A DNA stretch of 64,000 bases. Source: an uncultured Thermoleophilia bacterium (GTDB taxonomy: Bacteria; Actinomycetota; Thermoleophilia; Gaiellales; Gaiellaceae). Where the stretch lies: positions 9,709 to 73,708 of the forward strand of contig CAWBYH010000013.1 in the NCBI GenBank assembly GCA_963792995.1, read 5' to 3'. Made by a program: the position numbers and the translations under genes. Below, piece after piece: positions 1-64,000 of the stretch (the stretch's first letter is position 1; each line of letters opens with the position of its first letter). A model generated the notes under the pieces. It ran no database searches. It was not told the origin of the DNA and saw nothing but the letters and a program-made list of their open reading frames with translations.

Positions 1-1
1 G

Positions 2-2368
2 CTCGCCGGGACGGCGTTCTCATTCGGTCTGGTTCGCGCCGTCGCGAGCGAGATCCCCCTCCTCGACCCCGCGGCGCAACGCGCTGACGTCGACGGGGTC
101 GTGTACGCATCGAACGGCGTCTCCGTCCTGACGGTTCTGCGCGGCGACGAGAGCCGCGTCCTGCTGAAGACGATCGACGACGTCTCGCCGATCATGCGCC
201 AGGCGATCGTCTCGGTCGAGGATCGACGCTTCTACGAGCACAACGGCGTCGACACGCGCGGCATCGCGCGAGCGCTCTGGCAGGACATCCAGTCGAAAGG
301 CGTCGTCGAGGGTGGGTCGACGATCACGCAGCAGTTCGTCAAGAACGCGTACGTCCGGAACGAGCGCACGCTTGCCCGGAAGGTGCGCGAGGCTGCCCTC
401 GCCTGGCAACTCGAGCAACGCTGGCCGAAGGACCGGATCCTCCTCGCCTATCTCAACACGATCTACTTCGGCAACGGTGCCTACGGCATCCAACAGGCCG
501 CGCGCACGTACTTCCACAAGGGAGCCGGCAAGCTCACGCTGGCCGAGTCGGCGCTTCTCGCAGGGCTTCCGGCCGATCCGTCGTTGTACGACCCGACCCA
601 GCACCCGCGAGCCGCGATGCAGAGACGGCACTTCGTGCTCCAGACGATGCTCGACCAGGGCAAGATCACGACGCGCCAGCTCCGCGCCGCTTCGGTGGCC
701 CCTCTTCCGCGGGCGGAGAATGTCCGCCTCCCCGGGACGCAGGGACCCGCCCAGTACTTCGTCAACTACGTCAAGGATCAGCTGATCGCGACATACGGTG
801 CCGGCCGGGTCTTCGGGGGAGGACTGCGGGTGACCTCGACGATCGATCTCGGCCTGCAGGAGACCGCACGGAAGGCGATCGACAGCGTCCTCAGGACGCC
901 GAACGGCCCGTCCGCGGCGCTCGTCGCTATCGACCCTCGCACCGGGGCCGTTCGCGCGATGGTCGGCGGCTCGAACTTCCGGGCCAGCCAGTTCAACCTC
1001 GCGACCCAGGCAGAGCGGCAGCCGGGCTCGTCGTTCAAGCCGATCGTGCTCGCGTCTGCACTCCGGCAAGGCATCTCGCCCGTGACGATATTCGACTCGA
1101 AGCCTGTCGAGATCGACGCCGGTGACAGGATCTGGCGCGTCACCAACTACGAGAGCGAGTATCTCGGTCGCGTCGATCTAGCTCGCGCCATGGTGTCGTC
1201 AGACAACTCCGTCTACGCGCAGCTGACGAAGCTCGTCGGCCCGAAGGAGATCGTCAAGACCGCCCACGATCTCGGGATTCGCAGTGCGCTCGATCCCTAC
1301 TTCTCGATCGGCCTCGGAGCGGTCGCCGTCAATCCGCTCGACATGACCCGCGCATATGCGACGTTCGCGAATCGTGGCGTCCGCGTCGACGGGTCGCTGA
1401 CGAAGGACCGCCCGCGCGTGATCGAACGAGTCGAGTTTGCCCGCACGGGCCGCGTTTCCGAGAACCGCCCCGTCGGGAGGGCAGCGCTCACCACCAACCA
1501 GGCCGACCTTCTCACGTCGATCCTCGGTCGAGTCGTCACCGCGGGCACCGGGAAGCGTGCAGCACTCGACGACCGACCGGCTGCGGGCAAGACCGGCACG
1601 ACCGACAACTACGGCGACGCATGGTTCGTGGGCTACACGCCCCAGCTCGCCGTCGCGGTATGGGTCGGCTACCCCGACGAGCTCAAGCCGATGCTGACCG
1701 AGTTCGAGGGCAAGCCCGTCTCCGGCGGCACGCTCCCTGCCATGATCTGGAAGTCGTTCATGACCCGGGCCGACAGGCGCCTCTCGCTCGAGGCCGAGCA
1801 GTTCCCGCCGACCCCGTACGTTCCCGCCCAGGAGAAGCGCGTCGTCTGGCGCGGCGGCTCGTACAAGCTCGACAACGGGTTCTGTCCGGGCACCCGGGTC
1901 GTCGCCTACTTCTCGGACCGCGGGCCGGCGACCCAGGCCGAGTGCTATGCGAACGAGGTGAGCGTGCCGCTGGTCATCGGCAGGACGGTGTCGGCCGCGA
2001 ACGATTCGCTGAACCGGGTGCCCCTGACGAGCGAGCTGATCGGTGTGCCTGCAAAGGCCGGGACCCGTCCCGGGTACGTGGTCAAGCAAGAGCCGCGAAC
2101 GGGATTCCTCTCGGCCCACGACGCGGTTCGGCTCTACGTCACGCGGCCCGACCCACGGTACGGCCTCGTCCCGAACCTGGTGGGCTCGAGCGCCACCGCT
2201 GCACGGTCACGACTGAAAGCGCTCCATGCAAAGACGAAGCTTCGCTATGCGATCGGCACACCGGGGTCGGTGATCGAGCAGACGCCTGAGCCTGGCGTGG
2301 CCGCCGGCAAGGGGCTCAAGGTGACGCTGGTCGTGGGCCGCGCGAAGCCCACTCCGTCCCCCGGATGA
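2..2368 (+). CDS. Class A penicillin-binding protein (transglycosylase + transpeptidase) with C-terminal PASTA-like repeats; 5' truncated
   Basis: Transglycosylase motifs EDRRFYEHNG, GGSTITQQ, RKVRE; transpeptidase motifs SSFK, SDN, KTG; frame is open back to the window start. Confidence 0.93.
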   Translation, partial: LAGTAFSFGLVRAVASEIPLLDPAAQRADVDGVVYASNGVSVLTVLRGDESRVLLKTIDDVSPIMRQAIVSVEDRRFYEHNGVDTRGIARALWQDIQSKGVVEGGSTITQQFVKNAYVRNERTLARKVREAALAWQLEQRWPKDRILLAYLNTIYFGNGAYGIQQAARTYFHKGAGKLTLAESALLAGLPADPSLYDPTQHPRAAMQRRHFVLQTMLDQGKITTRQLRAASVAPLPRAENVRLPGTQGPAQYFVNYVKDQLIATYGAGRVFGGGLRVTSTIDLGLQETARKAIDSVLRTPNGPSAALVAIDPRTGAVRAMVGGSNFRASQFNLATQAERQPGSSFKPIVLASALRQGISPVTIFDSKPVEIDAGDRIWRVTNYESEYLGRVDLARAMVSSDNSVYAQLTKLVGPKEIVKTAHDLGIRSALDPYFSIGLGAVAVNPLDMTRAYATFANRGVRVDGSLTKDRPRVIERVEFARTGRVSENRPVGRAALTTNQADLLTSILGRVVTAGTGKRAALDDRPAAGKTGTTDNYGDAWFVGYTPQLAVAVWVGYPDELKPMLTEFEGKPVSGGTLPAMIWKSFMTRADRRLSLEAEQFPPTPYVPAQEKRVVWRGGSYKLDNGFCPGTRVVAYFSDRGPATQAECYANEVSVPLVIGRTVSAANDSLNRVPLTSELIGVPAKAGTRPGYVVKQEPRTGFLSAHDAVRLYVTRPDPRYGLVPNLVGSSATAARSRLKALHAKTKLRYAIGTPGSVIEQTPEPGVAAGKGLKVTLVVGRAKPTPSPG

Positions 2369-2885
2369 GATAGCGCCACGGACGATCGGCCGCCCTGGAG
2401 ATGCCGACCCGCGGCGTCGTGACGACGTCGATCCTGCCGACGCCCGCCTCGAGCGCAAACGGCGGCTCTGTGACCGTGCAGCCGTCGTGCTCTCTGGTGA
2501 TCGCGAGCGCCTGTGCCAGACGGCCGGGCCCCGCGCAAAGAAGCGCCTCGGCGACCTCGCCGCGCCGGCGCCGCATCTCGTCGATCCCGCAGGTCGGCTC
2601 GATTGCGCGAAGCAGCACCGCCGCACCGACGCCGATCTCCTCGCAGGCGACGTTGACGCACCAGTGGATGCCGTACGAGCGATAGACATAGAGCGTTCCC
2701 GCCCGGCCGAACATCGATCCGTTCCGCTCGGTGCGTCCGCGAAACGCGTGGCTTGCCGGATCGTCCGGAGCGTACGCCTCGACCTCGACGATGATCCCGC
2801 CGACGCCGTGTAACGAGAACGTGCACCCGAGCAAGGCGCGCGCAACGTCGTGAACGCTGCCCGAGAGCAGCCCCTGGGCGCTCAA
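2316..2885 (-). CDS. mpg: DNA-3-methyladenine glycosylase (AAG/MPG family)
   Basis: IVEVEAY, YVYRSYGIHWCVNV, AVLLRA, GPGRL, RVGIS motifs. Confidence 0.92.
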   Translation of the reverse strand: MSAQGLLSGSVHDVARALLGCTFSLHGVGGIIVEVEAYAPDDPASHAFRGRTERNGSMFGRAGTLYVYRSYGIHWCVNVACEEIGVGAAVLLRAIEPTCGIDEMRRRRGEVAEALLCAGPGRLAQALAITREHDGCTVTEPPFALEAGVGRIDVVTTPRVGISRAADRPWRYLIRGTEWASRGPRPASP

Positions 2886-3151
2886 GCGTCGTCGGAGAAG
2901 AGCTGTGGCTGGTCGGCACGGCGGGCCCGGACGCGGGTTGTCTCACCTGCCGCCGACTCTGCCCCCATCTCGTCGAGAATCGTCTGCTGCGTCCGTGAGG
3001 CAACCATCGCCTCGGGCATGCCCTCGACCCAGACCAGCGTACGGCGCCCGTTCCCCCGGTCGTCGCCGACGATCGGCTCGAGCGCGTAGATCCTGTCCGC
3101 CCGCGCGTACTTGCCGAACCCGAGGAACACCATTCTCGGTGCGCTGCTCAT
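2882..3151 (-). CDS. Small protein distantly resembling DUF370/RemA
   Basis: FLGFGKYARADRIYALEP...GRRTLVWVEG...ASRTQQTI; start chosen from GATACT box 6 nt upstream; stop overlaps mpg start. Confidence 0.6.
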   Translation of the reverse strand: MSSAPRMVFLGFGKYARADRIYALEPIVGDDRGNGRRTLVWVEGMPEAMVASRTQQTILDEMGAESAAGETTRVRARRADQPQLFSDDA

Positions 3152-3219
3152 CCTCGTAGTATCGCGTGCTCGCGCACCGGCAGCCAGTCGATCGCGCGTC
3201 CGTCTAAGCTGGCTCAACC

Positions 3220-4347
3220 GTGGCCAGGCTCCTGCTCTCCCCCCCTCACCTCAGCGGTGCCGAGATCGACCTGGTGCGCGATGCGATCGAGTCGAACTGG
3301 ATCGCTCCGCTCGGGCCCCACGTGGACGCTTTCGAGGCGGAGCTCGCGGCCGCGACCGGCGCAAACAGCGTTGTCGCACTCTCGAGTGGCACCGCGGCGC
3401 TTCACCTCGCTCTCGTCGTCCAGGGGATCGGCGCGGGAGACGAGGTCGGATGCTCGTCTCTGACCTTCGCAGCGAGCGCTTACCCGATCGTCTACAGCGG
3501 CGCGCGACCGTTCTTCGTCGACAGCGACGAGAGCTGGCTGATCGACCCCGCCCTCCTCGACGAGGCGATCGGCGCGAGGAAGCGGGCCGGTGGCCGCGTG
3601 AGAGCTGTGATCGCCGTCGACCTCTACGGACGATGCTGCGACTACGAGGCTCTCGCAGAGGTGTGCGCCCGGCACGACGTCGCCCTGATTCAGGATGCCG
3701 CCGAGTCTCTCGGTGCTACCTACAACGGGCAGCGCTCCGGCTCGCAGGCCCCGCTCGCGGCGTTGTCGTTCAACGGCAACAAGATCATCACGACGAGTGG
3801 TGGTGGCGCCCTGGCGGGCAGCGACGACGCGCTCGTCGCACACGCGCGGAAGCTCTCGACGCAGGCTCGCGAGCCGGTTCCGCATTACGAGCACACCGAG
3901 ATCGGCTTCAACTACCGGCTCAGCAACCTCCTGGCCGCGGTCGGGAGGGCGCAGCTCGCGGTGTTGCCCGAGCGGGTGGCAGCGCGGCAGCGAATCAACG
4001 AGCGCTACCGGGAGCTGCTCGGCGACACACCCGGAATCGCGTTCATGCCGGTCGCGGCCGACGGAACCTCGAATTGCTGGCTCACCTGCGTCATCGTCGA
4101 CGCCGGCCTGTTCGGGGTCGACCGGGAGCAGATCCGGCTAGCCCTGGAGGCAGAGGACATCGAGGCTCGACCGGTCTGGAAGCCGATGCACCTTCAACCC
4201 GTGTTCGCCGGCAGCCCGATGTTCGGCGGCGACATCTCCGCACGCCTCTTCGAGCGAGGGCTATGCCTCCCGAGCGGCTCGGCGCTGACCGACGAGGATC
4301 AGGACCGCGTCGTCAGCACGCTTCTGGCGACGCGGCCCCGACCGTAG
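3220..4347 (+). CDS. DegT/DnrJ/EryC1/StrS sugar aminotransferase
   Basis: SSGTAALHL, DAAESLG, SFNGNKIITTSGGG (PLP Lys), GFNYRLSN. Confidence 0.93.
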   Translation: MARLLLSPPHLSGAEIDLVRDAIESNWIAPLGPHVDAFEAELAAATGANSVVALSSGTAALHLALVVQGIGAGDEVGCSSLTFAASAYPIVYSGARPFFVDSDESWLIDPALLDEAIGARKRAGGRVRAVIAVDLYGRCCDYEALAEVCARHDVALIQDAAESLGATYNGQRSGSQAPLAALSFNGNKIITTSGGGALAGSDDALVAHARKLSTQAREPVPHYEHTEIGFNYRLSNLLAAVGRAQLAVLPERVAARQRINERYRELLGDTPGIAFMPVAADGTSNCWLTCVIVDAGLFGVDREQIRLALEAEDIEARPVWKPMHLQPVFAGSPMFGGDISARLFERGLCLPSGSALTDEDQDRVVSTLLATRPRP

Positions 4348-4350
4348 GAG

Positions 4351-5283
4351 TTACGACGTCGCGGCGACCGCGGTGTCGACGACGTCGAGCCAGTGCGACC
4401 AGCGGTCGTTCCGTCCGTTGACCGTGTCGAGGTACGCCGTCTGGATCTCCCGCGTGACGGGGCCGACGCCGAGCTCCTGGTCGTCGACCGCGCGCACCGG
4501 TGTCACCTCGGCAGCGGTGCCCGTCATGAAGAACTCGTCCGCCAGGTAGAGATCGGAGCGGATCAGCGGCGCCTCCTCGACGACGTATCCGAGATCCTGC
4601 GCGATCGTGATCACAGCATCGCGGGTCAGTCCCGGCAGAATCGACGTCGAGAGCGGCGGCGTGCGGATGACACCGTTCTTCACGACGAAGATGTTTTCGC
4701 CCGGACCGTCGGCGACGAAGCCGTCGTCGGTGAGCAGGATTCCCTCGTCGTACCCGGCACGACGTGCCTCGGTCGTCGCGAGCATCGAGTTGAGGTAGAC
4801 GCCGCTCGCCTTCGAGGCGTGCGGGATCGTGTTCGGTCCGACGCGCTTCCACGACGACACGCAGGTCGTGATTCCCTGCTCGAGCGCGGTCTCCCCGAGA
4901 TAGGCGCCCCAGGGCCAGCTCATGATCACGGTCTCGACCGGATTGCCCTGCGTCGAGACGCCGAGCTGGCCGTAGCCGTAGAACGCGATCGGGCGAATGT
5001 ACGACGCCGGCAACCCGTTGACCCTCACGAGGTCGTGCGTGGCCTCGCGGAGCTCTTCGACCGAGAAGGGGATGTCCATGTAGAGCAATCGTGCGGAGTC
5101 GTGGAGTCGCTGCATGTGATCCGCGAGCCGGAAGACGGCAGGCCCCTTCGGCGTCTCGTAGCAGCGTACGCCCTCGAACACGCCGGAGCCGTAGTGGAGC
5201 CCGTGGACGCCGACGTGCACCTTCGCGTCTGCCCAGTCGACGAGCTCGCCGTTCATCCAGATCTTCGCGGTCTCCTCCATCAT
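4351..5283 (-). CDS. ilvE: Branched-chain amino acid aminotransferase
   Basis: LHYGSGVFEG, YIRP, KASGVY, GENIF, ILPGLTR, GTAAEVTP. Confidence 0.95.
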   Translation of the reverse strand: MMEETAKIWMNGELVDWADAKVHVGVHGLHYGSGVFEGVRCYETPKGPAVFRLADHMQRLHDSARLLYMDIPFSVEELREATHDLVRVNGLPASYIRPIAFYGYGQLGVSTQGNPVETVIMSWPWGAYLGETALEQGITTCVSSWKRVGPNTIPHASKASGVYLNSMLATTEARRAGYDEGILLTDDGFVADGPGENIFVVKNGVIRTPPLSTSILPGLTRDAVITIAQDLGYVVEEAPLIRSDLYLADEFFMTGTAAEVTPVRAVDDQELGVGPVTREIQTAYLDTVNGRNDRWSHWLDVVDTAVAATS

Positions 5284-5323
5284 GCTCCTCCGTGCTCCGG
5301 TCGTGGTTCGCTGTCCCGAAAGT

Positions 5324-5812
5324 CTAGAGGCTCGCTGACTCCTGCGCGATGTCGACGAGAGTGCCCTGCGTCAGTCGCACGAGCTCGACGGGAGCGAGCA
5401 TGGCCATGTGCCGGTCCGACCCGCCGCCGACCCAGACGACGGGTGCGGAGATGATCGTCCGCTCGACGAGCACGAGAGCTCCCGCGGGCACGGGAACGGG
5501 CGAGACGGCTCCTGGCACGAACCCCGTGATCGCCAGCACCTCCTCGGGGCGCGCGACGCGTGCATCGCTCGCGCCCGCGGCACTCGCGATCTTCACCGGA
5601 TCGGCCCGCCGGTCGCCGGGAAGCAGTGCGAGAACGGGTCGCTCCCCGCAGCGGAAGACGAGCGACTTGACGACCTGCTCGAGCGCGCAGCCGATCGCCT
5701 CCGCGGCCGCGTGCGCCGTGGGAGTAGCGGTCGGCAGCTCCTCCAGACGTGCCTCGGCACCTGCCTCGCGGAAGAAGACGGCGACGCGCTCGACGGGGTC
5801 GGGCCAGGGCAT
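5324..5812 (-). CDS. YbaK/EbsC aminoacyl-tRNA deacylase family protein
   Basis: VVKSLVF, TGFVPGAVSP, GGG motifs; TAGAAT 6 nt upstream. Confidence 0.88.
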   Translation of the reverse strand: MPWPDPVERVAVFFREAGAEARLEELPTATPTAHAAAEAIGCALEQVVKSLVFRCGERPVLALLPGDRRADPVKIASAAGASDARVARPEEVLAITGFVPGAVSPVPVPAGALVLVERTIISAPVVWVGGGSDRHMAMLAPVELVRLTQGTLVDIAQESASL

Positions 5813-5838
5813 CGACCGATTCTACGGGCGAAACGGGG

Positions 5839-6306
5839 TCAATAGACGAACGGGACGAGGCGCCGGCGAACGCGCTGTCGGTACGCCTCGTAGTCGTCAT
5901 ACGATCGCTCCAGCAATTCCTCCTCGACCCGGACCTTGCCGACCCAGAGCATGAAGAGCGCCAGCGTGAGAACGAGCGCCGACACGCTGGTGAGGAGCGA
6001 ATAGCCAACGAAGACGCCGAGACCACCGAGGTAGATCGGATGGCGGACGATGGCGAACGGCCCGTCGGTTACGAGGCCGGCGGCGTTCGGCCGGGGGAAA
6101 GGGGTCAGCGAGCGACCGAGCGCGCGCCCCGCCCAGAGAGCGAATGCACCGCCTCCTGCGATCAGGAGGATGCCGAGCGTATCGCGCGCACGGTTCAGAG
6201 ACTCCGGCCAGTCAGGCGGGAAGGCTCCGGCAGCGACGATCACGGCTATGAGCGCGAACTGCCCCGCGACCCAGCCGGCCCCACGGCTCGCGATCGCGGG
6301 CTTCAT
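5839..6306 (-). CDS. Isoprenylcysteine carboxyl methyltransferase/PEMT family membrane protein
   Basis: LVTDGPFAIVRHPIY and EE..L..Y..Y motifs, several TM segments. Confidence 0.88.
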   Translation of the reverse strand: MKPAIASRGAGWVAGQFALIAVIVAAGAFPPDWPESLNRARDTLGILLIAGGGAFALWAGRALGRSLTPFPRPNAAGLVTDGPFAIVRHPIYLGGLGVFVGYSLLTSVSALVLTLALFMLWVGKVRVEEELLERSYDDYEAYRQRVRRRLVPFVY

Positions 6307-6309
6307 CGG

Positions 6310-7887
6310 CTACTCCAGCTCGATGAAGATGGCATCACCGAAGCCGACATTGTGCATCTCCTCGATCAACGCCGCGGAAGGCGGCTCGTCGACCGACAGC
6401 GCCATGAGCGCCTGCTGCCCGTCCCGGGTGCGGGAGACGGCCATGTTCGCGATGTTCGCGCCGTTGACGCCGAACAGGGTGCCGACCTTGCCGATCACGC
6501 CCGGGACGTCGTCATAGCGGAAGAACACCATGTCGGGCGCCAGCTCGATATCGATCCCGAACCCGTAGGCGCTCGCGAGGAAGAGTCGCGCCTCCGGTCC
6601 GATCGCAGTGCCCGAGACCTCGATCTCGTCCCCTCCTTCGGCCGTTACCCGAACCTCGACGATGTTCGTGTAGTCGCGCGATCCGCGATGTTGCTCCTCG
6701 GAGACCGCGATACCCCGCTCGGCGGCGAGCAGCGAGGCGTTCACGTAGTTGACGACCTGATCGACCTTTCCCTGGAAGACGCCGTCCAGAGCCGCGACCG
6801 TGAGAAGTCGCGTGTCGTAGTCGGCGAGCGGGCCGTGCGTCGAGACGACCACGCGGCGCGCGCGACCTCCCGCGAGCTCGACGGCGAGCCGGCCGAGCTT
6901 CGTGACGAGCGGGACGAACGGGCCGAGCACCTCGAGTGAGGCCTTGTCGACGACCGGAATGTTAACCGCGTTCGATACGAGACCACCGTCGAGCGCTGCG
7001 CACACCTGCTCGGCAATGATCACCCCGGCGCGGTCCTGCGCCTCACCCGTCGATGCCGCGAGGTGCGGCGTCACGACGACGCTGTCGATCGCGAGAAGCG
7101 GGCCGTCGTACGGCTCGGCCGAGAACACGTCGAGTGCGGCACCGGCCAGCTTGCCCGACCGGAGAGCGTCCGCGAGCGCCTCCTCGTCGATGAGCGCCCC
7201 GCGGGCGGCGTTGACGATCCTCGCACCGTCCTTCATCCGGGCAATCGATTCTCGATTGATCATGCCTCGGGTCTCGTCGGTCAGCGGCGAGTGCAATGTG
7301 AGGAAGTCGGCGACGCCGAAGACGTCGTCCTCGGTCTCTGCGTGGTCGACTCCGAGCTCGCGGAAGCGCTCGTCCGCGACGAACGGGTCGTAGGCGACGA
7401 CGTGCATGCCGAGGCCGACCGCGCGCCGTGCGACCTGCTGCCCGATCCGGCCGAAACCGAGCACACCGAGCGTCTTCCCCTCGAGCTCGACTCCACCCCA
7501 CGCCGAGCGCTCCCAGCGACCTTGCTTGAGCGCCGCGTGCGCCTGAGGGATGTTCCGCGCGAGCGCCACCATCAACCCGACCGTCTGCTCTGCCGCGGAG
7601 ACGACGGTCGACTCGGGGGCGTTCGCAACGACGATGCCCTTCCTCGTCGCCGCTTCGACATCGACGTTGTCGACGCCCACGCCGGCGCGACCGATCATCT
7701 TCAGGTTCGTGGCGGCGTCGATCAGCTCGGCGGTGAGCTTCGTCGCCGATCGGATCACGATCGCGTCGTACTCACCGATGATCTCTTCGAGGGGGGTCGC
7801 CTGGTCGAGATCGACCTCGAACTTCGACTGCAGCAGCTGCACACCGGCATCGGCGATCGACTCGCGGACGAGAACGCGCATCGTCAT
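6310..7887 (-). CDS. serA: D-3-phosphoglycerate dehydrogenase with ASB and ACT domains
   Basis: [30 protein letters not shown]-terminal ACT (DVPGVIG). Confidence 0.96.
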
Positions 7888-9030
7888 ACCGCGGATTCGT
7901 AGGCCGCAAGAGCGGCGGCGCCGGCGGCGCCGCGTTCGACGTCCGCACCCATTTCCACGAGCTGCAACTCGATCGCACCGAGCGCCGTGGTGATGTCGAA
8001 GATATCGACGTAGCCGATGTGCCCGATCCGGAAGAGACGGCCGGCGATGTCGCCGTGGCCCCCCGCAATCGTGATCCCGTATCGGTCGCGAAGCGCGAGT
8101 CGTAACGCAACCGCGTCGATACCGGGTGGGGTCAGGATCCCCGTCAGGACGGCAGCCCCGTCATCGTCCGGCGAATAGAGCTCGAGCCCCATCGCCTTGG
8201 CACCGGCACGGCAGGCTCGACCCAGAGCGACATGACGAGCGTGGACGGTGTCCAGCCCCTCGGCGAGGATCAGCTCGAGTGCTGCGTTGAGCGCGACGAC
8301 CGTGGACGTCGCCGGAGTGAACGGCGTGCTCCCTTTCGCCTGGTTCGTTCGCGCCCGCGCCCAATCCCAGTAGAACCGCGGCAGCGTTGCCTTCGGCCGA
8401 TCGCGCCCAGGCACGCTCGGAGATCGCGGCGAAGGCGAGACCGGGCGGCGTCATCAACGCCTTCTGAGACCCCGTGACGACGACGTCGATCCCCCAGGCA
8501 TCCGTCTCGAGTGGGACTGCGCCGAGGCTCGAGATCGCGTCGACGACCGAGATCGCGCCCGCCTCGTTGCAGGCCGCGACGAGCGACTGGATGTCCGAAA
8601 CCACACCGGTCGACGTCTCGGAGTGCACGAGCAGCGCCACTTCCGCGCCACTGTCGGCGAGCGAACGTGCGACGTCCTCTGCCCGCGGCTGCTCGCCCCA
8701 CTCGTAGTTCAGCGCGACGACCTCGCAGCCGTATGCGGCGGCGAGCTTCTGCCAGCGCGTTCCGAACTCACCGTGCGAGACGACGAGCACGCGCTCGCCG
8801 GGTGAGAGGAGGTTCGCGACCGCCGACTCGAAGGCGCCGGTGCCGGAAGCAGTGAAGACCAGCACCTCGTTCGTGGTGCGGAAGACCTCCTGCAGGCGAC
8901 CGAGCACCTCGGTGAAGACCGCCTTGAAGTCCGGTGAGCGATGGTGGATGACCGGCTCAGCGATCGCGGCCAGCACCTCGGGAGGCACGGGAGTCGGCCC
9001 CGGCGTCAGCAGATAGCGCTTCTTGGGCAT
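7884..9030 (-). CDS. Class V aminotransferase (alanine/serine-glyoxylate type); one frameshift near 8400
   Basis: [28 protein letters not shown] in 8161..9030; TPFTP and FRIGHIG in 7884..8414; overlaps serA start. Confidence 0.88.
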
Positions 9031-9118
9031 TGCGACAGAGCGTAGCGGCGAGCGGTGTGCGGCCCTCCCCTTACCGCGGGGAGACCCGTCCCGACGACGC
9101 CGAGTACGCTTCGATTCC

Positions 9119-9787
9119 GTGGAAGCGCTTCTTGCCTTTGCTGCGACACTCGTCTCGCTCCGCCTGAGCGCAGACCTCGTCCGGCGCCATCGGGAGCGGC
9201 GCGCCCCTCAGCTTCTCGTCTGGGCAGGGGCGATCGCGGCCTTCGCGGTCGGCTCGGGTGCTCTCGCGTGGGGCGCCGCGGCCGGCTGGAGCGACCCGGC
9301 GTTCCGGGTCTACTACCTCTTCGGCGGGTTGCTCGCGGCTGCACTGCTCGGTCTGGGCTCGCTCGTCCTGATCGGTGTCCGATTCGCGATGCCGCTGACC
9401 CTTCTGTACATCGGCCTTGCGATCGGGGTGGCGGTGGCGGTTCCACTCACCGCCCCGGTCACGGGCGGATCGATTCCCGAGGCTCAGGCTCACCTCGCAC
9501 TCTTTCCTGCCCGCGTCCTTGCAATCGTGGCGAACTCCCTCGGGTCGCTCGCAGTCGTCGTCGTGGCGCTCATGGGCATTCGTCGCCGACCCCTCGGCAA
9601 CGCGCTGATTCTCGCGGGCGTTCTCGTCGCCGCTCTCGGCAGCGCCCTCGCGGGGCTCGGCGAGGCGGAATCGGCGCTCTTCTCGGCGGTGGCGGCGCTG
9701 CTCCTCTACGGAGGGTTCCTGGCTCCTAGTCCCTCATCGCGGCCTCTGGCGGACGCTCCCCACGGCTCCGCCGGCGCCGCTCCCTGA
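9119..9787 (+). CDS. Multi-pass membrane protein of unknown function
   Basis: About 7 hydrophobic segments, FRVYYLFGG motif; GTG start 8 nt after TACGCT. Confidence 0.7.
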   Translation: MEALLAFAATLVSLRLSADLVRRHRERRAPQLLVWAGAIAAFAVGSGALAWGAAAGWSDPAFRVYYLFGGLLAAALLGLGSLVLIGVRFAMPLTLLYIGLAIGVAVAVPLTAPVTGGSIPEAQAHLALFPARVLAIVANSLGSLAVVVVALMGIRRRPLGNALILAGVLVAALGSALAGLGEAESALFSAVAALLLYGGFLAPSPSSRPLADAPHGSAGAAP

Positions 9788-9878
9788 GCCAGACCAGGCC
9801 GAGCACGCCTGCCACGACGAGCCCGAGCGACAGCTCGGCGATCAGGCCCGGTGTTCCACCATGAGCGAGTGGCATCAT
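9726..9878 (-). CDS. 50-aa single-TM peptide MMPLAHGGTPGLIAELSLGLVVAGVLGLVWLRERRRR... (absent from ORF track)
   Basis: Start overlaps the upstream stop (ATGA); hydrophobic helix followed by an Arg cluster. Confidence 0.65.
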   Translation of the reverse strand: MMPLAHGGTPGLIAELSLGLVVAGVLGLVWLRERRRRSRGERPPEAAMRD

Positions 9879-11227
9879 CCGCGCGAGAGCAGCCAGAGGC
9901 CGCCGACGGTGTAGAGAACCATCAGCGCCAGCATGGCGTACTGGCTGCGGAGGGCATCACTGCGGTCCCGGAAGATCGAGACCGCGCGGTCGTGCGCGAC
10001 GGCGAGGCCTGCGACATGACCGATGACGAGCGATGCAGCCTGTACGTACCAGATCGTGTTCGGCCCGAGAATCCCGATGTTCGGGAGCACGTCGGCGGTT
10101 CCGAAGAGATTCCACCCGCGGCCGAGAGGATCCGAGGCCAGTGGCGCAACGTACTGCCCCTGGAGGACGAACAGCGAGAAGTAGTGGGCGACCGCGTAGA
10201 CCAGTGCGATCGGCACGAGCGAGAGCGCGAACTCGGGCACGAGCGATCGCGGCGCCTGCACCATCGAACGAGCAATCGCGCAGGCTCCGAGGTAGGCGAG
10301 CAGGATGACTGCGATCGCGCCGATGAGGCCGGCCAGGTTGACCCCCGTCACGAGCAACTCGCCCGTTCCCGGCCGATCGAGCACGTAGGGAGCCTCGACA
10401 CGGGCGACCAGGTCCTGCCAGGCAGTCGTCCTGCTGTACCCGTCGAAGCCCACCGAGCCGAGTGCGACGGCGATGAAGACGATCGAGCCCGGCACGTGCT
10501 CCGGGCCGGCGAGGCCCGCGAGCGGAGCGCGGAGTCTGACTCGCCCGGCAGCGACCGCAAGCGGCGCGATTCGCGCGATGTACGCGAACAGGATCGCGAA
10601 TCCCTCCCCACGCTCGACCCACGTCTCCCGTCCGAAGGCGACCATACCGAAGAGCGCCACGTAGGAGTAGAGGCCGATCGCAAACGCCAGGGCCCGCGGG
10701 TTCGACGGGTCGGAGTAGCACAGCTCCATCGCGACGAACGCCAGCAGCATGACCGCACCCGGGTACCGGCCGAACCGCTCCGGGTACGCAGCGAGCGGAC
10801 GCGCCTCCCGGCCTCCCCGCTCCCAGAGCCAGACGAACGCGTCTGCGATTGCACGCCAGGGACTGAGCGCTCTCCAGACGTTGCCGAGCAGAAGCGACAG
10901 GAGCGGCAGGCCGAGCCAGAAGACGACGTACACGAATGTCGGAGCGAGGTTTGTCTGGGGATCGATCGTCCCGACGAGAGCCGAGGCGAGCACGACCGCG
11001 AAGAGGAATACCGAGAGCACCTGAGCGGCGATCCGGAGCGGGCCAAGAGCGAGTGCGGTGAAGGTAGCGCCGAGATCTCGTCCGCGGGAGTGACGCGCGA
11101 GCAGCGGCCTCTTCCAGAGGGAGCCGAGCGCGATGAACGAGACGACGAGGACGACCGCGCCGCCCCAGTAGAACAGCCACGCCGGGACGGGGAGGTCCTG
11201 GACCCCCCCGATCCCATGCGCGAGCAC
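9875..11227 (-). CDS. Multi-pass membrane protein of the actinobacterial family often annotated fenitrothion hydrolase
   Basis: N-terminal AHGIGG.QDLPVP, SLVPIA..Y..AHY, SDPLG.GWNLFG, GHV..L..AHD; family name recalled, not searched. Confidence 0.75.
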   Translation of the reverse strand: MLAHGIGGVQDLPVPAWLFYWGGAVVLVVSFIALGSLWKRPLLARHSRGRDLGATFTALALGPLRIAAQVLSVFLFAVVLASALVGTIDPQTNLAPTFVYVVFWLGLPLLSLLLGNVWRALSPWRAIADAFVWLWERGGREARPLAAYPERFGRYPGAVMLLAFVAMELCYSDPSNPRALAFAIGLYSYVALFGMVAFGRETWVERGEGFAILFAYIARIAPLAVAAGRVRLRAPLAGLAGPEHVPGSIVFIAVALGSVGFDGYSRTTAWQDLVARVEAPYVLDRPGTGELLVTGVNLAGLIGAIAVILLAYLGACAIARSMVQAPRSLVPEFALSLVPIALVYAVAHYFSLFVLQGQYVAPLASDPLGRGWNLFGTADVLPNIGILGPNTIWYVQAASLVIGHVAGLAVAHDRAVSIFRDRSDALRSQYAMLALMVLYTVGGLWLLSRG

Positions 11228-11247
11228 GTTCGGAAGGAGCGAGCCTG

Positions 11248-11601
11248 TCAGGGCCTGACCGTCAGCTGGGCGAGCAAGACGTCCGGGTGATGAAGCTCGA
11301 GCTCGAAGCGGCCCGGCACCTTGGCAACGAACTGGATCACCGTCAGCTTGCCTTTCCTGGGCACCTTCTCGATGTCATAGCCGTGCAGGTGCAGCTCCGT
11401 GCCGACGTTGGTCCAGATCACGAACCGGACGGTGCGACCCTTCTTCACAGACGGTCGCTTGATGCCCTTGACGGGCTTGCCGTCCACGGCTTTGATCTGG
11501 ATCACGACCGGCTTCGCGTTCACAGCTGCCGTGCCGGCGACGGCAGCCGTGGGTAGTGCCACCGCGACGAGCGCGACGGCGACAACGAGGATTCGACGCA
11601 T
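11248..11601 (-). CDS. Secreted cupredoxin-like protein
   Basis: Own SD (AAGGAG), signal peptide MRRILVVAVALVAVALP, ELHLHGYDI and PGRFELELHH motifs. Confidence 0.75.
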   Translation of the reverse strand: MRRILVVAVALVAVALPTAAVAGTAAVNAKPVVIQIKAVDGKPVKGIKRPSVKKGRTVRFVIWTNVGTELHLHGYDIEKVPRKGKLTVIQFVAKVPGRFELELHHPDVLLAQLTVRP

Positions 11602-11654
11602 CTGACTCTCCTTGGTCTCTTCGGGCTGCCCTCGACGGGCAACGAGGAACGAGG

Positions 11655-12177
11655 TCAGGAGGTAGCGGGAGGCCCTCGCCCTGAATGCGAGCTCGCGACC
11701 CCGCAGGCATGCCATGCCTAACGGCACGGCGGGCGCGGCCAGGGCGAACCACCAAAGAGCAGGAGGCGTGTCGCGCCGGTGCTCCGCGGCCAGCTCGTCC
11801 CCGAGCCTGCGCGCGACCTGCCAGACGATGAGTGCGAGCGGAAGTTGCAGTGCGACCCCGAGCCACAGCACGGGACTCGTCAGGAGGAACGGTAGGTGCC
11901 CGGTATGGATCAGGCGCTCGAGGTGCTCTTGCACGACGAACGCGGTGACCGCAAGCGTCGCAAGCGGAACAGGGGAGCTGCGGCGAGCGCGCGCGTCGGT
12001 TGCGATACCGAGGAGGGAGAGCGTCGCGAGGATGAGAACGATCTGCGGCGCGTGGGCGAGATAGCCGTGCACGTCTCCTGCAGGGGTCCCCGAGATCGCA
12101 TACGCGATGACGTGGCCGACGAGCACGCTCGCAGCCGCGAAGGGCACGAGCGTCAGCCAGATCAGCGAGCGGCGCAT
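11655..12177 (-). CDS. His-rich membrane protein, predicted to end ...RGPPATS* after correcting a 1-nt indel near 11680-11702
   Basis: ATG 7 nt after TACAAT; GHVIAY, HGYLAH, QEHLERLIH; RGPP and TGA in the adjacent frame at 11678-11655. Confidence 0.6.
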
Positions 12178-12230
12178 CCGTCTCATTGTACGGGCGCGAC
12201 CTGTCCCACCCGACCGTCCGCGCCCGCGCC

Positions 12231-13649
12231 TCAGGTGAGGAGCCTGGCGCGCACCATCTCGCTCACCGCGCGCGGGTCGGCCTGGCCGCCCGTCTCCTTC
12301 AGCACCTGGCCGACGAAGAACCCGAGGAGGCCCTCCTTGCCACCGCGGTATGCGGCCACCTGACCGGGGTTCGCTTCGATGATCGCGTCGATCACGGGAT
12401 CGAGCTGGGCAGCATCGCTGACGACCTCCTGCGCGAGGAACGGCTCTGCCGAGAACCCGGGCTCGCCGGCATTCGAGATCGCCTCGTCGAAGGCCGCCCG
12501 CGGGATTCGCTCGCGTGCGTTGACGAGCTTCGCGAGCTCGGCCGCATCCACCGAACCCGGATCGACGCCCGCGCCGACAAGGTTGTTCGCGATCACATTC
12601 GAGGCGGCGATCCGGTCGGCGCCTGCCGCGACGGTCGCGGCATAGAGCGCGTCGAGCCCTCCGGTGACGAGCACGAGCGCCCGGTCGAGATCGAGCTCCT
12701 TGCCAAGGCGCACGACCCGCACCGCCGGAGGCTCCGAAAGCTCGGCGCGCAGCCGCTCGATCATCTCGGTAGGTGGCTCCACCGGCACGAGGTCGGGCTC
12801 CGGGAAGTAGCGATAGTCATCCGCCTCCTCCTTGGAGCGGCGGGGCGTCAGCGTGCCCGAACCGGCGTCGAAGTCGAAGGTCTCTTGCTTCACCTCTCCC
12901 CCGGACTCCCAGACCGAGATCTGGCGGGCCGCCTCCGCCTCGATTCCGCGCGCGATGTAGTTGAACGAGTTCATGTTCTTGATCTCGCAGCGGGTGCGGA
13001 GCTCATCGGAACCGGACGGGCGGACGGAGACATTGGCGTCGACCCGCAGTGTCCCCTTCTCCATCTCTGCATCGGAGATCCCGAGCTCGACAACGGTCTG
13101 CCGGAGCAGGAGGAGGAAGCGCTTGGCCTCCTCCGCGGAGCGGATGTCCGGACCGGTGACGATCTCGAGCAGCGGCGTGCCACCGCGGTTGTAGTCGACG
13201 AGCGAGTACTCGGCGCCGCCGATCCGGCCGGACTGCCCACCCATGTGCACGGTCTTGGCAGCGTCCTCCTCGAGGTGCGCGCGCACGATGCCGACGACGA
13301 GCTCACCTTCGGCCATGGGAACTATCAACCTGCCATTAATGCAAGATGGCATATCATATTGTGATATCTGATAGCCCTTCGGAAGATCGGGGTAGAAGTA
13401 GTTCTTCCGTGCGAAGACCGCCCGCGGCGCGATCTCGCAGCCGAGAGCGAGACCGAGCTTCACCGTCCACTCGATCGCCGTCCGGTTCATGACCGGCAGC
13501 GCCCCGGGGAAGCCGAGGCATACCGGGCACGTCTGCGTGTTCTCCGCCGCCCCGTAACCGGCCGTGCAACGGCAGAACATCTTCGTCCTCGTCTTCAGCT
13601 GAACGTGAATCTCCAGCCCGACGACCGTCTCCCACGTTGCCGTGGTCAC
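12231..13649 (-). CDS. gatB: Asp/Glu-tRNA amidotransferase subunit B
   Basis: GLEIHVQL, RKNYFYPDLPKGYQISQ, HLEEDAAK, YRYFPEPDL. Confidence 0.97.
   Translation of the reverse strand: MTTATWETVVGLEIHVQLKTRTKMFCRCTAGYGAAENTQTCPVCLGFPGALPVMNRTAIEWTVKLGLALGCEIAPRAVFARKNYFYPDLPKGYQISQYDMPSCINGRLIVPMAEGELVVGIVRAHLEEDAAKTVHMGGQSGRIGGAEYSLVDYNRGGTPLLEIVTGPDIRSAEEAKRFLLLLRQTVVELGISDAEMEKGTLRVDANVSVRPSGSDELRTRCEIKNMNSFNYIARGIEAEAARQISVWESGGEVKQETFDFDAGSGTLTPRRSKEEADDYRYFPEPDLVPVEPPTEMIERLRAELSEPPAVRVVRLGKELDLDRALVLVTGGLDALYAATVAAGADRIAASNVIANNLVGAGVDPGSVDAAELAKLVNARERIPRAAFDEAISNAGEPGFSAEPFLAQEVVSDAAQLDPVIDAIIEANPGQVAAYRGGKEGLLGFFVGQVLKETGGQADPRAVSEMVRARLLT
13317..13377. other. AT-rich inverted-repeat element inside gatB
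   Basis: CTATCA(13322-27)/TGATAG(13369-74) encloses TGCCAT/ATGGCA and ATATCA/TGATAT; 35 of 54 bases in 13321-13374 are A/T. Confidence 0.7.
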
Positions 13650-15091
13650 GGTCCGGGCTCCGACGGCGGAGAGGCTGACGTCTCTCCTCGCAGCCTCGTG
13701 GGGACGGTGTCGAAACCGATCGCCTGCTCGAGCGCGTGGCCGGCGCGGAAGAGCGCGTTCTCACCGAACTGGGAGCCGATCAACTGCAACCCGACGGGGA
13801 GGCCGTCGGAGAGCCCGGACGGGATGTTCAGTCCCGGCAGGCCAGCGAGGCACGAAGGGATCGTCATCACGTCGCAGGCGTACATCGCAAGCGGGTCCGC
13901 GGCGCGGTCACCGATCGGGAACGCCACGGTGGGCGACGTCGGCGTCGCGATGACGTCGAACTCCGCGAGTGCAGCGCGGTGCTCGCGAATCAACAGCGTT
14001 CGCACCCGCTGCGCCTGCCCGTAGTAGGCGTCGTAGTACCCCGCCGAAAGCGCATACGTACCGAGCATGATGCGGCGCTTCGGCTCGTCGCCGAAGCCGG
14101 CGTCGCGGGTCTGCTCGACCATCTCACGATAGGTCGGCGCTTCGACCCTGGGGCCGTACCGCACCCCGTCGTACCGCGCCAGGTTCGAGGAGGCCTCGGC
14201 GGGAGCGATCAGGTAGTAGCACGCCATCCCGTAGTCGAACGAGAGCGGCAGGTCGCACTCCCCGATAACGGCGCCGAGCGAGCGAGCCGTCTCGATCGCG
14301 GCCTCGAACGAGGCCATCACGCCCGACTCGATACCGGCGAGCTCCCACACCTGCTTCGGGATGCCGATCCGGACACCGTCCAGGCGCTCGGCGGTCGGCA
14401 ACTCGACGGCCTCGGGAAGGTCGACCGTGGTCGAATCGTTCTCGTCGCGGCCCGCGATGATCGAGTAGAGCAGCGCCACGTCCCGCACGGTCTTCGCCAC
14501 GGGGCCGATCTGGTCGAGGCTCGAGGCAAACGCGACGATGCCGTAGCGCGACACCGTGCCGTACGTCGGTCGCAGTCCAACGTTCCCGCAGAGCGCCGAT
14601 GGCTGCTTGATCGAGCCGCCGGTGTCCGAGCCGAGGCCCCATGGGGCGAGTCCGCCTGACACCGCGGCCGCCGTGCCGCCCCCCGAGCCGCCCGGCACCC
14701 GGGTGGGGTCCCAGGGATTTCGTGAAGGCCCGTACGCCGAGTTCTCGGTCGACGAGCCCATTGCAAACTCGTCGGTGTTCGTCTTCCCGAGGACAGGCAT
14801 ACCCGCCGCCTTGCAGCGTGCGGCGACGGTTGCGTCGAACACCGGGACGTACCCCGCAAGGATCTTCGAGCCGGCGGTCGTCTCGATTCCCTTCGTCGAG
14901 ATCACGTCCTTGAGCGCGATCGGGACGCCGGTTCCCCCGGCGTCGTCGACGACGCGCAGGTAGGCGTGGAGCTCGTCGTTACGCGCCCCTGCAGCCGCCA
15001 GATAGGCAGCGTGGAGCTCCGCCGTCGAGATCTCACGGCTCTCGATGAGCGCGATCGCCTTCTCGGCAGTGAGGCGGAGCGTGTCGATCAC
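13646..15091 (-). CDS. gatA: Asp/Glu-tRNA amidotransferase subunit A
   Basis: Amidase signature GGSGGG, GSDTGGSIKQP, SSNLARYDGVRYG. Confidence 0.97.
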   Translation of the reverse strand: MIDTLRLTAEKAIALIESREISTAELHAAYLAAAGARNDELHAYLRVVDDAGGTGVPIALKDVISTKGIETTAGSKILAGYVPVFDATVAARCKAAGMPVLGKTNTDEFAMGSSTENSAYGPSRNPWDPTRVPGGSGGGTAAAVSGGLAPWGLGSDTGGSIKQPSALCGNVGLRPTYGTVSRYGIVAFASSLDQIGPVAKTVRDVALLYSIIAGRDENDSTTVDLPEAVELPTAERLDGVRIGIPKQVWELAGIESGVMASFEAAIETARSLGAVIGECDLPLSFDYGMACYYLIAPAEASSNLARYDGVRYGPRVEAPTYREMVEQTRDAGFGDEPKRRIMLGTYALSAGYYDAYYGQAQRVRTLLIREHRAALAEFDVIATPTSPTVAFPIGDRAADPLAMYACDVMTIPSCLAGLPGLNIPSGLSDGLPVGLQLIGSQFGENALFRAGHALEQAIGFDTVPTRLRGETSASPPSEPGP

Positions 15092-15390
15092 GCGGATACC
15101 TCGGGGCCATGCGACGGCGGGACACGGAACAGGTCGCCCTCAAGCGCCGGAGCGTTCGCGAGCGCGTCAGCGAGATCGAGGGACGCCCGCGGCTCGTCGT
15201 CGGACCAGACGTTTACGAGATCGAGCGGGTGGGACGTCGGCGGCACGTCGGCGAGATCGAGCTCGGCCACCTTCGAGACCGCCTCGAGGATCGCACCGAG
15301 CTCGAGCGTCAGCCGGTCGGTCTCGTCCTCCGTGAGGTCGAGACGCGCGAGCCGCGCCACGCGAACCACCGTTTCCCTGTCAATCGCCAT
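15088..15390 (-). CDS. gatC: Asp/Glu-tRNA amidotransferase subunit C
   Basis: VARLARL, PTSHP, ANAP, F.VP; first gene of gatCAB. Confidence 0.95.
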   Translation of the reverse strand: MAIDRETVVRVARLARLDLTEDETDRLTLELGAILEAVSKVAELDLADVPPTSHPLDLVNVWSDDEPRASLDLADALANAPALEGDLFRVPPSHGPEVSA

Positions 15391-15425
15391 CCCGCTCCCA
15401 TCCTGTCAGACCCTGGATCACGCCA

Positions 15426-15456
15426 GAAAGACAACGGGCCCCTTCCGGGGCCCGTC
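15426..15456 (-). terminator. Intrinsic terminator of the cold-shock gene
   Basis: ACGGGCCCC-GGAA-GGGGCCCGT hairpin followed by TGTCTTTCT on the minus strand. Confidence 0.8.
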
Positions 15457-15479
15457 GCACGAAGCTCGAATCCGGAAAG

Positions 15480-15686
15480 CTATGCAGCCGCCGTGACGTT
15501 CGCCGCCTGAGCGCCTTTCGGCCCCTGGACGACCTCGAACTCCACCTTCTGTCCCTCGGTGAGGGACTTGTATCCGTCCATAGTGATTGCCGAGAAGTGG
15601 ACGAATACGTCCTCTCCGCCTTCGCGCTCGATGAACCCGAAGCCCTTCTCGTTCGAAAACCACTTGACGGTGCCAATCTCTGACAA
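15480..15686 (-). CDS. Cold-shock protein (CspA family)
   Basis: [21 protein letters not shown]; TTG start with AGGAGG SD. Confidence 0.96.
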
Positions 15687-15761
15687 CGAACGTCCTCCTG
15701 AACCGTGTACGACCCCGCGGACGAAACCGTACGACTTAACGAAGCGGCCAGAACGGTACCG

Positions 15762-16616
15762 TCACGAACCCGGGAAAGCAAGCAGGCCACGCCGATAGCG
15801 GGCCGCCTTGAGCGTGCTCTGCAGCAACATCGCGATCGTCATGGGGCCGGTTCCGCCGGGCATCGGAGTCAGAAATCCCGCCACGCTCGCCACCGAGGCA
15901 TCGATGTCGCCGCGGATTCCCTCGTCCGTTCGGGTCAGGCCGACGTCGAGGCATGCGGCGCCTGGCTTGACCATGTCGGGCGTCACGATCCCCGGCCGGC
16001 CAACGGCCGCGACGACGATGTCCGCCCGGCGTACGTGCGCTGCGAGGTCGACGGTGCGAGAGTGACAGACCGTGACGGTGGCGTTCGCGTGCATGAGGAG
16101 CATCGCCATCGGCCGACCGACGATCTCGCTCCTTCCGATCACGACCGCTTCCTTCCCAGACGGATCGACGCCGTAGGCTCGGAGCAGCTCCATGCAGCCA
16201 GACGGTGTCGCGGGCACGTGGATCGGCGTCCCGAGGTACAGGTTGCCTGCATTCACCGGATGGAACCCGTCGACGTCCTTCGCCGGCGAGACCGCGTAGG
16301 TCACCTTCGTCTCACTCATCTGCGACGGCAGGGGCAGCTGGACGAGGATCCCGTCGACCTCCGAGTCGTTGTTCAGCTCGTCGACAAGCGAGAGCACCTC
16401 GGCTTCCGTCGTATCAGGCGAGAGCCGGATGTCCCTCGCGTCGATGCCCGCTTCGGTCGCAGCCTTGTGCTTCGCGGCGATGTAGACATGCGAGGCCGGA
16501 TCGTCCCCGACGAGCACGGTTGCGAGGCCAACGTGGCGGAGCTCTGCGACCTCACGTGCCACGTCTTCGCGCACCGTCGTCGCGAGAGCCTTCCCGTCCA
16601 TGCTGATCGCAGTCAT
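15762..16616 (-). CDS. folD: Bifunctional methylene-THF dehydrogenase/cyclohydrolase
   Basis: Y...K, ILVQLPLP, KDVDGF, GRSEIVG, TPMPGGTGPMT. Confidence 0.95.
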   Translation of the reverse strand: MTAISMDGKALATTVREDVAREVAELRHVGLATVLVGDDPASHVYIAAKHKAATEAGIDARDIRLSPDTTEAEVLSLVDELNNDSEVDGILVQLPLPSQMSETKVTYAVSPAKDVDGFHPVNAGNLYLGTPIHVPATPSGCMELLRAYGVDPSGKEAVVIGRSEIVGRPMAMLLMHANATVTVCHSRTVDLAAHVRRADIVVAAVGRPGIVTPDMVKPGAACLDVGLTRTDEGIRGDIDASVASVAGFLTPMPGGTGPMTIAMLLQSTLKAARYRRGLLAFPGS

Positions 16617-16669
16617 GCCCGCGACTCTAGTCGAACGTCGTCGGGCGACGGTGCGTCAGACACGGCCTC

Positions 16670-16697
16670 TCAACTCGTTGGCCGACCCTGCCGATAT
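16670..16697 (+). promoter_or_regulatory. Putative sigma-28/WhiG promoter
   Basis: TCAA-N16-GCCGATAT versus consensus TAAA-N15/16-GCCGATAA. Confidence 0.6.
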
Positions 16698-16751
16698 ATG
16701 ACATGAGGAGCGCACGCTGGGCTCCTGCCATCCGCCGAATCGAGCACGCCG

Positions 16752-17030
16752 GTGACCATCATGAGGATTGTCCTTGTCGGAGCCACGATCGTCGTGCTGA
16801 TGGTGGTTGCGCAGGATCGGCGCTGGCCCCAGAAGGCGGGAGTCGTGGGTGTCTGTACCGCCGCCAGCGCGCCCGCGTCGGCGCCGACCGGGTTCTGGTA
16901 CACGTGCAAAGAGGGCATCATCAACGGCTTCCCGAACCTCGAGGCGGACCGTTGCAACAACATCGCGATCGTCCAGCACCGCGAGGTCTGGCAGTGCGAC
17001 GTACCGCTCGCGTCGCTACCCGGCGCGTGA
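16752..17030 (+). CDS. Small secreted or membrane-anchored protein with 4 Cys
   Basis: N-terminal hydrophobic helix; GVC, YTC, DRC, WQC. Confidence 0.65.
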   Translation: MTIMRIVLVGATIVVLMVVAQDRRWPQKAGVVGVCTAASAPASAPTGFWYTCKEGIINGFPNLEADRCNNIAIVQHREVWQCDVPLASLPGA

Positions 17031-17990
17031 CCGCCTGACGGCGATCCCGGTCAACGTCTCGCGAACGATCCGCTCGGCCACGAGGGCGGTGATGTCCGCC
17101 GAACCGACGCTCGTAGGTATCACCTCGACGACGTCCATGCCGACGAGCCGCAGGCGGGTCGCAAGCTCCCGACACGCCCAGAGAAGATCACCGCTCGTCA
17201 TTCCGCCAGGCTCGGGTGTCCCCGTTCCGGGAGCGAATGAAGGGTCGAGCACATCGACGTCGACCGTGAGGAAGGTCGGCGCGTCGCCGACGATCGCGAG
17301 CGTCTCCTCGACCACCGCACGAATACCGCAGTCGCGCAGGTCGTGCATGAAGAGGCTCGTGATGCCGTGCTCCTCCTGCCACGTGAACTCATGCTCTCCC
17401 GGCCAGTATCCCCGCAGGCCAATCTGCACGTACCTCGAGCCATCGACGTGGCCGTCGCGCACAAGCCGGAACATCGGCGTTCCGTGTGAGATCTCGACAC
17501 CGAAAACCTCCTCTCCCGTGTCCGAGTGCGTGTCGAAGTGGACGAGCGCCACGGGGCCGTGGTGCGCCGCAACTGCCTTCACGTTCGGCTCCGTGATCGA
17601 GTGGTCTCCTCCGAGAACGACGGGTATCGCGCCTGCCGCGACGACCTGGCCAACCGTTCGCTCGATCGCCGCGTGACTGCGAGCTGGATCCGCCGGCAGT
17701 ACCGGGGCATCGCCGAAGTCGACAACCCTCAGCTCCTCCATCGCGTCGATCTTCGCCTCGAGGTGTGGGCCGGGCGGACAGCTTGCGGCGCGAATCGCAC
17801 GCGGCCCGAACCTCGTTCCCGGTCGATCGGACGTCAGGTCGTCCATCGGCGCCCCGAGGACAGCGACGTCGACCCCGTCGAGATCGGCCGCGTCGTGGGT
17901 AAACGGCAGGGCGGAGTAGGTGAGAAGCCCGGCGTAGTCCGGCTTGTCGTCGAGGCCGAGCTCGCGCCAGCGCTCGAGGGGATCGATCAT
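17016..17990 (-). CDS. speB: Agmatinase/ureohydrolase
   Basis: GGDHS, DTHSD, DVDVLDPSFAPGTGTP. Confidence 0.92.
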   Translation of the reverse strand: MIDPLERWRELGLDDKPDYAGLLTYSALPFTHDAADLDGVDVAVLGAPMDDLTSDRPGTRFGPRAIRAASCPPGPHLEAKIDAMEELRVVDFGDAPVLPADPARSHAAIERTVGQVVAAGAIPVVLGGDHSITEPNVKAVAAHHGPVALVHFDTHSDTGEEVFGVEISHGTPMFRLVRDGHVDGSRYVQIGLRGYWPGEHEFTWQEEHGITSLFMHDLRDCGIRAVVEETLAIVGDAPTFLTVDVDVLDPSFAPGTGTPEPGGMTSGDLLWACRELATRLRLVGMDVVEVIPTSVGSADITALVAERIVRETLTGIAVRRSRAG

Positions 17991-18022
17991 GTGCTGATCC
18001 TATGCGCGCCTAGACTGCGCAT

Positions 18023-18925
18023 GTGGAGAGCAGCCCGCGGGATCGCGTCCAGACCGCCTCCCGGATCGTCGCCCTCGCATTCGTGATCCTCTGGCTGTTC
18101 TCGACGCGCCTCCAAGCGACCGTTCCGTTCTGGCTCCCGTTCGTCGTCCTCCTCGCAATGGAGGCCGAGTTCGTCGTGCGCGGCGTCCGGGAGCGGCGGG
18201 CCGAGACGCCGACACCACCCGCGTCGCGCCGCCTGCCGGGGGCGGACGATGCCGACCTGGGCTGGGTCGAGAGCGTGGACGGGGAGGGTGAGCCGATCCT
18301 CGTGCCGGCTGCTCCGCGGGCACGTCGGAGGTCCCGTGGCCCCGCCGCCCTCGTGCTCGTCGTCGGTGTTGTCCTGTTCGCCTTCGCCTACCGCGTCGAC
18401 GGCGAGGCCGGGTGGTCCGCAGTCGGGCGTACCGACCGGGACCGCGCCGAGATGCGTTTCACGACCGAGGCGTCCCGCATCGCGGGTCACGCAGTGCGCG
18501 TCTACTGCGACGACACGTACGCCTTCACCGGCGTTGGGTCGGATGCCGCTGGCGCCGCCTTCATTCCTCGCGCGCTTGCCTACCTCGAGCCGACGGTCTG
18601 TCGCTCGCTGTATCGGATCGCGTTCGAGGACAAGCTCGGCCCTCGCGACGAGGCGGCATTTGCGATCGCCGTGCTGGCGCACGAGGCCACCCACCTCCGC
18701 GGAATCCGCAACGAGGCTGAGACGGAGTGTTACGCGCTCCAGGAAGGCGTGGAGCTCGGGCGCCGCCTGGGCCTCGATGCGGCAACGGCGAGAGGGCTGA
18801 TGGAGGCTCAGCAGTCGCGCGATCTCTCCGACGCGAGCATCGCGCGACTCGACTACCGCCTGCCGGCCGAGTGCCGAAACGGTGGCTCGCTCGATCTCCG
18901 GCCGAACGACCCGGGCTTCCCGTAG
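18023..18925 (+). CDS. Membrane protein with C-terminal zincin-like HExxH domain
   Basis: Three TM segments; LAHEATH...NEAETECYA; TAGACT 6 nt before GTG. Confidence 0.65.
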   Translation: MESSPRDRVQTASRIVALAFVILWLFSTRLQATVPFWLPFVVLLAMEAEFVVRGVRERRAETPTPPASRRLPGADDADLGWVESVDGEGEPILVPAAPRARRRSRGPAALVLVVGVVLFAFAYRVDGEAGWSAVGRTDRDRAEMRFTTEASRIAGHAVRVYCDDTYAFTGVGSDAAGAAFIPRALAYLEPTVCRSLYRIAFEDKLGPRDEAAFAIAVLAHEATHLRGIRNEAETECYALQEGVELGRRLGLDAATARGLMEAQQSRDLSDASIARLDYRLPAECRNGGSLDLRPNDPGFP

Positions 18926-18952
18926 GCCGGACGACGTCGACCGTGCGGTCTT

Positions 18953-19660
18953 CTAGCCGAGCTCCCGCTCCAGACGCTGCCGTACGAGCGTGACGCTCGC
19001 CGCTCCTCCCTGCTCCCCGAGCCTGGCGGCCGCGAGGACGTTCGCCTCGTGAACGAGCTGTTCGCGCTCGCCTTCGAGCCCACCCCGGACGACGAAGATC
19101 GCCGAGTGCGCTCGCGCTCCCCAGGTCTCGATCTCCTCGAGCGAGTTCCCGGGAGTCGAGCGTCCGGACTCCGACAGCCGCGGCAGCGCGACGACGTCGC
19201 GGGCAACGGCGCCGGCCTCGACGATGAGACCTTCGGCCGCGGCGCGAAGCGCCACCTGATCCGACAGGAGGAGCCGTAGACGTTCCTCCTGTCGTGCGAC
19301 GCCCTCGACGGCGTCGTCCGCGAGCACGCTCGCCCGGCGGAATGCCCTCTCGGCGGATGTCCGGGTGTCCTCGCTCGCCCGCTTCGACGAGAGCGTTTCC
19401 TCGAGCGCGCGCTCGGCGTTCGAGACCTCCCGCCGCGCCTCGGCCTCCCGCAGCTTCGCATCGGCGATCGCCTGCTTGGCCCGATCGATCTCCTCCGGAA
19501 GTGCCACAAGAGATCGTTGCACCCTTCCGCCTTCGGCCCGCACGCCATCCACGCGGTGAAGCAGTCCTGTTGCGTCCTCGATCAACCCTGCGAGAGTCGC
19601 GTCGCGGTTCTCGAGGCTGCGTGCGTAGGCGATGAGCTCACCCTCACGGTCACCGACCAT
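18953..19660 (-). CDS. Coiled-coil hypothetical protein
   Basis: Glu/Ala/Arg-rich helical sequence; GATACT 6 nt upstream of ATG. Confidence 0.6.
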   Translation of the reverse strand: MVGDREGELIAYARSLENRDATLAGLIEDATGLLHRVDGVRAEGGRVQRSLVALPEEIDRAKQAIADAKLREAEARREVSNAERALEETLSSKRASEDTRTSAERAFRRASVLADDAVEGVARQEERLRLLLSDQVALRAAAEGLIVEAGAVARDVVALPRLSESGRSTPGNSLEEIETWGARAHSAIFVVRGGLEGEREQLVHEANVLAAARLGEQGGAASVTLVRQRLERELG

Positions 19661-19772
19661 GACGGAAGTATCGCGGACCCCGGCAGGAGGCGGTGCACGC
19701 GCCTCGGCGACCGTGAATACTCGGGCCTCGGCGTCGTCTCCGTCCCAGCGGCTCCGCTGCCCTGAGCTTCGG

Positions 19773-20204
19773 CTACCGCGCTCCGATGTAATCCTGCAGG
19801 TACTGGATCTCGAAAGTCTGCTTCCGCGACGTGAACTTGACGAGGTCACCGATCGAGACCATCCCGACGAGCGCCCCACCGTCGACGACGGGCGCATGGC
19901 GGATACGCCGGTCGGTCATGAGGGCCATGCCCTCGTCGACGCTCGTCTCCGGCGTGACGCAGATCACCGGCGACGACATGACGTCACGCACGAGCGTGTC
20001 CCGAGAGCGTCGGCCCTCGACCGCGATCCGACGCAGGTAGTCACGCTCGGTGAAGATGCCGGCGATGTCACTCCCGTCCGTCACGAGCAGCGCGCCGACA
20101 TTCGCGGCCACCATCGCCTTGACGGCCTCGAAGACGGTCTGCCCGCCGTCGATCTCGATGACGGCGCCGCTTTTCTCGGCCAGGATCTCGGAGACGGTGT
20201 GCAT
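19773..20204 (-). CDS. Tandem CBS-domain protein
   Basis: GIFTERDY, V.DVMS, IRHAPVV, GMVSIGDLVK. Confidence 0.92.
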   Translation of the reverse strand: MHTVSEILAEKSGAVIEIDGGQTVFEAVKAMVAANVGALLVTDGSDIAGIFTERDYLRRIAVEGRRSRDTLVRDVMSSPVICVTPETSVDEGMALMTDRRIRHAPVVDGGALVGMVSIGDLVKFTSRKQTFEIQYLQDYIGAR

Positions 20205-20212
20205 TCCTACAT

Positions 20213-20228
20213 CGTGCTCCTTGTCACA
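20213..20228. promoter_or_regulatory. Possible CRP/GlxR-type site in the CBS gene promoter
   Basis: TGTGA-N6-GCACG on the minus strand, between TTGACA and CACGAT. Confidence 0.35.
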
Positions 20229-20292
20229 TTGCCGTGTCAAGCATTCACCCCGGCCCGGGCATTCAGCCGACGCGGCTAGGATGCGCGGGTCT

Positions 20293-20363
20293 GGCGACGT
20301 GGCCGAGTGGTTAGGCAGAGGCCTGCAAAGCCTCGTACACCAGTTCGAATCTGGTCGTCGCCT
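20293..20363 (+). tRNA. tRNA-Cys(GCA)
   Basis: GGCGACG/CGTCGCC acceptor stem, GAGGC-CTGCAAA-GCCTC anticodon arm, TTCGAAT T-loop; CCA not encoded. Confidence 0.96.
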
Positions 20364-20506
20364 TCTTGGTGTTGCACGGCGCGACATGAACGCAGACTGC
20401 GACGGGGAAACCTCTTTGGGCGGTTCCGTCACCATATGCCCATCGTATCGTTGCTCTCCGCTCGGACTGACGCTCCGGCCGAACGGGGCCGTACACTCCC
20501 GCTCTC

Positions 20507-20683
20507 GTGCCCGAGCCCTCCGTCATCTCACGCCCGGCCGCCGCCGCGACGGCGCCAGAACCATGCTGGCGCTGCGGAGCGGCGATGGAGTGGCGCCACG
20601 CAACGCTGCAGTGCCCGCGCTGCCACTTCAAGATCGGCTGCTGCGAGGGAACGACGGCCGAGTGCTCACCGCAGGATCGTTAG
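20507..20683 (+). CDS. 58-aa Cys-rich zinc-ribbon-like protein (absent from ORF track)
   Basis: ...CWRCGAAMEWRHATLQCPRCHFKIGCCEGTTAEC...; TACACT 9 nt before GTG. Confidence 0.75.
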   Translation: MPEPSVISRPAAAATAPEPCWRCGAAMEWRHATLQCPRCHFKIGCCEGTTAECSPQDR

Positions 20684-20693
20684 CCTCACCCGC

Positions 20694-21209
20694 GTGAGCA
20701 CGATCGCGATCCGACCGATCAGGCCCGACGAGTGGCGCCGCTGGCGCGCCACGCGCCTCCGCATGCTCCGAGACGACGCCGACTTCTTCGCGACCCGGTA
20801 CGAGGACATGGTGCGTGAGCCCGACGCGAGGTGGCGCAACTGGGTCGCCGAGGCTGCCGCCGGTGACGAGAAGACGCTCTTCGTCGCCGAGGAAGACGAC
20901 ACGTGGCTCGGCGTTGTCGGAGCATTCGTGCGCGTGGATGCACGCGAGGTGCAGCTGATCTCGATGTGGGTCGACCCTGCAGCGCGCGGCAGAGGGGTTG
21001 CACGCGATTTGATCCGCGCCGTTGCGACCTGGACGCGAGCACGCGAAGCGACGCGCGTCGTTCTCTTCGTGCAGGAGGCGAACGGGCCGGCACGCAGGCT
21101 CTACCAGCAGGCCGGCTTTCGGCTCACCGGCGACCGAACTCCTGCGAGCGCCGGCCGGAGCGCCTTCAAGCTCGTGCTCGCTGCCTCGGTCGCGGACCTG
21201 CTCGACTAG
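20694..21209 (+). CDS. GNAT N-acetyltransferase
   Basis: SMWVDPAARGRGVA, N.PARRLY...GF. Confidence 0.9.
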   Translation: MSTIAIRPIRPDEWRRWRATRLRMLRDDADFFATRYEDMVREPDARWRNWVAEAAAGDEKTLFVAEEDDTWLGVVGAFVRVDAREVQLISMWVDPAARGRGVARDLIRAVATWTRAREATRVVLFVQEANGPARRLYQQAGFRLTGDRTPASAGRSAFKLVLAASVADLLD

Positions 21210-22315
21210 AGCGGGCGTCCCGAGACGAACACGGCAGACACCGCGAAGTCGTCGTCGAGCACGACGAGGTCGGCGGCGGCACCCGGGCGAAGGGCTCCGA
21301 TGTCGGCGCGCCCGAGAACGCGCGCCGGCGTCCGAGTGACCGCGTCCACCGCCTCGCCGATAGGAACGCCCAGCTCGACGAGTAGCCGTAAGCCCCAGGC
21401 GAGCGGGCGGACGGCACCAGCGAGCGAGCCGTCCTCGGTTCGGGCGACTCCGCCCTCCACGTCGACGGCGACCGTGCCGAGCCGGAACACACCGTCACCC
21501 ATCCCTCCTGCCGCCGTGAGGTCCGAAGTGAGAGCGATGCGGCCGCGGGCCGCGCGCCAGGTCGCGACAATCGCCTCCGGGGCGAGGTGAACGCCGTCGG
21601 CGATCAGCTGCACGACGACGTCATCGCGGACGAGCGCCGCCCCGACGAGGCCCGGGTCGCGGTGCGCGAAGGGCCGCATGCCGTTGAACAGGTGGGTGAC
21701 GGTCGTCGCCCCCTGATCGAATGCCGCGTGCGCCGTCGCCGCGTCGGCGTCCGTGTGCCCGAGCGAGACACAGATCCCGCGGTCGATGAGACCGTCGATG
21801 AGCTCGCCCGCGCGCGGGAGCTCGGGTGCAAGGGTCACCGTGCTGACCGCGGAGCCGGCGACCAGATAAGACGCCAGCAGATCGAGGTCGGGCCTGCGGA
21901 GATGCTCGACGGGATGCACGCCCGGGCGATCAGGGCTGAGAAACGGACCTTCGAGGTGCGCCCCGAGGATGCGGGCCGCCGGCTCGCCGACGGAGGACGA
22001 CGCTGCGCACTCGCCGATCGTCGAGAGTGCGAGCCGGGTCAGCGCGGCGGGTGCCGTGATCAGCGTCGGCTGGTACCAGAGCACGCCCGTCCGCGCGAGC
22101 GCAACGCCGAGGGCGGTGACCTCGTCGCCCGTGGCATGCAGCAGGTCGATTCCCTGGAACCCGTTCACCTGAAGGTCGACGAGCCCCGGGATCGCGATGC
22201 CGGCTCGCCCGCCGGGCAGGCCAACCTGCGAAACGACGCCGTCCTCGATCTCGACATCGCCCCGCACGAGCGATCCGTCGACGACGGCTGCGGCAACTCC
22301 GAGCTTCACGCCCAC
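21206..22315 (-). CDS. nagA: N-acetylglucosamine-6-phosphate deacetylase
   Basis: PGLVDLQVNG, HLEGPF, GHT, THLFNGM, DGVH. Confidence 0.9.
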   Translation of the reverse strand: MGVKLGVAAAVVDGSLVRGDVEIEDGVVSQVGLPGGRAGIAIPGLVDLQVNGFQGIDLLHATGDEVTALGVALARTGVLWYQPTLITAPAALTRLALSTIGECAASSSVGEPAARILGAHLEGPFLSPDRPGVHPVEHLRRPDLDLLASYLVAGSAVSTVTLAPELPRAGELIDGLIDRGICVSLGHTDADAATAHAAFDQGATTVTHLFNGMRPFAHRDPGLVGAALVRDDVVVQLIADGVHLAPEAIVATWRAARGRIALTSDLTAAGGMGDGVFRLGTVAVDVEGGVARTEDGSLAGAVRPLAWGLRLLVELGVPIGEAVDAVTRTPARVLGRADIGALRPGAAADLVVLDDDFAVSAVFVSGRPL

Positions 22316-22394
22316 AGCCTACGGACGCGGTTGAACCGCCGTTTGCCCCGGTGGTAGCCTCGACTGCCCGAGCCCTCGACGTGACCCTCCCGCA

Positions 22395-23177
22395 ATGACC
22401 AGCCCCTCACCCTTCGATCTCACCGGCCGCTGCGCCGTCGTCACGGGCGCCTCGAGCGGCATCGGGCAGGCGATTGCACTCGCGCTCGCCGCTGCCGGCG
22501 CGGACGTTGTCGGGTTGTCGCTCGACGACGGTGCCGAGACGAGCTCGCTCCTCGGCACGCTCGACCGGAAGAGCGTGCAGCTCCAGGGCGACACGAGCAT
22601 CCCGTCGGACGTCGACCGGGCAGCCGAAACCGCTCTCGAGCAGTTCGGTCGGCTGGACATCTGGGTGAACAATGCCGCGCGCCCGCTCGTGAAGCCGTTT
22701 CTCGAGACAACCGAGGAGGAGTGGCGCCAGCTGCTCGACGTGAACCTGCTCGGCTACGTCTGGGGGTGCCGGGCGGCCGCGCGGTGCATGATCGCGTCGG
22801 GATCCGGGCGAATCGTGAACGTCAGCTCGGCCGCGGACGTGCAGCCACTCGCCGACCTCTCGGCGTACATCGCCGCCAAGGGAGGCGTCGTCGGGCTGAC
22901 ACGGACGCTTGCCCTCGAGCTCGCCCCGCACGGCATAACCGTGAACGCGCTCGCGCCCGGCGCGACCGACACGCCGCTGAACGAGAAGGCGTACACGCCG
23001 GAGGTGCGTGCGGCCTACGAGAAGCGCATCGCGCTCGGGCACATCGCGAAGCCGTCCGAGATCGGCGACGCGGCCGTCTTCCTGGCCTCCGACGCATCTC
23101 GCTACATGACCGGGCACGAGCTGCTCGTCGACGGAGGGCTTACGATCAACGGTTCGGTCGGGCACGCGCGCACCTAG
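22395..23177 (+). CDS. SDR family oxidoreductase
   Basis: TGASSGIG, NNA, YIAAK, VNALAPG. Confidence 0.93.
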   Translation: MTSPSPFDLTGRCAVVTGASSGIGQAIALALAAAGADVVGLSLDDGAETSSLLGTLDRKSVQLQGDTSIPSDVDRAAETALEQFGRLDIWVNNAARPLVKPFLETTEEEWRQLLDVNLLGYVWGCRAAARCMIASGSGRIVNVSSAADVQPLADLSAYIAAKGGVVGLTRTLALELAPHGITVNALAPGATDTPLNEKAYTPEVRAAYEKRIALGHIAKPSEIGDAAVFLASDASRYMTGHELLVDGGLTINGSVGHART

Positions 23178-23623
23178 CGCCCTCGCCCACGCGCGGTCTC
23201 GTACGAGGCGATCAGCGCCTCGACCGACGACTGCTCGAGAATCGGAATCACCGCCTCCGGCACGAAGCGGTCGAGGCTCTTGAAGCGCAGGCACGACCTC
23301 CCGAAGTCGAGCTTGATTCGCGCAGCGGCGTAGGCCGCCCGAAGGCTCTCCTCGCCGCCGGGCGCGACGTACGCACACATGAGGTAGAGGCTCGTGTATT
23401 GCTTCTGCGCTGCGAGAGCGACGCACGAGAGCGGCTCGCCGTTGTACGTATCGGGGTAGCGCGAGAGTGGCACCACCCAGCTGATCATCCCCCAGCGCAT
23501 CGTCTCGTCGAACCCCGCCGGCAGGTGCTCGTTGACGAGGTCGCGGACGGTAGCGATGACCGTTGCACGCTCGGGGGCCAGTTCGCTGAGGTACGCAGCG
23601 ACCGTCGCCGCCTTGCTCTGCAC
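23174..23623 (-). CDS. DUF1801 (YdhG-like) protein
   Basis: WGMISW.VPL..YPDTYNG.PL, QKQY.SLY, GRSCLRFK. Confidence 0.85.
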   Translation of the reverse strand: MQSKAATVAAYLSELAPERATVIATVRDLVNEHLPAGFDETMRWGMISWVVPLSRYPDTYNGEPLSCVALAAQKQYTSLYLMCAYVAPGGEESLRAAYAAARIKLDFGRSCLRFKSLDRFVPEAVIPILEQSSVEALIASYETARGRGR

Positions 23624-23631
23624 GCGTGCGC

Positions 23632-23895
23632 TCAGTGCTTGCTGTGGCGCGCCTGGGCGCGCCGGTTCTGCTCCTGGGGAGCCGGCCTGAGCATGAAGTA
23701 GAGAACGGATCCGATGATCGGGAGAATCAAGATGCCGAGCAACCAGAGCAGCTTGGCCCCGATTCCGAGGTCGAGACGTCCGACCAGGCTGATGATCGCG
23801 TAGCCCCAGAGCAGCAGCACCGGGATGATGAAGACGAGGAGGAGGATCCACTGGGCTGCGCTGAAGGCGAGCACGAGAGTCGAAGACGTTGTCAT
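23632..23895 (-). CDS. Small membrane protein (PLDc_N-like)
   Basis: AKLLWLLGILILPIIGSVLYF; TAGGCT 7 nt upstream. Confidence 0.8.
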   Translation of the reverse strand: MTTSSTLVLAFSAAQWILLLVFIIPVLLLWGYAIISLVGRLDLGIGAKLLWLLGILILPIIGSVLYFMLRPAPQEQNRRAQARHSKH

Positions 23896-23956
23896 GCGGG
23901 CGAGCCTATCGCATTGCGATGTCGCGCTCGTTCCGACGATCTCCGACAACCTTATT

Positions 23957-23968
23957 ATCTTCTAAGAT
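23957..23968. promoter_or_regulatory. Putative ArsR operator overlapping the -10 box
   Basis: ATCTT-CT-AAGAT palindrome in an AT-rich stretch; TAAGAT 7 nt before ATG. Confidence 0.55.
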
Positions 23969-23975
23969 TGTGAGT

Positions 23976-24311
23976 ATGCCGTTTCAGCCCACTCCTCTCT
24001 ACGTGACGAAGGCCAGCCTCTTTCGAACGCTCGGGCATCCCGCCCGCGTCCGGATCCTCGAGCTCCTCCGCGACGGCGAGCATGCCGTGGGAGCACTACA
24101 GGAAGCACTCGATCTCGACTCGAGCGGAACGTCACAGCACCTCGCCGCGCTCCGGCGTATCGGCCTCGTCGAATCGCGGCGGGAGGGGACGAGCGTCTTC
24201 TACCGGGCCGCCGATCCTCGCGCCTTCGCGCTCCTCGACGTCGGGCGAGAGTTGATCGCCCGCACGCTCCACGAGCAGCAGGAGCTGCTCGAGGAGCTTG
24301 CCGCCGAGTGA
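23976..24311 (+). CDS. ArsR/SmtB regulator (Rv0081-like)
   Basis: PLY..KA.LFRTLGHPARVRILELL, SQHLAALR, RREG..V.Y. Confidence 0.92.
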   Translation: MPFQPTPLYVTKASLFRTLGHPARVRILELLRDGEHAVGALQEALDLDSSGTSQHLAALRRIGLVESRREGTSVFYRAADPRAFALLDVGRELIARTLHEQQELLEELAAE

Positions 24312-26255
24312 CCGTTCTCGTCCTCGGCGGCGCGCTCGCGATCGCACTCGGGGGCACACTGAGCCTGAAGGCGGCCCATCTCACTGCCGGGCTTCTGCTT
24401 CAGGCGGCAGGGGCGGCCGCCGTCGGCGCAGCCGGTCTGTGGGCGCTCGCATCCGGCGACACCTGGGGGGCGTCGTTCACGAGCGAGCTCACCCCGCGCG
24501 CCGGCGTGGACGGCCTCACCGGCGTCTTCCTCTTCACGCTCGCTCTCGTCGCCTGCCCCGCGCTGGTCTTTGCGTCGGCGTACGTCGCACGGACGACGTC
24601 CGGGCGGATGACGGGGCTCCTCGGCTCGGCGTTCCTCCTGTCGCTGATCGGCGTGCTCTGCGCCCGCGACGCACTTTCGTTCCTGTTCTTCTGGGAGCTG
24701 ATGACGCTCGTGCCGGCAGCGATCATCCTCGCCGGTAGCGCGACCGAGGCAGCACGCCACACCGTGTTCACGTACGTCGCGATCACGCACCTCGGCGGTG
24801 CGGGCACCTGGATCGCGGTTCTACTCCTCGCGCACGAGAATGCGCTCGGAGACGCGTCGGTCGTATCGGAAGGGTCGCGCGTCCAGGCGGTGATCGCCAT
24901 CGCTGCAATCGTCGGCTTCGGAACCAAGGCAGGCCTCATGCCGATGCATGCCTGGCTTCCTCGTGCCCACCCGATCGCTCCCGCCCACATCTCGGCACTG
25001 ATGAGCGGCGTGATGGTCGCCGTTGCCGCGTACGGCCTGATCCGCGTGCTCGTCGACTGGCTCGGCCCGGCTCCGGCGTGGATCGGCGCGACGGTGCTCG
25101 TCCTCGGAGGTCTGTCTGCCCTCGGAGGGATCACCTACGCCGTGTTCCAGCGCGACCTCAAGCGACTGCTCGCGTACTCGACGGTCGAGCACCTCGGCAT
25201 CGTCGCGCTCGGGCTCGGGCGCCTGCCTGCTCTTACGTCACCACGGCGCCGAGACGTGGGCAGCGTTCGCCCTCGCCGCCTCCCTCCTCCACACGATCAA
25301 CCATGCCGTCTTCAAAGCGCTGCTCTTCCTCGGAGCGGGAGCGTTCGAGCGGGCTACCGGCGGCCTCGATCTCGACAGCCTCGGCGGCCTACTGCGCCGC
25401 ATGCCCTGGAGCGGCACAGCCTTCCTCGTCGGCTGCCTCGCGATCGCCGGCATGCCTTTGTTGAACGGCTTCGCGTCGGAGTGGCTGACGCTCCAGGCTC
25501 TGCTCCACGTGCCCGCCTATGCGGGCGTCTGGGACGGCGCGCTCGGGGCCGCGGGACTGGCCGCGCTCGCGGCGACGATGGCGCTCGCCGTTCTCTGCTT
25601 CGTCAAGGTGGTCGGCCTCGTGCTCCTCGGTCCTGCACGCCGGACAGGCGTCGCCGAAGCCGTCGAGGCGCCTCCGGCGATGCGAGGTGCGCTCGTCGGG
25701 CTCGCCGGTGCTTGCGCTGTTCTCGGCACCGTGCCGGGACTTCTGTTTCCTCTCCTCGTCGACGTCGCGCCATGGGATGTGACGGCGGATGTCTCGATGC
25801 ATCCCGGCCTCGATCTTCCGGGTACCGGCAACCTTCCGACGCTCGGCCTCCTCGCGACCGTTGGTGGACTCGGAGCGCTCCTCTGGTTCGCTCGCGGGTC
25901 GCGCCGCGCTGCGCCAAGCCCGAGTTGGGCGTGCGGGCAACTCGTCGATCCACGCCTCCTCTGGACGAGTGCCGGGTTCAGCAAGACGCTCCGGCTCGTT
26001 CTGGAGGCAGTGATCCGCCCGGAGCGCGAGATCGAGACGACCGTTCGCGGCGGCGTCGTGCAGCACGTCTCGTACGCGGGCCGCGTGCCGCACCTGATCG
26101 ACGTGCACCTCTACCGGCCGGTCACCGGTGGAGCGCTGATCGCGGCATCCTGGGCACGTCGTCTGCAAAGCGGTCGGCTCGGGACGTATGTCGCGTACCT
26201 GATCGGGCTCGTGCTCGCGCTGCTGCTCGCCGTGCGGATCGGAGCGATCGGATGA
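24308..26255 (+). CDS. hyfB: HyfB-like antiporter-type membrane subunit; frameshift near 25220
   Basis: FWELM, KAG..PMHAWLPRAHP.AP, DLKRLLAYSTVE, GMP.LNGFASEW, WACG. Confidence 0.85.
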
Positions 26256-27178
26256 CGACCCAGTCGGCTGCGGTCGGGCTCGCGCAGGTCGTCGGAGGCA
26301 TTGCGCTGTCCCCCCTTCTCGTCGGCACGACGCAACAGGCAAAGGCGCGCTTGCAGGGACGACGAGGCTCGGGGCCGCTCCAGCCATACCGCGAGCTCCG
26401 CCGCCTCTGGCGCAAGACCGGCGTCGATATCGAGGGAACCACGGTCATCTACCGCCTCGCGCCGGTGATCGTCGCCGCAGCGATGGGCGCCGCGATCCTT
26501 CTCGTCCCGATTGCCGCAAGCGCACCGAACCTCGGCGTCGGCCAGGACGCGCTCGTGCTCGCCAGCCTCCTCGCGCTCTCGAGGTTGGCGGTCGCGATCG
26601 CCGCCTGGGATACGTCGAACGGGTTCGCGCTTCAGGGCGCGAGCCGCGATCTCGCGCTTTCGGTGTTCGTCGAGGCTGCGCTCGTCCTCTCGCTCGCGGT
26701 CGCGACCCTCGTTGCCGGCACGACCGACCTGGCGGCCGTCATCGCAGGGACGGCGGGTGGTCAGCCCTGGACGACGCCGGCACTCGCGCTCGGAAGCGTC
26801 GCGTTCGCCCTCGTCGTCGTCGCCGAAACCGGTCGACAGCCCGTGGACAACCCCGACACGCACCTCGAGCTGACGATGATCCACGAGGGGCCTGTTCTCG
26901 AGTACGCCGGTCGGGACCAGGCGTACCTCCAGTGGGGCCTCGCGGCACGGCACTGGCTCGTGCTGGTGCTCGCGGCACAGGTGTTTCTCCCCCACCCTCA
27001 CGGCACCGGTTGGCAGATCGCCCTCCTGCCCGGGACCCTGCTCCTCCTCTGTCTGGCACTCGCCCTCACCGAGACGCTGATCGCGAAGATGCGGATCCTG
27101 CTCGTACCCCGGCTGATCGGCGTCGGCGCAGCCGTGGCATTGCTCGGCATCGTCACGTGGCTCGTGGAGACGACGTGA
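26252..27178 (+). CDS. hyfC: HyfC/HycD (NuoH-like) membrane subunit
   Basis: RLQGRRG..PLQPY, GASR, AETGRQPVDNP.THLELTMIHE. Confidence 0.88.
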   Translation: MTTQSAAVGLAQVVGGIALSPLLVGTTQQAKARLQGRRGSGPLQPYRELRRLWRKTGVDIEGTTVIYRLAPVIVAAAMGAAILLVPIAASAPNLGVGQDALVLASLLALSRLAVAIAAWDTSNGFALQGASRDLALSVFVEAALVLSLAVATLVAGTTDLAAVIAGTAGGQPWTTPALALGSVAFALVVVAETGRQPVDNPDTHLELTMIHEGPVLEYAGRDQAYLQWGLAARHWLVLVLAAQVFLPHPHGTGWQIALLPGTLLLLCLALALTETLIAKMRILLVPRLIGVGAAVALLGIVTWLVETT

Positions 27179-27786
27179 GCGGTCTCGCCTGGACCCTCGT
27201 CGCACTCGGCATCGGTGTGGTCGTCGTTCGCCGGAGATCGATCGCCGTGGCGCTCGTCACCGCTCAGGCGCTCGTCCTCGCCGTCGCAGCTCTGGGCGAG
27301 GGGACGTCGGGCAACGAGCTGTTCGCGGCACTTGCCCTTGCCGCCCGTGGCGCACTCCTCGCGGGACTTCTGCTCTTTCTCGTCAGGCGCACGCGCGAGA
27401 CGCGACCGCACCCGGCTGGCGTCGCTCCGCTCGCACGCGCGGCCGCGGCGGTGACGCTCGCCCTGACGCTGATCTGGCTGGTGCCGCCGTTCGGCCTCGA
27501 TCCTCCCGCCGCAGAGCAAGCGACGCTATCGCTCATCGCGCTCGGTCTCGTCACGGCGGCGACCCGGCGGGCCACGCTGTTCCAGGTGCTCGGCATCGTC
27601 CTCGTCGAGAACGGTCTCGCCCTCGCGGCGCTCTCGCTCCCGGGGACGTCATCGCTTGCGATCGAGATCGGAGTCGCCGTCGACCTCCTGCTGATCGCCC
27701 TCGTCGCGGGTGTCTTCCACGAGCGGATCTTCGCGGAGTTCGGTGCCGGCGACACCGCCGCTCTGAGGAGCCTCCGTGACTCCTAG
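27175..27786 (+). CDS. hyfE: HyfE-like membrane subunit
   Basis: QVLGIVLVENG, EIG..VD, GDTAALRSLRD; position in the operon. Confidence 0.82.
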   Translation: MSGLAWTLVALGIGVVVVRRRSIAVALVTAQALVLAVAALGEGTSGNELFAALALAARGALLAGLLLFLVRRTRETRPHPAGVAPLARAAAAVTLALTLIWLVPPFGLDPPAAEQATLSLIALGLVTAATRRATLFQVLGIVLVENGLALAALSLPGTSSLAIEIGVAVDLLLIALVAGVFHERIFAEFGAGDTAALRSLRDS

Positions 27787-29240
27787 GGAGTGGCTCGTCA
27801 CCCTGGTGCTCGTCTCGCCGCTCATCGGCGTGCTCTGCGCCGCGCTCGCTCCCCGCGCCGTGCTCTCGCACCTCGGACGCTCGTCGCGACGGTGACGGCG
27901 CTCGCAGCAGTCGCTCTGGCCGCGGTTGCGCTCGTCGAGCCCGCGCACCGCGAGCTCGGCCGGTGGATCGTCGTCGACCCGGCGGGCGGGATCATCGTCG
28001 GGGTGATCGGCGTCGTCGGACTCGCAAGCGCTCTTGTCTCACCCCAGTTCCTCGACGACGTACGTTCATCACTCTTCCGGGCCGACCGAGCGAACCGAAT
28101 CTACTGGGCAACGCTGTTCGCCTTCTGGGCGGTGTTGCTCGCCGTGCCTCTCGCCGGGAATCTCGGCGCAGCGTGGCTCGCGATCGAGGCGACGACCGCG
28201 GCGTCCGCCCTCCTCGTCGGCTTCAGCGGCCGCGCCAGAGCACTCGAAGCAGGTTGGAAGTACTCTGATCCTCACGTCGCTCGGCCTCGGCGTCGCCTTG
28301 CTCGGGATCCTGATGCTCGAATCGGCAGCAGGAGGTGGCGGCATCGAAACGCTCACCTGGCGCACTCTTCCCGCATGCGCCGCTCGATCGCGGGGTGACC
28401 GTCGTGGCATACGTCCTCGTGCTCGCGGGACTCGCCGCGAAGATCGGCTGGGCGCCCGTTCACAACTGGCTGCCCGACGCACACTCGGAGGCACCGGCTC
28501 CGGTCTCGGCGTTGCTCTCCGCCGCCCTCCTCCCGGCCGTCCTGCTCGTCGCCTGGCGCACCGAGCAGGCGCTCGCGCCGACCATCGGCCCGCGCACGGC
28601 AGGCGGCGTCCTTGTCGGCTTCGGACTCGCGTCGCTCGCCGTCGCTGTCCCGTTCCTGTGGCAATCGCAGGCGTGGAAGCGCCTGCTCGCCTACTCGAGC
28701 CTCGAGCACATGGGTGTGATCGCACTCGGGGTCGGCTTCGGGGGGACGCTCGCTCTCGCGGGCGTTGCGATCCACGTCGTCGGTCATGCGCTCGCCAAGG
28801 CGCTCGGCTTCTACGCAGCGACGCCCCTCCTCGCGCACGAACCGCGTGCCGCCGGCCACGGCGTCGGCGGGATCGGTCGAACGGAGCCAGCGCTTGGAGC
28901 ATCACTCGGGATCTCCCTGGGCGCGCTTGCCGGCCTGCCGCCGTCGCCTCTCTTCGTCAGCGAGGTTCTCATCGTCGCGGGCGGATTCCAGGTCGGTCGT
29001 CCCTGGGCTGCTGCGGCCGCCGCCGTCCTACTGGCACTCGGGTTCCTCGGGCTCGCGCACTCGCTGATCGAGACAGTGATCGGAAGGCCACGCGGTCGCG
29101 AGCGCCAACCATCCCTCGGCCTGAGGGGCGTAACCGCGCTGACGATCGTCGCGGTGCCGCTGCTCCTCGCACTCACGGTGGCCGCCTTGTGGCTGCCGGA
29201 CTCGGCGATCGTCCACGAGCTGATGAGGGGAGTCGGATGA
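27776..29240 (+). CDS. hyfF: HyfF-like antiporter-type subunit; about 3 frameshifts
   Basis: IEATT, LEAGWKY, PVHNWLPDAHSEAP, KRLLAYSSLEHMG; GAGGAG SD before GTG. Confidence 0.82.
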
Positions 29241-30646
29241 GCGCGCCGATTGCAACACACTCTGCGTACCGCGATGCCGTCGCCTCGGCGCTCGCCGATG
29301 GTTGGCGGTTCGCGAGCCTACACGCAACGAACGGAGACCCCGCGCCCGTTGTGAGGGTCGTTCTCACCGCCCCGGACGGCCAGAGCCGCATCGAGAGCAC
29401 AATCGCAGTGGACGGGACAGCTCCGTCGATCGTCGAACTGGCGCCGGCCGCCGGTTGGGACGAGCGCGAGGCGCACGACCTCTACGGCGTGCGTTTCGAC
29501 GGGCACGAGCCTCTGCGCCCGCTCGTCGACCACGACGCCGCGCTCGAGAGCTTCGTCACGCCCGTCGAAGGCACAGATCCGTATCACGTGGCGGTCGGGC
29601 CGATCCACGCCGGGGTGATCGAGTCAGGGCATTTCCGCTTCCACGTCGTCGGCGACCTGATCCTGCACGTCGACGCCCGCCTCTTCTACAAACACCGCGG
29701 GCTCGAGCGTGCGACAGAAGGGCGCGCCCTCCCGGACGGCCTCGCCGTGATCGCGCGGTCGTGCGCGGCTTGCTGGGTCACGAATGCAGTTGCGTACGCG
29801 CACGCGTGTGAGGATTCGCTGGGCGTTGCACCGACCCGTGAAGTGGCGCGGGCGCGCACGATCCTCCTCGAGCTCGAACGGGTCTGGAACACCCTCAACG
29901 ACATCGGTGCGATCTGCGCCGGCGTCGGTCTCGCGGCGGGAACCAGTCGTTTCTCGGCACTGGTCGACGATGCGAGGCGGCTGAACGAGCGGCTCACGGG
30001 CCATCGCTTCCTCTTTGGCGCAGTCGCCGTCGGCGGGAGCGCACTCGACCTGGACGAAGCGCAGGTCGCCGATGCACGCGAGACGCTCGCCCGGATCCGG
30101 GAGGAATCGTCCCGGGCGTGGAAGTCGCTCCTCTTCAACAGCTCCTTCATGGATCGGATGCCGGATATCGGCCTCGTCAACGCCGACCGGGCAGCCGAGC
30201 TCGGGGTGGTCGGCCCTGCTGCCCGCGCCGCCGGCATCGTGGAGGACGTCAGAACGGTGAGTCCGCAGCTTGCCTACGAGGATTTCGAGCCGGCCGCGCT
30301 CCGCCGCGTCGCAGGCGACGTACAATCCCGCCTCGAGCAACGCGCGCTCGAACTGCTCCCGTGCCTCGACATCCTCGATGGTCTCCTCGGGAAGCCTCTC
30401 CACCCATCGACGGCAATCCCTACCGGCGACGGAACGGCCATGGGAGTCGGCCGCGTCGAGGGCCCGCGTGGCGCGACGACGTGCGTCGTGGAGCGCAACC
30501 ACGACCGATTGGAGCGCGTCAGGCTCCGCACCGGCTCGTATGCCAACTGGCCGGCGGTTGCCGACGCCGCAGCGGGCAACCTTCTACCGGACTTCCCGCT
30601 CATCAACAAGAGCTTCGAGCTCTGCTACGCGTGCGTGGACCGCTGA
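29237..30646 (+). CDS. hyfG: HyfG/HycE-like large subunit (NuoC+NuoD fusion) with both CxxC motifs
   Basis: EREAHDLYG, GPIHAGVIESGHFRF, HRGLE, RSCAAC, EGPRG, NKSFELCYACVDR*. Confidence 0.88.
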   Translation: MSAPIATHSAYRDAVASALADGWRFASLHATNGDPAPVVRVVLTAPDGQSRIESTIAVDGTAPSIVELAPAAGWDEREAHDLYGVRFDGHEPLRPLVDHDAALESFVTPVEGTDPYHVAVGPIHAGVIESGHFRFHVVGDLILHVDARLFYKHRGLERATEGRALPDGLAVIARSCAACWVTNAVAYAHACEDSLGVAPTREVARARTILLELERVWNTLNDIGAICAGVGLAAGTSRFSALVDDARRLNERLTGHRFLFGAVAVGGSALDLDEAQVADARETLARIREESSRAWKSLLFNSSFMDRMPDIGLVNADRAAELGVVGPAARAAGIVEDVRTVSPQLAYEDFEPAALRRVAGDVQSRLEQRALELLPCLDILDGLLGKPLHPSTAIPTGDGTAMGVGRVEGPRGATTCVVERNHDRLERVRLRTGSYANWPAVADAAAGNLLPDFPLINKSFELCYACVDR

Positions 30647-30647
30647 C

Positions 30648-31293
30648 GTGTTGACGTTACTGCGCGATCTGAGAAGGCTCCGCCGGTCCCTCGGCCTCGC
30701 TCCCGCCGCGCACCCCGGCTCGCTTGCGATCCGGCACGTCGACTGCGGCTCCTGCAACGGTTGCGAGCACGAGCTGACGCTGGTCTCGGGGCCTGTTGTC
30801 GACCTCTCCCGGTACGGTCTCGCCATCGTTGCCTCGCCCCGCCACGCCGATGTGCTGCTCGTCACGGGACCCGTGACGACCCGGATGCGGTCCGCCCTCC
30901 TCACGGCATATGCCGCGATGCCGGAGCCGCGTCGCGTCGCGGCACTCGGGCGACTGCGCGCTCGGTCTCGGCGTCGAGGGCGATCCGTCCGAGATCGTCG
31001 GGCCGGTCGAGGACGTCCTCCCCGTCGACCTGCGCATCCCCGGATGTCCGCCGACGCCCGGGGCGATAGCCTCGGCGCTCATCGAACTCATCGACGGGCG
31101 AGCCGTCTTCGTGAGCGCTCCATCGAGGCGACCACGCCGTCGCACGCACGTCTGGTTCGTCGGCTACACGCTGGTCGTCCTCGCTGTGTGCGCGGTCAGC
31201 CTGGCGACGAAGCAGTGGTCTGTCGCCGCAACGGCGTTCCTGATCGCACTCGTGTTCGCCTGGCTCACCCGGTGGCTCTGGCGTAGGCGCTGA
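30648..31293 (+). CDS. hyfI: HyfI/NuoB-like [4Fe-4S] small subunit; frameshift near 30950; as read, carries a 2-TM tail (31111-31293) that may be a separate ORF
   Basis: CGSCNGCE, SPRHAD.LLVTGP, GDC, PGCPP. Confidence 0.8.
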
Positions 31294-31299
31294 CCGACC

Positions 31300-32248
31300 T
31301 CAGGCCGTTGTTGGATTTCGGTAGGAGTGGTTCGCGTTCAACTTCCCGAGAAGGTAGTCGCCGTACATGACGGAGCCGAACAGCGGCTCGGCTCCGCCCG
31401 CCACGCAGGTGGCGAGAGGTGAGACGACCGCGTCCGCAGCCGGGTCGAAGAAGTACGGGATCGAATAGCGGTCCGTCCCGGTGCGGTTGACGACCCGGTG
31501 CGGCGTCGAGCGCAGCACGCCGTTCGACCACCGCTCGCCGATGTCACCGACGTTGAGCACGAAGGCGCCCTGGGCGCGGCGGCGCATCGAGCCACGTCCG
31601 TCCGTCCGGTCCCCGTACCTGAAGGCCGCCGTTCTCGTCCTGCGCGAGAATCGTCACGAATCCGTAATCCGTGTGCGGGTTCGAGCCGAACTCGTCGTCC
31701 GGCCCCGTCGGATCCTGCGGCGGATAGTGCAGAAGCCGGAGAAACGTCGTCGGGTGGGCAAACGATGTCTGGAGCGTGTCGGCATCGACCCCGAGAGCGG
31801 CCTCGAAGACCGCGACGAGACGCCGTGCAAGACCGTGCACCGCACCCTCGTAGGCGGTGATCGCCTCCCGGAACCCCGGGATCGACGGCCACTGGTTAGG
31901 CCCGGCGAGCGGATCGGCGTGTCGTCCGGGGTCGCTTGGGTCGACCTCGTGCATCACCATCAACGACTCACTCAGATTCGGCTTCGTCGCCTTCTGGATC
32001 GACGATGAGACAATCTTCGATTCCGCGAACGGCATGTACCCGCGGTGGAACGCGTTCACGCGGAGCGTGAGCTTCTCCTCGAGAGGCAGTGCGTGAAACT
32101 GCCTGGATGCGTCGAATGCGGCGTCGACGAGGGTCTGGTCGACTCCGTGACCCTCGAGATAGGCGAATCCCACATCGCCGTAAGCACGCCTGAATGCGTC
32201 CGCAACATCGGTCGCGTCGAGATCGATGACCGGGATCGAGCCACTCAC
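31300..32248 (-). CDS. 2-oxoglutarate/Fe(II) oxygenase, IPNS family; frameshift near 31580
   Basis: IPVIDL, GFAYL..HG, RLLHYP, HTDYG, STPHRV, RYSIPYF. Confidence 0.88.
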
Positions 32249-33559
32249 TCGGCGATGTCCTCCAGCGCTCCGCGAACGGCCTCGAGCGTCTCCTCGATTT
32301 CGGCCGGCCCGTGGGCGAGGGACACGAACCAGCGCCCGAGCGGATACCGGTGCGCGTAGACGCCACGCGCCTCGAGGCCGTCGCAGAACGCGAGATACCG
32401 ATCGGCCGGTTGCAGCGCCGCCGCGTCGTTCACGTCGCGCGGCTCCTCGTCGGGGGCGGCGGCGAGAAACGGTTGCAGCATCGACCCGACCCGCCGCACA
32501 TGGCCGTCGACGCCCGCACTCGAAAATGCCGCTTCGATCCCCTCCGCGAGCCGCCTCGACCGGAGCTCGAGCTCGTCATAGAGCCCGCGCTCCGCCGCGA
32601 TGCGCCCCAGAACGGCGACCGACGCTGCGAGGCCGAGCGGCGAGCCCGTGTACGTGCCTCCGTGCACGACGCGGTTGTCGGCCTCCCAACAGCATCAGCT
32701 CGCGCGAGCCTCCGAACGCGGCAACCGCCATCCCTCCCCCGATCACCTTGCCGAGCGTTGTGATGTCGGGTGTGACGCCGTATCGCTCCTGCGCCCCTCC
32801 GGGCGCGAGCCGGAACCCGGTCATCACCTCGTCGAAGATGACGAGCGCTCCTGCCGCGCGGGTACGACCAGCGAGCTGGTCGAGATAGCCGGGCCGGGGC
32901 TCGAGCACGCCGCCCGAGCCGGGCACGACCTCGCAGATCACGGCCGCGAGGCGTGCCCCGGCGTCAGCGATCGCCTCGTCGAGAGCGTCAGGGTCGTTCC
33001 ATGGAATCACCCAGATCGAGTCCATGACGCCCACCGGGACGCCCGCAGAATCGGCACGCGCCGGCCGCGCGACCGAGGCGGCACCCATCCCGGCTGCCAG
33101 GTGGTCGGCCCAGCCGTGATAGTGCCCTTCGAACTTGATCACGAGCTCGCGGCCGGTGGCGGCGCGCGCGAGCCGGACGGCTGCCTGGGTCGCCTCCGTG
33201 CCCGAGTTCGCGAACCGGACCTGCTCGACGCCGGGGACGAGCGATGCGACGAGCTCGGCAGCCTCGCCTGAGAGCCGGTGCGGGAACGCGATGTGCCAAC
33301 CGACCGCCGCGACCGTCTCCTCGACTGCCTCCCAGACGAACGCGGGGGCGTGGCCGAAGAGATTCACGCCGTAGCCCATGCAGTAGTCGAGGTACGCGTT
33401 GCCGTCGAGATCGCGGATCGTCGCACCGTGCGCTTCGGCGATGACGAGCTCCTGACCCGCCCGGAGCCGCGCATAGCTCGACTCTCCGCCCGCGACGTGG
33501 CGGGCGATCTCCGCGAAGGCGGCACGCGAGCGACGACGGTCCGGCGACGGTGCAGGCAT
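32245..33559 (-). CDS. Class III PLP aminotransferase (HemL-like paralog); frameshift near 32690
   Basis: NSGTEA, KFEGHYHG, IFDEVMTGFR, LGKVIGGG, HGGTY. Confidence 0.87.
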
Positions 33560-33665
33560 CGTTGAAGCCTAGCCCCGGCACTCTCCCGAAGAAACGTGTC
33601 CCAAAGAGCGTGGGAATTCACCGTCGAGGGGATGGAACCGAGAAGGTCGGTGCAGTAGGTTGGGC

Positions 33666-33920
33666 ATGATGGTGGACCGGCTCGACGAGCAGCGCCTCGA
33701 GATCCTTCGCGGCTGGGGCGCGGGGCTCGCGAGCGACGAGCGAGAAGAGCTGCGAGCGGCCGGCAAGGCGATCACGGTGCTGATCGACGAGATCGACCGC
33801 CTCCAGGTCGACCTCTGGAATGCACGTGTCGACCAGCGCGACGCCGCGCGACCGCTCGTCGCGCCACGCCGGGGTGCGTCGCTCCGCGCGCGACTCAATG
33901 ACGGCAGCCAGACGATCTGA
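33666..33920 (+). CDS. Small hypothetical protein
   Basis: High-GC3 codons, helical LEILRGWG...RAAGKAI..LIDEIDRL; TAGGTT box upstream. Confidence 0.65.
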   Translation: MMVDRLDEQRLEILRGWGAGLASDEREELRAAGKAITVLIDEIDRLQVDLWNARVDQRDAARPLVAPRRGASLRARLNDGSQTI

Positions 33921-34084
33921 CGGCCACCGTACGGCCTAGCTCGCCGGTGCACCGGGCGGAGTCGGATACGCGAAGGAGGACGCCAGAGTCAACGGCTGCG
34001 CAATACCGGGAGACCTGTCTCGTCCGCGACTCGGTCTGGAGCCGGCGGTTGTTCGAGTGTGTGCGTGCGGTCATACTGGGTCGC

Positions 34085-35011
34085 GTGATGGGGAGGCTCG
34101 AGGTCTGGCGTCTGTTCGCCTTCGTTGTGCTCGGGTGCGCGACGGTCGCGGGTGCGGCGACCGGTTTCGGCGCGGCGTCGAATGGACGGCAGCACGCGGC
34201 GGAGTGGGTGCAGATGGTGATCGTGGTTCCCGCCCGTCTCGACAACGAGGCTGCCTGGATGCACCGGGCGATCGAGCCGCTCGACAAGGCGGGGAGGCCC
34301 AAGCCGGACTACATGACGGTGAAGGGCAAGCGCGTGCCCATCGTATGGAACAACGCGGGGGCGGGGATCGGGACCACCGACGAAATGCTCCGTTACGCCG
34401 CGCAGCCGTACGGCGGTGCTTACGGGAGGAATGCGCTGCTGGTCGACCGAAGGCTCACCGCGGCTGAGCGGCGGGTGTTCACGGTGGTGCCACTCTGGAC
34501 CGACGCGGACGTGCTCCTCGTGGAGCCCGGGAGCGCCCTGTGCAAGAAGGGTTTGACGCTACGGCGCGTCCGACTGCTTGCCGGCGGGAAGGCCGGTGGT
34601 CTCCGTCTCACGGTTCCGGTCAACCGGTCGGGGATGGGACGTTCCTCGTTCGACGTCGTACCCGCGAAGAGCATTCGAACGGCGCCGGAGACGTCGCTCG
34701 TCGCTTCGCCCGTCGGCGTGGGTGAGGCGGCGGTCGTGGGCTTCCAGCTTGCTCGACCCTCGCTCGAGGCGGGGACCGCTTGTGCGGCGCCGATCGACGG
34801 TGTCGTCCCGACCGTCAAGACGGTACGCTCCGGCCGCTATCCCGTTTCGAGGCCAGTCGGGTTCGCCTTCAACAAGGCCGTGTACCGGTCGAAGCAAGTC
34901 GGCGCCTACGGGAACGCTATCCGAGCCCGGTTTCTCCAGCACGCAACAGGCCTACTAGGGCAGGCGTTCATCGCTCGCACGTTCGGCCCGGGGGCACTCC
35001 CAGGCTGGTGA
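34085..35011 (+). CDS. Secreted, divergent PstS-like solute-binding protein
   Basis: Signal peptide; IDGVVPT..TVRSGRYPVSRP typical of the PstS-type C-terminal region. Confidence 0.55.
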   Translation: MMGRLEVWRLFAFVVLGCATVAGAATGFGAASNGRQHAAEWVQMVIVVPARLDNEAAWMHRAIEPLDKAGRPKPDYMTVKGKRVPIVWNNAGAGIGTTDEMLRYAAQPYGGAYGRNALLVDRRLTAAERRVFTVVPLWTDADVLLVEPGSALCKKGLTLRRVRLLAGGKAGGLRLTVPVNRSGMGRSSFDVVPAKSIRTAPETSLVASPVGVGEAAVVGFQLARPSLEAGTACAAPIDGVVPTVKTVRSGRYPVSRPVGFAFNKAVYRSKQVGAYGNAIRARFLQHATGLLGQAFIARTFGPGALPGW

Positions 35012-35532
35012 CTCGGACACGCCCGGAGGCCGAGGCACGAGGCACGCGAGATCGACCCCCGATACGTCAGACACCCGGTAGACGCCGATCAGCAGAGCCG
35101 CAACGGTCACCAAGCGGTGTGGCTCCGGACACGATCAGCGCCCCCGCAACCTCGAGTGCGACCGCCAACCGTCCGAGCCGACGCCCGGGATGAGTCAGGT
35201 GGGGCGAGACGGAAACCACGACCGCCGTCGCCTCGCCGAACCGAACGTTCGGGAAACCCGGCGCGTGTTCGTCGTACCGAGGAGCACGTCGGAGACACCC
35301 TGCCATGAACCGACGGCGAGTCGCACAACGGCGCTCACGACCACCGCACATCGAGCGGCGCCTTCCGTAGACTCTCGATCGTCGTCAGTCGCTCATTAGC
35401 GCCCCGACCGGGTATCTGGCGCCGCAAACGCGATCAACAACGGGCGTGCTCATCGGTTCGGCCAGCGCGCGGAACCTAGCCAAACCTTGACCCAACCGTG
35501 ATTTCCGCGGCCGCCCTCGAACCCCGACCAAT

Positions 35533-35558
35533 GAAAGAGCCCCCGTTTCCGGGGGCCT
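35533..35558 (-). terminator. Terminator-like hairpin after tRNA-Gly
   Basis: GCCCCCG-GAAA-CGGGGGC followed by TCTTTC. Confidence 0.7.
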
Positions 35559-35564
35559 TCGTGA

Positions 35565-35637
35565 AGCGGATGATGAGACTCGAACTCACGACCTTCTGCA
35601 TGGCAAGCAGACGCTCTACCAACTGAGCTACATCCGC
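35565..35637 (-). tRNA. tRNA-Gly(GCC)
   Basis: GCGGATG/CATCCGC acceptor stem, TCTGC-TTGCCAT-GCAGA anticodon arm, GTTCGAGT. Confidence 0.96.
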
Positions 35638-35693
35638 ACGAGCCGGAGTATAGCGACGGTTTCGCCTTTCCGAATCGCCCCCCATCGCGATTG

Positions 35694-37463
<1,770 letters not shown>

Positions 37464-37477
37464 TCACTCGCATTCCC

Positions 37478-37552
37478 CTAGCGGGGAAGGAGGAGGGCAA
37501 GCGCGAGCAGGCCGAGGTCGGCGGTGCGATCGATCTGCAGCTCGCTGGTCAT
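37478..37552 (-). promoter_or_regulatory. leuA leader peptide MTSELQIDRTADLGLLALALLLPR* (attenuator)
   Basis: 24 aa with 8 Leu, 7 in the last 12 residues; ends 80 nt before the leuA start. Confidence 0.88.
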
Positions 37553-37590
37553 CAGGGACAACGATACCGTAGTCCGGCCGTCGGTGTGGC

Positions 37591-37991
37591 CTACCCGACG
37601 CCGTCGAGCGCGTCGTTGACGAGCCTGTCCGCGAGCTCGTTGTGCTCACGGCGCACCGCGGTGTAGCGAACAGGCCGACCGTCCGCGCGAGCCGCGTCGC
37701 CTCGATGCTGAGCTCGCGCAGGGCCGCGTTCTTGATCTTGTACTCGCCCCGCATCTGCTTGACCATCAGCTCGGAGTCGGAGACGACCTCGATCTCGGTG
37801 AGGCCGAGCTCGGCTGCGCGTCGAAGCCCGTTGACGAGCGCCGTGTACTCGGCCACGTTGTTCGTCTGGACACCGATGGCATCGCCACGGGAGTCGAGGA
37901 CGACGCCGTCCGCGTCCTCGAGCACGAACGCCGCCGCGGCAGGCCCGGGGTTGCCGCGGGCGCCACCGTCGGTGTAGAGCTTCACGGCCAC
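37591..37991 (-). CDS. rnhA: Ribonuclease HI family protein; frameshift near 37675
   Basis: YTDGGARGNPGPA, TNNVAEY, DSELMV; RREHNELADRLVN in the adjacent frame. Confidence 0.88.
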
Positions 37992-38025
37992 CGCGCTAGC
38001 TTCGCAGAAGCGGGCCGCTCCCCGA

Positions 38026-39546
38026 TCAGGGAACGTCGAAGACGATGCCCTGAGCGAGCGGGAGCTCGCTCGTGAAGTTCACGGTCGCGGTCTGGCGGCG
38101 CATGTACGCCTTCCAGGCGTCGGAGCCCGACTCGCGACCCCCACCGGTCTCCTTCTCACCTCCGAAAGCCCCGCCGATCTCGGCGCCGCTCGGGCCGATG
38201 TTCACGTTCGCGATCCCGCAGTCCGAGCCCGAGCTCGCGAGGAACCGCTCGGCCTCACGCAGGTCGGTGGTGAAGATCGACGAGGCGAGACCCTGCGGGA
38301 CGCCGTTCTGGAGCGCGATCGCATCGTCCGGGTCGGAGTAGGTGAGGACGTAGAGGAGTGGTGCGAACGTCTCGCGCGCGACGACCGCGGTCTGTGCGGG
38401 CATCCGCACGAGCGTCGGGCTCGCGTACCAGGCCTCGCGGAAGCTCGTCGGCGAAGCGCACGGTCACCGCCGGCGACGACGCTCTCCACCGTCGTCGCGC
38501 ACCTCGACGAGCGCATCCTCGAGACGCGCGAACGAATCGCCGCTGATCAGAGGGCCGACGAGAGTTCCCGGCTCGCGCGGGTCACCGATCGGAACGCTCG
38601 TGTAGGCGGCCGCGAGGCGATCGACGACCTCGTCGGCGATCGACTCGTGGACGATCAGCCGCCGCAGGCTCGTACAGCGCTGGCCGGCAGTGCCCACAGC
38701 GGAGAAGAGGACGCCTCGGACGACGAGGTCGATGTCGGCACTCGGCGCGACGATCGCCGCGTTGTTACCGCCGAGCTCGAGGAGCGAGCGGCCGAGGCGT
38801 CCGGCGATACGCGGCGCGAGCGCTTTCCCCATCTCGGTCGAGCCGGTGGCCGAGACGAGCGGGATCCGCGTGTCGTCCGCGAGCTGGAGCGCACGGTCGG
38901 CGCCGCCGATCACGAGCTCGGCGAGACCCTCGGGTGCACCGCCGAAGCGGTCGATCGCGCGCTGAAGCAGCGAGGTGCAGGCAAGCGCGGTCAGCGGCGT
39001 CCGCTCGGAGGGCTTCCAGATGACGGGGTCACCGCAGACGAACGCGAGCGCGGCGTTCCAGCTCCAGACGGCGACCGGGAAGTTGAACGCACTGATCACC
39101 GCGACGGGCCCGAGCGGATGCCACGTCTCGGTGAGTCGGTGACCGGGGCGTTCCGAGGCGATCGAGCGTCCGTACAGCTGTCGGGAGAGACCGACGGCGA
39201 AGTCGCAGATGTCGATCATCTCCTGCACCTCCCCGAGCCCCTCCTGGGCGATCTTCCCGACCTCGAGCGTGACGAGCGCGCCGAGGGCATCCTTCTCGCG
39301 CCGCAGCTCCTCACCGAGGAGGCGCACGAGCTCGCCGCGATGCGGGCCGGGCAGGTCGCGCCATGCCGCGAAGGCTTCGGTCGCCCGCGCGATCGCCGCA
39401 TCGGTCGCAGCAGCGTCCGTTCGCACGACCCGAGCAATCTCCTCACCCGTGATCGGCGTCCGGACAACAAGGTCGCCCGCGCTGACCATCGCCGTGCCGA
39501 CGCCCAGCTCCTCGAGCAGGGCCGTCGCCTGACTGGCGGCGCTCAC
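38026..39546 (-). CDS. Aldehyde dehydrogenase of the ALDH7/piperideine-6-carboxylate type; frameshifts near 38440-38470
   Basis: [50 protein letters not shown]. Confidence 0.9.
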
Positions 39547-39550
39547 GTGC

Positions 39551-40165
39551 TCAGATGCGTTCGATCGTGGGGATCAGCCGACCGTCGTCGGCGACCGTCG
39601 CGTTCCAGCCCTGGAAGCTCGCATCGAGATCGGCGATGTCCTGGCCCCGTTCGGCCACCCGGACGGGCTGGGACGACTCGGGCGAGACGCGGTACTGGTA
39701 CCAGCTGATGTCCCACGCAAAGGTGAGGACCATCTCCGAGTTGACACCGGAGAGCGGCGTGATCGATGCCTGTGGATCGCCGAGCGCTTTCGCAACGCCC
39801 GCGATCGTCCGCCGGAATTGCGTGGCGTTGAACAGCTCTGCCGCCTCGACGAGAGCCATCTCGTCGTCGCCGAGCCGTCGCAGGATCGGCTCGCTGATGA
39901 CGGGCTCGACGTCCTCCTCCCGCGAGCCGAGCAACGCCTGCCACATCGATTTCTGCCGTCGACGGCGAGGAGCATGCGGTTGGAACGGTGAGAGCGGGAC
40001 GCCTTCGCGGGTCCAGCCGTAGTCGACTGCCGTTTCGGAGCAGAGCGGACACACGTCCACGAACGTGCTGCCGTCGCGCGAATAGCGGAGCGCGCGCTCC
40101 CCCTGAAGGAGGGTTCGCTCGCAGACGACGCACGTTCGCGTGGCGGTGGTCTTGATCACTCTCAT
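39551..40165 (-). CDS. Hypothetical protein with N-terminal CxxC...CxxC zinc finger
   Basis: CVVC, CPLC; TATAGT box upstream. Confidence 0.7.
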   Translation of the reverse strand: MRVIKTTATRTCVVCERTLLQGERALRYSRDGSTFVDVCPLCSETAVDYGWTREGVPLSPFQPHAPRRRRQKSMWQALLGSREEDVEPVISEPILRRLGDDEMALVEAAELFNATQFRRTIAGVAKALGDPQASITPLSGVNSEMVLTFAWDISWYQYRVSPESSQPVRVAERGQDIADLDASFQGWNATVADDGRLIPTIERI

Positions 40166-40212
40166 GGGCCGACCACTATAGCCCCGATGCAGGGACTTTC
40201 CCAGCGTGCCTT

Positions 40213-42265
40213 TCAGGCGTGCACCAGATCGCGCTCCTTCTGCGTCTCGTCGATCACCTTCTGGGCGACGTGCGCGGGCACCTCGTCGTAGCGGAGAAAG
40301 TGCATCGAGTACTCGCCGCGCCCGCCCGTCATCGAGGTCAGTGACTGGGCGTACGTGAGCAGCTCGGCCATCGGCACCTCGGCTTTGATCGTCGTCATCC
40401 CGGCCGCCGGCTCCATCCCGTGCAGCCGACCGCGGCGCGAGTTGAGGTCACCGTTGACCGAGCCCGACCGCCTCGTCCGGAACGGTCACGTCGAGCTCCA
40501 TGATCGGCTCGAGGAGAACGGGCGAGGCCTTCGCGTACGCGTCCTTCCACGCCATCGAGCCCGCGATCTTGAACGCCATCTCGGAGGAGTCGACGTTGTG
40601 GTACGACCCGTCGACGAGGAGAACCCTCACGCCCTGGACGGGGGCTCCGGCGAGCTCGCCGTGCGCCATCGCCTCCTGGATGCCCTTGTCGACCGCCGGC
40701 CGGAAGCTCTGCGGAATCACGCCGCCGACGATCTTGTCAACGAACTCGTATCCGACACCGCCGTCGATCGGCTCGATCACGATGTGGCAGTCGCCGAACT
40801 GACCCCTGCCGCCGGTCTGCTTTTTGTAGCGGCCGTGCGCGCGCGCCTCGGAGCGAATCGTCTCGAGGTATGGCACCCGAGGCGGGTGCAGCTCGATGTC
40901 GACCGAGAATCGCCGCCTTGCCCGCTCGAGCGCGACCTCGACGTGCATCTGGCTCATGCCGGAGAGGATCTCCTCCCCCGTCTGCTGGTTGCGTCGCAGC
41001 TGGAGGGTCGGGTCCTCCTCCGCCAGCCGGCGAATCGCCGCCGCGACTTTCTCCTCCTCGCCCTTCACCCCCGGGGTGATCGCGAAGCTCATCACAGGCT
41101 CGGGGAACGCGATCTCGGGGAGATCGGCGTCGATCTCCCGGTCGGTCAGCAGATCGCCGGTGCGCACGTCTTTCAGCTTCGCGACAGCGCCGATGTCGCC
41201 GTCGCCGAATTCCTTCACTCCCGTGTGGTCCTTCCCCTGGAGCTGCAGCAAGGTTCCCATGCGCTCCTTGGCGTGGCCGCGTGCGTCGACCAACGTCGAG
41301 TCGGCGGTGACCGAACCGCGCAGCACCCGGAAGAGGTTGATCCGTCCGGCGAACGGGTCGGCGAGCGTCTTGAAGACGAAGGCGGCGGAGTCGGCTCCCT
41401 CGATCTCCATAGGAGCACCCCGCTTGGCGGGCGACGGCACGCCCTCGACGATCAGGTCGAGCAGTGCGTGGGTGCCGAGGTTCTTGGTGGCGACGCCACA
41501 GGCGACGGGAAAGACTTCACCCTTCGTGATCGCGAGCTTCAACGCCGATGCGACCGCGTGCGCATCGAGGTCATCACCGGCGAGGTACTGCTCCATGAGG
41601 GCATCGTCGGTCTGGACGACCTCGTCGAGGAGCTTCTCGCGGTACTCCTGTGCGAGATCGAGCATCTCGCCGGGAATCTCGGTCGGCTCTCCCTCCTTGC
41701 CGCCCTCCGGGCTCGTGTAGGCGCACATGTGGAGCACGTCGACGATTCCCTCGAGCTCGTGCTCGGAGCCGATCGGAAGGTGGACGGCAACGCACCGCGA
41801 CGAGAACTGCTCCTGGATCTGGGCGAGCGTCCGGTAGAAGTCGGCGCGCTCCCGATCGAGCATGTTGACGAAGAGGACGCGGGCGAGGCCGAGATCGTCG
41901 GCGAGATGCTTGACGCGTGCGGTTCCGACCTCGAGACCCATGACGCCGTTGACGACCACGAGCGCTCCCTCGACGACCCGGAGCGCGCACCGCGCTTCTC
42001 CCTGGAAGCTCGGGTCGCCGGGGACGTCGACGAAGTTGAGCTTCCGACCCTGCCAGTTCGCGTGAGCGAGCGTGAGCGAGATCGACATCCGCCGCTTCTG
42101 CTCGTCCTCGTCCCAGTCGCTGACGGTCGTCCCCGCTTCGACCGAGCCGAGGCGGTTGATCTCCCCGGTCTGGTACAGCAGTGCTTCGACGAGGGAGGTC
42201 TTGCCGGTCCCACGATGGCCGACGACGGCGACGTTGCGGATCTTTCCGGGCTCGATTGCGGCCAT
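40213..42265 (-). CDS. Elongation factor G paralog (EF-G2-like); frameshift near 40460
   Basis: IRNVAVVGHRGTGKT, EEDPT, KKQTGGRGQFG, DGSYHNVDSSEMAF, LLEPIM, L.SMTGGRG. Confidence 0.92.
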
Positions 42266-42369
42266 GGGCGTCCGTTCCTCCTCGGGGGATGTCTGGTACC
42301 TCCGAGTCTAAACCGTCCGGGCAATCAAGGCGTAGCGGCGGGACCTGCAACCGCGCCTCGCCCAACAGG

Positions 42370-43158
42370 CTACGTCTCTGCCGCCTCGCGCATTCCGCCG
42401 GAGAGACGGGCCTTGAGACGGAGCACGGCCTTCGTGTGGAGCTGTGAGACGCGCGACTCCGTGACGCCGAGCACCTCACCGATCTCGCGGAGCGTCAGCT
42501 CCTCGTAGTAGTACAAGGTGATCACGAGCTTCTCGCGTTCGGGCAGGCGCGCGATCGAGTCGCCGAGCGCCTCGCGCATCTCGCTCTGCTCGAGTGAGAA
42601 CTCCGGATCGGGCGCATCGACGTCCTCGATCGTGTCGATGAGGGCGATCTGGTCGCCGCCACCGGATGGTGACCAGAGCTCGTCGAGTGCGGCCATCGAC
42701 GAGCGAGAGATCTCGGAGAGGCTGCTCTCGAGCTCCTCGATCGTGATCCCGACCTTGTCGGCGATCTCCTCGTCGGTCGGAGCCCGGTGTAGGCGGCGCT
42801 CAAGCTCGGCGATCGCCCGCTCGATCTCACGTGCCCGCGTGCGCACGGAGCGCGGAACCCAGTCCAGCGAGCGGAGCTCGTCGATGATCGCGCCTCTGAT
42901 GCGGCTGATCGCGTACGTCTCGAACTTGATCTCGCGGTCGAGATCGAAGCGCTCGATCGCCCCGATCAGGCCGAGCAGGCCGTACGAGACGAGGTCCTGC
43001 TCGTCGACGTGCGCAGGGAGCGTTGCCCCGAGGCGACCGGCGACGAACTTCACGAGCGGCGCGTACGTCAGGATCAACCGGTCGCGCAACGCCTGGTCGC
43101 GCGTCCTCCGGTAGTCCTGCCAAAGCGCCTGCGTCTCAGTTCCAGGCTTTACGGACAC
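42370..43158 (-). CDS. whiG: FliA/WhiG family sigma factor
   Basis: YAPLVKFVAGR, KFETYAISRIRGAIIDELRSLDWVPRSVR, GVTESRVSQLHTKA; TATTCT 6 nt before GTG. Confidence 0.92.
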   Translation of the reverse strand: MSVKPGTETQALWQDYRRTRDQALRDRLILTYAPLVKFVAGRLGATLPAHVDEQDLVSYGLLGLIGAIERFDLDREIKFETYAISRIRGAIIDELRSLDWVPRSVRTRAREIERAIAELERRLHRAPTDEEIADKVGITIEELESSLSEISRSSMAALDELWSPSGGGDQIALIDTIEDVDAPDPEFSLEQSEMREALGDSIARLPEREKLVITLYYYEELTLREIGEVLGVTESRVSQLHTKAVLRLKARLSGGMREAAET

Positions 43159-43204
43159 TGCAACAGAATACGCCGCGCAGCCCAGAAACCTTCTTTGAGG
43201 TGTC

Positions 43205-43375
43205 TCAGCCTCCTGGCCACGCCTTGCGGGAGAGGTCGGCCATCCAGAGCGCAAGCCCTGCGGCGGCGATACCGATCACGAGCGCGCGACCGCCAGAAAG
43301 CACTGCATACACGGCGAGACCGCCCAGCACGAGCGCGATTGCGAGGAACAGAACCGAGAGCAATCGACGCTGCAC
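43205..43375 (-). CDS. 56-aa two-TM membrane protein (absent from ORF track)
   Basis: VQRRLLSVLFLAIALVLGGLAVYAVLSGGRALVIGIAAAGLALWMADLSRKAWPGG*; TAGCCT 7 nt upstream. Confidence 0.7.
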   Translation of the reverse strand: MQRRLLSVLFLAIALVLGGLAVYAVLSGGRALVIGIAAAGLALWMADLSRKAWPGG

Positions 43376-43406
43376 GATGCCGAGGCTACACTGGTGCGTG
43401 CAACCC

Positions 43407-43479
43407 AGGGGCGTGGCTCAATTGGTAGAGCACCGGTCTCCAAAACCGGGGGTTGCAGGTTCGAGTCCTGCCGCCCCTG
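43407..43479 (+). tRNA. tRNA-Trp(CCA)
   Basis: AGGGGCG/CGCCCCT acceptor stem, CCGGT-CTCCAAA-ACCGG anticodon arm, GTTCGAGT. Confidence 0.96.
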
Positions 43480-43630
43480 CTTCCACGCCGATCGCGGTTC
43501 AATCGGTTCCGTCGGAACCGGCCCTCTCGTCTCGGGGGACGTGGACTTCCACCTCGTTATGCTCGATCCCTCGCCTGGCGCCAGGGGTCGCAACGGCAGA
43601 GCCTCTCCGGCACGGGTGTAGCGTTCCGCC

Positions 43631-43825
43631 ATGCCGGAAACGGATCCACCTCCCGGTCCGTCGTCGGGCGCTCCCCCGTCACTGTGCCACTCGTGCAGCT
43701 TCGTGCGCTCGGTGAGCGGCCGGCACGGTCAGATGTACCTCCTCTGCGAGAACGACGAGATCGCCGAGAAGTACCCGCCGCAGCCCCTCCTCCGCTGCCC
43801 CGGGTACGCGCCCGCCGAGCAGTGA
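43631..43825 (+). CDS. Small 4-Cys protein
   Basis: LCHSC...YLLC...KYPPQPLLRCPGY; TAGCGT 6 nt upstream. Confidence 0.7.
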   Translation: MPETDPPPGPSSGAPPSLCHSCSFVRSVSGRHGQMYLLCENDEIAEKYPPQPLLRCPGYAPAEQ

Positions 43826-43931
43826 CCGGAACCGAGGGCGCTGCTCTGCGCTCGATCAGCCACTCGCACCGCGCCTCCGGTAGCCTCGAACATCGGATGG
43901 CCGGTGACGTAAAGCATCATCCGGAAGTCGG

Positions 43932-44198
43932 ATGAGAGAGGTCGAGGAGCGCGTCAAGCACCTGCTTTCCCTCAGGATTCAGGTCCGGCCGGAGGTTCTC
44001 GCGCAGAGCGATGCCGGCACCTCCCTGCTCGGCCAGGGGATCGGGCTCGATTCGATCGAGGCGCTCACGCTTGCGGTGGCACTCGAGGAGGAGTTCGAGA
44101 TCGAGATCGACGACGAGGATCTGACTGCCGAACTCTTCACGACGCTCGGGACGCTCGTCACCTACGTCGAAGAGCGAATCTCGAGCAGCCGAACATGA
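43932..44198 (+). CDS. Acyl/peptidyl carrier protein
   Basis: GIGLDSIEAL phosphopantetheine site, acidic LEEEFEIEI. Confidence 0.92.
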   Translation: MREVEERVKHLLSLRIQVRPEVLAQSDAGTSLLGQGIGLDSIEALTLAVALEEEFEIEIDDEDLTAELFTTLGTLVTYVEERISSSRT

Positions 44199-45148
44199 CG
44201 CGACCCCTGATCGCCGCGAGGGACATCTACCACCTCGAGGTCATCGTGCTCCTCACCGTCGTCGGCGCTCTTCCTTCGGCCCGGCTGCGCGGCTGGATCA
44301 CCCGCCGGCTCGGCGCCACCGCCTACAGGACGTCTCGAGCGAAGAGGCGCGCCGCAGAGGCGAGCGTGCGCCTCACCTGCGGTACCGACGCCGACGTTCA
44401 GAGCATCGTCAGATCGAGCTTCGTGGAATTCTGGCGCGAGATGCTCGAGTTCACTTCTCCCGCCCGGCTCGACCAGATGCAGGTGTGCGGCCTCGAGCAT
44501 GTCCGCGGGGCGCTCGCCCGCGGACACGGCGCCATCCTGTGGGAGAGCAACGGATTCGGCTACCGGACCGCCTCCAAGAAGCTGTTGCATTCGATCGGAC
44601 TGCCCGTGCACCAGGTGCACGGCAGGAACAATGTCGGGAACTTTCATGTCCCGCCCGGGTCGTCGACGTGGCTGCGAGAAAGGCTCGTGACACCGTTCTT
44701 CGACCGGCACGAGGAACGATGGGTGGCAGACATCGTCTACCTGCCCGCGACCGATTCGTTCGCGTTCACCCGTCGGTTGCAGCAGATCCTCGCCCGGAAC
44801 GGGATCCTCTGTATCGCGGGTGACGGGCAAGACGGTCGGAGGTTCGTGCCCGTCGACTTCCTCGGGGGTACCGCCCGCCTCGCGACGGGGATGGTCACGC
44901 TCTCCCAGGTCTCGGGGGCGCCCCTCCTTCCCCTGATCTGCACCCTCGATCCGGCCGGAGGGATCGTCCTCACGGTCGGAGCGCCGATTCGCCTCGATCC
45001 CTCTGCCGAACGGGACGAGGCGCTTCACGCGGGGCTGCAGCAGTACGCAACCCAGCTCCAGGCGCATGTTGGGCGTCAGCCCGGCCTATACCGCAACTGG
45101 CATCTGCTCGACGCTCTCCGCGAGCGCCAGGCTGCGGGTGTCGCATGA
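44195..45148 (+). CDS. Atypical LpxL/lysophospholipid acyltransferase family protein
   Basis: GLEHVRGALARGHGAIL, L.RNGILCIAGDG, V.FLG..A....G, QPGLYRNW. Confidence 0.72.
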   Translation: MTRPLIAARDIYHLEVIVLLTVVGALPSARLRGWITRRLGATAYRTSRAKRRAAEASVRLTCGTDADVQSIVRSSFVEFWREMLEFTSPARLDQMQVCGLEHVRGALARGHGAILWESNGFGYRTASKKLLHSIGLPVHQVHGRNNVGNFHVPPGSSTWLRERLVTPFFDRHEERWVADIVYLPATDSFAFTRRLQQILARNGILCIAGDGQDGRRFVPVDFLGGTARLATGMVTLSQVSGAPLLPLICTLDPAGGIVLTVGAPIRLDPSAERDEALHAGLQQYATQLQAHVGRQPGLYRNWHLLDALRERQAAGVA

Positions 45149-46654
45149 AGCGCCCCGCCGAGGTCGACCAAACGAGCGAAACTGTCGCGGATGCGTTCGA
45201 TCGAACCGCGGCGGCCGGGGCATCGCGCGTCGCGGTGCACGAGCAGGGATGCGACTGGTCGTTCGCGAAGCTGCGCGATCAGTCCGAGGTGGTTTCCCGA
45301 CTGCTCGCGACGCTCTGCCTGCCCGGACAGCGCGTTGGCCTGATGGTGCCCAATTCCGCCGCATTCGTCGCAGCGTTCTACGGCATCGTGCGGATCGGAG
45401 GCGTGGTCGCTCCGCTCAACCCTCGCTACGGAAGCCAGGAAATCGCGTTCTACACCACGGATGCACGTGCCGTAGCCATCGTCGTGTCGCCCGAGTGCAG
45501 CGCAACCGTTCTCGCGGCGCTCGCCACGCTCGATCGTCGCCCGGCGCTGATCGAGATCGACCACGAAGGACGAAGTCGGCTGCTCGGCGCCGGCTCCGCG
45601 AACGCGCACGAGATCGAGCCCGCCCTCGACCCCGCGGGGAGCCCTCTCCTCCATCAGTACACCTCGGGGTCGACCGGCGCACCGAAGCGCGTCGTCCGGA
45701 CACATGCCCACCTCCGCTTCGAGCTCGAGCGCCTCGCGGCCGTTTTCGGGCTCGACGAACGAGATCGCTTCGTCGGCGCTGCGCCCTTCTCCCACGTCAA
45801 CGGTCTCGTTCGAACGATGCTGAGCTCGATGTTCGTCGGCGCGACCCTCTACCCCGTCCCGACGCTCAACCGCCGTCCGCTGCTCTCCCTGATCACACGC
45901 GAGAAGCTGACGTTCTTCGGGGGCGTGCCGCAGATGTTCGCCCTCCTCGCCGCTACCTCCTCGCGCGACGCGGTCGATCTCTCGACATTGCGCATCGTCT
46001 TCTCCTCCAGCGCGCCGCTCCTCGCGGAGGACAACCATCGCTTTCACGACCGCTACGGGATCCGGGTAAGCCAGCTCTACGGCTCGACCGAGACCGGGAC
46101 AATCAGCGTCAACCTCGAGCGGCCGGCCGAGCTTCCGGAATCGGTCGGTCAGCCACTTCCCGGAGTACGCGTCGACGTCCTCGGCGATGGCCGCGCCCCG
46201 CTCCCGCGCGGCCAGCGAAGGCGAGGTAGCCGTCGCGAGCCCGGCGGCGATCGGCGGCTACGACGGCAACTCCGAAGCGAATGCGACGAGCTTCCACAAA
46301 GGCTTCTATCTCACGGGGGACCTGGGTCGACTCGATGCCGACGGCAACCTGACCCTGACCGGCCGCACGAAGCTCATGATCAACCGCGGCGGGTTCAAGG
46401 TGAACCCCCTCGAGGTCGAACGCGTGATCGGCGAGCATCCTCTCGTACGCGACGTCGTCGTCCTGGGCGCACCGGGTGCCCACGGCGACGAGATCGTGCG
46501 CTGCCTCGTCGTGGCATCCGGTCCGTGCACGGCAGAGGACATCGTCCACGGGTGCGAAGGCCGCATCGCCGACTACAAGATCCCGAGCCGGATCGAGTTC
46601 CGGGAGACCTTGCCGAGAAGCGAAACAGGCAAGATCCTTCGACACGAGCTCTGA
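45145..46654 (+). CDS. Class I adenylate-forming enzyme; frameshift near 46210
   Basis: YTSGSTGAPK, YGSTE, TGDLG, GRTK, PRSETGK. Confidence 0.9.
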
Positions 46655-46665
46655 GGCGGGCTCGC

Positions 46666-47578
46666 TCAGTCCTCGTGGAGCCGAGCCTGCAGGCGGGCCG
46701 CGTGGACGGCGTTCCGGAGGAGGAAAACGTCGGTGATCGGGCCGACACCGCCGGGCACGGGCGAGATCGCCTCGGCGACCTTGGCGACGGAATCGGTGTC
46801 GACGTCCCCCACCATGCGCACCTTGCCTGTCTCCGGGTCGGTTTCGGGGTTGATCCCGACGTCGATCACGATCGCTCCCGGTTTCACCATGTCGCCCGGT
46901 CACGAAGCGTGGCACCCCGGCGGCGACGACGAGAACGTCTGCGGCACGCGTGTGTGCCTCGAGCCGGCCGGCCTGAGCGGTGAACTTGTGCGCGCTGATC
47001 ACCGTCGCGTTGCGCGCGAGGCCGAGCCAGAGCGCCGGCTTGCCGACGTTGTTCGAACGACCGATCAACACGAGATCGAGCCCGTTGTAGAACGTGGACG
47101 GGTCGCGCCCGGTATCGGCGACGTAGCGGTCGAGCATCCAGAACACCGAAGCGGGTGTCGACGGCACGAACCGCGGCTGGCCGAGCGCGAGCAGTCCGGC
47201 GTTGTCCGGGTGCACCGCCTCGATGTCCTTGAGCGGATCGAGCCGACGGTAGACGTGCCCCTCGTCGACCTGCGTCGGCAAGGGACGGAGGACGAGGATG
47301 CCGGAGACACGGGGGTCGGCGTTGAGCTTGCCGACGAGTGCGAGCACCTCGGCTTCCTCGGCGTCGCTCGGGAGCCGCTCGCAGGCATACCGGCACCCGA
47401 GCTCCTCGGCCAGCCGCCGGACGCGCCGCTCGTACGCCGCCGACGCGTAGTCCTCACCGACGAGCAGGGTTGCGAGGCCGGGTCGAACGCCGGCGGCCTC
47501 GAGGCCACGGACACCCTCCTCCACCTCAGCGCGCAGCTCTGCCGCGAGGTGCTCACCGTCTATCCGGATCGCCGACAC
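46666..47578 (-). CDS. Second, divergent FolD-family protein; frameshift near 46895
   Basis: [42 protein letters not shown]. Confidence 0.85.
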
Positions 47579-47648
47579 GCCGACAGAATTTACCGCGTCT
47601 TTCCGCCGAACGGAGACGCATACGTCCCTCGCGGACGCATACTCTCGC

Positions 47649-49232
47649 TTGAGCACCGACCGAAGGATCCCCTTGACGGTATTGACGAGCAGAATCGATC
47701 GTTCCTCGGAAGCCTTCGCGGCACGGGCCGCCCAGATGAGCCGGCTCGTCGCCGAATTGCGCGAACGAACCGCCCTCGTCGCGACGGGCGGTGGCGAGAA
47801 GGCGATCGAGCGCCACCGCTTGCGCGGGAAGCTGACCGCTCGCGAGCGCATCGACCGGCTCGTCGATCCCGGCACGGCCTTTCTGGAGTTGAACGCGCTC
47901 GCGGCGTGGGACGTCTACGACCGACAGGCGCCCGCTGCCGGCATCGTGACCGGCATCGGGGTGATCGAGGGCCGCGCCTGCGTCATCGTCGCGAACGACG
48001 CCACCGTCAAGGGTGGCTCGTACTTCCCCCTGACCGTCAAGAAGCACCTTCGAGCGCAGGAGGTGGCAGAGCAGAACAACCTGCCGTGCATCTACCTCGT
48101 CGACTCGGGTGGCGCCTTCCTCCCACTCCAGTCGGACGTCTTCCCCGACCGCGACCACTTCGGCCGCATCTTCTACAACCAGGCGCGGATGTCGGCACGG
48201 AACATCCCGCAGATCGCCGTCGTGATGGGATCGTGCACCGCCGGTGGCGCGTACGTCCCGGCGATGAGCGACGAGACCGTCATCGTCGAGGGCACCGGCA
48301 CGATCTTCATCGGCGGCCCGCCGCTCGTGAAGGCCGCGACCGGCGAAGACGTGACGGCCGAGGACCTCGGTGGCGCGACGCTTCACACGCGGCGCTCGGG
48401 CGTCGCCGACCACTACGCCGTCTCCGACGAGCACGCGCTCGCCCTTGCGCGCCAGATCGTGCGGCATCTCGGCGATCCCGAGCCCGCGCCCTGGGAGGTT
48501 GCGTCTTCCGAGCCGCCCGTCGTCGACCCTGCCGATCTCTACGGCGTGGTGCCGGAGCACTACCGGCACGAGCTCGATCCGCTCGAGGTGATCGCCCGGA
48601 TCGTCGACGGGAGCCACTTTCACGAGTTCAAGGCGCTCTACGGTGACAGCCTCGTCTGCGGGTTCGCCCGGATCGAGGGGCATCCGGTCGGCATCCTCGC
48701 AAATCGCGGCGTCCTCTTCGCCGAGTCGGCGCAGAAGGGTGCCCACTTCATCGAGCTCGCGTGCAAGCGCCGCATCCCGCTCGTGTTCCTGCAGAACATC
48801 ACCGGCTTCATGGTCGGCAAGGAAGCCGAGGAAGGGGGCATCGCCCGCGACGGCGCCAAGCTCGTCACGGCCGTCGCCTGCGCCGACGTGCCCAAGTTCA
48901 CCGTCGTTACGGGAGGCTCGTTCGGCGCGGGCAACTATGCGATGTGCGGCCGCGCATACGGGCCGCGGCAGCTCTGGATGTGGCCGAATGCACGTATCTC
49001 GGTGATGGGAGGAGAGCAGGCGGCGACGGTGCTCTCGATGGTCGGCGATGCCGACCCCGAGGAGATTCGCACCACCTACGAGCAGGAAGGGTCCCCGTAC
49101 TTCTCGACTGCGCGGCTCTGGGACGACGGCATCATCGACCCGCTCGACACACGACGCGTCCTCGCGCTCGGTCTGGCGGCAGCCGCGAACGCACCCGTCC
49201 CCGACACGACGTTCGGTGTGTTCCGCATGTAG
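47649..49232 (+). CDS. Methylcrotonyl-CoA carboxylase-like carboxyltransferase (beta) subunit
   Basis: [45 protein letters not shown]. Confidence 0.93.
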
Positions 49233-49291
49233 GCAGCCGGCCCCGGATACGTCAGTGTCCTGCCGGCAACGATCCACGGGAAGGAGGACAC

Positions 49292-49650
49292 ATGTCCTAG
49301 AAGGCACTCGACGCCGAGGAGATGAAGCTCACCTGGGGAACGTTTCGCATGGTGCGCCACGAACTGGGCGGGACTGCCTTCGGCCTCAACCAGATCGACT
49401 TCCCACCCTTCAAAGTCGGGCCTGAGCACGACGAGCTACAGTCGGGTCAGGAGGAGATCTACTACTGCGTCTCCGGCTCCGGCACCCTCACGGTCGACGG
49501 CGAACCGGTCGAGATGCACCCCGGCCTCTACATCCTCGTCTCGGCCGACGCAAGCGACATCCGGAGGCCGGTGAGGCCGGGATGTCGTTCATCTGCGTCG
49601 GCGGCGTGCCGGGAGGCGTCTACGAGCCGTGGGTGCCGTCCGAGGACTGA
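49292..49650 (+). CDS. Cupin-domain protein (TAG at codon 3 and indels near 49550-49580, probably errors)
   Basis: AAGGAGG SD; PEHDE...QEEIYY..SGSG...VDGE. Confidence 0.65.
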
Positions 49651-49657
49651 CGACCAC

Positions 49658-50197
49658 CTACGCCGCCGCGGCCCGCTGCGCCGCCTCGGCGACGAGCGTC
49701 TCGACGACGGTGCGCAGCTGGCCGCGCAGATCCTCGTCTGGCTCTGACAGCCGATCGGGGGCCTTGCCGAGCGAAAGCTCGGCGTCGACGACTCGCGCTC
49801 CCATGATCCCGAGTACCTTGCGCGTCTCTGCATGTGCCCAGACGCCGCCGAACGCGCCCGGACTCGCACCGATGACCGCGACCGGCTTGCCACGGAAGGC
49901 GTTCGTCGCCGTCGGCCTCGATCCCCAGTCGAGTGCATTCTTGAGCGTGCCCGGGATCGAGCCGTTGTACTCCGGCGTCGAGATGAGGACCGCATCGGCC
50001 TTCAGGACAGCGGATCGGAACCCCGCCACGGGAAGGGAGGCTTCGCCCTCGGTGTCCTCGTCGTACGGCGGGATGTCACGGAGTCCCTCCCAGACGGCGA
50101 GCTCGACGCCGTCCGGGAGGCTCTCGGTCGCGAGGCGAAGGAGGGCACGGTTGACCGAGTCCTCCCGCAGGCTGCCGGCAATTCCGAGGATCTGCAT
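49658..50197 (-). CDS. NADPH-dependent FMN reductase
   Basis: GSLREDSVN, TPEYNGSIPG.LKNALDW. Confidence 0.92.
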   Translation of the reverse strand: MQILGIAGSLREDSVNRALLRLATESLPDGVELAVWEGLRDIPPYDEDTEGEASLPVAGFRSAVLKADAVLISTPEYNGSIPGTLKNALDWGSRPTATNAFRGKPVAVIGASPGAFGGVWAHAETRKVLGIMGARVVDAELSLGKAPDRLSEPDEDLRGQLRTVVETLVAEAAQRAAAA

Positions 50198-50199
50198 CG

Positions 50200-50748
50200 C
50201 TAGCCCTCCTCGTCGAGCACGAGCTCGAGCTCTGCGCGGAGCTTCACGTCGTTCCCGACGGCGAAACCACCGGTCGGAAGCGGCGCGTTCCAGTCGAGGC
50301 CGTAGGCCGTCCGGTCGATGACCGTCGACAGCTCGAGACCGAGTCGCGAGCTCCCGTCGAAGGCATGCGTCACGGGACCCGTCACCGTGCCGGTGATCTC
50401 CACCGGTCGTGTCGTCCCCTTGAGCGTCAGCTCGCCGTCGATCGTGAGCCTGTCGTCTGCGACCCGGATATCGGTCGAGCTGAACGTGAGCTGCGGGTGT
50501 CGCTCGGCATCGAAGAAGTCCGGCGACAGCAGGTGGCCGTTGAGGTTCGGTTCGGAGACGCTGATGGACGTGACGTCGACGGTGCCCCGGATCCCGGTCT
50601 CGTCGACCGAGACGTCGAATGTGCCGAACCCGCCGCGGAAGTTCGCGACGACCATGTGCTTGACGGAGAACTCGACGGTCGAGTGGACGGGATCGACCGT
50701 CCACGTGCCGGCCGGAAGTGAAGTGCGAATCTCTGAAATCGTGCTCAC
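50200..50748 (-). CDS. YceI family protein
   Basis: W.VDPVHS.V.F.VKH, HL.SPDFFD, IDR..YG..WN. Confidence 0.92.
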   Translation of the reverse strand: MSTISEIRTSLPAGTWTVDPVHSTVEFSVKHMVVANFRGGFGTFDVSVDETGIRGTVDVTSISVSEPNLNGHLLSPDFFDAERHPQLTFSSTDIRVADDRLTIDGELTLKGTTRPVEITGTVTGPVTHAFDGSSRLGLELSTVIDRTAYGLDWNAPLPTGGFAVGNDVKLRAELELVLDEEG

Positions 50749-50773
50749 AGGAATGTTCCTTTCTCGCTACTAT

Positions 50774-50832
50774 TTGATGACTCAACTACCTTAGCGGAGA
50801 GATCATTGTCTCGTCAAGTATTGACCACACAA
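50774..50832. promoter_or_regulatory. Three TTG-N6-CAA boxes, putative MarR operators
   Basis: TTGATGACTCAA (50774), TTGTCTCGTCAA (50806), TTGACCACACAA (50821) between divergent yceI and marR. Confidence 0.6.
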
Positions 50833-51288
50833 GTTTCTGCACAGAACGTCTTTGCACGACTGCTGCATGCCCACGGCTCGCTGATGCGGTCCGTCGAGGC
50901 GCGTCTACGAGCAGAGCACGGCCTCAGCGCGAACGATTTCGAGACCCTGCTTCATCTCTCCGCCGCCGAGGACGGCTCGCTTCGACGGATCGACCTCTCC
51001 GAGGAGCTCCGCCTGACTCCGTCGGGCGTCACCCGCCTGCTCGACGGGCTCGAGGAGGCAGGCCTTACCGGGCGCCGCGACTGTCCCTCGGACGCGCGCG
51101 TCAGCTACTCCGTGATCACGGATGCCGGTCGCGAGAAGCTCCGGCGTGCGTTTCTCACCCATGCCGCAGTTTGCGAGGAGCTGATCGGATCGCACCTCTC
51201 CCCTTCCGAGCTCGACGAGTTGTCCGATCTGCTCGGCCGCCTGCCCGGCGGCGAGGAGTTCGACCCGAGCGCATGCCCGGGCGGCTGA
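50806..51288 (+). CDS. MarR family regulator (start uncertain)
   Basis: LTPSGVTRLLDGLE..G, D.R, IT..G. Confidence 0.9.
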   Translation: MSRQVLTTQVSAQNVFARLLHAHGSLMRSVEARLRAEHGLSANDFETLLHLSAAEDGSLRRIDLSEELRLTPSGVTRLLDGLEEAGLTGRRDCPSDARVSYSVITDAGREKLRRAFLTHAAVCEELIGSHLSPSELDELSDLLGRLPGGEEFDPSACPGG

Positions 51289-51297
51289 CCCGGCTCC

Positions 51298-52164
51298 CTA
51301 CAGCGTCGTGATCCAGGCCGCGAGGTCGGGAACCTCGTCCGGCCCGAGGTCACGAAGCGGCGCGCGCACATCCGGGCGGACGGGAACGCCCTGCGCGGCG
51401 AGAATGCGCTTCATCGCCGCCTGACGGGGAAACCGCTCCACGGCAGCACGAAGCGCGCCGAGCGCCGCCGCGCCGTCGGCCGTCGGCTCGCGAACGACCG
51501 CTGCGACCTTCTCGGGAAAGGCGGCCGCGAGCGCAGAGACGGCGCCGACCGCCCCACCCTCGATCCCCCGGTGGATCAACGCCTCGGGGCCGACGAACAC
51601 GTCGAGACCGTCGAGCCCGAGGTACGGCTCGAACGCCTCCCAGGGGGCATCGCTGACCTTCATCCCGACGAAGTTCGGTGCCAGCTCCCGTAGCCGGCGC
51701 AGGACGTCGAGAGCGACGGCGTAACCGCTCGTCCGGGCGAACTCGTAGACGTAGAACGGCAGCGGCGCGCAGGCGCCGGCCGCCGCCGCGAAATGCGTGA
51801 GCTGGGCGGGCTCGTCGAGGACGAAGTACGGCGGCCCGATCACGGCCACCGCCCTGGCGCCCGCCTCGGCAGCGTCCGCAGCGAGTGCAACCGTGTCGGC
51901 CGTCGTCTGCGCACCGCAGTGCGCCGCGACGTCGAGCCGGCCGGCGGCGGCATCCACGAAGAGCCGGAGTCCGCGCTTTCGTTCGTCGACGGAGAACAGG
52001 ACGCCCTCACCGTTCGTGCCGAACGCGAGGACACCGTCGAGCCCCGCACCGACGTAGCGGTCGAGCAGCGGGCCGAACGCCTCCTCGTCGAGAAGTGCGC
52101 CTCCGGCACGCAACGGCGTCACCGCAGCGGCAATGGCTCCGTGGAGGACGGCGTCGGTCGGCAC
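51298..52164 (-). CDS. Dihydrodipicolinate synthase family aldolase
   Basis: A.VTP, GTNGEG, PPYF, GMKVS Schiff-base Lys. Confidence 0.87.
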   Translation of the reverse strand: MPTDAVLHGAIAAAVTPLRAGGALLDEEAFGPLLDRYVGAGLDGVLAFGTNGEGVLFSVDERKRGLRLFVDAAAGRLDVAAHCGAQTTADTVALAADAAEAGARAVAVIGPPYFVLDEPAQLTHFAAAAGACAPLPFYVYEFARTSGYAVALDVLRRLRELAPNFVGMKVSDAPWEAFEPYLGLDGLDVFVGPEALIHRGIEGGAVGAVSALAAAFPEKVAAVVREPTADGAAALGALRAAVERFPRQAAMKRILAAQGVPVRPDVRAPLRDLGPDEVPDLAAWITTL

Positions 52165-52188
52165 AACGGAACTCTAGACTGCCGTGTC

Positions 52189-52978
52189 ATGGGAGCGCTC
52201 CGGATCGAGTGGGAAGGCGACGTGCTCCGCGTCACGCTTTCGCGCCCCGAATCGCGGAACGCCTTCGACGCGAGGCTCGTCGAGGAGCTGGCGGAGGCAT
52301 TCGTCGACGTCGGCAAGGCGCGCGCGGTCGTCGTCGCAGGCGAGGGGAAGAGCTTCTGCGCTGGAGCCGACATCGACTGGATGCGAAGCGCCGCCGAGTT
52401 GACGCACGACGAGAACGTGGCGGACGCGAACGCGCTCCGGCGCATGTTCGACGCGATCGATACCTGTCCGGCCCCGGTGATCACGCTGGTCCAGGGCCAC
52501 GCCTTCGGTGGCGGCGCCGGCCTCGTCGCGACCGCGGACATCGCGATCGCACACGAGCGCGCTGCGTTCGCCTTCTCGGAGGTCAAGCTCGGCATCATCC
52601 CGGCCGTGATCTCGCCGTACGCGATCCGGAAGATCGGCGAGAGCGCTGCGCGTCGCTACTTCGTCACCGGCGAGCGGTTCGACGCGACAACCGCGCTCCG
52701 GATCGGTCTCGTCCACGAGGTCGCTGAGCGATCTCGCCGCCTCACTCGACGGCATCCTCGAAGAGCTTCGAACCGCCGGCCCGCGTGCGGCGCGCCATGC
52801 GAAACGCCTCGTGCTCGATCGACCGGACGGCGCCGAGACCGCGCGCAGGATCGCCGAGCGGCGGACGAGCGCCGAAGGTCAGGAGGGACTTAGGGCCTTT
52901 GGTGAGGGACGTACTCCCGGAGCGGCAGGGTTCGCTTCGTGGAGCCCGCCGGCTTCCGAGCCGCCGGCGAGCGCCTAG
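52189..52978 (+). CDS. Enoyl-CoA hydratase (methylglutaconyl-CoA hydratase-like); frameshift near 52730
   Basis: RNAF, FCAGAD, FGGGAGL, SEVKLGIIPAVISPY, EGQEGLRAF. Confidence 0.87.
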
Positions 52979-53081
52979 CCGCGCGGCGGCCGGCGCTGCG
53001 GACCCTGGCTCCATAGCGGCGCTCCCGTAGAGTTCCCACATGTCGCGCCGCCGCCCGAACGCACCGTCGGTCTTCAGCGGT

Positions 53082-53934
53082 ATGACGGCGACTGCTCGCG
53101 CTCCTCTCGGCCGTCTTCATCGGCAGCGCCGACTTCATCGGTGGCCGCGCCTCCAGGACCGCGAACGGTATCCACGTCGCGACGTTCGTCGCGATCGTCG
53201 GGCTCCCACTCACGTTCGTGGTGGCGATCGTCTACGGCGCCGACGAGATCACGCACACCGACCTCGTGTGGTCGGCTGTCGCCGGGGCGACGGTGGCGGC
53301 AGGCCTCGGATCGTTCTACGTGGGCATGGGTCGCGGCCTGATCAGCATCGTCGCCCCGGTCGCAGCCGTGACCGGCGCCGTCATCCCGGTCGCGTACGGC
53401 TTCGCGCGCGGCGAGAGGCCCGGGACAGTGGCGATCGTCGGGCTGGTGATCGCGTTCGTCGCCGTCGCGATCGTCTCATTGGCACCGTCGGAGCAGCATC
53501 CGGAAACGAAGGTCGGCGTCGACCCCGGCGTCATCCTGCTCGCGCTGACGAGCGGCGTGTTCTTCGGAGCGTTCTACATAGCCTTCTCGCGCGTCTCCGA
53601 GGACGCCGGCCTCTGGCCCATCACGGTCCAGCGGACCGCGTCCATCGTCGTGCTCGTCCTCCTATCGGTCATCCTCGTGCGCGAGCCGGTGGGGCGCGTC
53701 GGGCGGCTTCTCCCCGTCGTGCTCGTGATCGCCGTGCTCGAGGTCGCGGCAACCGTCCCTCTCCTCCTCGCCCTGCAACGGGGGCCGATCGCGATCGCCT
53801 CCGTGCTCGCGTCCCTCTACCCGGTGATGACCGTCCTGCTAGCCGCATTCGTGCTCCGCGAGCGACTGTCGCGCGTGCAGCTCGTTGGCGTCGTCTGCGC
53901 GCTCTGCTCGGTTGCGCTCGTCTCGTCGGCGTGA
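53082..53934 (+). CDS. EamA/DMT transporter; frameshift near 53090
   Basis: GSADFIGG, ISIVAPV, GERP, ASLYPV, ERLSR.Q. Confidence 0.87.
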
Positions 53935-53963
53935 GCAGGCGCGACGGCGCATAGAGTCCGGTT

Positions 53964-55568
53964 GTGACGATCCGTACGCTGCTGGTCGCGAATCGAGGAG
54001 AGATCGCCCTCCGCGTCTTCCGCACGTGTCGGCGCCTTGGAATCGGAACGGTGGCAGTCGTGGCGCCCGACGACCGCGGCTCGCTGCACGGCCGGAAGGC
54101 CGATACGACGGTCGAGGTCGCGGCGTACCTCGATGCGTCCGAGCACGTTCGGGCTGCTCTCGCGGCAGGCGCGGATGCGATCCACCCCGGCTACGGCTTC
54201 CTCGCCGAGAACGCCGCGTTCGCCGACGCCGTCATCGCAGCCGGAATCACCTGGGTCGGGCCGTCTCCCGAAGCCCTTCGCCTCGGCGGTGACAAGCTCG
54301 CGGCGAAGCGGATAGCGGCCGAGAACTGTGTGCCCACGGTTCCGACGGGCACAGCGGAGGAGATCGGCTACCCGCTCCTCGTCAAGGCGACGGCGGGAGG
54401 TGGTGGACGAGGGATGCGCGTCGTCCGTGGAGCGGACGAGCTGGAGGAAGCACTGGCAGCGGCCGGTCGCGAGGCCGGAGCCGCGTTCGGTGACGGGACG
54501 GTGTTCTGCGAGCGCTACCTCGAGCGACCACGGCACGTCGAAGCACAGCTGCTCGGTCACCGTCGCGGCGTCGCGGTGCTCGGAGGTCGCGACTGCTCGA
54601 TCCAGCGCCGACATCAGAAGCTGATCGAGGAGTCACCGCCACCCGATCTCGAGCCGGAAGCGTGGGCTCAGATCGCCGCGGGTTCCAGAGCGTTTGCAGA
54701 GGCGATCGGCTACGAGGGCGCCGGGACCGCAGAGTTCCTCGTCACCGACTCCCGGGTCTACTTTCTCGAGCTCAACGGCCGGATTCAGGTCGAGCACCCC
54801 GTCAGCGAAGAGGTGACCGGGCTCGACATCGTTGAGCTCCAGCTCCGTGTCGCGGCGGGCGAGGAGATCGATCTGGATGGCGCGTCCACCGGGCACGCGA
54901 TCGAGGCGCGGTTGTACGCCGAGGATCCCCTGAAGTTCCTCCCGCAGACGGGGCGAATCGAGCGTCTGGTTCTCCCGGCCGGGATACGCGTCGACGCCGG
55001 CGTCGAAGAGGGAGACGAGATCGGGCTCTCGTACGACCCGATGCTGGCGAAGCTTGTCGCGCACGGCTCGGATCGGGCCGACGCGATCGACCGGCTCACG
55101 CGCGCGATCGATGAAACCGTCGTCGAGGGAGTCGTCAGCAACCTGCCGTTTCTGCGCTGGGTCGTCCGCCATCCGGCGTTCCGCTCCGGCGCCCTCTCCA
55201 CCGCGTTCCTGTCCGACTACCCCCCGCTCTCGGCGGCTCCGCTGCGCCCCGCACCTATGGCCTTCGCCTCTCCGTGGCGGCTCAACCAGGACGCGCCTCC
55301 GCACGCCGCGCCACCAGACGTGGACGCGCCGGTCCCGGGTGCAGCAGCATCTGGCCACGGCGAGATCACGGCCCCCATGCCCGGGACGGTGCTCGCGGTC
55401 GCGGTTGCCGTGGGAGACGAGGTCACCGCGCAGCAGCACCTCGTCGTTCTCGAGGCAATGAAGATGGAGATGCCGGTGCTGGCGCCGTTCGCCGCTACCG
55501 TCGTCGCCGTCCACGTCGAGCCCGGTGATCGAGTCGGGGCAGGCTCGCCCCTCGTCGAGCTCGGCTAG
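53964..55568 (+). CDS. Biotin carboxylase + biotin carrier (acyl-CoA carboxylase alpha)
   Basis: ANRGEIA, HPGYGFLAEN, GGGGRGMR, RIQVEHPV, EAMKM. Confidence 0.93.
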   Translation: MTIRTLLVANRGEIALRVFRTCRRLGIGTVAVVAPDDRGSLHGRKADTTVEVAAYLDASEHVRAALAAGADAIHPGYGFLAENAAFADAVIAAGITWVGPSPEALRLGGDKLAAKRIAAENCVPTVPTGTAEEIGYPLLVKATAGGGGRGMRVVRGADELEEALAAAGREAGAAFGDGTVFCERYLERPRHVEAQLLGHRRGVAVLGGRDCSIQRRHQKLIEESPPPDLEPEAWAQIAAGSRAFAEAIGYEGAGTAEFLVTDSRVYFLELNGRIQVEHPVSEEVTGLDIVELQLRVAAGEEIDLDGASTGHAIEARLYAEDPLKFLPQTGRIERLVLPAGIRVDAGVEEGDEIGLSYDPMLAKLVAHGSDRADAIDRLTRAIDETVVEGVVSNLPFLRWVVRHPAFRSGALSTAFLSDYPPLSAAPLRPAPMAFASPWRLNQDAPPHAAPPDVDAPVPGAAASGHGEITAPMPGTVLAVAVAVGDEVTAQQHLVVLEAMKMEMPVLAPFAATVVAVHVEPGDRVGAGSPLVELG

Positions 55569-55939
55569 ATCGCCAGGTCGCCGCCCTGGATCGTCCGCAG
55601 CAGACGCCGGACGGCGACGTTGACGAGCCACATCACGATTACCGCGCCGACGTACGTCCAGAATCCGTCGATGCTGAAATCGGGCACGACCCAGACAGTG
55701 AACGCGAGGATCGCGACGTTGACGAAGAAGTACGCGAGCCCGAACGTGAGGATGATGAGCGGGATCGCGATGAACGTCAGCAGCGGTTTCAGGAAGATGT
55801 TCGCGAGGCCAAACACAGCTCCCGCGAGCAACAGGGGACCCCAGCGGTCGATCGTGAGCCCGGAGAAGACCCAGTCGGCAACGATGAGGGCGAGGACGTT
55901 CGCCCCCCACGTGATGAGTAGACGGACAGCGAGATCCAC
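55565..55939 (-). CDS. 4-TM phage holin family (YvlD-like) membrane protein
   Basis: N..LKP.L....PL.ILTFGL..F.VN. Confidence 0.85.
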   Translation of the reverse strand: MDLAVRLLITWGANVLALIVADWVFSGLTIDRWGPLLLAGAVFGLANIFLKPLLTFIAIPLIILTFGLAYFFVNVAILAFTVWVVPDFSIDGFWTYVGAVIVMWLVNVAVRRLLRTIQGGDLAI

Positions 55940-55957
55940 TGGTGCTCTCCGGGCCTC

Positions 55958-56260
55958 CTAGAACAGCTTCTGCAGCTTCAGCGCGGCGCCCATGTCGCCT
56001 GCGATCTTCAGCTTGCCGGTCATGTATGCCGTCGTCGGATTGGCCTCACCGCGTGAGATCTTCAGCAGCGTCTCCTCGCTCGCGGAGATCGTGCAGTCGG
56101 CGTTGTGCTCGCCTTCGGCGACGGAGACGACACCGTCCGTGACGGTAACCGTCCAGACGCCGATCTCGGCGATGTCAAACGCAAAGCTGTTGTTCATCCC
56201 GACCGTCTTCGCGGGATCGACTTTCGAAGGAAGCGCCTCGAAGAACTCTTGCACGGTCAT
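55958..56260 (-). CDS. SCP2 sterol/lipid-binding domain protein
   Basis: AYMTGKLKIAGDMGAALKL; AAGGAG SD. Confidence 0.9.
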   Translation of the reverse strand: MTVQEFFEALPSKVDPAKTVGMNNSFAFDIAEIGVWTVTVTDGVVSVAEGEHNADCTISASEETLLKISRGEANPTTAYMTGKLKIAGDMGAALKLQKLF

Positions 56261-56291
56261 TGGATCTCCTTGTCGAGCGTCAGGGCAGGGC

Positions 56292-57497
56292 TCACCGGTC
56301 GGTCGGGCAGAGCGTATGCAGCGGAGGAGCCGGTCGCAACTCGTCCCTTGCCCCCGGGGCCGGAAGGAAGAAGCAGAGGGCGACGCCGAGAAGAGGTGCG
56401 AACGCGCAGCAGATGAGCGCAGCCTCGAGGCTGACGGCGTCCGCCACTCCCCCGAGCGCCACGGCGGCCAACCCACCGAGACCCATCGCGAGCCCGATCG
56501 AGAGCCCGGACGCCATCCCGACATGCCGAGGCAGGTACATCTGGCTCAACACCATCGTGAGACCGAACGTGCCGACGACGCAGATGCCGACCACCATCAG
56601 AGCCGCGGCGCCCACCACGCCTCCGACGAGGACGAAGACGAGAATCATCGGAGTCAGGATCGCCTGGGCGATCAGAAGAGTGCGCCTCAGGCCGAACCGA
56701 TCTGCAATCGGGCCGAGGAGCAGCGTGCCGAGCGCGCCGGAGAGCAACATGAGCGACAGCAGCCGGTTGCCGTCCCCGGCGGAGTTGCCGAGCGAGACGA
56801 CCCACAGCGGCACGAACGTCAACAGTCCGAACCAGGCAACGCTACGGAGCCCGATCACGCCACCGAGGATGACCATCGCGCGAACGTCGTCCCGTCCCTC
56901 GAACGCGGCCTCGCCCGTCCGCGGAGGAGGCTGGAGGCGCGAGAGGTACGGCAGCACGGCGAAAACGGCGAAGGCCCCGAGAACCACCGGGATCGCGGCC
57001 AGCAAGCCTCCCGCACCGAGACCGAGCCAGAGGACGAGCGGCGTCACGATGATCGGGCCGAGCGCGTACCCCGTGTTCCCCCCGATGTTGAAGAGCGACA
57101 TGCCGCTCGCCCGCCTGTGGCCGCTCGCGAAGATCGCAAACTTGGCGCCCTCGGGGTGGAACGCGGCGATGCCGAGCCCGGACATGAACACGACGGCGAC
57201 GAGGACCGCATAGTTCGGCGCGATCGCCGAGAGGCCGAGGCCGATCCCGGCGACGCCGACACCCGTCGGCAGGAGCCACAGGGCGCCTCGCCGGTCCGAC
57301 CAGAGCCCGAAAAGTGGCTGGGTGAACGACGATGATGCGAGAGCCGCAAGCATCACCACCGCGGTGAATGTGTAGTTGAGACCGAACTTCGTGGCGAAGA
57401 ACGGGAGCAACGCGGGCACGCTGCCGGAGGCGAAGTCGGTGGCGAGATGCCCCCCGGAGAGCGCCGTCATGCCCCTGCGATCGATCGACACGCTCAT
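56292..57497 (-). CDS. MFS transporter (Fsr family)
   Basis: QPLFG.WSDR, GIAAFHPEG, S.FNIGGN.G. Confidence 0.9.
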   Translation of the reverse strand: MSVSIDRRGMTALSGGHLATDFASGSVPALLPFFATKFGLNYTFTAVVMLAALASSSFTQPLFGLWSDRRGALWLLPTGVGVAGIGLGLSAIAPNYAVLVAVVFMSGLGIAAFHPEGAKFAIFASGHRRASGMSLFNIGGNTGYALGPIIVTPLVLWLGLGAGGLLAAIPVVLGAFAVFAVLPYLSRLQPPPRTGEAAFEGRDDVRAMVILGGVIGLRSVAWFGLLTFVPLWVVSLGNSAGDGNRLLSLMLLSGALGTLLLGPIADRFGLRRTLLIAQAILTPMILVFVLVGGVVGAAALMVVGICVVGTFGLTMVLSQMYLPRHVGMASGLSIGLAMGLGGLAAVALGGVADAVSLEAALICCAFAPLLGVALCFFLPAPGARDELRPAPPLHTLCPTDR

Positions 57498-57544
57498 GCA
57501 CCTAGTGTAGGCACGAGCAGCGCCCGGACAGATAGCGTGCCGCG

Positions 57545-58541
57545 ATGGCCGTCATCGAAGCAGAAGGTCTCGTCAAGATCTACCACTCACGAAAGAGCGA
57601 GGTGCGCGCGCTCGACGGTGTCGACCTCGAGGTGCAGGAGGGCACCGTGCTCGGCCTGCTCGGCCCGAATGGTGCAGGGAAGACGACGACGGTGCGCGTT
57701 CTCGCGACCCTCCTGCGCGCCGATGCGGGGCGGGCCACGGTGGCCGGGCTGGACGTCGTGCGCGACGCACAGGCCGTGCGTCGCCTCATCGGCCTTTCCG
57801 GGCAGTACGCAGCTGTCGACGAGAACCTGACCGGGCGCGAGAACCTCTGGATGTTCGGGACGGCTATACCAGCTGGACTCGGCCGAATCGAAGCTCCGAG
57901 CGGCCGAGCTCCTGCAGCGCTTCGACCTCGAGCAGGCGGCCGATCGGGTCGCAAAGACCTACTCCGGCGGCATGCGCCGGCGTCTCGATCTCGCCGCATC
58001 GCTGATCGGACGCCCGAAGCTCCTCTTCCTCGACGAGCCGACGACCGGACTGGATCCGCGGAGTCGCCTGGGCATGTGGGACGTCATCCGGACGCAGGTC
58101 AGGGAGGGGGCGACGCTCCTCCTGACGACGCAGTACCTCGAAGAGGCGGACGCGCTCGCCGATCAGATTGCGGTCGTGGACGCCGGCAAGATCATCGCGC
58201 GGGGAACCGCCGACGAGCTGAAGACCCAGGTCGGCGGCGAGCGCATCGAGATCGTCGTCCACGACCAGGCCGTCCTTGCCCGTGCCGCCGACCTGCTGGC
58301 CCCGGATGGGACGGCCTCGATCGACGAGCACGCTAGGCGGCTGACGATCGCCGCGGAGGGAGGAGCCCAACAGCTCGTGGAGGTCGTGCTCCGTCTCGGC
58401 GAGGCCGAGATCCGAATCGACGACGTCGGACTGCGTCGACCGACCCTCGACGACGTCTTCCTGGCTCTCACGGGGCACGCCGCCGAGGCCGATCCGAGCA
58501 GCGAGAACGACGTCGCCGCCGTGGGAGGGCCGACTCGGTGA
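57545..58541 (+). CDS. DrrA-type ABC exporter ATPase; frameshift near 57860
   Basis: [30 protein letters not shown]. Confidence 0.92.
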
Positions 58542-59335
58542 CCAGTCTGCGGATCGCCGTCGCCGACGGCCTCGTGATCAGCTGGCGGAACCTGAAGCGG
58601 GTTCCACGAATCCCCGAGCTCGCGATCTTCGCGATCCTCCAGTCGATCATGTTCGTGCTGCTGTTCGCGTTCGTATTCGGCGGCGCGATTCCGCTTCCGG
58701 GCGGCGGTTCCTATCGCGAGTTCATGATGCCCGGCATCTTCGTCCAGACCCTTGCCTTCGCGTCGATCACGACGGCCGTCTCCGTCGCAGACGACATGAC
58801 GAAAGGCCTGATCGACCGGTTTCGCTCGCTGCCCATGGCCCGCTCGGCGGTGCTGAGCGGCCGCACCTTCGCCGACATCATCTACAACGCGGGACTCCTC
58901 GTCGTCCTGATGGTGACGGGGCTCGTGATCGGATGGCGTGTGAACGGCAGCGCCGCGGACTTCATCTACGGCGTGCTCCTGCTGCTCTTCTTCACGTACG
59001 CCATGGCCTGGATCGGGGTCTTTCTGGGGCTCGCGGTTCCCACGGTCGAGGTCGCTCAGCAACTCGGCTTTCTCGTCATCTTCCCGGTCACGTTCCTCTC
59101 GAACGCCTTCGTCCCGACGCCGACCCTGCCCGCGGCGTTGCAGCCGATCGCGGAATGGAACCCCGTCAGCGCCCTGACGGGTGCGACGCGGGAGCTCTTC
59201 GGCAACCCGAACCCGTTCGTCTCGAACTCGTTCCCCGGTGAGCATCCCATCTTCATGTCGATCGCGTGGACGCTCCTGCTGCTGGCCATCTTCGTCCCTC
59301 TCGCGATCCGCAAGTACCGCGCGATCGATCGCTAG
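58538..59335 (+). CDS. DrrB-type ABC-2 permease
   Basis: D..KGLIDRFRSLPM, SNAFVP, WNPVS. Confidence 0.92.
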   Translation: MTSLRIAVADGLVISWRNLKRVPRIPELAIFAILQSIMFVLLFAFVFGGAIPLPGGGSYREFMMPGIFVQTLAFASITTAVSVADDMTKGLIDRFRSLPMARSAVLSGRTFADIIYNAGLLVVLMVTGLVIGWRVNGSAADFIYGVLLLLFFTYAMAWIGVFLGLAVPTVEVAQQLGFLVIFPVTFLSNAFVPTPTLPAALQPIAEWNPVSALTGATRELFGNPNPFVSNSFPGEHPIFMSIAWTLLLLAIFVPLAIRKYRAIDR

Positions 59336-59374
59336 CGGCCCGGGTGTTCGCCGGCGGGGTACGATCGCTCCGGC

Positions 59375-59461
59375 GTGACCTTTGACCTTCCCTCCGTCCA
59401 CGGACGACGGGAGTTCCGACTGACCGTCGCGGGACCTCCGGGACCTCCGGGAGCGCCGTGA
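59375..59461 (+). CDS. Putative 28-aa uORF VTFDLPSVHGRREFRLTVAGPPGPPGAP*
   Basis: TACGAT 9 nt before GTG; its stop overlaps the next start (GTGA). Confidence 0.4.
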   Translation: MTFDLPSVHGRREFRLTVAGPPGPPGAP

Positions 59462-59984
59462 GGCGCTTCCTCGCCGTGGTCGCAGCCGCTGCCCTCCTCC
59501 TATCGGCCACGGCCGGAGCCCACGTCACGATCTCACCTCCGTTCGTCGAGGCCGGCGTCGAGACGGTCATCTCGCTGTCGGTGCCGAACGAGCGTCCGCC
59601 CCACGCCACGGTCGCCGTGGCGGTTGACGTCCCGCCGGCATTGCCATCGTCGATGCCGGCGCTCCCGCCGGCTGGACCGCGCAGGTCGACGGATCGACGG
59701 TGACCTGGTCGGGAGGACGGATCGAGTCGCGTGACGAGCTCGTCCTCCCTCTGCGTGTCCTGGCGCGAACCCGTGCCGGCACGACATCGCTCGTCGCCCG
59801 TCAGACCTACGACGACGGGGCGTCCGTCCGCTGGGCCGCCGACCTCAACGTGCTTCCGGCAACGGGGTCGGCCGCCCCCGGTGAGAGACCCTGGGCGGCG
59901 ATCGCCGCCGCGATCGTCGGGGTCGTCGTCATCGCGGGAAGCCTGCTCGCGATCCGCGTGCTCCGCCGGGACCACTTCAAGTGA
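59458..59984 (+). CDS. YcnI/DUF1775-like copper-binding membrane protein; frameshift near 59640
   Basis: Signal peptide ending AGA-HVT, VPNER, TW.GG, QTYDDG..V.W, C-terminal TM. Confidence 0.8.
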
Positions 59985-60015
59985 GATAGCGAGACAGGGT
60001 GCTACGGTCGCAAGC

Positions 60016-61357
60016 GTGATCTTCCACCAGTTCCTGAACGACGACCTGGGCTGCGCGTGCTACCTGATCGGGGATGAGGACTCCGGGGTAGCCGTCGTCG
60101 TCGATCCTCCCTTCGCGATCGAGCCCGTCGTTGCCGAGGCCGAACAGCGCGGACTGCGCATCGTCCGCACGATCGAAACGCACACGCACGCGGACCACGT
60201 GTCGGGGCATGGGCGCCTGGCGATCGAATACGGCATCCCTGCCAGCATCCACGGCGATGCGGGGGTCGACTACCCGCACGACCCGATGCAGGACGGTGAC
60301 GAGATCGACGTCGGGGCGGTGACGATCGGCGTGATCCACTCGCCGGGACATCGACCCGAGCACTGCTGCCTGACCGTCGTGGACACCTCCCGCGGGAGAC
60401 GACCCGTGGCTCGTCCTCACCGGCGACTCGCTCTTCGTCGGCGACGTCGCACGACCCGATCTGGCGGTCGCTGCCGACGAGGGCGCCGAGGGCCTCTTCC
60501 ACTCGCTCCATCGCCTTCTCGAGCTGGACGACGGTGTCGAGGTGTTTCCCGGCCATATCGCCGGCTCTCTGTGCGGAAGGTCGATGAGCTCCAAGCCGTC
60601 CACCACCATCGGATTCGAGCGGCGGTTCAACCGTGCGCTGCAGATCGTCGACAAGGATGCGTTCGTCGCCGACACGGCCGCGGTGAGCGCACCGAAGCCG
60701 CCCAACCTGGCTCGGATCGTCGAGGTGAATCGAGGCCCGTTCCTCGGCGCCCGGGCGCCGGTCGACGAGCTCGCGGCCCCACCCGAGGGCGTCCAGCTTC
60801 TCGACGTTCGCGATGTCGACGCACATCTCGCGGGACATCGGCCCGGGGCCATCTCCGTTCCGGTGAGCGGCAACGGATTCTCCACCAAGGCGGGCTTCGT
60901 TCTCGACGCGGCACAACCGGTTTGCGTCATTGCAGCGAGCGCGGACGAGGCGCGGCGCGCGATCCGCGGCCTCCAGTCGGTCGCGTTCTTCGATGTTGCC
61001 GGTTACGTCCTGGGCGGCGGCGACGAGCTCACGGTCGCCGTCACGATGGAGGAGCTCGACGATCTCATGGCACAGGGCGCGACCGTGATCGACGTTCGCG
61101 AGGATGAGGATCGTGGCACCGTGTCCATCCCCGGCAGCCGGCACATCCCGTACCGACTCGTGGCGAATAATTGCTCCGACCTGCCCTCGGACCGGCCCGT
61201 CGTCACCATCTGTGACACCGGCCCGCGCGCCGTGATCGCCGCCAGCATCCTGCGCGCTCGTGGGTACGACGCACGCCCGATCGTAGACGGCGGAATGTCG
61301 ACGTGGCCCTCCGGCGGCGGCGAGACCGTCGGGCTCGGCCACTCCGGCGCGAGCTAG
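60016..61357 (+). CDS. MBL-fold hydrolase/persulfide dioxygenase with rhodanese domains; frameshift near 60395
   Basis: ETHTHADH, PGH.PEH, TGD.LFVGDVARPD, PGH..GSLCG, C.TGPR. Confidence 0.88.
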
Positions 61358-61376
61358 CGGAGGGGACGGCCGGCGG

Positions 61377-62348
61377 TCAGGACTCGCGGTCGACCATGAC
61401 CGCGGCGACGATCGCGTCGACCGCCGTCAGCGGGTCGATCGTCCTCTCCTGCACGCCGACGAGGAGCGCCTCCAGCGCCGGATCCCGGGCGAGGCGATCC
61501 TCGATCCGTGTGCGCGCCCGCGCGGCCGCTGCGGACACGACCCCGGCAGCCAGATTCTGCCGCCGCCGCCCTTCGAGCTCGCCCGTCCCGGCGAGGGCAT
61601 CGCGCATGCCGGTGAGCGTCGTCCAGAGCATGTCGACACCTTCCTCACGCATTGCCTCGGTGAGCACGATCTCGGGCTGCCTCTCCGCGTCGGGGCTCAA
61701 AGCGATCACCGTGCGAATGTCATTCAGCAGCGATTTCGCGCCCGGCTGATCCATCTTGTTGATGGCGATCACATCCGGAATCTCCATGATCCCGGCCTTC
61801 AGCGCCTGCACCGAGTCGCCGGAGCCCGGCATCAGCACGAGTACCACCTCGTCGGCGATCCCCATCACCTCGACCTCGCTCTGACCGGTGCCGACGGTCT
61901 CGAGGAAGATGACGTCCCGGCCGCTCGCATCCAGCAGCAGAAGGCTCTGGAGCGTGGCCTCGGAGAGCCCTCCGAGATGGCCACGAGTGCCCATGGAGCG
62001 GATGAATACGCCGGGATCGAGAAAGTGATCGACGAGCCGGATTCGGTCGCCAAGGAGCGCGCCCTGGGTGAACGGGCTCGAGGGATCCACCGAGATCACG
62101 CCCACGGTGAGCCCGAGGGCGCGTACATGACGCACGAGCGCGGCGATCAGCGATGACTTTCCCACCCCGGGCGGTCCGGTGATCCCGACCGAGAACGCGG
62201 ATCCGGTCGCCGAGTAGACGTCCGAGACGACGGCGGAGGCTCCGGGGTCACGATTCTCGACGAGCGTGATCGCCCGGGCGAGCGCCCGGTGGTCGCCGGC
62301 CCGGATGCCCGCGACGAGTTCCTCGTGCGTCCATGGATGCCGCGCCAT
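61377..62348 (-). CDS. meaB: Methylmalonyl-CoA mutase-associated GTPase
   Basis: GITGPPGVGKS, DPSSP, LGDRIR, ETVG.GQSE, KAGIMEI, NKMD. Confidence 0.93.
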   Translation of the reverse strand: MARHPWTHEELVAGIRAGDHRALARAITLVENRDPGASAVVSDVYSATGSAFSVGITGPPGVGKSSLIAALVRHVRALGLTVGVISVDPSSPFTQGALLGDRIRLVDHFLDPGVFIRSMGTRGHLGGLSEATLQSLLLLDASGRDVIFLETVGTGQSEVEVMGIADEVVLVLMPGSGDSVQALKAGIMEIPDVIAINKMDQPGAKSLLNDIRTVIALSPDAERQPEIVLTEAMREEGVDMLWTTLTGMRDALAGTGELEGRRRQNLAAGVVSAAAARARTRIEDRLARDPALEALLVGVQERTIDPLTAVDAIVAAVMVDRES

Positions 62349-62425
62349 CCCGGCAACTCTACGGGACGGGCAGGTCCGTTTCGGACAGCAGACGCCGTTC
62401 TGCCGAGGTTGTAGGCTCGTTCGGG

Positions 62426-63832
62426 ATGCTGGGTCAGTTCACGGCGCAATTCGCGATCATCGGGATGCCGGAGCATCGCTCGTTCCGCAAGCTCTTCATC
62501 GCGCGCCTGATCTCCGCCCTCGGGACGTGGACGGCGTTTTTCGCGGTTCGCATTGCGCTCTACAACCAGACCGACTCGGCGTGGTGGGTGAGCGTGCTCC
62601 TTTTTGCCGAGCTCGTCCCAGGCGTCATCCTCGGGATCGCCGTCGGACCACTGATCGACAAGTGGCCGCGTAAACGGATGATGGTCCTTTCCGACCTCGG
62701 CGGGGCCTTGTGCTTCGGCGTCCTCCCGTTCGTCAACTCGCCTGCCGGCATTGTTGCTGTCTCGGCCGTGGCGGGGTTCGCCGCAGCGTTCTTCCGTCCA
62801 GCGTGCTATGCGTCGATCCCGAATCTCGTCCGCGAGGAGTCCGTCGTCGCGGCGAACGCGCTCGTTCAGGGCGCCGAGAACCTCTCGACACTCCTCGGGC
62901 CAGTGATCGCCGGTGTCGGCATCGTTCTGCTCGGGCCGGACAGGGTCTATGCACTGAACGCCGTGAGCTTCCTGCTCTCGGCCTTTCTCCTCGTCAGGAT
63001 CGGGCAGGAGTTCCAGTCGAGCGCGCTCGCGCGGATCGGTCGCGCCCACTGGCGCGAGGTCAAGGCCGGGCTCTCACTCGTCCGCAACGACCATCATCTC
63101 TCGTCCCTGTTCCTGATCTGGAGCTGGGCGACGCTCGCGTACACCGGCGTCAACGTCGCCGAGATCGTGCTCACGACCGACGCGTACGGTGCGGGCAACG
63201 TCGGCTTCGGGATCTTCGTCGCCTTCTCGGCCGCCGGCATCCTGCTCGGGAACGTGGCCGCGTTCTGGTTCATCCAGCGGCTCACCGTCTATGGCGGCTA
63301 TCGCGCCTCGTTCCTCGTCACGGCTGCGGGGGTGGCGATCTGCGCCGTCAGCCCGAACCTCGCCATCGGTTGCGTCGGAGCGTTGATCTTCGGCGTCGGC
63401 AACGGCATCGGCCTCGTCTGCAACGTGACACTGATCCAGCAAGTCGTGTCGGATGACCGACGCGGGCAGATCTTCGCCGTGCTCGGGAGTCTCGTGCAGA
63501 TGTTCACGCTGATCGGCACGCTCGCGGCCGGACCGATCACGGTGGCGGTCGGGCCGCGACTGATGTGGGGCATCAGCGCCGCGCTGCTGCTGATCGGCTA
63601 CCTCAACGCCGTCCTCGTCTCCGCTCTCCGCCGCTCACGGGGCACAGCGCTTCCCGCGGCTCCCGTCGACATGATGCCGCTCGAGGTCGGCAGCGAGGTG
63701 CCTGGCACGGGATTCTCCCGGATTGCGAACCTTCTCGACGAGGTGGAGCGAACGCGGCAGCAGGAGGCAACGGCAGATCCGAGCCGCCGCCTTGGGCGCA
63801 GGGTGAGTCCGAGGAGGTCGCCGCCGCCGTGA
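62426..63832 (+). CDS. MFS transporter (DHA3-like)
   Basis: G.LIDKWPRKR.MV..D, about 12 TM segments, RGQIF. Confidence 0.88.
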   Translation: MLGQFTAQFAIIGMPEHRSFRKLFIARLISALGTWTAFFAVRIALYNQTDSAWWVSVLLFAELVPGVILGIAVGPLIDKWPRKRMMVLSDLGGALCFGVLPFVNSPAGIVAVSAVAGFAAAFFRPACYASIPNLVREESVVAANALVQGAENLSTLLGPVIAGVGIVLLGPDRVYALNAVSFLLSAFLLVRIGQEFQSSALARIGRAHWREVKAGLSLVRNDHHLSSLFLIWSWATLAYTGVNVAEIVLTTDAYGAGNVGFGIFVAFSAAGILLGNVAAFWFIQRLTVYGGYRASFLVTAAGVAICAVSPNLAIGCVGALIFGVGNGIGLVCNVTLIQQVVSDDRRGQIFAVLGSLVQMFTLIGTLAAGPITVAVGPRLMWGISAALLLIGYLNAVLVSALRRSRGTALPAAPVDMMPLEVGSEVPGTGFSRIANLLDEVERTRQQEATADPSRRLGRRVSPRRSPPP

Positions 63833-63848
63833 CCCCGGCGCGAGGTCG

Positions 63849-64000
63849 TCAGCCGGTGGTGCGGCCGGACACCGTCAGCTGGTTCTCCGCGTGACGGATG
63901 CGCTGCTCGAGCTGCCAGCGATCGCCGGTCGACTGACCGGCCTCGATCTTCTCGAGCTCGGCCCTGGCGGCCTCGAGCTGCGCCGTTGCCCGAGCGTCGT
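63849..64000 (-). CDS. atpC: Probable 3' end of ATP synthase F1 epsilon subunit (partial)
   Basis: DARATAQLEAARAELEKI...EQRIRHAENQL helical hairpin resembling the epsilon C-terminus; only about 50 codons visible. Confidence 0.5.
   Translation of the reverse strand, partial: DARATAQLEAARAELEKIEAGQSTGDRWQLEQRIRHAENQLTVSGRTTG

Follow-up and report, generated by a model that had tools for sequence, protein, structure and literature searches.

This locus raises the question of why the gatB reading frame of a GC-rich Gaiellaceae genome turns, over eighteen codons, to A/T-rich synonyms laid out as inverted repeats, and what might read them. The window, by which we mean the whole 64,000-nucleotide stretch of DNA that was analysed, lies on contig C13 of a 2.54 Mb, 68% GC, 80%-complete genome, and the patch within it holds 35/54 A+T at 13321-13374 between flanks of ~68-70% GC. 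An earlier note on this DNA had described the patch from its letters, and we found that account of the local sequence to be accurate: gatB is intact with the codons as quoted, and the three inverted repeats and four TATCA half-sites that it listed are all present in this genome (Table 1).

Table 1. Features of gatB and of the element overprinted on it, in window positions.
Feature	Position	Strand	Remarks
gatB	12231..13649	minus	472 aa, last gene of gatC-gatA-gatB; Pfam GatB_N and GatB_Yqey
Conserved core of the overprinted element	13320..13374	none	gatB codons 93-110
Conserved 31-bp dyad, centre 13337	13322..13352	none	outer CTA/TAG, inner TTGC-N7-GCAA; likely operator
Left inner arm TTGC	13341..13344	minus	third base of codon 102 and Cys103; T 76/78, TGC 78/78
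Right inner arm GCAA	13330..13333	minus	Gly106-codon 107; first A 77/78; GCAG in this genome
Upstream TATCA block, fixed Tyr93 TAT	13369..13373	minus	T at 13371 in 75/76
Soft A/T-enriched tail, codons 111-120	13290..13319	none	weak in this genome itself
Predicted antisense sigma-70/sigma-A-type promoter	13330..13357	plus	antisense to gatCAB
Sense TANNNT hexamer (Tyr98-Asp99)	13353..13358	minus	overlaps antisense -10; 73/76 versus 1/48 element-less; fixed T 13353
Outer inverted-repeat arms	13317-13327 and 13369-13377		
Left-hairpin arms TGCCAT/ATGGCA	13331-13336 and 13346-13351		
Arms ATATCA/TGATAT	13351-13356 and 13362-13367		base 13351 common to both inner pairs

The earlier note saw no comparable patch in another coding sequence of this DNA, which also stood when in-frame 18-codon stretches were ranked by A+T content genome-wide (387,266 stretches from 2,113 crudely called genes), with the patch first at 36/54, followed by a mis-included LysR promoter region (34/54) and then by 31/54. 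Chance seldom produces such repeats, since only 20/5,000 AT-matched synonymous recodings of the 60-mer reached at least three perfect repeats of at least 6 bp in a post hoc control. Folding of a 63-nt piece gave z-scores of -1.65 (sense) and -2.77 (antisense), and folding in a 101-nt context gave +0.28. The same pattern was seen at 76 loci in 74 genomes, so it is not an assembly artefact. In the read runs searched, no reads of the window's own genome were found; four DNA runs gave short contigs of relatives only, mostly 85-95% alike, at least three of which, among those listed, span the site.

Range, gain and loss of the element in the Gaiellaceae

We found the element at gatB codons 93-110 in five Gaiellaceae genera (g1, g67, g43, g27 and g32). 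All 21 of the same-genus loci aligned carry the patch, and none of the 9 loci from other families of the order does. In the family survey, which rests on 60 gatB loci inspected of 118 found, 12 loci carry the element, all from these five genera, and the remaining 48, from 47 other genera, lack it; with deeper sampling of g67, g43 and g27, the five genera yielded 82 distinct sequences. Across viral, GTDB-wide and metagenome scans, the latter two extending to 1/64 of the collection each, the element was found at 3/160 anchored gatB loci, one of them in a Gaiellaceae MAG (L140). The counts given below refer to 78 sequences (after removal of duplicates, of L245 from an unpublished genome and of the frameshifted L224, L215 and L251), to 76 sequences (L214 and L223 dropped in addition) or, for parsimony, to 75 sequences (L250 excluded), with L228, a loss, counted separately and the unpublished genomes G051, G058, G069 and G200 used in search tallies only. 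Two genomes, G165 and G210, have two gatB copies each, possibly as a result of contamination.

GatB trees built without the element's codons place four carrier genera together at 95% support, with g27 beside them in an unresolved position, and one origin of the element is not rejected (p-AU 0.40, 39 rows). In G206 (locus L228) the codons at the site are fully GC-type, yet Leu-Pro-Ser-Cys is retained. Because this genome is nested within g67 at 99% support, its state is, as judged from the trees, a secondary loss, after which gatB and the same downstream genes were kept. The site is partly degenerate in L224, a frameshifted locus from a 51%-complete genome of g27. The 47 related genera without the element and the one nested loss provide natural controls for the comparisons that follow.

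Codon-level selection and the conserved dyad

The earlier suggestion that selection acts on the nucleotides is borne out across the 76 carriers, in which the same rare codons are fixed at set positions with near-zero synonymous change on the tree. Tyr93 is TAT in 75/76 carriers compared to 4/48 element-less loci, Asp99 is GAT in 73/76 compared to 1/48, the third base of codon 102 is A or T in 75/76 compared to 1/48, and codon 109 is CTA, ATA, GTA or TTA in 65/76. Elsewhere in the same genes, usage is 24/411 for TAT, 119/1006 for GAT, 14/742 for TCT, 11/1545 for CTA and 5/892 for ATA. Parsimony over 75 sequences counts a single third-position change at Tyr93 (5-15 at other Tyr sites), three at Asp99, which is 96% T (3-13 changes and 4-21% T at other Asp sites), two at Ser102 (20-21 at other Ser sites), none at Cys103 (3-12 at other Cys sites) and nine at Gly106 (12-30 at other Gly sites). 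Codons 95-97, 100, 101 and 111 turn over freely, with a leaning towards A/T, and Tyr98 remains TAC in 67/76 carriers, close to the fixed TAT of Tyr93. Read from these comparisons, selection is acting at specific positions and not as general AT drift. As a control, the genome's next most AT-rich in-gene patch, in a gene that we take from its motifs to be metallophosphoesterase-like, lies on the other side of dif, recurs in 0/27 homologous loci read and is private to this genome.

The element has also altered the protein, with changes of Leu to Ser and Arg to Lys. As the earlier note had supposed, the Ser replaces a residue that is usually hydrophobic, codon 102 encoding Leu or Ile in 45/48 element-less loci (counted over the four commonest codons) and Ser in 64/76 element-bearing ones, and so the Ser at GatB 'PSC' in the carrier clade need not mean enzyme adaptation. 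This makes gatB a clean case of a housekeeping gene, in a mostly uncultured family, in which a second, clade-wide code freezes rare codons and alters amino acids.

The conserved unit consists of one dyad, two fixed T's 5' of the dyad and an AT-rich tail. Across 78 sequences, free positions mostly mirror the opposite arm about 13337, and the dyad spacer differs between species; this genome's own dyad has one inner mismatch. The fixed T at 13371 is accounted for by neither the dyad nor the predicted promoter. The A/T excess fades on one side only, until about codon 120, and third-position A/T in this tail is 0.26-0.46 at 8/10 codons compared to 0.04-0.15 in element-less genera.

The larger architecture proposed for this genome did not carry over to its relatives. 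A three-way junction is only 67.5% paired over 76 relatives, with covariation not above that of shuffles (369/500 as high), and two of the three stems of the triple repeat are largely confined to this genome: in the left hairpin, two of six pairs are kept in only 9 and 7 of 76. Nor did the 76 relatives support the four TATCA half-sites as a functional unit. The conserved dyad lies in a different register from the TGCCAT/ATGGCA pairing, and the compensatory pair changes sought in relatives were not found.

We found one copy of the element per genome in every genome searched. A symmetric matrix of the dyad returned no second copy (own site 27.1, next 12.8, training median 32.8), and an operator of this kind would for that reason have no regulon. 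A pattern search of 41 genomes matched 17, always at gatB save for one match in G026 on two divergent start codons; a sequence-only model gave no further copies in 10 genomes (at most 150 candidates scored per genome), and no relocated site was found in G206 or in the element-less genera.

An operator over an intragenic promoter, and readings in RNA and translation

We consider it likely that the element is a double-stranded-DNA protein site of some kind, whatever its function. Our leading reading, to which we give a probability of roughly 45%, is an operator of a homodimeric regulator placed over an intragenic, probably antisense, promoter. The earlier proposals for the patch thus survive in part: a hidden cis-element, and specifically a candidate protein-binding site, is still the best reading, and a recombinase or attachment-site role found no support.

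The predicted antisense promoter combines a -35 CTGCCA (13330-13335), a 16-bp spacer and a -10 TATCAT (13352-13357). Across positions 9000-16800 (7.8 kb), we found one sigma-70-like match where 0.3 were expected, and this sole match sits on the element. In relatives, the antisense -35 is TTGCC[AG] in 56/76, and the -10 is GATC[AG]T in 63/76 or TATC[AG]T in 9/76; the -11A is present in 73/76 and the -7T in 76/76, the latter fixed by the protein, and the -12 is off-consensus in most (G 65/76, T 9/76). Compared to its relatives, this genome is among those with the better -10 hexamers, but its -35 is weaker. Among the genome's promoter-like matches with 16-18-bp spacers, -35 hexamers starting TTGC are common, and its promoter-like matches peak at a 17-bp spacer (33 versus 8-21). 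Relative to the antisense promoter, the A/T tail spans about -40 to -75, where an UP element would lie.

Two other promoter classes were rejected. PafBC-dependent (RecA-NDp) promoters have an upstream hexamer at fixed spacing from TANNNT, shared by the DNA-damage regulon, and such pairs are not enriched in this genome, every spacing giving 1-4 hits. A class with a 14-bp spacer likewise showed no enrichment.

The fixed T of Asp99 serves at once as the antisense -11A and as the -7T of a sense TANNNT hexamer, for which we found no -35. By base-level geometry, overlapping -10 hexamers on both strands give starts ~18 bp apart, and two starts at this distance are therefore predicted here. According to the available part of PMC12825309, ~18 bp is the commonest spacing of start sites in bidirectional promoters, and the portion available of PMC11388325 states that antisense promoters inside genes can arise by synonymous changes.

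In the leading reading, we infer protein binding, recognition of double-stranded DNA and initiation by RNA polymerase at the site. Repressors commonly bind over the -35 and spacer, and a bound dimer would here cover both and silence the promoter; it could also hinder polymerase crossing gatB. Release of the dimer would then permit antisense RNA or transcriptional interference and lower gatCAB output. An internal brake on gatCAB is plausible because gatC, in carriers and in several non-carriers, mostly follows immediately on a cold-shock gene and hairpin, and no obvious promoter separates them; read-through may therefore otherwise set the output of gatC. Against the leading reading, along with the G at -12 and the loss of the site in G206, codon turnover is ordinary, with no extra constraint, in the region over which an antisense RNA would extend, and no partner (looping) operator was found upstream of gatC in 23 loci. 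If the reading is true, the element would be a conserved, purpose-built example of a regulated antisense promoter in the tRNA-dependent amidotransferase operon.

The absence of a partner site upstream of gatC also bears on a reading that we consider improbable, in which a LysR-type or similar regulator uses the element as an internal site, either as a roadblock or looping anchor or in the service of an internal sense promoter of the genes that follow gatB, and in which no antisense transcript is made. T-N11-A is the defining motif of LysR-type binding sites in the part of PMC4834489 available, and the inner dyad forms such a box (T 78/78, A 77/78), with a second, weaker box 23 bp away, about two helical turns, as in LysR-type primary and secondary sites, whose AT-rich spacer the element also shares. 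However, the box has low specificity and often arises by chance in AT-rich DNA, neither strand shows a promoter or conserved hexamers at LysR distance (near -65) from the dyad, and, unlike known LysR-type sites, the element has no divergent LysR gene next to it. It is possible that a sense promoter serves the genes that follow gatB. Within ~5 kb behind gatB, 14/14 carriers searched (g1, g67, g43 and g32) have a membrane-protein gene, in most cases with a candidate cupredoxin-like partner (an Atlas lead only), and this gene is located elsewhere in 9/9 genomes of element-less genera that have it. This co-occurrence nevertheless amounts to one evolutionary event and not many, g27 carries the element but not these neighbours, G206 carries these neighbours but not the element, and in 11 other genomes no similar dyad was found ahead of the membrane-protein gene. 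As for a candidate reader, six LysR genes of this genome were inspected and none matched; one was profiled and occurs with and without the element. A similar box was found upstream of none of the six, and the crude gene calls of the contig include no recognisable LysR gene.

RNA offers a further reading, in which an RNA-binding protein or a nuclease recognises one or two short hairpins of the gatB mRNA in a base-specific manner and so adjusts how much GatB is made or how long the message lasts. On the sense strand, a two-hairpin model is 90.7% paired over 76 sequences with many A-U to G-U changes, compared to 30-47% for slid controls, although the structure was derived from the same sequences. 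The sense-strand consensus fold yields the same two hairpins, and many one-sided changes in the dyad would still pair as G-U in the mRNA, as expected of an RNA hairpin. However, only 2 cells of the two-hairpin model have both sides changed, and shuffles match its scores in 81/500 and 243/500 cases. Folding energy is no better than that of AT-matched recodings (mean z -0.56, sd 1.12, 78 sequences), the inner pairs of the hairpins exceed a probability of 0.5 in only 25/78 sequences (200-nt context), and a search of Rfam with E values up to 5 placed no family on the site. Base choices also go beyond pairing: codon 109 is CTA in 46, the mismatching CTC in 5 and CTG in 0 of 76, though CTG keeps a U-G pair and is a favoured codon, and codon 100 is the rare CTA in 39 compared to CTG in 10. 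These choices at codons 109 and 100, together with the unremarkable folding energy, favour recognition of double-stranded DNA, and we judge the stem-loop unlikely, while regarding an RNA-binding protein as a real rival for reader of the site.

The codons used in the element are the rarest synonyms, and codon 108 is ATG, GTG or TTG in 71/76 carriers and never CTG. These features could reflect a slow-codon cluster that pauses the ribosome for GatB folding or assembly, or translation starting internally at codon 108 to make a shorter GatB, either of which we think very unlikely. A ribosome pause requires neither position-specific invariance nor mirror symmetry, and Tyr98 is mostly TAC close to the fixed TAT of Tyr93. 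The internal start was rejected for want of a Shine-Dalgarno sequence: anti-Shine-Dalgarno pairing before codon 108 has a median of -1.7 kcal/mol, compared to -3.0 for ordinary internal ATG/GTG codons and -6.8 for starts picked for their Shine-Dalgarno word, and in five carriers codon 108 is no start codon.

Chromosome-cycle and recombination readings, and known kinds of site

The single copy per genome is also what would be expected of a site for the chromosome cycle or its organisation (timing, titration, SMC unloading or a terminus-domain border), placed a few hundred kb from dif and bound by a DNA-binding protein with no transcriptional output. We hold this reading to be rather unlikely. 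Likewise doubtful is a clade-specific, protein-bound landmark, made unlosable and immovable within an indispensable gene ~200-400 kb before the terminus, that would time or organise late replication, segregation or condensin unloading; if true, it would be a new landmark of the Gaiellaceae with a logic like that of datA, crtS or XDS and an unrelated sequence. gatB lies 170-400 kb from dif in 4/4 carriers with both on one contig. However, element-less genera have gatB at 173-182 kb from dif in three genomes and at 644 kb in a fourth (the element-less state was seen directly in G097 and G084 and judged from genus-mates in G120 and G122), and so the position of gatB is ancestral synteny that predates the element. 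Searches beyond dif found no mirror site, GC skew shows no change at gatB in two long contigs (G001 and G004), and no DnaA-like boxes (within one mismatch) lie within ~350 bp in 76/76 carriers.

In B. subtilis, dif-like XDS sites bound by XerD unload SMC near the terminus, as described in the available parts of PMC11840125 and PMC11894783. The right arm of the dyad resembles the XerD arm of this genome's own dif at 10/13 positions, but there are 43 such matches genome-wide, most carriers reach only 8/13 (40/76) and the likeness is not above background. XDS sites number several per terminus region, and the element is single-copy.

Motif searches agreed with the earlier note that the element matches no canonical dif, parS or DnaA box. 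The dif site of XerCD has 11-bp arms, inner ATAA/TTAT and a 6-bp spacer, and lies at the GC-skew terminus. The element shares with dif and XDS its pseudo-palindromic form, single copy, distance of a few hundred kb from the terminus and part likeness to the XerD arm, but it differs in its odd, 7-bp centre with TTGC/GCAA inner ends and no inner ATAA/TTAT, and gatB sits away from the skew inflection at the terminus. A canonical dif-like site is present elsewhere in this genome (G000:C11:108264), as it is in 5/5 carriers and 5/5 genomes of element-less genera. The parS site is a 16-bp palindrome near oriC, and its motif has no match within 2 mismatches genome-wide. An origin was rejected as well, with no DnaA boxes near the site and dnaA at C2:177 kb near the skew minimum.

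A site-specific recombination site, whether a second dif-like site or the attachment site of a mobile element, would have 12-bp arms about a 7-bp variable overlap, and we find this scarcely credible. The arm-spacer-arm layout, the species-variable spacer and the single copy are consistent with it, and recombination between sister chromosomes would spare gene integrity. Against it, the genome and 5/5 carriers have their dif elsewhere, the element's arms lack the inner ATAA/TTAT of that dif, and the only three tyrosine recombinases found in the 80%-complete genome are an adjacent XerC/XerD-like pair and an integrase beside a tRNA gene. None of the 82 sequences read has an insert that breaks gatB at the site. 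Phage matches do not reach the site, the core pattern has 9 exact viral matches that fail to extend, and the four gatB relatives on viral contigs are distant and without the element. The proposed recombinase or attachment-site role is thus unsupported, with no copy of the core found in a mobile element and no split copies found at prophage ends, the phages of this family probably being poorly sampled.

We found no prior description of the site in the literature searched (gatB with palindrome or binding site, Gaiellales gatB, and broader terms), a scope outside which most subscription journals fall. Among known kinds, the element most resembles in-gene operators and intragenic promoters, and it falls under the definition of no named site tested. 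Operators inside coding sequences include lacO2 in lacZ, the PurR site in purB and the CatR internal binding site. By analogy with these, the element would be a dyad for a dimeric regulator overprinted on the frame some way into the gene. The differences are that neither a regulon nor a partner operator was found for the element, that it is fixed in five genera and that it has changed amino acids. HIP1 and uptake sequences are likewise palindromic DNA words written into genes, where they force rare codons and amino-acid changes, but they occur in hundreds to thousands of copies, whereas the element is longer and present once per genome at one fixed codon position. With intragenic antisense or bidirectional sigma-70 promoters, as far as the available parts of PMC12825309 and PMC11388325 describe them, the element shares overlapping -10-like hexamers on both strands and an antisense -35 built by synonymous codon choice; it differs in being predicted from sequence, in being clade-conserved and not incidental or engineered, in its extra dyad and in the G at -12 of most carriers.

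Loss of the element within a carrier genus

The AT-rich element overprinted on gatB codons 93-110 has been lost secondarily in one genome nested within carrier genus g67: at this locus (L228, G206:C183), codons 93-110 are of the GC type throughout, while Ser102 is retained and the downstream genes are unchanged. This loss provides a natural control in the search for the putative regulator that would read the gatB element. We also observed Met-Pro-Ser-Cys at gatB codons 100-103 in G132, a member of the element-less genus g66 (L081), where it is likewise encoded by GC-type codons, indicating that Ser at that position is tolerated independently.

Genes flanking gatB

The two genes behind gatB encode a small cupredoxin-like protein and a 450-aa membrane protein; four of the five genera that carry the element have them relocated beside gatB. 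Neither has a Pfam match; the small protein is cupredoxin-like by an Atlas lead only, and its 312-aa ORF seems to be a fusion of two parts. Across the window and L051-L068, gatC is mostly preceded by a cold-shock gene and then a strong GC hairpin whose U tract is weak; no obvious promoter separates these from gatC. An Rfam cspA thermoregulator match in this region scores under its gathering threshold.

Coordinates of features in G000, the genome containing the window
Feature	Position	Description
Genes behind gatB	window 9875-12186	minus strand
Region upstream of gatC	window 15390-15720	
cspA thermoregulator match	window 15428-15718	
Operator arrays, repeated	G000:C7:5442-5561; C18:38629-38756; C6:219737-219825	promoter-overlapping; ATCTTG-like half-sites, 4-bp spacing
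L296 patch	G000:C1:31113-31176	AT-rich, partly palindromic, in-frame
L295 patch	G000:C14:116537-116612	AT-rich, in-frame; metallophosphoesterase-like gene
XerC-like and XerD-like genes (L294)	G000:C3:113056-114730	

Similar half-sites and chromosome-cycle sites in G000

The half-site of the operator arrays, which we take to be MarR-like, is similar to the gatB arm, whereas the spacing is 5 bp different. The L296 patch lies near the 3' end of a gene that is hisD-like by its sequence, and may be an internal promoter or operator serving downstream his genes. The L295 patch is private to G000.

No parS-like site was found in the whole of G000 at two or fewer mismatches to the consensus, although the assembly covers at least some 120 kb to either side of dnaA. 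The XerC-like and XerD-like genes are neighbours in the same orientation. The L295 gene and gatB lie on opposite sides of dif in the eight genomes with all three positions on one contig. In few-contig MAGs, gatB is often 15-32 kb from a contig end, with the element present or absent.
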